Source of the DNA: Camelus ferus
Taxonomy: Eukaryota
NCBI RefSeq assembly: GCF_009834535.1
Contig: NC_045696.1
Location: 21,082,001 to 21,146,000 of the forward strand
DNA length: 64,000 nucleotides
Reading direction: 5' to 3'
Of this stretch, positions 1 to 64,000 are shown piece by piece. The first letter of the stretch is position 1. Each line of letters begins with the position of its first letter. Position numbers and translations under genes: made by a program. The notes under the pieces are model-generated. The model was given only the letters and a program-made list of their open reading frames with translations. It made no database searches and was not told the origin of the DNA.

Positions 1-124
1 CTAAAAAAAACCCTAATTTTAAATAATTTCCCATAATCTGAGAAACACACTTGTTATGAAACTGAAACTGATCAGCCAGAAACCGAGAAATATCCAAGGT
101 GTTAACTATCTTACAATATATGGT

Positions 125-128
<4 letters not shown>

Positions 129-158
<30 letters not shown>
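129..158. repeat. (TG)15 microsatellite
   Basis: Perfect TG run read directly. Confidence 0.95.
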
Positions 159-161
<3 letters not shown>

Positions 162-353
162 CCTTTGAATCAGGTCAGACCTTTATAACTCATAGTAATA
201 ATAACATTGAGTAACATCGTAATGCCGTTTCCTCATACCTAGTACTGCACAGAGTGACAATTTAAGATCCAAATGACTATACTTGTGTATACAGTGGGGT
301 AACACCACAAGGAGAGCATCTCTGAAATTATGAATCTTGGAGTTTACTATTAC

Positions 354-392
354 ATATATGTGGATATATACATATATATATATACATATATA

Positions 393-423
<31 letters not shown>
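354..423. repeat. Compound (TA)n/(TG)n microsatellite
   Basis: Alternating purine-pyrimidine tract of TA, CA and TG units. Confidence 0.9.
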
Positions 424-695
424 GTAATTTTCAGACAGGCTTTTGAAAGATAGGTTTCTCTATGCTCCATGCTTGCTAGTGGATGGAATCATTGTAGCCA
501 GTCTTTTCCATGTGAGAGCTCCAGTATTATGCAGGCGTCTTGTTTACAGCCCTCTGCCATGCAGATCCCAAGATCCCATCTACTATCATACAGCTGCCTA
601 AACACATATCTCTTTGTTCCTAACAGATCTGCTTACCATTCTGGTTTTCAGGTTTCTCTACCTTGTAGTCCCTAAGTAATATCTCCTTTACTTTT

Positions 696-792
696 TTAAA
701 AAAGAATTGAAGTACAGTCAGTTACAATGTGTTAATTTCCAGCTAACCACACAATGTCCCAGTCATCCCCGTCATGCTTATACAGACATATA
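696..792 (-). mobile_element. Short L1 3'-end stub with TSD
   Basis: attgaagtacagtcagttacaatgtgt is the reverse complement of the L1 3' terminus at 23530-23560. Flanked by direct repeat TCCTTTACTTTT at 684-695 and 793-804. Confidence 0.85.
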
Positions 793-832
793 TCCTTTAC
801 TTTTGAAGACGGGGTTTATATATGAATAGATA

Positions 833-1485
833 CAGTCAATTCTCATTATTTGCAGTCCTTTTATGTTCTGTAAAGTTCCCATGAACACTGAATTAGCAAA
901 TACTGAACCACTGCTTGAAGGGGAAGAGCAGGGTTAGGTTGCTGTGATCCTCTGGTCACAATAATTTTATCAACTGATCAGTATGTAACCTTGTTTTATG
1001 TGTGTTTCTATTTTAAAGACACCTCATTTAAAATATGTTGCTGATTCATTAACACTGAACTCACAGCCAACAGTGGTATAACTCACGCCTGAATTCAGCT
1101 GCTCTAACTCAAGCCTGTTCTCTGTAAGGCACTCACAGCCTTCCTGTACTTAGGAAAAATGGACAGCATTACAGTACTATGCCTGGGGGCCATTTTAAAC
1201 AACAAAATCACCAATAAAAAGCATAAAGATGTAAAATAGGTGGCACTAAATAGACTGCAAAAAGGACACAGCATGAAAGCTGAATGAGGAAGGCAGAGCA
1301 TCACCTTATTTGACCTCAACGGAGTATATGCCCACTGGGAAAGTCAAATTTTTAACTCTGTGCATCTCCACAAATGACCAGGAAAAGTACCAGGGAGTAT
1401 TGGTTTAGGGAGTACAGGTAAATTTTAGCTAGTAGGCAAACCCACAGTTTATGGGTATGGAATCCACAAATAGTCAGGTTTGATG
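833..1485 (+). mobile_element. MER82-like TcMar-Tigger non-autonomous DNA transposon
   Basis: Starts TA|CAGTCAATTCTCATTATTTGC and ends with a degenerate inverted terminus (CACAAATAGTCAGGTTTGATG|TA). Internal sequence follows the recalled MER82 consensus; ~650 bp. Confidence 0.8.
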
Positions 1486-1599
1486 TAGACAGACAGATCT
1501 AGATATAAATGTAGATATATAATATACTGGCATTTCAAATTAGCTGTAAGATGGTAAGAGTCTGAGCATGAATTTTATATTTTTAGTAAAAATATCCAA

Positions 1600-2120
1600 A
1601 TCTTGATAAGGATATTATAAACTGACATACAATGCTGTGGGAGTAAATTTAATATAATTTTCTGGGAAGTGATTTGGCAACATATATTAAGAACTTTTAA
1701 ATTATTTAAACAAATTAATTTAGTCATTACCCTTCAGGGAAACCAATCCTACCAAATCCTAAAAAATGTGGACACAGATTAATATACAGATATATGCACT
1801 GTACCATTAAATTTACTGTATGAAATTTGGAAAGAGACAAAATGCCCAACCACAGGAATATGCTTACATAAATTAGATTTAATCCTGTAAAAATGACTGA
1901 GTAGGTATCATAGATTCTTTGAAAGCAATTTAAATTTATTACTTTGGGAAGCTTCTTCTGATTAAAAATAAGGTAAAGTAGCATGGATATAAATTATATA
2001 TAACATTATCTCAGCTATGTAAATACTTAAAAAAACTAAATCCAAATGGCTGTAAAAGTTACTTATAAGTATTCATTTTCTGTACTATATCCTTTACCAT
2101 GAATATTTTTTTTTCTTAAC
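1600..2120 (+). mobile_element. Ancient L1 (L1M-type) ORF2-end/3' UTR fragment
   Basis: Degenerate L1 ORF2 C-terminal motifs (tttctgggaagtgatttggcaacatat; aaatgcccaaccacaggaatatgcttacataaatta). Confidence 0.5.
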
Positions 2121-3687
2121 TGGACAAAAGGTAGTATAGAATTGCTTCCAGACTAATGATGCCTTGATATTTTTTTAGATTCCCACTGAATATAATGTAT
2201 TTTGGGTGGGAGTAGATATTAACATCTGTACTTTTCAATATCCAAGAACATGACTGTGGAACCACCTACGAGGCTGACACAGTAAACACAATGTGGAAAG
2301 AACAGCACACGAGACTATTTCCTCTCCCACTTTACCTCATTCACACTATAACTCACTATAATCACAGAAACTCAAGATACCTTCACAGAACCTTAACGTG
2401 GTCAAGTTATACAAAAGATTTCTAAAATAAATTCTTATTGCCCAAATTGAAAGGTAAAGTGTTCTTGGTCTCTTCATATACTAAAATCCTGAAAAACCAT
2501 TTAAATTTTGCATAGTACATTTTACAAGGGATAATTATGACATACTTTGTGTGTGCAAGAAACTGTTCATTTTAGCAAAGAGGCTCAAATATTGTTAATG
2601 AGGAATTTGGAAAAAAATGACAAAATCACCTTTGAGTTGACAGCGCAATGTGAGACAGTTGTCCTTCATTTTGGACAGTTTTTACATTAAATAGGCACCA
2701 TTCACAAACCTGATAGGAAACGATCTATTATTTTGAAGGATATGAACAAGACTTTAGAGAAAGAATGGAATTTTAATATTTGTTATAATTTTACCATTTT
2801 TATATTTGATATATAAGTATTTACTTGGCATGATATTCTTTAATAAGTTATGGCTTATTTATATGTCTTACATATAATAGACGGCCATTAAATATTTTAT
2901 TTCTGTGGGTAGCTTGCCAAGTGCAAAACATGTTTTCCTCTATTGGAAATTGATTCCTTGAGGAAATTTCTCTGCCTGCAGTTGTGAAACTAATTAATGC
3001 TGAATTCCACTCCTACAGCAATGTTTGCTATTACAGAGCAGAAAAAGTTTGCCAAAATTTATGCAGAAAAATATTTTTAAGACTTTTCTTCTCAAAAAAG
3101 CTGGAGAAAAAATGTACATCAAAATTCAGAGTTAACATAGAATTTAAGAATTGAAATATCCATGTTAAAGACCATGTCAGTTTTTATTTGAAGATTTCTA
3201 ATTATTTCTATGTATTTGTGTATAATTCTAATAATTTTACATCTTCCAGGTGTTTTTATTTTGTCAGCATTGAAATAATATTATTGACTTTGGTAAAAGA
3301 AAGAATAATTTCCATAATTCCTATACACAATTTGGTGTATAGAGTGGATAATTCCCTTCCATTTTAATTAACCATATTCCACATATAGAAATACTACTGG
3401 TTTTCCTTAAAACATAGTTAACTCTAAAATTATCTTATTTGACATTCTCAATTTAAAAAAAACTGTGCCTCATAAGTATACTATAACCTCAAATCTGCAT
3501 CTCCATATTGTTTTGTTTTGTTAAATTAGGCTATTTCTCTCTTGACTACTATTTTCTGAGATTAAATGACCTTGCCCCAGAGACACGGCAAACTTACTCT
3601 TATGATTTTCAAGACACATTGTCCATTTTACTATTCTGTCTGTAACTTGGGGCATTGTTAATTTATCTTGGCTGAAGAATATCATTA

Positions 3688-4169
3688 TGTAACAGAGCAG
3701 GACCCTCCTTGGGACAGAGGCCTCCCCTATATTCTCTGCTTTAGCTCTTCTTTGAAGTACCTAGATAATAGTCTTTGATGCACATTTCCTGAGTTGTTTT
3801 ACAGATGCTAAAATCCTCACCAAATGGAATAAATTAACTCCTTGATGACCATGAGTACATAGCCTCCAGATCTATTGGAGAACAAGGATTGATAATGTTA
3901 ACCCTGTGACACCACCCTGTTACCTCACCATCAGCCAATCAGAGAATTGTGCACGAGCTGATCACATACCTGGGATCCTCCCTCACCTTGCCTTTACAGA
4001 TGCTTTGCTGAAATCCACAGGAAGTTCAGACTTTTTGAACATTGCCTGTCTGAGACTCCTTGTATGAAACCCTACAGTAAACATTGCACTTTCCTTCACC
4101 ACGACTCAGTGTCAATAGTTTGGTTTTACTGTGCATGGATGAGGGGAACCAAGTTTTAGTTCCATGGCA
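3688..4169 (+). mobile_element. Solo ERV1-class LTR
   Basis: TGTAAC...CA termini, ~480 bp, CCAAT box (agccaatcag), decayed poly(A) signal (agtaaa), U5-like end, degenerate 4-bp TSD atta/attt. Confidence 0.75.
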
Positions 4170-5311
4170 ATTTTAGTTGAATAAATGCCATTAATAGACA
4201 ATGTTCAATCATTTAGCCTGTATTTTATGTATAACACATTTTGACTTCAGCTTTCCAAAACTTTGCTACTATTTCTTCTGGTTCCAGTTTAATTTATCTT
4301 TTGCTATAAAATATATTCAAAGTGCAATAAAATATTGCAGAATTAGTATAGTCTCTTCAGTAGGATGTTTTATTTGACTTGCCCTATCAATTATGCTAGG
4401 CACAGATTTTCTATCAACTATTTGAAAGCTCCTGCTATGGTTTTAAAACTTCTCCTATGGTTATAAGAATATAAGCTCAGTTAACTTCTTATTTCACTGT
4501 GGACTATGTTAAGAACACCAGATGAATCTTCTGTCCACAACATTGAGCAACCACGTAGCTTTGTTCAAGACAAATATTATATATAATTTGAAGGTCAGAG
4601 AAAGTGATACAATTGATGTCAAGAAGCACTAAATATCACTTTACCCTAATCATCTTGTCTTAGAGTGCAAACTTAAGAAATGAAAAGGGATTGATAATGA
4701 GATAAGGAAGAGTGTGTTTTAGGGAGAGGCACACCACTGTTACATTTATATGACACTAAATCATGTTGAGATGGAGCCACTTGGAGAAGGAAATAAATCT
4801 ATCACATCTTCTATGGATATGATGTACTATTGCTAAGATAATAAAGCATGTCTATTTCGGAAGTTTCCTGTAATAGAGGCAAGTGATATTGTCAACAGAC
4901 CTTGGAAAACTACGATTATCTAATGAGAACTTTACACTTCAAAAAAGAGAGAGCACTTAGAATCATTTCTATTATTCTCATTCTTTTACTATCTTTTTGT
5001 CTTTTATAGCTGTGATTATAAATCCATCTTGATTAATTGGCGTGATCCTTGACATAATAATTTAAAATATTCAACAGCTTTCATGGACTTAAAATATACT
5101 GGTTTAAAGTAGCTCAGTATTTCACTCTTTTATGCAATATGCATACGAATATTGGCATGTATTCACTAATTTAAAAAAATAACGATGGTTACAATATTCT
5201 CTGTGGTATGAGATAATAATTCTTTTTTAATAAGGAAACAAAAAGAGTGAACAGTTGTGAGAATTGTGAGCAATTCTGTCACAGGGAAAGTGAGAGTAGA
5301 ATACATGGCAC

Positions 5312-5454
5312 AGGGAACTTTAGTCAATATCTTGTAATAATCTATAATGGAAATGAATCTGAAAAAGAATGTATATATGTATGTATATCTGAATCACTTT
5401 GCAGTACACCTGAAGCTAACACAATATTGTTAATCACCTATACAGCAATTTAAA
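5312..5454 (+). mobile_element. Short L1 3'-end stub with 14-bp TSD
   Basis: L1 3' UTR motifs (cagggaac...caatatcttgtaataatctataatggaaa...tacacctgaagctaacaca). Perfect direct repeat AGAATACATGGCAC at 5298-5311 and 5455-5468. Confidence 0.9.
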
Positions 5455-6999
5455 AGAATACATGGCACCATGAAAAATAAGAAAGCTCCATTGAGGCTTC
5501 ATTAAAGTGTTTCATAATCTTCCTATTTGAGGCTCCAACACTTTAGCAACCAACGTAATTGGGCATTTCTATTTTCTTTAGAATATGTGGTGATTCTTTT
5601 CACGTTTGCAATGAAAGGAGGCTTTATGTATCAGGAATGACAGGAACCAAAGGATGAATGAAATATACACACACACTAGAAATAATAACAGGGGTTCCTC
5701 ACAATGCAATGGAAGTAATCTCTACCAATCATTTCCTGGAGTGAAATGCGTGTCCTATGTCTGATCTGGTGTCCCTTCTACTTTCTTTATGCTGTTTCTA
5801 ACTGATCTGTCCTTGTGCATGTTAGCTCTCATGTTTCACGTCCCTGTTCTCTGTATCTCATATCAGCCCTTGTCAAACTGCACTAGTTGCAGTTTCAGGA
5901 ATTTTTGTCTTTTTAAAATGCTCAACGTTCTGTTTCTGACCTATATGTTCACAGCTTTATAGTCTTGTTCGTGTTTCCTACTATGCACACCCAGACAATC
6001 GTAGAGTTTGAATGTCTCACTTCTCAGCATACCACTGTCTTCTAAAAACGACATGACTGAATTTCTAATGGGGCTAATGCAAAAACTCTCCTTGATTCTG
6101 TAACAGGAAAACAATGTGATGTTGGGTGCTACCTGAAATATTTTTTCCTCATTGCTTAAAAAGTTTTTCCTATGGCAACTTCCAATGTCATACTAGCAAA
6201 TCTTATTTCTAACACGTTGGCTTCTATTGTTAAACCTGACCACGTGGCCACTTACAGCTTTTTCAGAGTTTTGCTGCCTAACTAACCCTTTAGGCACTTT
6301 TACAGTTGAAATATATTGACTGGAAATGTTAATGTTTTAGCAACTCATGGGGCTTTTGCAAGTGAAGTCCTTCACCAAGCTCAGAGGACTATATTTGCCA
6401 TTCTTGTCCTCTGTCTGTGTCATTAAATATAATTGGGATGTATGTTGCTCACTCAGATAAAAATAAATCACTTTCGAGAAATTTTAAAGGTAAAACAAGG
6501 AAAGGAATCCTGAAAGTAACAGACAGGATGTGACTAGTTTCTATGTTCTTACTATAACAATGGTAGTACTGGTTCTTTAGCTTAGAAACTAGACATGAGG
6601 CTTAGTTGAAAATAACCAAAAAAAAAAAAAATATATATATATATATATATACTTGCATTACAGTTAACTTAAGCATATGTTTCCACTTATCTCACTGAAT
6701 TGTGGACTTCTCCAAATATGGCTAACAAAGAGTCTCTAGACCCTCCAAACTCTATAACCAGTATTTTAAGTTCATTTAATTTGTGTATATATGGTACTTG
6801 TCTAATAACAGCCTGCTCTGAAGTGTTGCTTCTTTGTTTCAAGGCATTTAAGATTATTTGCAGATATTTCTTAGTCTATGAAAATGTATATGCTCAAGAT
6901 TCCCATTTTTCAATGGGCAGAAGATGCCTTGTGTTCAATAAAGCCTGTTTGCATTTTTTGGACTCACGGATATGACCAGACTTCCCAACCTCCCTTACA

Positions 7000-9185
7000 G
7001 ACACGTGTGTTCATGCCCAAGTACCGAGCAGGGTAATCTGCTAACTTCTTTAACTCTAATTTGACGTGGATAAACTTGGAGGTCCTACAATGGCGCTGAC
7101 ACAGAATAGCATGGCCTGGATCTCTGAACTATTGATCAAGAATTCCCATTTGAACTATATAGGAATGAGCCACTGAGGTTTTTTTATGATTTACCTTTTC
7201 AGGTATAACATTTACACATGTAGTATGGAAATTTATTGCAGGACTGCAACCATTCTCCAATACATTCCTGAAATGTGGGACACTGTTTAGCCGTAGGACA
7301 CAAAGAAAACTGACGTTGGATCCTTTAAAGCTAAGGGAAGTGGCTTATGAAAGAGTGATAGTGTTACAGTGTCCAAACTTGTTCTGTTCACTGCACGACA
7401 GGCCAATAAATACGGAGATGAGGTATTGGGGCAAGGAATAATGACTTTATTCCAGTAGACCAAGGAGATAGGTGACTAATGTCCTAGAGAACCATCTTCC
7501 CCAAGGCAGAAGTCAGGATCCTTTTATACTAAAAAGGGAGAGTGTGTGACTGATTGTTGCAAACTTTATGGTGTCTGAATTCTTTTTTCTTGCAGCTGCC
7601 CATGTAGGTCAGGTCACGATGTTCCTGTAAATCTCCAACAAGACAAATGTTATTCTTTGTTCTGCAACTTTTTATCTCTATATGAATGGAAAGTGTTACG
7701 CCCTTTAAGGTCAAAGACTTGTAATGGGCTATCCTATATATTTCAGGTCTGAGGCAACATTCTTTTACAAAAAGTGCAGATCCAGCATGACTAAGCACAG
7801 GAAACGGAGCACAGGGTTAGAGCTAAGGGAACAGATCTAACCTGGAGCCAGATTTATTCTTCCTTCTTACAATGGTGTTGATTTTAAATTTGTGTTTATT
7901 TAGGAAGCTGTTATATGGGAGAGATGAGTTCAAGAAATAATTGGCTAGTTTTCTGGCATAAATTAGAAAGTCATGAAGAGCATTCAAATATTTTTAACAG
8001 TGAAATCTTGGGGAAAAAAGAATGCTTTTAGATACCAAACAGTAAGAGATGATGCTGAGAGAGAACTCGAGAAGGAGCGGTTCACTAAGTTGTAGCTCAA
8101 TGATAAAGAGCAGATTAATTGTGTGCTTATCTCCAAACTAATATCACAGAAAGCCTTAAGTTAGCTGCCATTAAAAAGGAAGCCCATGAGATGTGATTAA
8201 AGAAATAAAGCAGGTGGGCCATTATATCTAAGAAGAATTACAGATACATTACTGGCATATGGAACTTATAGCAAAAATCAAAATCCTACCTATAAGCAAG
8301 GAAAGTATATATCTAAAATTACACAAAATTAATCTGTAAGTGCATTTGGCCCTTAGACTCCCAATCACCCATTACAGGTGCAGCCATAGGTGGAAATGGA
8401 TCAAAAACAAGATCTATGAATGAAAAGTTGTCATTAAGCTTTTATTCAAACATTGCATTGTGGAGACATTCCAAGATGACTCTTCTTCAGAGAGTAAGTA
8501 GCTTAAAAGATTTACAAATTCGATTAAATTAGGAAAATTCAGATATAGTCAGTTTTATTTCCAGAATTTCTCACTCTTCAAATTCTTAGCAGGTGTGAGG
8601 GACTTAGGCTGCTGTAGACATGGGGCATGATTTAGGAAATGCAAGACAGTGGTAGCAGTTTTAGCAGATATAGGTTGGTCAATTTGAGTTAAACAGGAGA
8701 GAGGAGGAATAGTTATTAGAGTCAGCAGAATTTTGTCCATTCTTCAGCCTCTTTTTGCAAAGATTTTTGCTGACCATAAAAGCAGATTGTGGTGGACTGC
8801 AACTTTTTTTTTTAACCTTATACTTGTTACCTCCTCTTTCTGGAAACAGAGTGATGTCACATTTCCAGGCTATCTCAGTTATGTGTGGACAGAGAAGGTG
8901 CACTGAGGCATGGTGTGCCATTTCAAGATCTGGCCCATAGAAATCTCCCATAAACCTTGATTTTCTCCTTCTGGTTTAACGTAGACAGTACAGAGTTCCA
9001 AACACCAGGACAAAAAGACACTATAATCAAAGATGAGAAGAATCCAGGGTGCTGAATTACTGCTTGGAGAAGCACTTCCTGCCCATTAGGAATATCCGTT
9101 TAGATTTCACATGAGAAAGAACTAAACTTCTATTAAGTTAAACCCTTGAAATTTGGAAGACTATCTGTTTTGGCAGGCAGCTGTT
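7000..9185 (+). mobile_element. Degraded MaLR (MLT1) remnant: LTR-internal-LTR, interrupted by a younger ERV LTR
   Basis: MLT1-like LTR 3' end at ~9100-9185 (aactaaacttctattaagttaaacccttgaaatttgg). MLT-internal-like motifs at ~7900-8200 (gagagatgagttcaagaaataattggctagtttt; caaacagtaagagatga). Boundaries approximate. Confidence 0.4.
7362..7871 (-). mobile_element. Solo ERV1 LTR, MER41-like
   Basis: TGTTAC...TTACA termini, TSD atag/atgg, minus-strand TATAAAA and AATAAA. The U5 end (ttattggcctgtcgtgcagtgaacagaacaagtttggacactgtaaca) resembles artiodactyl MER41-like LTRs from memory. Confidence 0.8.
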
Positions 9186-9689
9186 GAATGGTGGTTAACA
9201 CCTGTACTTTGTTCTAGCTCAGTAATCTGAGCGTCCTGTGTCCTGGTTCAGCTGCATCTTCTGTTCTGCTTCTTTGTTTTCTGACGTACTGTACCTTTGG
9301 AAAGTGTTGTATTACACTGTGTTGGGCAGAAAAGCAACTTTATGACTGGAGTGCTTGCAACAAAATACTTACTTCCAACAAGGGGAAGAATCATGAATAT
9401 TATGCTCTTTTCTATGTAAGCATCTCTCTACCTGTGACATTTTTGTAAGCCCATGTAACCAAGGATACATTATTATTTGGGATCCCCAATGACTGCCCAG
9501 TAATGCTTTTCCCTTGATGCACACTGATAAGCAATATTCCTATAGTCCTATAGTCGATTCGATTCAGAATGCCTCTCATTATTTCCTTCCTCTGGGGGCT
9601 ACTGACTGATAAAGTTGATCCATGTGGAAGTTGAAAGTCAATTAAAAAAATCTGCACTCCATCAATTTTTGTAATTTTGTCCTTTATCA

Positions 9690-10135
9690 TTCTCCCCCTT
9701 ATCTGCTATTCCAGCCACTATGACATTCTACCCCTTCTTCAAGCATGCCAGGTGTGTTTCAGCCTCAGCGTTTTGGCCCCATTTCCTCTGCCTGGCGTAG
9801 TCTTCCACTCCATTGTTGTATGATTGCTAATTTGTTTTTTTTTACCATACAGGCCTCAGTTCAAATGTTAACTCAGAGATTTTCCCCCACCTCTTCTAAA
9901 ATACTCCCCACTTATTTTTAATTCCACTAAACTACTTTATTATTTTTCTTATCACTTATTAATGTCTGAAGTTATTTATTTTATTAATTATGTATTTTCT
10001 TTATTGATTCTGCTCCATAAAATCACCACCTTATCTGCACTCTCACTACTGTATTCACGTTAGGATAATGTCATGGCACAGTATTAAACCACACATGGTG
10101 GTTGATAAAAACCATATAATGGAATAATGAATAAA
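9690..10135 (+). mobile_element. L2 3'-end fragment
   Basis: L2 motifs: tcttcaagcatgccagg..cagcctcag..ttcctctgcctgg; caggcctcagttcaaatgt; terminal gaataatgaataaa. Confidence 0.65.
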
Positions 10136-11182
10136 GCATTGCAAATAAAAAGCTATTAGAGACTATAGCTTAGATTCAATGCTGAATTTGGGTTTTCTCA
10201 TTGTCCTTCTGCTTTGTAGACTGAATTGTCCACTTACTTGCAGATACAGCTGCTGGAAAACCACGGGGCCTCTACCTCAGGCCAAGATTCATATTTTTCC
10301 CTCGAAGTCTAGACCTTCCTACTAGTCTGAATAGCCAAGATAGAAAGACAAAAAGAGAGTCAGAACCTAGTGATTCTGCCGAACATCAGCAGTGACCTTT
10401 ACCCAAATATTGCCTTGGACTATTAAGTCACTAGTACACCTGGGGAGAGGAGTGAGCAGGTCAGGAGATTGAGGGCATTATAAAGGTCTCTTCTAGACAG
10501 TTCTCTCCTGTGAGAATGTATTAATTGGGACTGTTAGGAAAACCTAAAACAGATATACAAAAACAAAACAGAATATATGGACGAACATGACTGGCAAGTC
10601 CAGGGATTGAATCAGCCTCAGACTCAATGTGACAAGAGGCTTCATATTAACAACGAAAGGACTCAGTTTTTTTTTTCCTTTCTTTTCTCAGTTGGCTTCT
10701 CTTACAGATTCTTCATGGGATTCCCCAGTAGCTGTTTCCATTAGTCTCAGTTCTGCTGTCACATTTGGAAGGAGACAAACACTGTCTCAAAGACCTTGCA
10801 AAATCTCATTGTGTCTCCTTGGCTCTAACTGTGGCCCTTGGGCATCCGTGAAGCAACCTCTAAAGTGATGAAATGTAATGTGGTAACTAGCCACTGATGA
10901 GCACATAACCACTGCAACAGCTGTGGGCTTGAGAGGAGCAGTGGTTCCCCAAAATAAACTGTGACACCATTGTTTAAAATGGAGTAATAAATTATAGTCA
11001 TTCCAAGTCCTATTCTTAACCCCTAAAGGATGAAGCATAAGAGTTGAATGAAATATGAAGAGAAAGGTAATTCATGTTCACCCTTCATCATGAAATAGAA
11101 GGTGCTATATTTTTACAAGTTGAATAGTCTAGTCAAGGTCAGATCCTCTTAACACTTCAGAGCCCCAGGCAAGAGCATGGAG

Positions 11183-11240
11183 CACACCAGAAACCGACAC
11201 ATTGTAACTGACTATACGTCAATAAATAAATAAATAAATA
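11183..11240 (+). mobile_element. Very short L1 3' terminus with (AAAT)n tail
   Basis: cacaccagaaaccgacacattgtaactgactatacgtcaataaataaa matches the L1 end at 23520-23560. No TSD recognised. Confidence 0.75.
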
Positions 11241-14154
11241 CAGATTAATGTGACAAGCTGTTAAATAATGTATGTTCTATCCTACCACCTTGAAAAATAT
11301 TCTTTTATATTAAAAAAAACTTAAAACATATTTAAATACGTGTGTTTTATATTCTAAAAGTAACAAAGATAACTTATTTAATTTTATTTTGGATATTAAA
11401 CCATTTTGTTGATGGGCCATTAATATTTAAATGAACAATAAAAATAAATGCATAACTCATGTTATATTTGATATATTAATTTTTTTTTGCTTTCAATTGG
11501 ACAAAAGCAATAGTTGTTTTTGTTAATCAAATTTTCATATGTTCTATTCTATTAAAAATAATGAATTAAAGAATTATAAAATAAGTGGAATTTTATTCAA
11601 ATTATATAAACTTGAATACACTTTATCAAAACACAAAGTATGATAAATGTAAAGGATAAAATTTAATTATAATAACATTTTTCCTGTAAAATATTTGTAA
11701 TGATAAATTGAAATAAAAGGCAAAATACTAATTATAATGAAAGGTTAGCAAATTTTAAATCATGTTTAAGTAAAGCTTAATGAATTAACTTATTAATTCA
11801 TATTACATATTTTCTATAAATAAAACTTGCAATATTTTTAACATTTAATGTCTAGTTGCTAATATAAAGGCTTTATATCATGCTTTATGCATTATTTCTA
11901 GAACTCCATGTACGACTTTCAGTAGTATACATTTACCACATTGAAAATGTTCCTCACTTGTGGTGTCCAATTCTTATGAATCCTGTGCTAATTCATAGGT
12001 TCCTTTTGCTGGGCCCAACTGTTGTACTTATCAAAGAATCTTCTAAAGTCTAATATATGCAAAAATATGATAAATTCATAAAATATTAACATTTTAATGC
12101 TACGATAGAATTTGTTCACATGCCCTACATACTTTGATGTGAAAAGATTTAGGAAAATGACCCCACAGGATCTCCATTGAACATAAACAGGGTCAATACT
12201 CTAAACTTCAGCCCTGTGATTTCTGAAGTTGCCCAGATAATTACTTTAAACTGGTGTTCAGTATTGCTTACATTAAGTTCTGTGGTTTGTGTTTTGCTCA
12301 GATCGGTGTCTATAACAGATGCTTTTTAAAATGCCAATGTAGCTTTCAGCCACAATCACTGAGTCAGGGTTTAAATCCAACATCTGGCACTATGTGTCAG
12401 CACCTGAGGTAAATAACACTCTTAGTGATGTACTTGTCTGGCCCAATAAACGCGTTTATTTGAAACTGTCATTGGTAGATGCCATGATTTATTACAGCCT
12501 GTGCTTCTTCAAAATACTCTCCCAGCCACTGTTCAACAGAATACTTAGACAAAGAGCAGCACTGGTTCATCCAACATGGTCTTCTCTGTTATCCAGGTAC
12601 TAACAGCGGAAGGCTGGAGAGCAGAACTTGAGTAATGAAATAGCAAATGCTGTGAAACGATAGTCATTTAGTGACACAGAAAAATAAAACAACAGTCAAG
12701 TAGGACAGCCAGTGGCTCCTTCCTCTGCACCTGAACTTCCTGTTTGCTTGTCTGAATGCTGACCAAATCACTGCAGCTTATCTAACTGACAAGATCATTA
12801 GACCAGTTTAACCAGCAATACTCATGTGAAATATGTATCTTTGAGGTTTTATGAAAAATGATTTCCAGAAGCAACTGAAATAAGAGAATGACTACTTTCA
12901 GAGACGTGATTGATAGACTAGAAGGCATTCAAATAGAACAGTCGATCAAGATAAATAAAATGAAGCTTACCTTCAGAATAACCAAGTAGACTATGTTTCA
13001 GTGGTCTAATCATTAACAGGATACAGACATCCTTTTATTTGTTTTTGAAAGTGCACTGTATTTCAGTTAATTACAAGTGGTTGGCAATATTGTATATTGT
13101 GTCATAATGAATAAATAAAGATACAATAACATATTTTACTAGATCAGCATGTTAAATAATGAAAATTTACCTTTAATAGTGCAGATAGTTGCAACTCATC
13201 TACTTTTATAGGAGGTTTCCTTGATAGCACAATTTCTTTGCTGCTATTAAAAATATAACAGATTTATTTGGCTTATTGATTACTGACCTATATAGATAGC
13301 TTTTTAAAAAACTATTTGAGAAGATAAATGTTCTTTTTGGTAAAATATTTCCTAGTACAAGATATCTTGGAAATAGCAATCTCTCTATTGTACTATGATA
13401 ACTACAATTCCAGCCTTGCCCATGGAGGAAATTTGTCAAATATGCTGAAAAAGTGGTATCTTATGTAAAATGTATTCTAGGGTACAAAGAGTCATGGACA
13501 TAAAATTCAGATCTGAGCATTGGATTGGGAGAATTTGTACTAACAAGTTAATGAAATTGCTACTGTGTACCATGACTTTATGGTATGTTCAATGGAAAAA
13601 AAAAATGTGCTTTTTACTTCTACATAGCATGCATACACCAAATGAGGAGAAAGTCGGTATGAAGCATGAAAGTATTAGGTAATACACATACCTATTGGCC
13701 CATGTTATGTTAATTATCAGTGGACTGCCAAATCTTCCTGCTTTACTGACAGGATGGGCAAACACAAAGCATGTTATAGGCTCACCCAGCAATAGTCTCC
13801 TTCTGACATATTGGCTTCACCATGCTTAATTATTATGATTGGTTTACTTCATTTTACACATAGTTTTTATCTTATGTGTGTGTGTGTGTGTGCGCGCAAT
13901 GGAACTATGAGTGACTATAAGTAAATGTATATCCAGGTCTATTTTAAGATACATGCATGCAGCTGGAAGGCTGATTTTATCAGTGCTTGCTTTAATGGTA
14001 AAGTAATATTTTTACTACTCCCTGGATCTAGTTCCTCACAGTTAAATTATTTTTTATAGTCTTGAATAAATACCATGGGAACAACATTACATTAATCAAT
14101 GATTATCCATTAAAAATCAGTAAATTGTATGGTCAGCTAAATTTTGTTGAAGAG

Positions 14155-14594
14155 TATATGGTCAGGCCATTCAAGGTGGCTGTTTTGTTTTTGGTCTCCG
14201 AGAATCTCTGGCTGGACCAGTGCCTGCCTCATCTACTTTCTACTCACATGACTGACTTTCCTACATACTTGCCCCAGGCCCCAGCTAGTGCTTATTCTTA
14301 TCAAAGGGGCAGGAGGGTGTGCCCCTCTTCTGGTTTCCCTGGTAACAAATGAGCCAACCTGATGTCAATTCCCCCTACAGCTGCTAACCTCCCCCTGCCC
14401 CCAGGAACAAAGATTGCCGCTGTGTCCTGCCCACCATCCACTGAACAGGGTGGGGAGTTCCTCCAAGACCTTGCTTCAGACAAGCTCTCCTGTCCATTAA
14501 ACCTTCAATGTCTCTGTTGCTGACTCTGGGCTCTTTCTTCCATCTTGAAACTGAGGGAGTACAGGTTTCCCAGGCCTGCGATGTGCAGCCAACA
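14155..14594 (+). mobile_element. Solo LTR (ERV, family unassigned)
   Basis: GC-richer ~440-bp block with ATTAAA signal, U5-like end ...gtgcagccaaCA and a possible 5-bp TSD aagag/gagag. 5' boundary uncertain. Confidence 0.6.
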
Positions 14595-15824
14595 GAGAGG
14601 GTTGGCTAAAATTTGAAGACGGGGAGATGCTACAAGGTTATCTGAAGCGCCCGTCTCTTAACTATATTGAGTGCCTTTAATGCCAGGAGTCAGTAAAGAA
14701 AAACAAGGACTTGTTTAACGGCTTTAGTTACTCCATGATCCTGTATAAATCCATCCTTATGCAAAGCCATGCATTCCTCAGGGAGCAATGCATTAAAATG
14801 AACCTTTGGTTTTCAAAACAGCCTGTTGTAAGTTGTGCAAATTTAAACATCTAAGTGTTAAGCTTCAGTTTCTGAGACTAATGCTCCCTTGTGTAATCAC
14901 ATTTATGAACAACAGATCATGATGAATTACTTTTTTTCTAATCAATAAAAGTATTTTTAGGTTATTCAGTTAAAGGCAGGTGGTCAGCAAGTACAGAAAG
15001 CATAAATCATTTCTGTAGCTACTTAAATCATAGATTTTCTGTGAGTTACAAGGACTAATACCTTAAAATATATAACATAAAATTATAGAAATAATATTAA
15101 AGGGCTCTATTTTTTTTTCTCTTTTAACTCATGTTTCTATAGTGGAACCGCTAAGAAACCATTTGAAGTTAGCAGTTTAACGACATGTAGTAACTTTAAA
15201 GACCTCCAGAATGTTTCTACTTGCTAAAGTATGTTCTCCAAGAGACATTTGAACATATTGGGTGTTTAGTGATGCTAAACTTGCACCTGTAAAAATACAG
15301 ATGATAAAAATATGTTATCTATAGAATTACAAACTGTAAACTATTCATTAGACTTCTATTCATTAGATGGTACAGAATGTTTTGCCAACACTGTCATGAT
15401 CATTTTATAGTTTCTGCTCATTTTTATCTGTCTAATTTATTCTATTTTTCCTCTTAGAGTTACCATACTCTAGGATAAGACTAGACATTCTGTAGTCTTT
15501 TAAAATGAAACACAACTGGATCATTTTCCTAGTACTCTAAGGATAATATTTTTTCCTTACATGGTTTCACATCAGTCTTCCCCTCAAAGTCACTGGTTTG
15601 GGGAAATCCTACAGAGCTGGAAGGCAGTCAACAGACCACTGCATGGTCTTTTGCAAGACTCCCCAACAAAGGCTCAAAGACTGAGACACCGGGCACATCT
15701 ATAAAACCAGCATCAGAAGTCAGGTCAAACACAAATAGCATTTGAGAAAGCAGGAATCTGAATAGTTCGGAATCAACAACCAAAAACATTGTCACTGGAA
15801 GGAAAACATAGCTATTTAAGCTTG

Positions 15825-16354
15825 TGTTATAGGCAAGAAGAAGCTTGGCATCTCTGATCCATGCTTTTTCTACCTCTTCTGCTGTTTAACCTCTGAGTCA
15901 TAATCCTCAGCCTAGCCCTGCAGGTGGATATGTTAATCACTAAAGGGATTTTGCTTACAGTTTAAGATTTGTGCAAATAGCCCCTTACCCAAAACTTGCC
16001 CAAGGGGAGAGAAGGAAGTATGAATAAAAATAGCTATTTTTTTGGTCAAGATTTATAGGAATGTTGTGACAAGACTCACATCAATCCAAGTCAACTGTCC
16101 AAGAACAAAAAATTTTCACAATCCTCTTCGTACCCTTGCTGGTGCCTGATTTAAACCCGCTCCTGCTTCCCCCTTCCCAAGCATAAAAGATGCTTGAATT
16201 CTACCCTGAATTAAGATGGTTCTTTAGGATATTAGTCCATCATCTTCTCAGTTCCTTGTTGTTCTGAATAAGGTCACTTTTCCTTGCTCAATCACTTTGT
16301 CTCTTAATTCATTGTCCTGTTGTGTGATGAGTGATGGGTTTGGACTTGGTTACA
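15825..16354 (+). mobile_element. Solo ERV1 LTR, MER41-like, perfect 4-bp TSD
   Basis: TGTTA...TTACA termini flanked by CTTG (15821-15824, 16355-16358). The 3' half is clearly homologous to the reverse complement of 7362-7640. Confidence 0.85.
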
Positions 16355-17435
16355 CTTGTATAAAGGAATGGTTACTGGATAATCGTGGAAGCCTATTTTC
16401 TTTTTAATGACATTCCCATATTTGAATAGATGTTCTTAATTTGTGGTCTCAGTGCCCAAGGTAGAAGGTGGAATTCCCTTTTGCAGTCCCCCAACTTTTG
16501 TCTAGGTTTTAAGCCTGTGGTCTAAGTGCTGCCATTCAGTGGCACTGCTTACAGACTACGGTCCACAGAAGGAATGCTGAAGAACCCATTGTCTTTTGTA
16601 ATTTAGTCTTTGGGGCGTTATGAGATGGAGACTCAAGAGTGGTAGTGACAGAAGCTCTGAACCAAGCTTCACTCATGTTCAATGTCCACAGCGAGTTCAC
16701 AGTGAGAAATAAAACATGCTCAGGCAGTCCTCCAGGGCCAACTGTTTGTGCCTCTGACAAATTCTATAAACTATTCAATATCCATAGTAAATTGGATTTT
16801 GGATTATGATAGGAAAGTGCAATTATTTTTATTAGTTAAAGAATGTTGACTGAGATAATACAAGACCATGTAAATATAAAGGTGTACATTTGGGGGAAAT
16901 ATTTTTATCTTCCCTTCCAAAAAGGATGGATAAAAATGGGTTTGGGTGTGGATAGATTGAAAAGATCAAAATGAAATTAGCCATTTATTGGCCTATTTCT
17001 GAGCAGTTGAGAGTAGCTTTGGATTCTTTATATCTACCCTGATTACAACAGCAAATAATTCAGAATTTGAAACCTGGGTGAAGCTATGTGCAGGTGCAGG
17101 TGCCCCACCGTCAGTGATGAAAATGATCCAGCATCTCAAAAGAAGTAGAGTGAATCATTCCACAATTTCCTGTTAAAATTCCAAATACTTCATTGCTGCT
17201 CCTTTAATGCAACTGTGGTTTGCTTACTTATATTCCTATATGTTGCGTCCTAATGGGAATTTGGAGAAAAAAATAAGTAAAATAAAATCATATGTGTTGG
17301 AGACCAAGAAGAGGTAAATAGTTCTCCAAATACTTATTCTTGGAGATTTTTCACAAGTTTTTACTACTTGAGTTCTCTTAATCCATAATGAAAGTGTAAT
17401 CTGTAATGAAATAACACATTTCTTTTTTCTTGTTG

Positions 17436-17600
17436 CCATATTTTCTTAATTCTAAAATACACATTTCTTCACATTTAACATTTCTGAAATCAAAATAGTT
17501 TAGATCAATGTGTGTATGTCAATGAATATTCTTCCTATTTTAAAAGCAAGAAAACACTAATTTGGCTAATAATTCATTTTATTAATCTTGATGAGTAAAT
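17436..17600. mobile_element. MER104/Kanga-like TcMar-Tc2 MITE
   Basis: ccatattttcttaattctaaaatacacatttcttcacatttaacatttctgaaatc resembles the recalled MER104/Kanga 5' end. Confidence 0.5.
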
Positions 17601-18461
17601 GATAGAATATTTAGATGATATTCATAATTATGATATAAAATCACAGCTTTAATTGTCAGTGCATACATACATATAAATTAAAATTCGCAAGTGTGATTCG
17701 TAGTGTTTTGTATGCTACCACAGATGAAAGTTGATGTCTCCCCTTGCAACTGTAATATTCTCAAGGTACCATTTCAATTTTGCAATCTGCTTTGCTTGAG
17801 GTCTTTATTCAAAAAGAGAAAGTCCTTTCCTATATTTGCTATATTGTGTTTTACACCTTTTTTTTTTCAATTTTTCTTTCACTACATTAATAAAAATATT
17901 TTTTAAAAGCCTACACTCACTCAAAAATTAATTTTAAAAACCTTCAATTTACTTTTCAGCGTTTGTTTGGAGGCCAGGGTCTAAATAAAATTGTACCAGG
18001 AAGAAGTTAGTTTTGGGGAAGAGTAACTAGATTTAGAATACAAATAATACTTCCACTAAATTTTTGTTTTCATCTTTACTAAACATCCCAGATTTAAAAT
18101 TAAAAACAAATAATTCCTCTTTAGTTAATAATTTTAGACCCAAAATGTTAGTATACTGTGCTTCACTTATGCATTCCATCTATGTTTATTTTCCTTAAGT
18201 GGATTAGATTAATCTCATTAATTCAATTTATATTTGCACTCTAGATTTGCTTTTTATATTCAATTATTTTCACATTGTTCTTAAAACTTAATGGTATGGA
18301 ATATTGGATTTAGTTTTACTACATTAAGAGCCTTAGTTTCTGGTACCACAGGATACCGTATTTAAGTGGCATGGAGGTTGTGTGTGAGTATCAGTGCCAT
18401 CAAAAGAGAAACTCTATTGCCTGCCCCTGGCAGAGGCAGATGACCTCCTCAACAATACACC

Positions 18462-18877
18462 TGTGTTGGTTTCCTAGGGCTGCTGTGGCAAAGTACCACA
18501 GATGGAGTCGCTTAAATAACAGAAATGTCTTGTCTCACGGATGAAGATGTTGGCAGGGATATACTCCTTCTAACGGCACTGGGAGAGGATCTGTTCCAGG
18601 TCTCCCTCCTAGCTTCTCGTGGTTTTCTGGCAATCTTTGGTGTCTCTTGATTTGTAAACACATCAACTTCATTCTCTGCCTTCATGTTCACATGCTGTCC
18701 TCCCTGTGTGCTCTGCTAGTGACACCAGTCACGTTGGATTTAGGTCCATACCACTGATGTCATCTTAATTAATTACTTCTGCAGTGACCTTATGTTCAAA
18801 TAAGGTCTCATTCAGAGGTACTTGGGGTTAGGACTTAAACATATGGATTTTGAGATGACACAAATCAATTTTTAACA
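18462..18877 (-). mobile_element. MaLR solo LTR (MLT1B/MLT1C-like)
   Basis: tgtgttggtttcctagggctgctgtggcaaagtaccaca...cttaaataacagaaat...gaggtacttggggttaggactt..acatat...taaca; TG..CA termini. Confidence 0.85.
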
Positions 18878-19638
18878 GACCTCCAGAAAGTTGTCTATGG
18901 TACCTTATTTATTGTATAGATTCAAAGCCACATGTTCTCCAAGCATCCTTAGAAATTGTATTTGTTTATAAAATGATTGAGGTTTTAACTAGCTAATGAC
19001 AAAGGCTTGCTTATTCTTTCCCTAATATAAAAGTATCAAGAAAACAAAAACTTTATAATTAAAATGACTCCTAATAATACTAATATCTTAATGTCATTCT
19101 TAGGCCTTTTCCTTGAGCCCTAGAGGCAGGGCTAGGGAGCACTGGGAACCATGGCACTAGGAATAGCACAAATAATTGATGAAAAATGTTTTGAAAGTTA
19201 TCTGTGTACATCAAAGTACTCTTACTGGTTTTGTTAGAAAATAATCTTATTGTTAAAAATTCTTGTTACGTTAAAATGTTTTAGTTATTTCTGATTACTT
19301 TTCACTGTCTGTCAACACCCTTTCTTTCTACACCTTCTGAAATTTAAAACTCAATTATGTACTCTACCTGAAAGAAAAGTAAGTAAGTCCTCAATTAAAA
19401 GATTCCATGCTATATGTTTTCTTTGTTTTTATTCAGAATTGAAACTTTATAAAAGTAAGGGTTATGTTATTTTTAAGTTCAAATAACATACCACAATTTT
19501 AGTACTCATTTTAAATGATTTTTATGATGAACTAAGATACTGGCTTTTATAAAATGCAGAAGCAGTAGTCTAGCTCTCTTATAGAGGATACTTTTTCTTC
19601 TGAAGAAATTTTGCCCTGAAAACCCTCTGTGGGGCACC

Positions 19639-19681
19639 TAAATGACTACTACTCATGTTATAAATGACTACTACTCATGTT
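19639..19681. repeat. Perfect 21-bp tandem duplication (period 22)
   Basis: TAAATGACTACTACTCATGTT at 19639-19659 and 19661-19681. Confidence 0.95.
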
Positions 19682-21029
19682 GTGTAGATTGGAAAGGTCG
19701 TGCTCAAGCATCTCTTTCATTACACAGACCATTAATCAGGAAATCACTGCCTAGTTCTCCTTGTAGGCCTTTGGTGTTAGAATCTTTTCTTTTCTTTATT
19801 TCTTTTTGTGTGTGTGTATGTGTATGTGATTGGAAACTTCTGTATGTTTTTTTCCTTCTTAGAATCTCTTCTATTCTTGAGGGCCCCAACAAAATATGCT
19901 TGTGTTTTTGTTGGATGTAATTGTTGACAGAATTGTGTTGCTGAATTATTATGTTCAATAAACTTGGCAGCTTGATTGCTGCCTATGTGTATGAATCCAT
20001 ATTTATCTCTGCCATGTCCACATGTCTTCTGAAGATAGTAACCAATGAGGGTAAAAATCACTGGGCAACTAGCACATCACCTGATCAGAAATATACTTAG
20101 TTCTGAATTTTTTACCCAATACACTGGAATAAATGATTGGTACTTCACTCCACTGAGCCAAATAATTCCCTTAATTCTGATATAAAATTTTATTTTTACC
20201 TTAAGCCTCTTTATCACTTTTTTAATCATTTGCTAACTTTCTTTCCCTCTTTCATGAATCAGGATAAGACCTCCAATGATAAGCCAATCTCTTCTACAAT
20301 TTCAAGAGATACATACAGCTATGTTGGGTAGAAAAATCACTGTTTTCTTTTATACATATAAGACTGTAATGTGGAATATAAAGAAAACACAAATGCTACT
20401 CTTAAACATTTCAAATAGAGAGCATCTCTGTATATTAATTTCATGTCTTTGATTCTTGCATTAATTCTCATCAGTTGGATACTTTATCATTTGCTTAATT
20501 TATTTGTATATATTGCTACAGAGTAATTCTTTCCATAAAAGAATTTTATCTCTTCAAGAAGCTTTATTGTATTAATTGTATTATTCCTTAGGTTAAAAAA
20601 AGACAACAAGTCATAAAATCATTAGATTCATTCCCATTATAAAGGAAAGGCTAAATAAATATCTGATTACACCTAATAAAATATATGGAATTCCATTTTA
20701 CTTGGAACTGGTGTACATTACATTATAATTTCTGATATAGAAGGTTAGTAAGTGCATATTTTTCAGATAGTTTGAATTTTACTGCAGTCCCTGAATAACC
20801 TATGTCATCTTTAACAACTGTGTTCTTTCTTGCTTTGGAATATAATGCCTAAGGGACATTCCTTTGGCATCACTTACTAAGTTTCTATCATGTCATCTGT
20901 TTTATAGCATGAAAGTTTCTAAAAACACATCAAGTTCTTCTATGGATCAAAATTCTTGTGTGACAAATGTCAAGTATGGTATAGTGAGCCATAATCAAAA
21001 CAAAAACACTGACTCTTAACCTTAGCACA

Positions 21030-21600
21030 AATATGATAGGGGGTCCAAATGTTACAGCACATATTCAAATAAATATCCCATATATACACACATATACATG
21101 TACATATATATATATGCTTAGTCAATTAGAATGTAAGATTAAGACCTAATAGAAGATGTCAAGGAATAAAATCCATATCCACAAACTATACCTTCATTTG
21201 TCACACACATTGTTGGACCTCAGCACCATGGACAGTAGCCCTGGATCTGGGGCAAATACTTCCGTAGCCAGTGGGTGCTGTCCAGATTTCTGAAAGGGTA
21301 CAGTGAGGCTGATATTGGAAAGATCAAAATAAGCTAGAGATTAAAACCAACTGTTACTGCCAGTGAAGAGTGCTACTGGGGAGCCACTGATATAAACAGC
21401 AAGCAAAGAATAAAAAGTAAGTTCTTGTCCTTTTTCCCAATGTCCAGTCTCCCTCTATTGTCCTCAATTAGTGTAATGCAACAAGAAGCCAGCTGGCAAA
21501 AAAAGAAATGCAGTTTACAGATTCCCATCCATAGCATCACAAAGTAGGACATAGATCATTGGGTTTAGAGTTGAAAGAAAATTGTTTAACAACTGGCAGA
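21030..21600 (-). mobile_element. ERVL LTR (LTR33/LTR41-like)
   Basis: aagaagccagctggcaaa..gaaatgcagtttacagattccca..agcatcacaaag...gggtttagagttgaaagaaaattgtttaacaactggca matches the recalled LTR33/41 end. Left boundary approximate. Confidence 0.6.
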
Positions 21601-23260
21601 CTAATAATAAGCCAAGGGCTTTATTGATGTAGCAGCCACTGCTGCCTTCTCTCTTTGTCTGTTCACTTGTTCTTGTCAAGCTTGTCAATATCCCTCTGGC
21701 AGTAATGGAAGAACAGTGTGCTTTGGGCCCTGGCCATGGGTCTCCGTGCCTATTTACCCCATATCTCTTTTCTGCCAGTGTTCTTGGCTAAGGCTCTAAA
21801 TCCTGATCCAGCTCCAGCTCTAGGCAATCTTTAGAAGATACCAACTTTTACTAAATTAATCTTTAAATTGATGACATTTTAGTTAAAATTTCAACTAGGT
21901 ATATTTTTGAAAGGAAAAGTTGATACAGCTGGACAAGTAAAATAATTTTTTAATTGCAAAAGTTAGGAGGCTCTACATCTATCTGATATTAAAGCATTTT
22001 ATCAAGTAATAATCCTGTTTGAAATTGGCCAACAAATAAACAAATTAATAAATGAAGAAAATGACAGAGTCCAAAAATATAGTGACCCTTTCAGTGTCAT
22101 CATGAGGACAGTACAGGTTTGTGTTTTTTGTAAGATTGCTGCTCTTCTAAAACATTGGAATTACATAAGGTTGAAATGAGAGATTTTTGGTTAAAATTCT
22201 GTATCCAATAGTTATCAATTTTTAACTGTCTGCTTTGGGGAAAGTAATGTAACTATTCAAAGGCTGATTTTTTTCATATAAAATTGTAACAGTCACTTGG
22301 AGTTGTTGGGCAGACAGATATCCTCTTACATGTTATGAGACATGTAACACATGATACAATATGAATCCATTTTCACAGACAAGAGGGTGTGATTGTTTAA
22401 AAAAATCTCAGACTGATTAAATATATAAAGACAATTTGTTAAGTTAAATAAATGAAAAGTCAATGGATTGGCTAGACTTCAGTTAAATTTAATAAGAAAT
22501 TAGGGCTTTTTTCCTCTGTAGTTTTCTGAGCTCCTCAACTTTCCTCTTTCTTTTATCCCTTATTTTAGCAAAATTTCTTCAACAGTCCCAGGCCCACATA
22601 TGTACTTACCATTAAGAAGAATAAAAAGAGAGCTCTTCTTTCCCAAACAAAAAGTGAAAGTCTTGGAATAGTCTGATTTAGCCATCCTCAATCACATGTG
22701 CAGACCTGAACCAACAGATGTAAACAAGAGACTACCATAGATGACTGGCTGAGTATCTCAGAGAAGGTATGAGCTTTAAGGTAGGCTTTATCTAGATTCT
22801 CATTCTATTTGTATGCAATCTTTTTTAGCTACCCCTTATTCTTTTGGCCTCTTTATTTCTTAGGTGGGTTTCCCTCAAGCTACTGACACAGCTACCAGTG
22901 GTCCAGGTTTCATATTGTTACATCACAACTTTGAAAGAAGAGAGAGCTAATTTTCCACAATCTTTTATTGAAAGTACAGAACTTTCCTTATTTAACTGAA
23001 ATAATTACATTGCAGTGGGGATAATATAATGTTTTTGATTGGCTTGGGCCAATCACAAACCAGTTCTGAATTTGAAAGCACAATCACCTAAGTAAAGTTT
23101 ATGCTGTGGGGAAATAGAGGCTGAATGGACAAGCATAGAGAATTTTTATATAGAAACAGTGATTAGAAAAGTGATCAACTAACACAAACCTTGCCCAAAA
23201 GAAGTCCAGTCCTGAGTAAGAGATAAATCCCATTTCACACCATAAGAAAACCACCATAAA

Positions 23261-23565
23261 CTATGAACTCATCTACAAAAGAAACAGACTTGCAGACATA
23301 GTAAACAATCTTATGGTGACTGGGGAAAGGGAGTGGGTAGGGATAAATTTGGGAGTTTGAGATTTGCAAGTGTTAATCACTATATATAAAAATAGATAAA
23401 AAGCAAATTTCTTACATATAGCACAGGGAACTATATTCAATATCTTGTAATAACTTTTAATGAAAAAGAATATGAAAAGGAATATATGTATGTATATGCA
23501 TGCCTGGGACATTGTGTTGTACACTAGAAATTGACACATTGTAACTGACTACTTCAATTAAAAAA
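23261..23565 (+). mobile_element. 5'-truncated L1 (3' UTR only) with 17-bp TSD
   Basis: Complete L1 3' UTR homologous to 37460-37720 (reverse complement). TSD AAGAAAA(C/T)CACCATAAA at 23244-23260 and 23566-23582. Confidence 0.92.
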
Positions 23566-26063
23566 AAGAAAATCACCATAAAAACAAAACCATTCAATTG
23601 ATTTTTAAAAAAATCCTAGTTTTTCCCTGAATATTTAAACAATATTATGAGCCAGAACTTTAAAAAATACATTTATTCAGTTCTCATTATGTTTCAGTAA
23701 TTGTGCTATGTTATTGATATAAATACTGTGATAAAATCCTAGAATTAAGAGAGCCTAGTCAAAAATGAGCTTGCAATCCAAGCTAGGAAAAAAATAAAAA
23801 AGAATGAACAGAAATAACATACCCATGAGTAAAATCACTGGTTCAATAGATATAAGTGTATTCAGCTTATTAGTTGCAGTCGATCAAGATTCCAAAATTA
23901 TTACCTAAATTTACCCTCCCGCTATCTGTATATAACACTAAGTAGGTACAATGCATATCAGTTGGTCTTATAAGAACTCGACTATTCATTCATAGCAGGA
24001 GAGAGATATGGAGTTCTTAAAGAGCAGGCAGAGACAGTGGTGAGTGTTTCATGGAAAACTTGATTATTTTCATATGCTAAGGAGCATGTCAGTAAAGTGA
24101 GACAACAGTATAGGAAAAGAGAGGCTAAATGTTGAAGCAATGTCTCAACACATAAACAAGGTCATTTTTAATTCATTTATTATAAACTTTTTCTCTTTCA
24201 AGTCAGAATTACATTATATTCTTGGACATTATGAACATAAATGAATTACCTTTAATAGTTTAGAAATTCCTTAGTTGTATTAGAAATGGATTAATAAAAA
24301 ATAATTAAAATTAAGCTTACATTGAATCTTCAGTTATCTGGTATTTCCCCCTTATTCAAGATAATATTTATGACTACTTTAGAAGTATCATGTGTTAAAT
24401 TTGGATATTCTCTAACATAGAGTTTAAAGGATAATCTTTGCTTATTGTCAACATTGAACTCTTATAAATTGGATATTTAAATGCAACAAAATCAAATTTT
24501 AACATTTGAAATATATCCAACTTTTTGTATTGTTCAACTTTAGAAAGGAATATTGATTATGATATCCTTTTCTTAATACTGTTATTTATTTGATATTTGT
24601 AAATGACTTAACTCACTTTCAAATGATGTTTAATAACAGAACTAAAGTATCAGTGATGTACATGTACAATTATGTAACTACTGTCTTATACTAATATTAG
24701 CAAGTTTGGAATTCACCACAATTAAACCTATGTCCAATATTATAGTCAATTTCTTCTATTTTGTATAACAATTTTACATTCATATTGTACAATGTAATCA
24801 CTTGCTTGGACTAGCTACCAAAGACATTTTGGTTATTTGAGTATCTGTAGGCATATCTACAAATGATTCCTTTTATTTTAATATATTTTAGCTGCTTCTT
24901 GTTTCAAATGGAATAATTACATCATTGTTAAATTGTACATAACATAGTATATGTGCATATATATGTGTATACATACACAATACAGCATATGTGCATATAT
25001 GTGTATGTATACATGAAATTTTGAAGAAAATAATGAGATTTTGAAGTTCAAGAATGAATAAAATTTTCAAGAAATGGGAGGTATTTCTAACTCTGCACAA
25101 TACTTTGAGAAATGGTTAAATTCTAAATCACTGATGTTGGAAATAATAATTAAAAATGCCTTATGAGAAGTTTTTTTTGAATGTTGGTCTTTTTTACAAT
25201 AAAGACTACTTTTGTAATTTCAGTGCATCACACTTTTCCTGAATATGTATTAAATATTATGAATAATGAAGGAATATATGAGTTTTCTTTTAGCTTGGGT
25301 GAAGAAGTGTAATGGCCAGATAGATTTATTTATGAAGTATAAGAGCATATGTGGTCATTACTTAATTATAGGTATCACTTGTCACAATACTTGCATTAAG
25401 GCTTACATTCTAAAGTTTTTTAAGCCACATTTTATCTACACTTTGATGGTAAATTTTGATGTACCCAAAGATAAAAATAAAATTGAGTGAATGGAATCTC
25501 AACTACCTGGAGGTAGTCAGAAGATCCTGAGGTACCAAACTCAACATAAAGTTGTAGCAATTAAGATTTTAAAGCTAAAGTAGAAGAGTCAGAAATCAGG
25601 TCCTTAAGACACAGTTGACCCTAGAGCAGTGTAAACCTCTTTGGGTTTTTTTTTTTTTTCAAAATGTTTGCATGTAATATTGTACAGATAGTTTTTAAAA
25701 GCAGAATATATTTTTCCCCTTATGATCTCCTTTCATTCTTACAAAGGCAGATGTATGTGCAACCTGTAATATGTTGTTTAAATGCTGCCAAATGCTTTAG
25801 CTTGCCTTTACCACTTACCTCTTTGGTTTTTCTCATTAGATTTAACTTACTTTTGAAAATCCAAGGGAAATGTGGTGGCATATGGCAAGCAGTAGATGTG
25901 GATAATATTTTGTTTTTCTGCTTCCAAGAGCAGTGATATACAATATATTTGTCTGTTTAGATTCAAGTCCCAGCCTCCCTTAATGTTACAGCATATGAAT
26001 TACTTGACGCCAATTAATTTCTGTCTTTTCTCCCAAATCACAAGAATAGCTTCCCTACCTTAC

Positions 26064-26065
26064 TT

Positions 26066-26100
<35 letters not shown>

Positions 26101-26106
26101 TTTTTT
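26064..26106. repeat. (TTTA)n microsatellite
   Basis: About 9-10 TTTA units read directly. Confidence 0.95.
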
Positions 26107-29100
26107 AAGGTACTAGCAGTTTTACAGTAAATGCTTTTAACATTGAGAGCCTGTCAAGGTCAAGTACAAACCATTAGGAGATACAGCCATGCACAGAAAG
26201 CACGAAAACAGATTTTTTGCATCTTACATAAAGTAGGCCAATGACATTTCAATGAGTTCACACACTGAGTTTCCTTTGTGATGAAAAACTGATTATTAAG
26301 AAAGTCAAATTCACAAACCATGGCAAATATTTGTAGTACATGTGTATAACCTTATCCATTATTTCTCACCCATCATTAGTTTTGGAAAATTCTTATAATT
26401 AATTCCTTCTCACTTCATCAGATAATTTCAAAAGCATGTATGATTATATATACCCTTTGTTAACAGTCACCTCGGAAAATCTAGCATTGAACTTCAGTTA
26501 TTTGTAACATATTCATAATTCTCTCCTTGAAGTTCCAAATATATGAAAATATGACACGGAAAGCAACTACCCACGATATAATCAGATTTATATAATTAAG
26601 AATTTGGCCACATTTATGCATATAATGAGCCACAAGTGGAAGAAAAATGATAATGCTAATGATTAGAACTGGAGATGTCTCCCTTAGCAAAAATATTTAT
26701 TCATTCTTTCAAAACTGATTAATTTGTACTGGATACCTCTTGTGCACTAGGTGGCGGTATGTTTGATACCCTAGAGAAGGCAAATGTCTAGCGAGTTGGA
26801 ACGCCATGTATGAAAATCACTGAGGGTGCACTGCAGTTCACGCAACGATAAATGCATGAACAAAAAGCTAGGGTCACAGGAGTGACAGCTAGCACAGGGA
26901 CAGGAGGGCTTCAAAGAAGAGGTAATATTTGATATTCAGGTTTGTTTAGCTGCTTTTATTTAGTGTAAAATTAAATGGATTTTTAATCTAATTTTGATTG
27001 CTTGATCTATTGGTTTTACAAAGCAGGTACTTTTTGTCTACGCTAATCATAAAGCAAATATTGAATTATCACTGAATTATCGCTTAAACTCTATTTCTTC
27101 AATATTCCCAAGTGGCAAAGCCTCCGTCTTCTCTTAGCCCTTGTGGAACGAATGAATGAGGAGAATGTGACTCAGGGGGAAGGATCTGTGACCCCTTTAC
27201 TACCATTTACTAAGGCAGACATAGGGGCACACTCTTCCCAAACTACTCATGTTTCTTTCTTCCTTTCTTTTATATAAGCCTGCAGTCCTGCTTCCTGTCT
27301 AAGTGGGGCAGAGGAGTTTAGATTTGGTTGTTGTCTTCAGCTGGCTGAAACCCACTCCAACTACATAAAGTCAGTTTTGTTGTTGTTGTTGTTACTGTCA
27401 GTTTATTATTGATAAGATGATTATGCTTTAAGTTGGATATTGAAGATTGTTCCTGAAATTTTTACTGAGAAAAGCTGATAATACTCAAATTCTGTATCAA
27501 CCTAGTAACTATCACTGACCTATGTGACAAAAAAAAATGTGTAATAAGCAAGTTCATGATGTCATGAATTTTCCTAGATACGTAAAAAAGAGTGTATCTT
27601 ACACTCTACTAATTAATGCATATAAAACATGAACTTCGTATTTTCCACTCATTTTTTCTGTGAAACTAAAACTTATCTTAAGAATAAAATGTATTAATTT
27701 TTTAAGTACATGCAATAATTTGCATAGAATCAGTAGCATACATCATAGTATCTACTGAAGGGTAAAAATTCACCCCACATGGAAGGATTTCACTTCAGCA
27801 TGAGAACAAATAGTCTAATGATTCAAAATATTAAACAGTGGGATTGACTGCTTTTGGATATTTTAAATGTCAATAAAGCTGTTGAAGCAGAGGCTAGATT
27901 ATCACTCTTCGGATATGGTGCTAAAGGGATTCATGCATGCACCGATGGGTGGGAAAAAGTAAACTCTCTCCTCAATCCAACCATGAAGTTACAGGATTTC
28001 ATAAGAAACGCAATCATCAAATTACCAGTACACAGAAACAGTGACTCGATTAATGCATTGATTTTTTTATTTATAATCTATAAGTGCCAAATTATGACCC
28101 TCTCTTTGAAAATAAGTAAACAAAAAAATGTTATGTGTGAACTTTGCATCCTAATTTAAACAAACCAAGTTAAAATACTCTTCAGAACAATGAGGACAAT
28201 TTGAACTTGGGCTGCATATTTTAGATATATTAAGACATAATATATGTTTGGGGATGTTAATGACATGGTGTTAATGTAAAATCAAAATATCTAAGTTAGT
28301 AATGAGTGAATTGATAAGATGTGTAAGGTTTGATTTAAAATAATCTAGCAAAACAAAATATATATGGAGGCTATATAAATGAAAATTGATAAAAATACTA
28401 AATACATAGTGATCATTATGCTGCATCATTCATTATTATGTTTATATTAATTTTAATTTTATCTATGCTTGAAATTTATTGTTATAAATTGTGTATAAAA
28501 ATAACTCCCACCAAAAAAAATGGGAATAAAAGGTCACTAGATATTTAGGTAAATAATATGAGGCAGATTCTAAAATAATTGAGCGAAGAGAATAAAAATT
28601 CAGAGGATAATAGTTTAAAGAAAATACTATTGCTGTCTTCAGAAAGGTAACTGAAAATGTTGAGTACATGAAATATTGACAAGAAAACAAAAAGATGTAT
28701 AAGGGAGCTATATTACATGACAGCAGTTAATAATAGGTACATAGTCCTGATAGTTAAAGTGTTGAATATGGAATTAATTTTTCAAACGGTCTTACAAAAA
28801 TATTGAAAGTGGAGAGGGAAAGAAGATGTTTAAAAGACTCTTATCAGTCCCGAGACACAGACTTCCTGACTTTGTTAATAACGTGTGAAAGTAGAGATTT
28901 CTGCACTGGTACATCAGCCCCAGTTACACAGGGGCCCTAAATCCATTCACTCTGATGGTGAACTGGTCCCCTGTTGGTAGCTGGTTCCTTGTGGATAGCT
29001 GATTGGTTGTAGCGGTAACCAGGAGCAACTTCTTTCACATCCAAAACCAAAGCAGAGAGGAGAGGGGCTTTTCACCCACGGCTTTCTCTTTTATCTCGAG

Positions 29101-29506
29101 GAGGAGCCCTGTTCATAGAAATGTCCCCACAGTATTTTTCAGGTCCCATCGAACCAGGTCATGTGCAAATATTCTAGCAGCAAGAAAGACTGAGAAACTG
29201 AGTATTTGGAATTTTCATACTTTTAATGGAGAAGAAAAATTCTGCTAAAAATTTAGGTAGAGAATAGAGGAAGAATTATAACCAATATCATTTACAGTAG
29301 GATTTAAAATTCCTATTTGCCATTTAAAAGCCATATGTCATGTATAACATTATTGATTTATGAGAGAATAGTAAATAAATATTTGGATGTAAATAAATAT
29401 GTGGAAAACATGCTAAAAATTTGGAAAGAAATCGCCTCTGGGGAAGGTAGTGAACTTATTTTTTATTGCTTTTTTGATTACACGATATATTTTTATTCAA
29501 ATCAGT

Positions 29507-29563
29507 TGTGTGTGTGTGTGTGTGTATGGGTGTGGGTGTGAGTGTGTGTGTGTGTGTGTGTGT
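29507..29563. repeat. Interrupted (TG)n microsatellite
   Basis: TG run with a few substitutions. Confidence 0.95.
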
Positions 29564-32130
29564 AAGCTCTTATGGCCTTTCCAAAGATTAAACTACATCA
29601 TTTTAAGTATTATGGTTAGCTGATATCTGCTATCAAGTATATTCTGTTTAATCAAATTTATTTTCAATATCCAAGAATTTTGGAGCAGGGAACGCACTGT
29701 ACCCTGAGGATTGCCCTACATTTCATCTTCTTTCTGATCTGAGTAATCAAATTCAAGTCAGCAATCATTTCTCAGGAGCTTACAGCCGGCAGGGACCTGC
29801 CCTCAGGATGGGTCAGTGAGAGGCCATGTCATGTTCAGGCATACAAAGGATTTGGCTGGCTCTTGTAGGGGTGTCTGTTCATAGAATTGTCATTTAATAT
29901 AAAAGCTAAACGCTTCACTAATATTGTTCTGTGAACTGGATTTCCCTGGGGTCATCTCAAATAAGAAAATGTTGGAAAAAAAAAAAAGGAAAAGTGGGTG
30001 AGAGACAATAACTATATTAAGAACAACCAGAGGACAAACTTACAGTGGGTTTTTATAAAAAGCCATTAAATCTCTTGAAAATTTGGGGATTCGCCTTTAT
30101 GCAGACCAGTTCTTGCAGCCCTTAGTATTCTGAAATTGCTACATTTTTCTAAAGTTCCCCAAGGTAGATAATAAGAGAAGTAATCAAAGAAGGCAGGAAT
30201 TCATGAGTTCTGTCTTTTTTTTTTCCCCAACGTATGTATGTAGATAATATCATGTTTATTTTTGTGATTTCAGATTTCAATATCTTAAAAATTTTAAGCC
30301 ACTGATTATTTTAAGACCATCCTCATTATGAAATACTGAAAAATATGGAGATATATTCATTGCCCCTGAGAAAATCTGAATATTTGTCTGAATAAAATTA
30401 TATACTTTTGAGTATCCTCAAATACCCAATAAAATTCTCTGACTATGATTGCTGGGGAGTTTTGAGGTTTATGTTAAGTAGCTAAATTGACTTTATCTCA
30501 CACACAAGAGCTCCAAGAACTAGTATTTTTAGATTTACCTTAACTTCGGGTTCACTGTCTTTTTCATAATTTAACTTCTACATTTAACTGTTTCTACATG
30601 CAGCAGTAGCCTGCTGGACAGGTGGCTCAAGTTCAGGCCTAATCTGTTGCAGGCAGATGTAGACACTATAGATGATGTGTGGTGCTGATTTGTTAAGTAT
30701 GGAGTACTCTCATTCACTGCTGATAGCAAGCAGAGTTCAGCAGATGAGGTCATCCGACGCAAGTCTAGTGGGTAAGCCCTAAACCTTGTCCCCATTTTGT
30801 GCACTTGCCTTGAATTAGTTTTCAACTTAGAATCCCAGATATGCCCAAGCCCTTCTAGCATGGAAGGAACACATGCTTTAGTTCCACGCAGACACTGGGC
30901 AGTTGTAAGATAGCTCTGTACATCAGTAGTTCATTGGATGACTTACTGTTTACTGGTTTCCTTCCCCTCTCTTGCCAAAGATTGCAGATCTCCTAGAAGC
31001 TGAGTTGAAATAACATTTTCATTTAGCTCAGATAACTTCATTTTTCATCTCATACCTTCCACTTTGAATGTTCTCACTTTTTTTTGTTTCTCCAGTTTAT
31101 TCCCCATTGCTTCACATCTACATTTTATCTATCATCCTTGAATGCTTCTTTTAAAAAAATTGAACAATTGCTGTATTATTCTAGATATTAGGGGACACTG
31201 TTACTGAACAGTAAGTATCCAGAGGAACTATGGACTTACATTACAAATTTGACTGTTTTATACAGTTTATCTGCCTTTTTGATTTTACTTCTCCCAAAGA
31301 TTTGTCTTTATAAATGTTCCTTTGGACATATTTAGACACCCATCCCTAGTAAAAATAAAAAGACCCAGCCTAGGACAGGCACAGTAGCTCCTGTTCGTTA
31401 GGACAAGGAGATTGGAAAGATACCACTTTCTGTATCTCCCCACTCATCTTTTTTCCCTCAGCGCTCCTCTCGTCCTGACTACTGTACATACCTCCACAAC
31501 CCATCCTGGGTATTGCACCAGATTTATCTTTCTTATTCTCATTAATCCAGATATGTAATTAAGATATACATACATTGCATGGCTCATGTAATAAACTACA
31601 AATAATCCCTGAAGTTTCAGGTTTGGGGAAGCTGACAGTCTATTTTTCACTAGTCCACCTCCTGCCTCCTATCCTCCAATCAAATCAAGCTATTATGTGC
31701 TCCATGAAATTGGGCTATTTTCAGACTTCATGCCTCTGAAAATGTACTTTTGTCAAAATAAAATGGCCTCCCTTCACTCTTCTCACATTTCCCGGCATTC
31801 TTTTAGTTTAAACCAAATGATTCTTTTTCCATTTAGACTTCAGATCTCTAAAGTTAAGTATGACTATTGTCTGTGAACTTCTAGAGCATTTTTACCTGGT
31901 TTGTTTTCTTAAGACACATCCTATTCTACCTTATGTGTTACAGATACTTATATTTATTGTACATTCTTTACTTCACTCCAAATTTCCAGAAAATAGATGC
32001 CAGAAAACTAAGAATGAATAACCTTCTGCTATTCTCATTAGAAATAATTAGAACTAAATGAATTTTTGGTAAAATATGATAATACCATGGAAGAGAGAAA
32101 CAAAGATTTAAACTTTTTCTTCATGTGCCA

Positions 32131-34884
32131 TTTTTTAAAAAAAATTGAGGTATAGTTGATTTATAATGTTATGTTATTTTCAGATGTACAGCAAAGTGAT
32201 TCAGTTATACATAAATATATATCTATTTCATATTCTTTTCCATTATAGGCTCTTCCAAAATATTGAACATGGTTCCCTGTGCTATGTAGTAGGTCCATGT
32301 TATTTATTATATATATAATAGTGTGTAAATGTTAATACCAACTTCCTAATTTATCCTCCCCTCCCCCTTTTCCTTTGGTAACTGTAAGTTTGTTTTCCAT
32401 ATCTGTGAGCCCATTTCTAGTTTGAAAATAAGTTCATTTGTATCAAGTAGATTCCATATATAAATGATATCATATGACATTTGCCTTTCTCTGTCTGATT
32501 TACTTCACTTAGTATAATGATCTCTAGCTTCATCCATATTGCTGTAAATGGCCTTATTTCATTATTTGTCATGTCTGAGAAATATTCCATTGTAAAAATA
32601 TACCAAAAGTTCTTCATCCATTCATCTGTCCATGGACATTTAGGTTGCTTCTATGTCTTGGCTGTTGTAAATTGTTCTGCTATGAACATTAAGGTGCATA
32701 TATTTTTTTCTAATTAGAATTTTCTCTTTTTTTGGAATTTATTTTGTATTTGTAGGGTATTTAATGATGGCCATTCTGACTGGTGTGAGGTGATACCTCA
32801 TTATAGTTTTGATTTCCATTTCTCTGATAATTAGTGATATTGAGCATTTTTTCACGTGCCTATTGGCCATCTGTATATCTTCACTGGAGAAATATCTGTT
32901 TAGGTCATCTGTCCATTTTTGGATTGGGTTGTTTGTTTCTTTGTTATTGAGTTGTATGAACTGTTTGTATACTCTAGAACTTAATCCTTTGTCAGTCACA
33001 TCCTTTGAAAATATTTTCTCCCAGTCCATAGGTTGTCCTTTCATTTTGTTCATGGTTCCCTTTGCTATGCAAAAGCTTATGAGTTTAATTAGGTCCCATT
33101 TGTTTATTTTTGCTTTCATTTCTATTGCCTTGGTAGACTGACCTAGGAAAATATCACTAGGATTTATGTCACAGAATGTTTTGCCTATGTTCTATTCTAG
33201 GAGATTTATGTTGTTATGTCTTATGTTTAAGTCTTTAAGCCATTTGGAGTTTATTTTTGTGAATGGTGTGAGGGAGTGTTCTAAGTTCACTGATTTACAT
33301 GCGGCTCTCCAACTTTCCCAACACCACTTGCTGAAGAGACTGTCTTTTCTTCATTGTATATTCTTGCCTTTTTTGTTGAAGATCAATTGCCATGAGTCTA
33401 TGGGTTTATTTCTGGGCTCTCTATTCTGTTCCATTGATCCATATGTCTGTTTTTGTGCCAATACCATACTGTTTTGATTACTATAGCCCTGTAGTACTGT
33501 CTGAAGTCTGAAAGGGTATTCCTCCAGCTTTGTTCTTTTTCTTCAGTATTGCTTTGGCAATTCTGGGTATTTTGTCATTCCATATAAATTTTAGGATTAT
33601 TTGTTCTAGTCCTGTGAAAAATGTCCTAGGTAATTTGATAGAGATTGCATTAAATCTGTGATTACTTTGTGTAGTATGGCCATCTTAACAATATTAATTA
33701 TTCCAATCCAAGAATATAGGATATCTTTCCATTTCTTTAAATAGCCTTTAATTTCCTTTATCAATGTTTTATATAAGTCTTTGACTTCCTTTGTCAGGTT
33801 TATTTATAAGTATTTTATTTTATTTTTTGATGTAATTTTAAAAGGGATTGTTTTTTAACTTTCCTTTTCTGATATTTCATTGTTAGTGTAAAGAAATGAA
33901 ACAGATTTCTTATATTAATCTTTTAACCTGCTACCTTAGTAAATTTGTTATCAGGTCTGGTTGTTTTTGTGTGGAGTCTTCAGAGTTTTCTATATATAGT
34001 ATCATGCCATCTGCATGTAGTGACAATTTTACTTACCTTTTAATTTGGACTCCTTTTTATTTCTTTTTCTTGTCTGATTGCCACAGTTAGAACTTCCAAT
34101 ATTATGCTGAGTAGAAGTAGTGAGAGTGGGCATCCTTGTCTTGTTCCAGATTTTAGTGAGAAGGCTTTCAACTTTTCATCATTGAGTATTATGTTGACTG
34201 TGCATTTTTCATAAACTGCTTTTATTATATCGAGATATGTTCCCTCTACAGCTACTTTGGTAAGAGTTTTTATCATGAATAGATGTTGAATTTTATCAAA
34301 TGCTTTTTCTGCATCTATTGAGATGGTCATGTGGCTTTTGTCCTTTCTTTGGTTTTTGTAATGTATCACATTGATTGATTTGCATATGCTGAATCATCCT
34401 TTTAACCCTGGGATGAATTCGATCTATCGTAGGGTGTAGTTGTTTTTATATGTTGTTGGATTTGGTTTGCTAATATTTTACTGAGAATTTCTGCATCTAT
34501 ATTCATCAAAGGTATTGGCCTATAATTTTCTTTTCTGGTAGTGTCTTGTGTTTTGGTATCAGGGTAATGGTGGCTTCATAAAATGAGTTACAGATGTTCT
34601 CCCATCTTCAGTTTTTTGCAAGATTTTGAGAAGGATCAGTGTAAATTCTTCTTTGTATGTTTAGTAGGAAAATTCTTCGTTGAAGCCATCCACTCCTGAA
34701 CTTTAGTTTGCAGGTATTTTTTTTTAAATTGCTGATTCTATTTCACTTCTAGTAATTGGTCTGTTCAAATTATCTATTTCTTCTTGACTGCATTTTGGTG
34801 GACTGTATGTTTCTAGAAACTTGTCCACTTCATGGCTGTCCAATTTGTTGGCATAAAATTGTTCATAGCATTATCCTGGTTTGT

Positions 34885-34915
<31 letters not shown>

Positions 34916-35860
34916 GTATTTCTGTGGTATTGGTTGTGATTTCTCCTCTTTCATTTTTTACTTTGTTTATTTGGGTCCTCTCTTTTTCCTTCATGCTGAG
35001 CCCAGCTAGAGGTTTATTGATTTTCTTTACTCTTTCAATGAACTATCTCTTGGTTTTGTTGATTTTTGGGTATTTTTTAAACTTTATTTTATTTATTTCC
35101 TCCCTGATCTTTATTATTTCTTTCCTCCTGCTGGCTTTAGGTTTTGTTTGTTCTAATTTTTCTAATTCTTTTAGGTAATAGATTAGGTTATTTACTTGAG
35201 ATTTTTCTTGTTTTTGAGGAAGGCCTCTGTTGCCATGAACTTCCCTCTTAGGATTGCTTTTGCTGCATCTCATAGATTTTGTGTGGTTGTGTTTTCAATG
35301 TCATTTGTTTCAAGGTATTTTTAAATGTTTTCTTTGATTTCATCCAGTGATGAATCCCATTGATTTTTCCGTAGCATGTTGTTTAGTCTCCATGCAATTT
35401 TTTTTTCTTTCTGGTTTCTCTTTCTGTGGTTGATTTCTAGTTTTATACTGTTGTGGCAGAAAAGATGCTTAAACTAATTTCTATCCTCCTAAATTTGTTG
35501 AGGCTTGTTTTGTGTCCAAGTTTGTGATCTCTCCTAGAGAATGTTCCATGTGCACTTGAAAAGAATGTATATTCTGTTTTGGGGGGATGTAATGTTCTGA
35601 AAATATTAAATCGTACTTGAATGTATATTCTGTTTTTGAGGAGATGTAATGTTCTGAAAATAGTAATTAAGACTAACTGTTCTATTGTGTCATTTAGGAT
35701 CTCTGTTGCCTTATTTATCTTCTATCTGAATTTCTGTCCATTGATGTTAGCGGGCTGTTAAAGTCTCCTACTATTCTTGTATTCTCATCAATTCCTTTCT
35801 TTGTCTGTTAGTATTTGTCTCATCTATTTAGGTGCTCCTATATTGGGTCCATATATGTTA
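32131..35860 (-). mobile_element. Older 5'-truncated L1 with disrupted ORF2 (mid-EN to 3' end)
   Basis: ORF fragments 32417-32617, 32739-33119, 34040-34369 and 35043-35273 translate to L1 ORF2 pieces ([33 protein letters not shown]). Colinear with 37440-41215; many stops and frameshifts. Confidence 0.95.
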
Positions 35861-37349
35861 TGAATAAGTTAAATTCTTGAAACTGAAGTACATAGAAAGA
35901 TTTTTGACACCTGCCTGAATAACAATAAAGAAGGAAGGAATTGGTCTGTGCTTATATTATTTTTTCCCTTCCTTAGAAAAACCCAAACAAATAAATAATA
36001 ACAAATTTTTAACAGTAGTAGTAACATCTATTTTTCATGGTATTTAACCCAAATTTGCACTAGTTATCCCTTTGTGGAAATGTAATTATTGTTATGAAGG
36101 GTTGAGCAAAAGTGTTAAAGAAGAATTAACATGTCTCAACTATAAACTAAAAATCAAATCTTAGTAGTAATCTGTCAATGAAAACAAATATAAAGTTTGA
36201 GAACAACATACTTGCCTTTAGTTTGTAACAATTTAAAACAGGATTTCTATTTCAAATATGAATGATTATGAAAAACAATTTAGACTATCTAACATTCTAA
36301 TGACAGTACAACTTATGTTTGTAAGAGCAATTTGTTAGAGTTTATAACTATTTATTAAGCTCTAGAATCTCTAATTAAGCAACAAAGTAAGAAGTTAAGA
36401 TCCCTGATATTATCTTCTTATACATATTTAAAATGGAATTTATAGAATAAAGTAAAAAAGTAACTACATGGATGATAAAATCATTTCCATGTTCTAAATT
36501 ACCTTGAGATTATAACATTAGAATTTAATGACATTAGGATTTAATAATGGGAATTAGATAGTTTATACATCTCAAATTTCTAATAACACTTAAAGTAGAT
36601 TAAATCTTCTCCTATATAGGACCCTCTCATAATTTCACCTACTATTTTTAAAATGTGATATAGTTCAAATTTTTCTAAAGTCAAGTTATGAGTTATGTCA
36701 TTTCCATTTTCCACTTGGAAATGAAGTTCATCAATTTCTTTCTCCTTTCCCACTTTCTCTCTTTAGCTGTTATTCTATTTATTATTTATATTTATTTTTG
36801 TAAGATGGAATAGAAATATATATAGAATTATCTAAGAATCCCAAGCTTCGTGCTGGGTTAATATAGATGTCTTAAAAAATTTCATGTTGGATTATTATTT
36901 TGTTGGTATATTGCTATTCACACACTTAAGTATTACTTTAGGACTATTTTGTTCTAACTCTTTCTTTCCTACACAACTATTCTGCAGGAGACATGTTCTT
37001 CCTTTTCTACTTTACAGAGAGCTAAGTTTCCTTTGAAGAACTCTCATTTCTTTTAAGAGAATCTCTTCTCTTTAGAATATTTAAATCAACCAAGCTCTAG
37101 AAAAAGCTATATAATTCCAACTGTATTCTTTAGCTCTGGTTGGGAAACACAGTTGTTCCTATCTTTTAGCAATTTTGAAAACTCTCATATTATTGTTGAA
37201 TTAATGACTCAGCAAAACATCATACTCTGAATAGCACTTATTCATTGATTCAATCAATAGAATAAAATTAAAGATAGAGCCTTTATGATCCAGCTTCTGG
37301 AAATTTTTTTTTTAATTGAAATTTGTATCAAATGGTTAATCACATTTAT

Positions 37350-37365
37350 TGAGCCTGGTAATTTT
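37350..37365. repeat. Target-site duplication, left copy (TGAGCCTGGTAATTTT)
   Basis: Identical to 44526-44541; the terminal Ts overlap the poly(T) tail. Confidence 0.95.
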
Positions 37366-37377
37366 TTTTTTTTTTTT

Positions 37378-37438
37378 GGAGATATGATCTTTTAATCTAG
37401 AATCATGTGATTAAAGCATCTTTTATATCTTTCAGTAG
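37378..37438 (-). other. 61-bp 3'-transduced non-L1 sequence
   Basis: Lies between the L1's own A-tail (T-run 37439-37447) and a second T16 tail (37362-37377), inside the TSDs. Minus-strand ATTAAA at 37391-37396. Confidence 0.85.
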
Positions 37439-37760
37439 TTTTTTTTTAACTTTTTTATTGATTTATAATCATTTTACAATGTTGTGTCAAATTCCAGTGT
37501 TCAGCACAATTTTTCAGTTATTCATGGACATATACACACTCATTGTCACATTTTTTTCTCTGTGAGTTATCATAACATTTTATGTATATTTCCCTGTGCT
37601 ATACAGTGTAGTCTATTCTACAATTTTGAAATCCCAGTCTATCCCTTCCCACCCTCCACCCCCCTGGTAACCACAAGTCTGTATTCTCTGTCTGTGAGTC
37701 TATTTCTGTCCTTTATTTACGCTTTGTTTTTGTTTGTTTGTTTGTTTTTGTTTTTGTTTT

Positions 37761-40700
37761 TTAGATTCCACATATGAGTGATCTCATATGGTATTTTTCT
37801 TTCTCTTTCTGGCTTACTTCACTTAGAATGACATCCTCCAGGAGCATCCACGTTGCTGCAAATGGCATTATGTTGTCGGTTTTTATGGCTGAGTAGTATT
37901 CCATTGTATAAATATACCACCTCTTCTTTATCCAGTCACCTGTTGATGGACATTTAGGCTGTTTCCATGTTTTGGCTATTGTAAATAGTGCTGCTATGAA
38001 CAGTCATCCTGAAGTAGATTTCCTTCTGGATACAAGCCCAGGAGTGGGATTCCTGGGTCATATGGTAAGTCTATTCCTAGTCTTTTGAGGAATCTCCACA
38101 CTGTTTTCCATAGTGGCTGCACCAAACTGCATTCCCACCAGCAGTGTAGGAGGGTTCCCCTTTCTCCACAGCCTCTCCAGCATTTGTCATTTGTGGATTT
38201 TTGAATGACGGCCATTCTGACTGGTGTGAGGTGATACCTCATTGTAGTTTTGATTTGCATTTCTCTGATAATTAGTGATATTGAGCATTTTTTCATGTGC
38301 TTTTTGATCATTTGTATGTCTTCCTTGGAGAATTGCTTGTTTAGGTCTTCTGCCCATTTTTGGATTGGGTTGTTTATTGTTTTCTTATTGAGTCGTATGA
38401 GCTGCTTATATATTCGGAGATCAAGCCTTTGACAGTTTCACTTGCAAAAATTTTCTCCCATTCCGTAGGTTTTCTTCTTGTTTTATTTCTGGTTTCCTTT
38501 GCTGTGCAGAAGCTTGTAAGTTTCATTAGGTCCCATTTGTTTATTCTTGCTTTTATTTCTTCTAGGAGAAAATTTTTTAAATGTATGTCAGATAATGTTT
38601 TGCCTATGTTTTCCTCTAGGAGGTTTATTGTATCTTGTCTTATGTTTAAGTCTTTAATCCATTTTGAGTTGATTTTTGTATATGGTGTAAGGGAGTGTTC
38701 TAGCTTCATTGTTTTACATGCTGCTGTCCAGTTTTCCCAACACCATTTGCTGAAGAGACTGTCTTTATTCCAATGTATATTCTTGCCTCCTTTGTCAAAG
38801 ATGAGTTGACCAAAAGTTTGTGGGTTCATTTCTGGGCTCTCTATTCTGTTCCATTGGTCTATATTGGTCTGTTTTGGTACCAATACCATGCTGTCTTGAT
38901 GACTGTAGCTCTATAGTATTGTCTGAAGTCTGGGAGAGTTATTCCTCCAGCCTCTTTCTTTCTCTTCAGTAATGCTTTGGCAATTCTAGGTCTTTGATGG
39001 TTCCATATGAATTTTATTATGATTTGTTCTAGTTCTGTGAAATATGTCCTGGGTAATTGGATAGGGATTGCATTAAATCTGTAGATTGCCTTGGGCAGTG
39101 TGACCATTTTAACTATATTGATTCTTCCAATCCAAGAGCATGGAATATCTTTCCATTTTTTAAAGTCTTCTTTAATTTCCTTCATCAATGGTTTATAGTT
39201 TTCTGTGTATAATTCTTTCACCTCCTTGGTTAGATTTATTCCCAGATATTTTATTACTTTGGGTGCTATTTTAAAGGGGATTGTTTCTTTACTTTCTTCT
39301 TCTGTTGATTTATCGTTAGTGTAAAGAAATGCAACTGATTTTTGAACGTTAATTTTGTAACCTGCTACCTTGCTGAATTCTTCAATCAGCTCTAGTAGCT
39401 TTTGTGTGGACCTTTTAGGGTTTTCTATATATAGTAACATGTCATCAGCATATAATGACACTTTTACCTCTTCTTTTCCAATTTGGATCCCTTTTATTTC
39501 TTTCTCTTGCCTGACTGCTGTGGCTAGGACTTCCAGGACTATGTTGAATAGGAGTGGCGATAGTGGGCATCCTTGTCTTGTCCCAGATTTTAGTGGGAAG
39601 CTTATGAGTTTTTCACCGCTGAGTACTATGCTGGCTGTAGGTTTGTCATATATAGCTTTTATTATGTTGAGATATGTTCCCTCTATACCCACTTTGGCAA
39701 GAGTTTTTATCATAAATGGGTGTTGAATTTTATCAAATGCTTTTTCTGCATCGATTGAGATGATCATGTGGTTTTTGTCCTTTCTCTTGTTGATGTGATG
39801 TATTACACTGATTGATTTGCGTATGTTGAACCAGCCTTGTGTCCCTGGGATGAACCCCACTTGGTCATGATGTATAATCTTTTTTATGTGTTGTTGGATT
39901 CTATTTGCTAAAATTTTGGTGAGGATTTTGGCATCTATGTTCATCAGTGATATTGGCCTATAATTCTCTTTTTTTGTAGTGTCTTTGCCTGGTTTTGGTA
40001 TCAGGGTGATGGTGGCTTCATAGAATGAGTTTGGGAGTATTCCCTCCTTTTCAATCGTCTGGAAGAGTTTGAGAAGGACTGGTATGAGTTCTTCTTTGTA
40101 TGTTTGATAGAATTCCCCTGTGAAGCTGTCCGGTCCTGGACTTTTATTTGTAGGGAGGTTTTTAATTACTATTTCTATTTCCTTTCTAGTGATCAGATTG
40201 TTCAAGTGTTCAGATTGTTCTTGATTCAGTTTTGGTGGACAGTATGTTTCTAGAAACTTGTCCATCTCCTCTGGGTTATCCAGTTTGGTTCCATATAGTT
40301 TTTCATAATATTCTCGTATGATATTCTGTATTTCTATTTTGTTTGTTGTAATTTCTCCATTTTCCTTTCTTATTTTGCTAATTTGTGCTCTCTCTTTTTT
40401 CTTCTTTGTGAGTTTGGCCAGAGGTTTGTCGATTTTATTTACTTTTTCAAAAAACCAGCTTTTGGTTTGGTTGATTTTTTCTATGGTCTTGTTAATCTCT
40501 ATTGTATTTAATTCCTCTCTGATCTTTATTATTTCCTTCCTTCTGCTGCTTTTTGGGGCTTTTTGTTCTTCTTTTTCTAATTCATTAAGGTGGTGGGTTA
40601 AATTGTTTATTTGAGATTGTTCTTCTTTTTTGAGGAAGGCCTGTATCGCTATAAACTTCCCTCTTAGCACTGTCTTTGCTGTGTCCCATAGGTTTTGAGT

Positions 40701-41546
40701 GGTTGTGCTTTCATTATCATTTGTCTCAAGGTATTTTTTAATTTCAACTTTGATTTCCTCATTGATCCATTGTTTTTTCCATAACATATTGTTTAATCTC
40801 CATGCTTTCCTTTTTTTCTCCTTTGTTTCTCTGTTGTTGATTTCCAGTTTCATGGCATTGTGGTCAGTAAAGATGCTTGAGATAATTTCTATCTTCTTAA
40901 AATTGTTGAGGTTTCTTTTGTGCCCAAGTACACGATTGATCCTGGAAAATGTTCCATGTGCACTTGAAAAGAATGTATATCCTATTTTTGGGGGGTGTAA
41001 TGCTCTGAAAATATCCACCAAATCTAGTTTTTCTATTGTAGTATTTAATTTCTCTGTTGCCTTGTTTATTTTCTGTCTGGAAGATCTGTCTAGTGATGTT
41101 AATGCAGTGTTAAAATCTCCAACTATGATTGTATTCCCATCAATATCCCCCTTTATCTCTGTTAGTAATTCTTGTATGTACTTAGGTGCTCCTATATTGG
41201 GTGCATATATATTAACGAGTGTAATATCCTCATCTTGTATCACTCCTTTAATCATTATAAAATGTCCTTCTTTATCTTTCTTTATGGCCTTTGTTTTAAA
41301 GTCTATTTTGTCTGAAATCAGTACTGCAACACCTGCTTTTTTGGTTTTTCCATTTGCATGGAATATCCTTTTCCATCCTTTCACTCTCAATCTATATGTG
41401 TCCTTCTCCCTAAAGTGGGTCTCTTGTATGCAGCATATTGAAGGTTCTTGCTTTATTATCCAGTCTGCCACTCTGTGTCTTTTGACTGGAGCATTTAGTC
41501 CATTAACATTTACAGTAATCAATGATAGATGTGTGTTTATTGCCAT
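37761..41546 (-). pseudogene. L1 ORF2p (APE endonuclease, reverse transcriptase, CCHC domain), frameshifted in the C-terminal third
   Basis: 895-aa ORF 38859-41546 (NVNGLN, QET, GDFN, TDHN, QGCPLSP, YADD). Continues in other frames at 38374-38889 and 37994-38311 (CWRGC...HCWWEC) and ends ...LICGI-TAA at 37761-37763. Confidence 0.95.
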
Positions 41547-41950
41547 TTTGAACTTATCTTTGCAGTTGAATTGGTATATCCTCTTTGTTCCTTTCTTCTT
41601 CCTTTTGTGGTTTGGTAATTTTCCTTTGTATTATCATGGATTTTATTTAATTTTTGTGACTCCTTTGTAAATTTTTGGCTTGTGGTTACCCTTTTTTGTA
41701 AATCTATCAACCCATTACTATAACTGTTTTTATTAAACTGATAGTAACATGATCTCAAACCCATCCTACTGTTAAAAAAATTTAAAAAAGAAAGAAAAAA
41801 ATATTCTATATTTACCTGCCTCCCTCTCCCACTCTCAGTGATTTGTATGTCTTCTTTTATAATTTCATGTTTACTTTATTTGTAATTCATGAGTTATCAC
41901 CTTTCCAGTTGTGTGTTTCTCATTTCTGTAGCATCCTGCTGCTTTTCTAT

Positions 41951-42856
41951 TTAGAATAGCCCTTTCAATATTTCTTTTAGCATGGGTTTAGTGTTGCTAA
42001 ACTCCTGCAGCTTTTTTTTTTTGTCTGTGAAACTCTTTATTTCTCCTTCTATCCTCAAGGATAGCCTTGCTGGATAAAGGATCCTAGGCTGCATCTTTTT
42101 TTCATTCAAGGCTTTGAATATATCTTGCCACTCCCTTCTGGCCTATAGTGTTTGTGTAGAGAAATCAGCTGAGAGCCTTATGGGGGTTCCCTTGTAACTT
42201 ACTCTTTGCTTTTCTCTTGCTGCCTTTAGAATCATTTCTTTATCCTTGACTCTGGCCATCTTGATTATGATATGTCTTGGTGTGGGTCTATTTGGGTTCT
42301 TCCTGTTTGGGACCCTCTGAGCTTCCTGTACTTGGATATCTGATTCCTTCTTTAAATTTGGGAAGTTTTCAGTCATGATTTCTTCAAAAACCTTTTCAAT
42401 CCCCTTTGATCTTTCTTCTCCTTCTGGGACCCCTATTATGCGAAGATTGGGACGCTTTATATTATCTCATAGGTCCCTTATGCTATTTTCATTATTTTTT
42501 ATTTGCTTCTCTTGTAGTTCTTCTGAATGGGTGCTTTCTATTGCCCTGTCTTCTAGATCACTAATTCATTCCTCTGCATTATCTAGTCGGCTTTGCACAG
42601 CTATTAGATCATTCCTCATCTCTGTCAATGAGTTTACCCATTCTACTTGGCTCTTCTTTATAGCTTCAATTTCATTTTTGACATATTTTATATCTCTAAA
42701 CACTATCTCTTTAAATTCCTTCAGCAATTCGATCACTCCTTTTTTGAAGTCTTGACCTAGTAGGCTATCGATGTCTATTTCGTTGATCTTTCTTTCAGGG
42801 GATTTCTCTTGTTCTTTTAATTGGGAAAGGTTTTTCTGCTTCTTCATCTTGCTCAT
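41951..42856 (-). pseudogene. L1 ORF1p (coiled-coil, RRM, CTD) with three premature stops
   Basis: Single frame from ATG 42856 to TAA 41951-41953. Motifs NIKRPNLRIIGVPEGEE, ENFPNL, PRHIIIK, ILKAAREK, PIRLSADFS, ARREW, YPARL. Stops at 42566-42568, 42467-42469 and 42143-42145. Confidence 0.93.
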
Positions 42857-43299
42857 ACCTCTTTGGCACTGTGGTTTATGGAGTATCAGTTGTTTATTTT
42901 GGTCCTTAAGGATTTTATCTATCTGATGCCTATTTAGGAATAGAACTTAGGAAAAAAAGAAAAAAAAATAAGAGAGAGAGAGAAAATTTTAAAAGAAGGG
43001 AGAAAGAGGGTTTGAAAACAGTGTATAATGAATAATAGAAGAGTGAGTTGAAGCAGAGTATTAATCGGGTTGAGACGTCCTTTTGAAACCTTTACAAAAA
43101 AAGGTGGGGGGGAGATGAATAGATGTATTTGAAACCTGTGTCTAATCAATAGCAGGACATCAAAACCCAAGAGAAATAGAAATGAATTAAGAAGTAAAGA
43201 TTAAGAGAGTAATAGAAAATAGAACAGGTAAAAACAGATTAAAAAAAAGGGGGGGGGGGGTTTGTCGGTGTTCTCCTGGAGTCTGTGTGCTTTTAATGT

Positions 43300-44525
43300 G
43301 AAGTCTTTCTGTCTTCGTCCTGTTTTGGAAGCTCAGCTTGCTGTTTCCAGAGGCCCTCCGTTGGCGCCCTCTTCTGTGCTGCTCCCAGCACCTGTCGGCA
43401 AGCAGATCGTGCCTCCTCCTAACACTGGGTCATGTGCAGCTCTCTGCTGTGGGCGGGCGAGTCGCTGCCCCTCCGGATGCCGCAGTCAGATGTTGCAGAC
43501 TGGCCGGGTAGGAGGGCGGGTCGTGCCCCCTCCCAGCACCTCGGTCAGGGGCTGTGTTCCTGCCCGAAAGGCAGGGGGCCGCTCTCGCTCTACCTGCGCC
43601 GCAGCCGGTAGCACTGCTGCTCTGTGCGGCTGTGCGCTCCACCCTGGTCGGCGCTCTGTAGGTGGGCTCGGGGAAGACCGAGGGACAGCCCTGTCCCTGC
43701 TCCGAGCAAAAACCCAGTTCCTTGTTTGTCTTTGTGGAGCAAGTTCTCTGAGGGACCAGGATGGAAGGATCCTATCTGCCCTGGGCTGCAGGCCAGTCTC
43801 AGTCTGGCCTTTGAGGCTGCTAAGCCCTTCGGTGCGGATGCAGGTTTCGCCCCCGCCCGAGTGCTCAGCGCGGAGGATATCGTGGCTGTGCCTGAGCCCC
43901 GCGTCTCTTCCCCCGAAAACTTTCCGCGGGTTTTCAGAGATGGGGGTGTGCACCCTTCCCCCGTGAGCACATCAACCTTGCTGTTTTATGGAGGGCCCAG
44001 GTTGTTCTGCCCTGTGCACCCACAGCCACGGCGTGCAGCCCCTTGCGTTCCCCCGGGGCTGCCTCCGTGCAGCCACTTCCGTCCTCCGCCCGGCTTGTGC
44101 AGCCTGGCCCTGCCCGCGGCTGCCGGCCCGCGTCTCAGGCTGGGTGTCGGGGGGACGCTCTGTGCCCGTTTAACTTAGTTCTGTCAGTCAAGGGCTGCTC
44201 TGTACAGATCCGAGCCTCGGAGGCTCCCCCTTCGTCCCGCTGGCCTCTCAGTGGGAGAGGGGAGACCCAGCGAGCGAGCGCCAGTCCTCCTTTGCCGCTC
44301 CCTCCCCGCGGGACCCGTCTGGCGCTGCTTTGCCTTTTGTTCTTTCTTTTTTCCTTTTCTCCTACCAGATTTTTGGCGTCTTTATCTTTTGAAGAGGGCG
44401 ATGTTCTGTCGGAGTTCCACAGGTGCTCTGGTTGGCTGAGTGGGTCTGTAGATGTGGGTCTTGGTGTATTTGTGGGAGAGGGTGACCTGCGAGCGTCCTT
44501 CTACTCTGCCATCTTCTCCGTCTTC
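43300..44525 (-). promoter_or_regulatory. L1 5' UTR internal Pol II promoter, CpG-island-like
   Basis: Only GC/CpG-rich segment in the window. YY1 core AAGATGGC at 44508-44515, about 11 nt from the element's 5' end, as in other mammalian L1s. Confidence 0.85.
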
Positions 44526-44541
44526 TGAGCCTGGTAATTTT
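44526..44541. repeat. Target-site duplication, right copy, ending at a TTTT/AAAAA EN site
   Basis: TGAGCCTGGTAATTTT followed by AAAAA. Confidence 0.95.
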
Positions 44542-47500
44542 AAAAATGGTTAAAAGCCACATATCTTCAAAAAATCATGCAGTCTATTTTTTCCCATTTT
44601 TCACATGATAATAATTTGCAAAGTTTTTTTTTCTTTTTAATGCTTATAAACTTAAAATTTAAAAGAAAAGTTAAATCTAAAGACATGTCCTCAAAGTTAT
44701 AAAAACTGCCATGAAAACATTGGCAGCATATAGTGATTGACAGACAGAATATGAGTGTAGGGTGCCAAAGAACTGGAAATCAAATAGGATTCTAAAGACA
44801 TCAAATAAGTTTGTCATTATTACTTTTAATAATGATGTCGAAGTTATAGTTTCTTTTGCATATGGGACAATTTTTTTGTTGTTGTTGTGTCTTTTTTTAA
44901 ATTTAAACATTGCAACTCTAGTTTTAATTTTAACAAAAAATTATGTATATAGACATCATGTGTCAGGCCCTATATTAGAATTTGAGCTACTAGTAATAAT
45001 AACTAAATTGTCTACAGATCATTGGTTGATCCTTGTGTTTCTCTGAACATTACAGCTTATATAACAGCCTACTCTTTTGCATCAACTCTTTATAAACTTT
45101 CCTTGTAATGTTACCTTTAACAGATCATCCTCTGGAAAGGCTTTGATACTTACAGTAATAATTAGACTCCAGTTCCTATTCCAGCTGGACACCATCATAC
45201 AGTTTTGCAGAAGAGACCGACATTAGAAAAATCATAACAACATCTATTTAGTAGTGAAAGAATCACTTGAGAGATGATGTCACTGATACTGAGATGCAAA
45301 GAGAAAAACATTCAAGATTAGAATGTATAGCATGAATGAGTATTTCACCACAAATGAGGAAAGTAAAGGGTAAATACTGAAAGGCAAGGAGAAGATACCA
45401 CTTTAGATATGAAATATTATCTTAAACCACTTTTAGGAGAAAAAACATACTTTGAAGCAGCAGACCTCTGAAGAAAGATTATTGTCATATTGCTTTAAAA
45501 AGACCTGAAATGTATTCTCACTGAAAGAAATCATAAAATTGTCTTCCCTGGAGTTCTGAGAATGAAATAGAATAATAAAGTGTCTTAAGTGTTCGGGAAA
45601 GGAGATAGACTAATTGCATTCTCAAGGTCTTTCCCAAACCTATAATTTTATGAATACTTCATTAGTGTTAGTCATATTAAATAAAAACTGTCATAGAACA
45701 AAAATTAATTTCCATGGTCATTGAAGTTACATTTTTACCCATAGTAACTTCCTTTTCTGGCAATTTCAGAAGAGCTAATAACACAATCAATAAAAAAGTA
45801 CTACATGGTTAAAGAAAAATAGGTTTAAAATTGACACCCAAATATTTAACAAAGGAACAAAGTTTTACATGAGTTCTATTTAAAATACATTCTTTGAATG
45901 TATTGGAAGAAAATATAGAAAAAAACCAAGCAATATATATGAATATTATTCAATTTTACTGAAATTCCTATTTGTCTAGAAATATTTCTTTTAATAATAC
46001 TTTAACAACTATTTTATAATGCTTTACAATTAGGCAAAATGCTTTCACATATGTTTGCATATGCAGTTTCATAAAAATGATCTATCTATAAACCTTCATT
46101 CCAAAGAGCTCCATGGGTCCAGCTGGAATACATTAGGAGCCACCAGAGCAGGCTTGCTCCATTTAATTAAGAACAACTCCATTTTCTTCTGTAGTGTTTT
46201 AATTTTGCATTATTTATAAAATTTTACTTTCAAAAAGTCCAACTGCATATAAAAATTTATTGGACACGCTTCTTTATAGTGATTTGGGCAACTCCCAAAA
46301 CAGACTGAAAAATGCAAATATGGTACGTAATTACTACACTTGCAACTATGGGAATTATAAACTCCTTGAATAAAGGCTTTGATATTACATTTTTTATAAG
46401 AGCAACATCTTCATTTAATATAGCATGTTTTAAATACACAAAATTAACCAAATTAAAAATGCTATATATGGATTATGGAAATCTGTGTTTAAATAAACAT
46501 GTTGTTCTAAATTCTAATTTTTAATATTTACTAAAATTATTTATAGATGATTAATATTTAATTGTAGGTTTTCCAAGTTAGTGGCTGTATTTTCTACTTT
46601 CAACTATTTTAATATTTTCAAGAAATTATAGCAGTTTTATTTTAAATGGGCTTAGTTTTCCAAAATTAATGAAAATATAACCATCACCATTAATTTGAAA
46701 CACTATAAATATCTAATAAGTGAGACATCTTCACATAATTAGAGGAAAGCCACAAACTGTTCCATTTCCTGGTCAATCAATATGAAGTTATCCTGAACAA
46801 GTGTCGGATGACCTCTGAAAACGTGACCCTTTTGGTAATTATACTGATGTTAATAAAGTTAGACAATCTCCATTTAATTTGACCTTATAGTGGAATTAGG
46901 ATTGAATATCAAATAAAAAGATGCAATTAAGAATTAAATGAAATGCTTTAATATTTTGAACCTGAAATATCTTTTTAATCTAACCTCTTTTAAAATTCAG
47001 ATCCCTTTGTTCTCTAATGAAAAGCAATAGTAAAGGTTAAAACACAATGGAAAAAAGAGAAAGATAAGGCGTGAGAAGAAGCAAGGAATGATTTTTAAAG
47101 AAAATGTATTTTTAATCTATAAAATATGTGTTTAAAAGTATAATACAATATTCTATTTTGTTCTGTGGTGTAGGGATTCACCATTTCATCGACATTTATA
47201 TATTTGTATTTATATATGCTCCTCTTTTATGAAAGCTGTCATGTCAAGAACAAAATTAATTAAAATGTTCATTTTATATTTTGTCAAGTGAAAGTTTCAT
47301 AATTAAAACAAATCCTTATAATTTTTAAGATACTTTAAAGCATTAATCAGATAGTAATGCCAATGGTTGTCAAGCCTGACTATCTGATACTATTTCTTGA
47401 ATACTTCATACATCAAACAGAAATGAAGACCTGCTCCTAATATTACACAATTGATGTGAGATAAAAATGAAAAGACCCATTCCTAATCACGTTCTCTAAG

Positions 47501-48549
47501 CAGGACTGGACTTTTATTTCTCTTAGTGTGGTGACCGTCCTGTATTTCTGTTATGAGTGGTGTTGATGATAACCAAATACATTTTTTCCTTTCTTATCTA
47601 AGACTGGCTGTTGTCTGTTGTTCTACAGAAATATTTTGACATAAGAAAGTTACATGTCCTTATGCCACTGCCTAAGGCATAAATCCTGAAGGATGTCCCT
47701 CAACCTAAGGGACATACATGAATATGCAGGCAATATTTCCCATATATTTGTGTCTTTTAAAATTGTTGTGTCTTTTTCCATTTGAGAAAAATAGATTGGA
47801 GATCTAAAATTAGTATGAAAATGAATCAGGTATGATGAAGAGTATGAAAATGAATAATATGAAAATTAATTTATGATGCAAAAATATTTCTACTGATGCT
47901 TTTTTCTCTCCTAATATAGAAACTTAGTTTTGTTTGTTTGTTTTGATTTTGGTTTTTAGTTTTTGGTTTTGGCTTTTTACTTATCTATTAAATAACATGT
48001 GAACTACCCTAGTTGGGTTTTTTTTTGCTTTACACTTTTCCATTTGACTTAGTTTTAATACTACTTTGTAATTCCTGAAAACACTTCAGACATTTCATAT
48101 TGTACAGATTTGGATTGCTACATTCAGTTAATTCACACATCCATGTATGGTTTCCTTGTTTGAGAATCTTTCCCTTTTTGGAGATACTTTTAAAATTTCA
48201 TTTTGAGAAAACAGAAGTAGTGGCTGAATGAATTAACTAATGTATCACTTTTTTAACCATAGCTGCAAACTTGCTTGACAGATAATGTTATCCCCAAATC
48301 AACCTTAGCTGCACAGGGACTCCATCTGCTTATTGCATGCTTCTGTCTCCTGTGTAAATTCAGAACCATGTTCTCTTACAAAGAATTTATTTCCACTCAA
48401 GTAGGCAGAATCAATGGATCAACTGCTACAACTTTTAATACTTGTACTCTTGACCAGAGCCTGTGATTTGTATTTACAATCCACAATCCATGACAACTTT
48501 CAGGCCCTTTAGATCTGTCTGTATCTTTAAAAAAAAAATGTATATGTAT

Positions 48550-48604
48550 ACACACACACACAGACACACACACACACAGACACACACGCACACACACACA
48601 CACA
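48550..48604. repeat. Interrupted (CA)n microsatellite
   Basis: CA run with GA/CG interruptions. Confidence 0.95.
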
Positions 48605-49974
48605 TATATAGTTAATACAATGTAATACTTTTAAGCTAAACTTCTGTCACTAACACTACAACCTATTTCTTCGGGTATTTTAACTAATTTAGTATAATAA
48701 TATAAATTACAAATATTTTCATATTTTTATCTCAAAACATTAATATCTTCTAATTATTTCTACCCACTATTCAAGGACATTTTAAAAATATATTGTTAGT
48801 GAAGATTCTTGAGGAACATGGTTATTCCTAAGTTCACCTAAAAAAAGAGAAAACAATGCTGATGTATCATTTTTCACCATTTTCATTGGAAACGATTAGT
48901 AACACGAAATAAATAGTGACTGCAGAGTTAGCCAAGGTTGGGAAAATAAGCAGTTTTTGGATAGAAATTTACAAGTATGTCCAAAAATGCTTCCTCTCCA
49001 TATAAGAAATTGTAGTCTTGGGTCTTTTTTCCCTCCAGAAATATTAATAAATTACAAAATGCATGTTAATGAATACTCATTCCAATAGAATATAACTAGT
49101 GATATGTTGAAAACAACCTAAATATTCATTTTTGAGGGAGTTGCTTAAATAAATGACAGTATACTTATGTAATTAAAAGATAAAATGACTCAAACAAAAA
49201 TATTAGAGTGATAGATTAAGGAGGTATTTGTGCAAGAACAGGGAAAGAAGCCCATTAGGTATAAGGCAAAAATCAGCATACAAGAGTATTTGTAAAATGA
49301 TTACTTTCCAACATGTTATTTTTATTTAAAATATAAGCATGGAAATGAATTCTGATGGGTCATACTTCTTAAGTTTGCTAACTTTTAAAGTGTCAGATTG
49401 GGTGGGGTGGTAGTCTGGGTGTGGGTGTGTGGGTCAACATTTACTTTCTCTTTTGCAGTGTTTTTTATCATATGATGTTTTATATTTATAATTAGAAAAT
49501 AATATCAATATATTTCCAGTTCAAAAGTGAAAGACACATTCTTAACTGTGATTTGTTAAGTTCATGTGCTAGTGTTAATTTAAAAAGCCAAAAAATATTA
49601 CTACAAAGAAATGTGGTATTTATTTACTATAAAGATGTAATTATTACGTTTATTACCTTATTTTGTTTCCTCTCTAAGAAACTAAGTGAACACTTTTGAT
49701 AAGGCTTTAATAGAGGGCATTTCTATTCTTTTTCTGAAGAATTTTGTTTTGTTCTGTTTAGTTTTCCTTTTGGGTACTCAGTCTTGTAAACTGACCACAT
49801 ATTTCTCATTGCCAGACATAATAGACTAAATATTGTTTCCCAACTCTAGCAGATAAGTTCAAGTGCATGACATGACTTATGTGTACCACACAAAAACTTG
49901 GCTCCAACTTATTGCCTGTCCTTGTTTTCCCCTCCCCTCAGCTTTAATTTATGTGTCACTGCCTTTTTCTAAAT

Positions 49975-50445
49975 AAACCATTTTGTTTTACAACCGTCTT
50001 AGATTTGGCAAAGATAGTGTATAGAGAGTTTTTATATATGTTAGATCCAGTTTCCTTTATTATTAACATCTTACAAAAAGTATGGTGCATTTTTGAAAAT
50101 CAATGAACCTAAAATTAATACATTATTACTTGAAGTCTATACTTCCTTCAGATTTTCTTAGTCTTTCATTAATGACTGTTTTTGGGTCTGAGATTGCATC
50201 CATGATGTTACATTTAGTCATCACCTGTCCTTAGACTTCTCATGACTGTTCTCATCTATGGACTTTCTTTGTTTTTGATGAAATTGATAGCCTGGGGAGT
50301 AGTGGTCAGCTATATTATGGAATGTTTCTTGATTGAGATTTAGCTGATAATTTTCTGATGATTAGACTGTTATATATATAAGTATTGACTCATGAATATT
50401 TTATAGTTTGATTTATATTCCAATAACGTTGACCGTATTTTTAGG
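49975..50445 (-). mobile_element. Ancient L1MC/L1MD 3'-terminal segment
   Basis: caaagatagtgtatagagagtt...tattaacatctta...aatgaacc...acattattac...acatttagtcatcacctgtccttagacttctc are recalled L1MC/MD 3'-end motifs on the minus strand. Confidence 0.65.
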
Positions 50446-50454
50446 TAGTAAAAT

Positions 50455-51895
50455 ACATTTGACATATTACAATCCCTTTATTGTGCTCCTACCTGTTCAC
50501 CCAACAAATTGAAAATGTGCTTTCATAAAACATCTATACATGTATGTATATAGCACTTGATTCATACCCACTGAAACCTGAAAGTAACCAAAATATCCTT
50601 TAAAAGATTATGGATAAGCAAACTCTGGTGCATCATGAATAGATGGGGAGCTATCTAACCTGTGATTCTAACTATATGATAATCTGGAAAAGGCAACACT
50701 TTAGAGGCATTAAAAAGATCAGCAGTTGCCAAGAGTTTGGGGGAGGTAGGAAGGGTTGAGTAGGTAAGGCACAGGGGATTTTTTTGGATGGGGATAATAT
50801 TCTGTATAATATCATAATTATGGAAAATGAAATGATACATTTAAAAATTTGTGGACCTTTACAGCACCAAGAATACACTTACATGTGAAAATTAAAAAAA
50901 AAAAAATCATTTAGGAGGTCAGAAGATTCCAAAACAGAATGCAGGATGTGCAAATAACTAAGTATATTATAGTATATGAAACAAATTCACTGACCTTTGG
51001 AAATGAGGGAAATCTGGAAGATTAAAAGTTAAAGAAACTATGTAGAAGCATGGCATTCAGTTTGATAGAGTTGTTTCCCACAGACTTACTGGTTAACAAT
51101 TCTGATACCAATTACTATGGTCTGCATGTTTGTGCCCTCCCAAAATTCATACGTTGAAATTCTAACCCTCCAGATAATGGTATTAGGAGGCGGGGCCTTT
51201 GGAAGGTAATTAGGTTATAAGGATGAAGCCCTTATGAATGGAATTAGTGCCTTAAAAAAGGGTCTCCAGAGAGATGCCTGGCCAGGTCAATGCTGGTGAC
51301 TTGATCTTGGACGTGCTAGCCACTAGAACTGTGAGAAATAAATTTCTGTTATTTATAAGTTACCCTGTTTATGGTATTTTGTTAAAGCAACTTGAATGGA
51401 TTAAGACATCACCATGTATTTATCAGGAATTTAACAACTAGTTAAGTGGATTAGCTAAGTGGATGATGGATGGTGGGAGCAATGTTTCACATAGAGTAGG
51501 AGTTTAGAGATGAGAGATATCCCCTTAGAGATAAGCAAGGGGACAAGAATAGAAAAATGAATCAAAATTGGGTATATCATTATTCTCTTATGCTTACAAT
51601 AATGTAGGTACAGATAATTACATATAGATACATGTATAAATTGTGTGTATACACATGGGTTGATATACACACATATAATTGCTTGATGTCAGCTGAGAGG
51701 GCTTAGAATCAATGACACCCCAGTAGCTATGAGCACATCTAGCACACCAGATCTTGATTTTGAATAGCGTTCTCTAGCAAAGAAACAGGGCTCCGTGGAG
51801 AGAGAGCTGACCCTAGGTTTGGGGAAGGCAAAATCCAAGGCAGTCTTGAGCATCTTACAGAAACCAACGTAAGGAAGTGCTTAAACACACATACA
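50455..51895 (+). mobile_element. Ancient L1MC/L1MD ORF2-end and 3' UTR segment, opposite orientation to the adjoining piece
   Basis: ORF2-end motifs (gaaacctgaaagtaaccaaaatatcct...ggataagcaaactctggt), then tcagctgagagggcttagaatcaatgacaccccagtagctatgagcaca...aaacagggctcc, typical of the L1MC3/MD 3' UTR. Confidence 0.7.
51113..51408 (+). mobile_element. MLT1A-like MaLR LTR (internally deleted), nested in L1MC/MD
   Basis: tactatggtctgcatgtttgtgccctcccaaaattcatacgttgaaat...ggcggggcctttgg...agaactgtgagaaataaatttctgtt...tggattaagaca. Confidence 0.88.
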
Positions 51896-54659
51896 AGTAG
51901 AACAAACTTTTCTTTAGCCAAAGTATGTATAAATGATAACATCTGAACCATGATAACTGCTCTGGGAGCAATGTAAAGAGAACTGATAACAAAAACATTA
52001 AGGAGCTAGAGATCAACTTTTGACTGATTTAAATGTGAAGAATAGGAGGAAGGGACATACGTTAGAACTGTTATTTTCCATCTCAAACTTCCATGGTATC
52101 ATCCTAAAAAGGATGATATGTTCTCTTACTGTTACAAGGCTAAATACTTCTGTTAATGTCTCCAAACAAAGACCTTTCTTTCTTTAAGTAGCACTTTCGA
52201 TGTCCCCTTCTTCTTTGATGTCTTCTGCTTTGTCTTTGTTAAACCCCTTCAAACTCTGAGGCTACAATATGCCTCATAGGAAATGAAACCCTTTCCCTAG
52301 GAAAGACTGAGATGAGAGTAAGAAGTAGGGTGAAGGAGAGCATATTAAAGGGATAAAGGAATAAAATAATTCAAATATGGGTGAAGTTTAGAAAGTAATG
52401 GAAAGACTGGCTTTGGAAGCAGCTGAAAAACTACACAGGAAATTGAGCACTTGGTTGAACACTAATACTGTTTAGGGTGATAAGGAAAACTAGAGGAGTC
52501 AGTAGTTGTAGTTGTTGAGAGGATAGACTATTTCAATTACAGAGCTGTTCACTTAAGATGCTTGTGAAAAAAACAAAAGAATAAAGACAGCAAAAAATTG
52601 GATATTTAGGTCTGCAGTTAAGGGGTAAAAATAACAAGATCTAGGCTTAAGTTGTATGTCTGAGAGTCATCATTCCTCAGCTGTGAAATTGCAGCCGAGG
52701 TTTAAGTTCTCCTCTTCTGTTCCTCCCAGCCCCTCCATAACTCCCTCTATTGTTGCTGTCAGCACATGGTATAGTAAATGACTCGTGCTTTCCCCATTAA
52801 ACTATAAAGTCCCTAAGGGGGTTTTTAGGGGATCTCTTGAGTGCATGTTTTGGGTCTTAGTAATCTCTATTTCTCTGGTGTGTTACGTAACAGATATTTT
52901 AATAAATAAATGCATCTTTTTCCAGAAATAGGTTAGTCAGAAATTCTGCACAGTAAGCTGTGAATTAAGATGAATAGATATTAGAACCCACAGATTATAA
53001 AATATAAACTGAATTTCCAAATAATTAAAGCGTTTATTCACTGCTACATAGTAGGAAGTTAGAGTTTAGGGTAGAAATTATCTTTTGGCTTTCATTTTTC
53101 GCTCTTGGATATCAGTGTTTCCTAATTATATTCCTGAGGGTATAGCTAATTTTCAACACCCTTCTAAGATACCTATGGTTCTAAGTAGAATACTGCTTTA
53201 ATTTTACTAGGCCCTTTGGTGTAATTTTAGCACTGAATGCTACAAAATACATGTAAAGTTGTAAATAAATTTTTCTCTTCCAATGTGCCTGGAGTAAGCA
53301 GACAATAAGACTACACATTCCTCAAATTCCTTCTAAAGTATTGAAAATGTTAATTAATATCCATTTGGGAATCAATGAACCCCAATTTAAAATCCTTATT
53401 TCTAAGATGCATATCATTACAAACTCTTAGATCAAATACTAGGTACCTTGTATGTGCACAACAACTGTATTTATAGAACAAATAAATCAGTCAAATAAAT
53501 CAAGCCTTTTAGGGCCCTCGTGTATAGTGTGCTTTTACTAATGTCTGATGTATTCCGTATAAGCAATCAATCTCACATAAAATGTAAGCAAGATTAATCT
53601 GGCCAGAAATGAGGAGAGAAGGTGAATAATAACCCATGGCTGTGTGAATTGCTTGCCCCCTTTTCCAACCTATGCATTCAAAAACTCATCATTGACAAAC
53701 AGTAAAAGAAGACCGGCAATTTTCTAGGCAACTTCCAATTTAGAAAATATTTAGAATATGCTAATGATAATTTACTCTCTGGAAATATTTTAGGCATTTT
53801 GGAGAGGAATTAACTTTGATAGAGATGGAGGAAAGCATTACTTAGCAAATAATTGCTGATGTGCAATTAATCACCAGTTCTTTTTGGGCAAGCAAAAGAA
53901 CTTTGAATATTCATCATACAACTCCATTTTTCATAATTATTTTTATTGCCTTCCTAATTTAATAAACTTCACCAGCATATTTCTCAGCATGATAGGTATT
54001 TTCCTACAGTATGTTATAGCTTGTGTTTGAAGTTTTCAAAATTGTTTAAAATTTTTAAAATTATAATTTATTTACTGTAGTTTCATTATCTTGATTTTTG
54101 CAGTGTTATTTCCTTTTTAGTAAACAGGAAATAATAATAAAGTAATCCTATAATATTCTACCTAAATTGTAGGAGTTCAGTCTCCACTTCCTGCCAACTC
54201 AAAATTCAAATAAACACTTGATTGTAATATATAATCCACTTGTAGAGTCAATAAAGCTTTGGTAGCTTTATGATTTGTTTCTACTCATGAAATATGATAG
54301 AATGGCAAGTTCATCCATTGTGTTTATGATGTATATGGACTTATATATATTGCGCTTGAAAACTATTTGCTTTTTCCCTCTTTGACATCACCTCTGCATC
54401 TTAACTCAATGCCCGACTTGCTTGCTCCTCACTTTTCATTTTCTCCCATCTGCATTTCTCATCTTCAATACCTAGCTTGCCCTGTCCCACCTGAATGTTT
54501 ACCTAAAGTATGTTTACTGAATGTAACTACCACCTAATTACATCAGTAACAGATTAGGCATCTGCATTGTGGGCTCCCTTCTTGTATTACTGCAGTTAGG
54601 GGGCAAGAAGTTAATGCATTGATCCCATATAAGGGATCAATTAACAAGCACGGTAATAA

Positions 54660-54840
54660 AGCAAATACAAATTCACATCTCAGATTTGCCATTTATTTCC
54701 TGTATGATCCCCAGCAAAATTTTAAACTACTTCATCTTCCTTTTTCCAGTCTGTAAAATGATGATTAAGTTGGCTTATTAACTGTTGTTTAAATAAGGCA
54801 GTGTATAAATAACATGGTGTCCATGAATATTGGTAATAAA
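54660..54840. mobile_element. MIR SINE fragment
   Basis: tgccatttatttcctgtatgatcccca...tccagtctgtaaaatga resembles the MIR core. Similar degraded cores at ~47350-47470, ~59830-60000 and ~60490-60620. Confidence 0.55.
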
Positions 54841-57684
54841 AGAGGTGCCTATAATTATGGTTTTATCATTATTGTTTTACTTTTGTTGTCTTAAAGACAA
54901 TTCCATCTCTTATGTTTCTCTATATAAAATACAAATATCTCAGGGATGTTATCGATTAAAACTTTTTCTTTAGCCTTAATGACTGAGCACCAATCCTAAG
55001 GAGAGTTAAAGGAAAAGGCACGCAATTTAAGGAAAGGGTGACATAATTCCCGCCTTCATTCATGTTGCAAGGAATGTGGCCAACACGGTTTTTGGTCATC
55101 ACACCATGGGAAACACTGAGGTAGAGAGCGTTTGGTACTATTTCTATCTACATCTTTACCACAAATACGAGTATTTGAGCTTAAGTAGAGCACATGATTA
55201 TTTTTGTGATTTACAAGCTTAATTTTAGGAAAAAGTTCAGGTGAGTTCAATTCTCATCATTGAGAAATACATATTTAATGTTTCTTTCAAAAAGAGGGAG
55301 AGGATTGCTTTTCTTATAAAAATATTTCCACCAGGTGATTATTTTGTGGGGGCTGGTAAATGTCACGTGCAAATGATCTTCCACATGTAGTTATTTACGT
55401 CTTCTAATTAATCAAACATTATATTGTTGGGCCTAGAAGTAAAAAAATACATCTAGTCATTCATTTAATACACAAGCTATAATAGTTAACACGGACTGAA
55501 ATTTTAAAATATAAGCTCCCATGTCTAATTAGTACTAAAACTGGGTTTTGAGCTCAACTCCATTTTACTTCATAGATCCTATAAGATGTAATGCCTGTAA
55601 GTAAAACCATACTATCTCTCATAAATTTATTTCCACTGATTATTCAGTCTTTTTTGGAACTTTGCTATTAGAGACAGGGAAGAAAAAGAATTAGGAGGAG
55701 TAAGGAGCTGTATATAAAGGACAAGAAAAAGGGAATGTTAATATTGAACAGCAATGTAAGCAAAAAAAGAGACTGAAAAACTGTTCTAAAACTCATTTGT
55801 GTACTACATCCCTACACAGGCATATGTGGGGTGTGTGTATGTGTGTGTGGTGTGTACAGGTATTTGTAAAATGCACCATTGTGGAGCTTTAAAATATATG
55901 ATTATTTTTGCTACTTTCATGAATGTGACTGAACCAAAGGTTCAACATTGACATTCCATCTGGATCGCAAGGGGAAGGGTACCTCAAAGACAAAAGCCCA
56001 TCAGAGAATACAAATTGCTTCTAAGTCTTCAAAGTTCAAATGTAATAACCATTTGCAAAAGCAGTTTAAGGGATATCAACTGCCATTGAGATTGCATTTA
56101 TTTAGGGAGGACATCAAAGGAAACCAGAGTTCTCACCATGTCGTGATTTATGGATTTGGCTTGAACACTTTTAATTGCTTCCTTAGCACGATAGGATGAG
56201 TACAGATGCAAGAGATTCACTCAGCTCAAATTCCTGGGAATACAGACCACTTGATTTTCTTTTGCTGACAGTCTCAAAGGTATTATCGTGGCAAATAGGT
56301 CAAAATGTTATTTCACATCCCCAACCAGAATGGGCAAAGCTACTACTACTATTAAGGTTACTACTTTTTCAACAAACTATTAGCCTTTCAAAATCTTTAT
56401 GATAAAACTTTTGAAGAAATATGTTAATAAAAGACATAATTTTACTGAGAATATTTACCTGAGCAAACTAACTGATTATATCTTAGTAAAAATTAACATA
56501 ACAATTACAGAGACGTCTAAAATATTCATAAGTAAGAGTGGAATATTTTCACTTTAAATAAAAATAGTAATCGTTATTTCTTTCTACCTATGGTGTCTAC
56601 AAATGCAAATATTAAGAAATATCACCTTATTTGCTCTCAGATATGTCAATTTTATTTTGATTTTCTGTCCAGCTAAAATAAGTAGTTAAATCTGGAGAGT
56701 GCAAAGGTCAGTTTAACATACGAAGTACTAGGAATTTATTATCTGCTACTCGTTCATTTCAACTATCATAACTAATTTATCTATGGCTAGCTTCTTCATT
56801 AAAACAATAAAACATGGTTGAAAACCACAGAAGTGTACATAGTGAGTTAAGCTTTTTGCCAAGGGATAATTAAGATATTTGAAATTCAAAAATTATCCCA
56901 TTTATTCTCACTAATGTACAAGAGAAACAAAGGTAAACATGAATAATAAGGACAAAAAAACTTATAAATACAAAACTGAATTTAAGAGTGCTCAATGTAT
57001 GAATGTCAGTTACCAAAAAAAGCCATTCTTTTCTCCTGACTAGTTAATTGAAACTAGGACTATTTACATCTGTGGTGACACTGCTTTTATGACTTTGTCT
57101 TTTCCCCTTCCTGGTAAATCCTTTCCTCTGTGTTCAGTTTAACAGTGTTGGTTTGTTCCTCAGAATTCATATACACCTCAATTTTTGAGCTCCTTTCCAT
57201 TTTATACACACACACACACTTGTATAATTTATATATGGATACACATATTTACATAAATACATCAATATTTTATATACATATAAAATTTATTATATATTAT
57301 TGAATTTATCACATCTGAATCTGAGATGAGATACATGCTCCAGGATATGAATATTCATTTTAGTTATTTAAAATAATTAAGAATTTATCTTATATCAGAA
57401 ATATATCAAAAATAATTTAAACAGCATTCAATTAATTGCATATTAGAAAGGAGGCAAGATACTTTACAGAGTTTATCATTAGTAATTACTGATTCCTTGT
57501 AAGGTGGAGATTTTTCTTACACTTTAATGGAAATACAGTAAATAGCCCAAATTCTATAACTTAATCAGTGTCCCTCAGATAATAATGATAAAATATATTT
57601 GTGTGAGTAGAAAATTTGTTTCTTCCTATAGCACACTGCCTTCCATATTAATACTTATATAAGAAAAGATATACTGAGTTTGAA

Positions 57685-57794
57685 GGGAGACGGGGGTATA
57701 GATTAGTGGTTTAGCGCACGTTTAGCATGCATGAAGTTGTAGGTTCAATCCCCAGTACCTCCACTGACAGAAAAGAAAAGGAAGAAAAGAAAAA
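57685..57794 (+). mobile_element. tRNA-Ala-derived SINE (camelid Vic-1-like)
   Basis: GGGGGTATAGATTAGTGGT (A box)...TTAGCATGCATGA...GGTTCAATCCCCAGTACCTCCA (B box), GAAAA tail, degenerate TSD (AAAAGATATACTGAGTTTGAA / AAAAGTGTATATTAGTTTGAA). Confidence 0.85.
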
Positions 57795-57829
57795 GTGTAT
57801 ATTAGTTTGAAAAGAGAATTTTGGTTTTT

Positions 57830-59602
57830 ATTATATAAGCAATGAACTTGAAATTAACAAAGAAACTCCATTTAAAATAACTTTCCCCCAGAACACTTAA
57901 GAATATATTTATCAACAATTATAAATATAAATATTTTACATTGAAAATAATAAAATATTGCTGAGAAAAATTAGAGAAAGTCTAAAAAAAATGGAGAGCT
58001 ATTTCATGCACATGTATGGAAGACTCAATACTGTTAAGATGCTAATTTTCCTCAAAATTATCTAAAAATTCAACAATGCCTATTGCATTCCCCATATAGT
58101 TTTTTTTATAATTAACAAGCTTATCCTAAAATTTACATAGAAATGCAGAGGCTCTAATATATATAAAATATTTTGAAAAAGAAAATCAAGTAGGAAGACT
58201 TAACACTTCTCAATTTCAAAATTCACTATAAAACTATTGTCCTATCAAGATGAATGATACTGGGGTAAGGGTATATACGTAGATTAAGGTAACAGAACTG
58301 ACAGTTCAGAAACAAATCCTTATGTGATGATCAATTGATTGTTGACATAGATGTCAAGACAAATCAGCAAAGAAAAAGTAGTTACTTTATCAAATTGTGC
58401 TGGAACAACTGAATATCCATATTACAAATAATAAATTTATACCTGCACTCCCTACACTATATCCCCAACATATATTCAAAATGGATAGTAGAGATGAATA
58501 TAGGAGCTTAAACTACAAAACTTCTAGAAGAAAACACACATATAAATATTTAAGGCCTTGTATCAGGCAGAGTCCTTAGATATTATATACAAAGCAGGAT
58601 ATATAAAATAACAACCACAACAACAAAGATAAATGGGACTCCATCAGTGTTAAAACCTTTGTGCTTCAAAAGACAAATAATGAAATTAAAAGCTAAACCA
58701 CAGAGTGGGAAAATGTTTGTAAATCATGTACCTGAGAGAGGGATTATATTCAGCATATAAAAAAAAACCTTACAACTCAATAATATGAAGACAAACATAA
58801 AGTTAAAAATGGGTATAATATTTAAAGAAACATTTCTCTAAATGATAAAACGGCTAATAGACACATGAAAAGAGGGTCAACATCAGCAGTCATTAGAGAA
58901 ACACAAAGTAAAACCGCAGTGAGGTGTTGTTTCATACCTCCTAGAATGGCTTTAATTAAAGAGAAAAAAAATAACAAGTGTAAGCAAAGAGGAGAAATTA
59001 GAATCCTCAGATGATTATAGTGGGCATGTAAACGGATAGAGACCTTCGGGAAAAGTGGGCAGTTTCTAAAATCAAACATAAATACCATATGAAGTACTGA
59101 ATCTGCTGTTAGGTATTTACCCAAGAAAAATGAAAGAAGACTTGTATGCAACTGTTCATAGCTGTATTATTTATAATAGCTAAAATGTGAAAGGAATCCA
59201 AATGTCCACTAGTTGGTGAATGGACAAGCAAAAATGTAGTGCATCCATACAATGGGACACTCTTCAGCAAAACAACAACAACACAACAACAACAACAAAA
59301 ACTACAGTTTGAACCTCAGGAAGTATATGTTAGACACAAAGACTATATATTTTATTACTTCATTTATATTAAGTATCCCTAAAAAAATATCTATAGCAAC
59401 AGAATCCAGATTAGTGGGGACTTGGGGTGGAAACTGGGATTCACTAGAATTGTGCATGAGGTATATTTTAGGGTGATGGAAATGTTCTAATATCAGACTG
59501 TGGTGATCATGACAAAACTTTATAAATATACTAAAAATCATTGAACTATACACCTAATTTATGGGATGTAACTTATACTTCAACAAAATTGTTTGAAAAA
59601 AG
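57830..59602 (+). mobile_element. Ancient L1M (L1MB-ME type) ORF2 3' half and 3' UTR
   Basis: ggaagactcaatactgttaagatg; aaattgtgctggaacaactgaatatcca; gacacatgaaaagagggtcaacatcagcagtcattagagaa; gggtgatggaaatgttcta...aaaatcattgaactatacac; A-rich end. Confidence 0.85.
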
Positions 59603-62585
59603 CAAACACTAAAGGGCTCAAAATTTTAGGAGGCTAACTGATTTTTTTTAATCCTGTGGTGTGGAATGCCTACCCTAAGCAAGATTTAAAAATTCTAAAG
59701 CAGTAAGTGATGGGACTGATGATTTGGTTACTTCATATTAAATAAAACTGTATTTACAAAGGACACCTTAAACCGAGTTGAAAGTGGAGTGATGACAAGA
59801 AAGACAAATTCCAATATAGTAGAATAGTTAGAGTGGACCCTGAAAGTGTATTTCTCAGCTTCTACTCCTAGCACTAACTCTTATGGAGTATGTGATCTTT
59901 GATAAATCATATCACTTCAAATTTTTATTTGTGCAATGTGATTTGTACCATGTGATTTTTTTATTACAGAATTTTGTTAGGATTAGATCTGTCTTTTTAG
60001 CTACTTGCCTATCATCCTATCATCTATTCATCCATCCATCCCTCCATCCACCACGTAGGACACACGGAAAGCATTATATAAGTCTTCGCTTTAGTGTTTA
60101 CTGAGCTTTCCAAGTCCAGGTGTAGGGCCAGGGTGCTAAGGGTATTAATTTGGTAGAACAAGTTTCCTACCAAAAATATTATGTATACCTATCTCTCTCT
60201 CTATAGATATATATCTTTTCTCTATTTTCTCTGTTGAGATTCCATATATATTTTACCTTGAAAATAAAAGGATGCATTATTTAAATAAATAATGCATTGA
60301 TAGATAATTAATCAATAACATTCCTGTTGTACAGTTACCTAAATTCTATTTTTGATGAAGCTGAGCCAGAGAGAAAATGTATCTGTTGTTTGATGTCACA
60401 TAGTTCATGGAGTAACACTAAAAGGATTTGGGTTTCCTGATTCTACAGATGGAAAGACAGTATTAAAACTTAGGGTAAATAAAATGTTAGCATAGCGATG
60501 AAGAGCTCAGGATGCAGACTTGGGTTTGAAACTTTGTTCTGATAGACTGGTGTGTGAGAGCTTTGCTTTCCTGTGCCTCAGTTTTCTCATTTGTAGAATA
60601 TGTAATTGTATCTAGCTCGTATCTGTAAATGTGCGTGCATGTGTGTGTAATATGGTGAGAGGATGTGGGTGCATATGTGCATGTATTATATGTGTGTATG
60701 TGTGTACACGTGTATATTTATACACATACATATATTTGTGCATTTGCACCTGTGTCTTTGTGTTGTCATACATCTTGCCAGACAATAATAACTCCTATTT
60801 ATGCTAGAATAGAAAAATTAGGAATATAAGCAAATATTTTGAAGCAGAAATCATTTTAAAACCTGTTTATTCTGATTATTTGGTAAGTACAATACTCTTG
60901 ATGTTTCAAATAATATCACACTATTTACAAAGATTAAGCAGAACTGAGTTATTTATATGGATAATACCTCCCCTGACTAATCATTATAAATGAATCCAAT
61001 TACTGCTATGGGATATGTTGTAATTGAATTGGACTTAAATGTTTATATTTAACATCTACTTACATAGTTAGGTCCGTGAGGAATATGTTCCCCAATACCT
61101 GTAATACTTCTTGAAACGGAGTTGCCTAATGAAGTCTCTATGAAATTCACATAATTATTAGTTGGAAGCACAATATAAATTTTCTAATGACTTTTCAGTC
61201 GTAACTTAAAGTGATAGAAATATGACACCAAAATGGATGTACTGTCAGGGTATGTTCTGATGAGTTGGTTATTTCCAGGAGATTATGACACTGATGGTTT
61301 TTAATCATTTGGTTAAAAGGAAGAAAAAAGAAAACCTTCCTCTTTCACCTTGACAATGAAATTGTGATGAAAAACTGATTATCTAACTATGACCACAGAA
61401 TCAATCATTTCTTAACACACGCTCTCAGGAAAAATTAAATTAACATTGAAAAAGAGAAATATGAAAATAGCTTACTGGTTACTGTCAAACAGAAAGGATC
61501 TGGAGGGCATGCCAGGTTTTATGTAATTTAGTCTCATGCTTGCTAGAATACATATGATGTAACGATTATTGCTGAATGGGGAGGATACTGCTCATCTGTT
61601 AGTGTAACACTTGTCTGCTACTTAAATAATCTAAAATCTCAGGCATAAACAGCTTTCCTGTTTCTTGTTGGGCTGACAGAGCATTTCAGATGTCTTTCCT
61701 GGAGAGTCCCTGCCAAGTGGTAACTCAATAGTATTTGCTACTTTAATTGTGTGGCTGTGCTAAGCTCTAGTCTTTCCTTTAAGTCCATGAAGATGGGGTA
61801 AAGAAAGAGCCCATGAATTTTAGGAAGACCTTAGGGATCAGGGCTAGATTTAACTGGAGTTGGGGTACCAGCTTCTACCCATATCTAAGTGGTTAGACTT
61901 AATCAGTCTCCAACTTCAATGCAAGGGAGATTGGAAAATGTAGTCTTCCTATGCCTCCTGTGAGACTTTCCTGAAAACCAAGTAGAATAAATGGGATGGG
62001 GATCTAGTCACTTGATTTCATTGTACAATGAGAGTAAGTGCTTGATATTTTTTCATCATTTATTATGCTGTTAAGCTATATTTAAGGGTATAACTATTTA
62101 TCAAAGTCCTATATTCTCATGCCAATGTATTTTATTTTCTAAAGTGTATTTTATTTTTTAAATGTATAAATGAAAATACTAAGGATATATTAACTCAAAA
62201 AACCCAGTATGTCCCTGGCTCAGGGCCTTATATTTGTGTTGTCAGTGTCATCTCAGCCCTCAGTATGAAGTTCTTATTTTTGCCTCTATGAATCTCAGTA
62301 ATTTTCTAACAATTTTATCATTTTAAAAGTAACCAGTCCTTTTGGCATCACTGTTTTGACAGCACTTAAGAAAGCATATTTTGTTTCTTAAAAAAAAAAA
62401 GAAGCTAAATTTGTATTACTTCTGGTTTTTAGAGTTCCCATTAGAATCATCTCTAATATTTAGGCTTAAAAAGGAATTATGCCAAATATTTAAAATATTA
62501 CAATTTTTTCTTTCCCCACAACTTATACATGCTTTTGAAGTAATCAATTATCTGTCATAAAATATTTTAATTGTAAAATATTTTC

Positions 62586-62908
62586 TTTTTTTAATTGAAT
62601 TATTGTCAGTTTACAATGCTGTGTCAATTTCTGGCATACATTACAATTTTTCAGTCATACATGATTATACATATATTCATTTTCATATTCTTTTTCCCCA
62701 TGAGCAGTATACCACAAGATCTTGCATGTATTTCCCTGTGCTATACAGTGTAAACTTGTTTATCTATTCTATATACACCTGTCAGTATCTACCAGTCTCG
62801 AACTCCCATTCTGTCCCTTCCCACCCACCTCCCCTCTGGCAACCATAAATTCGTATTCTATGTCTGTGAGTCTGTTTCTGTTGTATATTTAAGTTCATTT
62901 GTCTTCTT
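62586..62908 (-). mobile_element. 5'-truncated L1 3' UTR (camelid-type)
   Basis: Colinear with 37455-37720 (ttacaatgctgtgtcaattt, caatttttcagtcatacatg, tttccctgtgctatacagtgta, tgtctgtgagtct). Degenerate TSD taaaatattttctt/tagaatgctttctt. Confidence 0.9.
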
Positions 62909-64000
62909 TAGAATGCTTTCTTATTAGACAGAGAGTGATTTTCTGGAGTAAAATAATAGATAATAAAAGTTGCTGTATTTTTCATTGCTGTACAAGAAAA
63001 TTTCAATCTGAGTTTTTGACAAGAAGTTATTAGATAACAACTGCTCTTCAAGTAACTTCACATTGATTCATTGTACTTCGGATGAAACATTTGCTGAGAA
63101 CAGTGTTCTTGTGAAAGTGGTTTAAAATTACATTACATCATTCATAAAGCAACTTGGTATGAACATTGGGAAGCTGTATGCATTTGTTTCTTTCTATCCA
63201 ATAATGAGTCCCCAAAGAACTCTTCAAGATTTTATCAAATTTAATATTATTGGTAGCCAGGAGGGAAATTTTATCAGTTTAATTGAAAGATATTCAATAA
63301 TTATAGGTAAACTGTTTTTTTTTAAATATAAAAAACAGAGTTTGCTTCTTTCACTGAGGAAGAGAGCTTTTGTAGACTTCATTTGTGTGTGTGCGTGTAT
63401 ATGTGTTGATTTTATTATTATATTTATTTTCTCCTTTTATGTAGCAATCAAGATGCAATTCAGTTCTTAGCGTCCTTTTCTAAAGTTTTGAATACTTCAG
63501 TTAATATTTTCCTTCATTCATTACAACTTTAATTCTTCCTTGACTCTGTATTTGATTGTTTGAAGCAATATATTACTAAAAGGAGATTGACTCAAAAGGA
63601 TTCTAATATAAAAATGTAAATGATGAAAATATTCTACAAGGAAATAGAATAACTGACCTAAGACCCAGAGATCCCAGGTATGGATCTGTTAAGCCTCCAT
63701 TCTCAGGAACTCCAGAGCAGTTTCCATTTCATTTGAAATAGGACCAGGTCCTTGGGATGAAGATCTGTAAGGTATAATGAATGCACTTCAATCTCTCATT
63801 TATTCAGCAAACATCTAACCTCTTATGCAACACAACACGAAGTAGAGAGCAAAGTTCTGGGAATTCTATTCTTAAGAAACAGACACAAACACATACAAAC
63901 ATCACACTCTTAGATTTTAATCTGGAAGACTAAAGGTTCAAGATAAAAGAAAAAAAAAGGAGAATTTGAAAAAATGGAAACGTTTGTGGGAAAAGAAAAT

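Follow-up and report, generated by a model that had tools for sequence, protein, structure and literature searches.

A full-length L1 insertion in Camelus ferus ends in 61 bp of non-L1 sequence that lies, with the element, inside a single target-site duplication (TSD), and this segment probably (at about 0.6) reached it by short 3′ transduction, the parent L1 having sat in a multi-copy host sequence. The insertion was analysed in a 64,000-nt stretch of contig NC_045696.1 (positions 21,082,001 to 21,146,000 of the forward strand), which we call the window and to which all coordinates refer.

Structure of the insertion

The L1 insert measures 7,160 bp (~7.1 kb), lies on the minus strand and is bounded by two exact copies of a 16-mer. 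This 16-mer occurs exactly twice in the window, at 37350-37365 and 44526-44541, against a chance expectation of 0.11 (two mismatches allowed), and the duplication is not extendable on either side. The parts of the insertion are as follows.

37350..37365, minus strand: TSD, copy at the L1 3′ end, 16 bp, whose L1 strand opens with AAAA (identical to the copy at 44526-44541)
37366..37377, minus strand: second A-tail of the inserted RNA, with 12 A before the TSD begins and 16 if the four A that open the TSD are counted (from the sequence; bridged by one contig in three of four runs)
37378..37438, minus strand: 61-bp extra segment, multi-copy host sequence, likely transduced (depth 68-256x single-copy flank)
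37391..37396, minus strand: ATTAAA poly(A) signal, 13 nt ahead of the second tail, its use suggested by its position
37439..37447, minus strand: first A-run (A9), end of L1 proper (from the sequence; ~100 other L1 contigs per run leave at 37439)
37454..37459, minus strand: the L1's own AATAAA signal (from the sequence)
37797..41546, minus strand: L1 ORF2 (endonuclease/reverse transcriptase), four frame blocks (open reading frame list, tblastn with P0005, homologues with PF03372/PF14529/PF00078)
41951..42856, minus strand: L1 ORF1, three premature stops (comparison with relative P0001)
42857..44525, minus strand: L1 5′ UTR, beginning directly after the TSD (GC-rich part with 63% GC and CpG observed/expected of 0.63)
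44526..44541, minus strand: TSD, 5′ copy, with TTTTT just ahead of it (site TTTTT/AAAA; exact match to the 3′ copy)

Read on the minus strand, the 3′ end consists of AATAAA (37459-37454), AAAGTT, which separates that signal from the first A-run, A9 (37447-37439), the 61-bp segment (37438-37378; 28% GC) and A16 (37377-37362). Inside the segment, ATTAAA at 37396-37391 is followed by 13 nt and then by A16, whose last four A are the first four bases of the TSD, with 12 A outside it. No alternative TSD pairing the 5′ junction with the DNA directly after the first A-run fits, and the 61 bp therefore lie inside the duplication. An earlier note on this DNA had described the order AATAAA, A9, segment, A16 and TSD, an ATTAAA placed 13 nt ahead of the second tail, and a perfect 16-bp TSD around the whole insert including the 61 bp. 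That description is borne out: the segment letters are exactly as quoted there, no other placement of the TSD fits, and the only amendments are AAAGTT and the four shared A. The A9 run is likely to combine the parent's shortened tail with the A-run that opened the parent's own TSD.

The 5′ junction reads TTTTT|AAAA, which is the consensus of the L1 endonuclease, reported as 5′-TTTTT/AA (PMC7980453). Homology to ORF1 and ORF2, an exact 16-bp TSD, a 3′ A-tail and a TT/AAAA endonuclease site together mark the element as a LINE-1 insertion. The anatomy of a 3′ transduction is likewise present, in that sequence foreign to L1 follows the L1 end, closes with a second A-tail and lies within the TSD, and that a poly(A) signal (ATTAAA) stands in the range 10-30 nt ahead of that tail.

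ORF2 is open for 895 aa and is then broken by frameshifts near 38865, 38414 and 38010; its named relatives (PF03372/PF14529/PF00078) are 64-80% identical. ORF1 (PF02994) has stops at codons 97, 130 and 238 and otherwise shares 294 of 300 residues (98%) with the uninterrupted P0001. The two are separated by a 404-bp spacer (41547-41950, minus strand) containing a 112-codon stop-free frame (41875-41537) that overlaps the ORF2 start. Retrotransposition competence takes two intact ORFs, and here there are three stops in ORF1 and three frameshifts in ORF2; judged by its reading frames, this copy is full-length but broken and dead.

Older L1 remnants are found elsewhere in the window, at 32100-35860 (minus), 57934-59232 (plus), 62588-62891 (minus), 23417-23567 (plus) and 5305-5456 (plus). 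The remnant at 32-36 kb, ~80% identical to the young L1, shares its strand and is 1.5 kb away from its 3′ end. The target flank at 37240-37349 may be what is left of an L2 3′ end, and old L1 3′ ends match at 37302-37326; the young L1 therefore seems to have landed among older repeat remnants.

Presence of the junction in sequencing runs

Contigs from four runs, representing four studies and four organisms, were aligned to 36960-37500 at 85% likeness. Matches were counted over ~21 letters. As repeat, 37353-37387 was skipped, with the effect that the depth of the first segment bin is reduced and pieces are cut. The flank is present in 20 of 24 listed runs (four organisms, contig sets of ~2 Gb) at 0.93-0.99 of words. 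A single contig spans the flank, the TSD, the tail and 26 segment bases in three of the four runs, from three organisms (0, 0 and 1 differences), while the fourth run, X8, has a contig with 27 unplaced letters at the junction that is compatible with the same allele. No empty allele was seen among these contigs, whose aligned stretch covers a single flank of the insertion. Because the junction recurs in three of four independent runs, it is no assembly artefact; the insertion is real, is not private to one animal and is common to at least three organisms. One flank difference, A>G at 37315, was seen in the contig of run X14 only. Since the L1 copy is dead and is common to at least three organisms, nothing points to a source that is retrotransposition-competent today.

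The segment and the L1 family 3′ end

In all four runs the L1 end reaches 150,000-228,000x single-copy depth and the 61-bp segment 68-256x, so that the segment stands at 0.03-0.17% of L1-tail depth. Hundreds of L1 contigs per run exit at 37439-37453 into unrelated flanks, and four other L1 3′ ends in the window, of older subfamilies (67-72% identical), are without the segment. Whether the 61 bp might belong to the family's 3′ UTR consensus in most copies, a check proposed with the first description, is answered in the negative by the depth ratio. At 37468, G replaces A in ~43-46% of the L1-end depth in all four runs, marking a subfamily-diagnostic position of the 3′ UTR.

Copy number of the segment

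All three segment bins are high in each of the four runs, and the bin 37416-37434 stands at 120-142x flank depth in every run. The flank at 36960-37301 lies at ~1-2x single-copy depth; the bin 37302-37320 reaches 11-24x, raised via its likeness to old L1 ends. Because this ratio in the bin 37416-37434 is so even across four studies, the segment fits a nuclear repeat better than organelle DNA, and a mitochondrial origin, which we also considered, is disfavoured on the same ground.

Summed contig depth differs from copy number and was calibrated by simulation with 31-mer unitigs, a word length that we infer. The simulations used plain unitigs, star phylogenies and ungapped placement in place of Logan's assembler and the aligner applied to the real contigs. 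The first ones lacked the background L1 tails, the skipped repeat or both; the final one has both and is the most reliable for piece lengths. In unmasked bins, one source yields 2-4x, 10 copies yield 32-70x and 25-40 copies yield 120-260x, which suggests roughly 25-40 copies of the segment, with a range of 20 to ~250 compatible. An earlier simulation had seemed to require very low divergence among the copies, a requirement that was gone in the final one. Across 37378-37443, the segment belongs to a sequence with some tens of copies in four organisms.

A unique tag would have one genomic place, and a depth of 68-256x in four of four runs, against 2-4x simulated for one source, is not that of one place. 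The segment is multi-copy and therefore cannot alone point to one parent, and with this the earlier note's proposal that it is a barcode for the source locus falls.

Other copies of the segment

In three of the four runs, the contig that carries the unique flank (1,717 letters) breaks off at 37403. If the contigs are built on 31-mers, as we infer, this end implies that another sequence has 37374-37404, that is, the last 26-27 segment bases, then exactly four A and then a letter other than A. Simulated siblings tailed at the same site gave an end at 37403 in 0/108 and 0/80 runs, while untailed copies gave it in 58/80 runs under each of two models, a non-L1 repeat and L1 siblings with a longer tail. 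These results suggest that near-identical copies elsewhere continue past a genomic CC-AAAA and have no A-tail there. This insertion would have been polyadenylated at that point, in keeping with read-through RNA that carries a cryptic signal. Sibling insertions had also been proposed; those polyadenylated at the same site are disfavoured by the same 0/80 and 0/108 simulated runs.

Among the longest pieces listed, none of more than 62 letters joins the segment to the L1 tail in the four runs. The end at 37403 and the lack of such a joining piece occur together in 38/80 simulated runs with a non-L1 repeat versus 14/80 with L1 siblings carrying a longer tail, and nearly all of the latter 14 are at 0.5% divergence. 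This favours the other copies being a non-L1 repeat rather than dozens of L1 siblings. The four runs have most genomic copies in common and so are not independent tests of copy structure.

Among the loose ends listed, run X12 only has one behind 37443, formed by three contigs with an agreement of 0.99. In its context the head of the segment is preceded, on the L1 strand, by five A and a T and not by the L1 tail. On the plus strand this context begins ACTTTTATTTTTTTATAG and resembles the L1's own 3′ end over ~15 letters; the motif is absent from the window. The T|AAAAA looks like a target of the L1 endonuclease, into which a parent may have inserted so that the A-run began its TSD; a nested retrocopy or a template switch that joined through microhomology would account for it equally well. 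On the plus strand the loose end also resembles a pyrimidine tract ending in AG, which may be the intron end of a multi-copy gene or of a duplicated block.

Searches for the identity of the segment

No second copy of the 61 bp was found in the 64-kb window (best local score 32, versus 31-44 for shuffles). Within 3 kb of either junction or in the L1 body, the best match to a templated source was 9-14 letters. The segment was also considered as an old L1 ORF2 remnant and rejected: when it was scored with 11 of the 120 ORF2 homologues, 175 of 200 shuffles equalled its protein score; its k-mer likeness to the L1s of the window is no higher than that of the flank, which likewise disposes of it as an L1 remnant. 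In Rfam there was no match at the gathering score, the best being mir-232 with 22.6 bits versus a gathering score of 67, and a search for structured RNA in the segment gave a hairpin z of -1.35, with 21 of 200 shuffles as good.

Two motifs had no match in metagenome contigs, and two segment motifs were absent from the paper texts searched. An 18-mer had seven matches in viral contigs, which extend to 19 letters only and are attributable to chance. A catalogue of alpaca satellites (PMC13751797) may be relevant to the identity of the repeat; the segment motifs are absent from one of its supplements, where exact matching would miss diverged consensus sequences.

Origin of the segment

Under the favoured reading, the parent L1 would have landed in one of the copies of a host repeat. 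The RNA transcribed from it would have run past the L1's own AATAAA into the adjoining DNA and been cleaved 13 nt after the cryptic ATTAAA, and the RNA would then have been copied whole into a TTTTT/AAAA site with a 16-bp target duplication. The read-through, the use of ATTAAA and the existence and place of the parent are the conjectural steps; the parent likely lay inside repeated sequence because the 61 captured bases are multi-copy. A transduction is supported by the single TSD that encloses the L1 and the segment, by ATTAAA 13 nt before the tail in a segment of <100 bp, like most human transduction ends, and by the absence of the segment from the usual family 3′ end (0.03-0.17% of L1-tail depth). 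The earlier note had called the segment the downstream flank of the source L1. This stands as to its place inside the TSD, its poly(A) signal, its distinctness from the family 3′ UTR and the copies that look untailed at the site, as a source flank would be; it does not stand as to uniqueness.

Adjacency by itself would make the 61 bp the normal 3′ end of the L1 family, which the trace depth of the segment relative to L1 tails, the hundreds of contigs per run leaving at 37439-37453 into unrelated flanks and the four older window L1 ends (67-72% identical) without it render wholly improbable. It is very unlikely, too, that the segment is single-copy DNA beside one source locus, whether or not tailed siblings exist, as first proposed, and owes its excess depth to short chance matches to an unrelated abundant repeat. 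Matches were indeed counted at ~21 letters, and the A/T-rich bin 37302-37320 does reach 11-24x via old L1 ends; yet three adjacent segment bins are high in four of four runs while 36960-37301 stays at ~1-2x, segment 20-mers and 25-mers are no closer to the window L1s than flank k-mers are (at most 15/20 versus 17/20), and one source yields 2-4x in simulation. A further history shares the mechanism of the single transduction and differs from it only in lineage: a few dozen L1 siblings would carry a longer transduced tail from one master, and this copy would have ended early at ATTAAA. Dog L1 groups sharing one transduction are known (10 copies; PMC13103737), and very alike siblings reproduce both the depth and the end at 37403 (11/20 runs at 0.5% divergence). 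At a divergence of ≥1.2%, nearer the age of this copy, that end and the lack of a joining piece coincide in 3/60 simulated runs, however, no piece of >62 letters among the longest listed joins segment and L1 tail in any of the four runs, and the X12 loose end has non-L1 context ahead of the segment, all of which makes such a lineage rather unlikely.

The segment could also have joined the L1 from another RNA, an explanation to which we give a minor but real share. Either a multi-copy RNA, polyadenylated at ATTAAA, was reverse-transcribed first, with a template switch onto the A-rich end of the L1 RNA, or a nested retrocopy, 5′-truncated to 61 nt, was inserted later into GTT|A9 of the L1 tail with an A-only duplication that would leave no visible trace. 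A T|AAAA site for the endonuclease is present in the L1 tail, the X12 context (ACTTTTATTTTTTTATAG, plus strand) is like the L1 3′ end over ~15 letters and could guide a switch, and no parent L1 was seen in the contigs listed. Against this, L1 chimeras of such a kind are uncommon. The other copies of the segment look untailed at the site, which speaks against its being where a retroelement, or an mRNA retrocopied many times, usually ends, and no Rfam family was matched. A rarer event would also be needed, given that ~25% of human L1 insertions carry transductions in the data of PMC13009371. In one specific form, which we hold to be quite improbable, the 61 bp would derive from RNA of a multi-copy camel sequence with an L1-3′-like A-rich stretch upstream, and the reverse transcriptase would have switched to a full-length L1 RNA via this likeness, yielding a chimera with L1 at its 5′ end and host RNA at its 3′ end that resembles a transduction. 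If such a template-switch chimera were true, look-alikes of this sort would mislead source tracing.

Comparison with known systems

In 56 colorectal cancers studied with long reads, 248 of 349 L1 transductions (71%) are <100 bp, and an A-tail often stands on either side; a poly(A) signal lies 10-30 bp upstream of 274 of the 349 ends (79%) (PMC13009371). The camel case shares with the partnered short 3′ transduction described there an L1 followed by a short piece of downstream DNA with an A-tail on each side, a signal that lies 10-30 bp ahead of the end, and one TSD. It differs in being germline, old, broken and full-length, and in that the captured sequence is multi-copy, a kind that is filtered out in studies of this sort. 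Germline LINE-1 3′ transductions have been reported in dogs at 18 (PMC7980453) and 322 loci (PMC13103737), including parentless ones; the latter report describes a group of 10 dog L1s sharing one tag and removed candidates with many alignments, a filter to which the camel case would fall. Like the dog cases, the camel element is a full-length insertion with a probably transduced tail in a non-human mammal; the dog cases, in contrast, are dimorphic and point to active sources, whereas the camel junction is common to at least three organisms and no source has been traced. Within camelids, a transposon survey counts ~350,000-400,000 L1 fragments per genome and mentions transduction once (PMC8605555). 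A literature search for a study of camelid L1 transduction found none.

L1-mediated chimeric retrogenes and nested retrocopies likewise join non-L1 sequence to L1 within one TSD at an A-rich junction. Well-known L1 chimeras carry cellular RNA at the 5′ end, whereas in the camel the non-L1 part forms the 3′ end, and the searches yielded no donor RNA for it. The case works like a short partnered transduction and has the anatomy of one, and fails as a barcode.

Where 3′ transductions have been counted, short ones prevail (PMC13009371); hundreds are catalogued in dogs (PMC13103737). A repeated tag such as this one would not name its parent without longer flanks. The camel segment is at most the first noted example of a 3′ transduction in the camelid lineage, and it flags a camel multi-copy sequence of some tens of copies.
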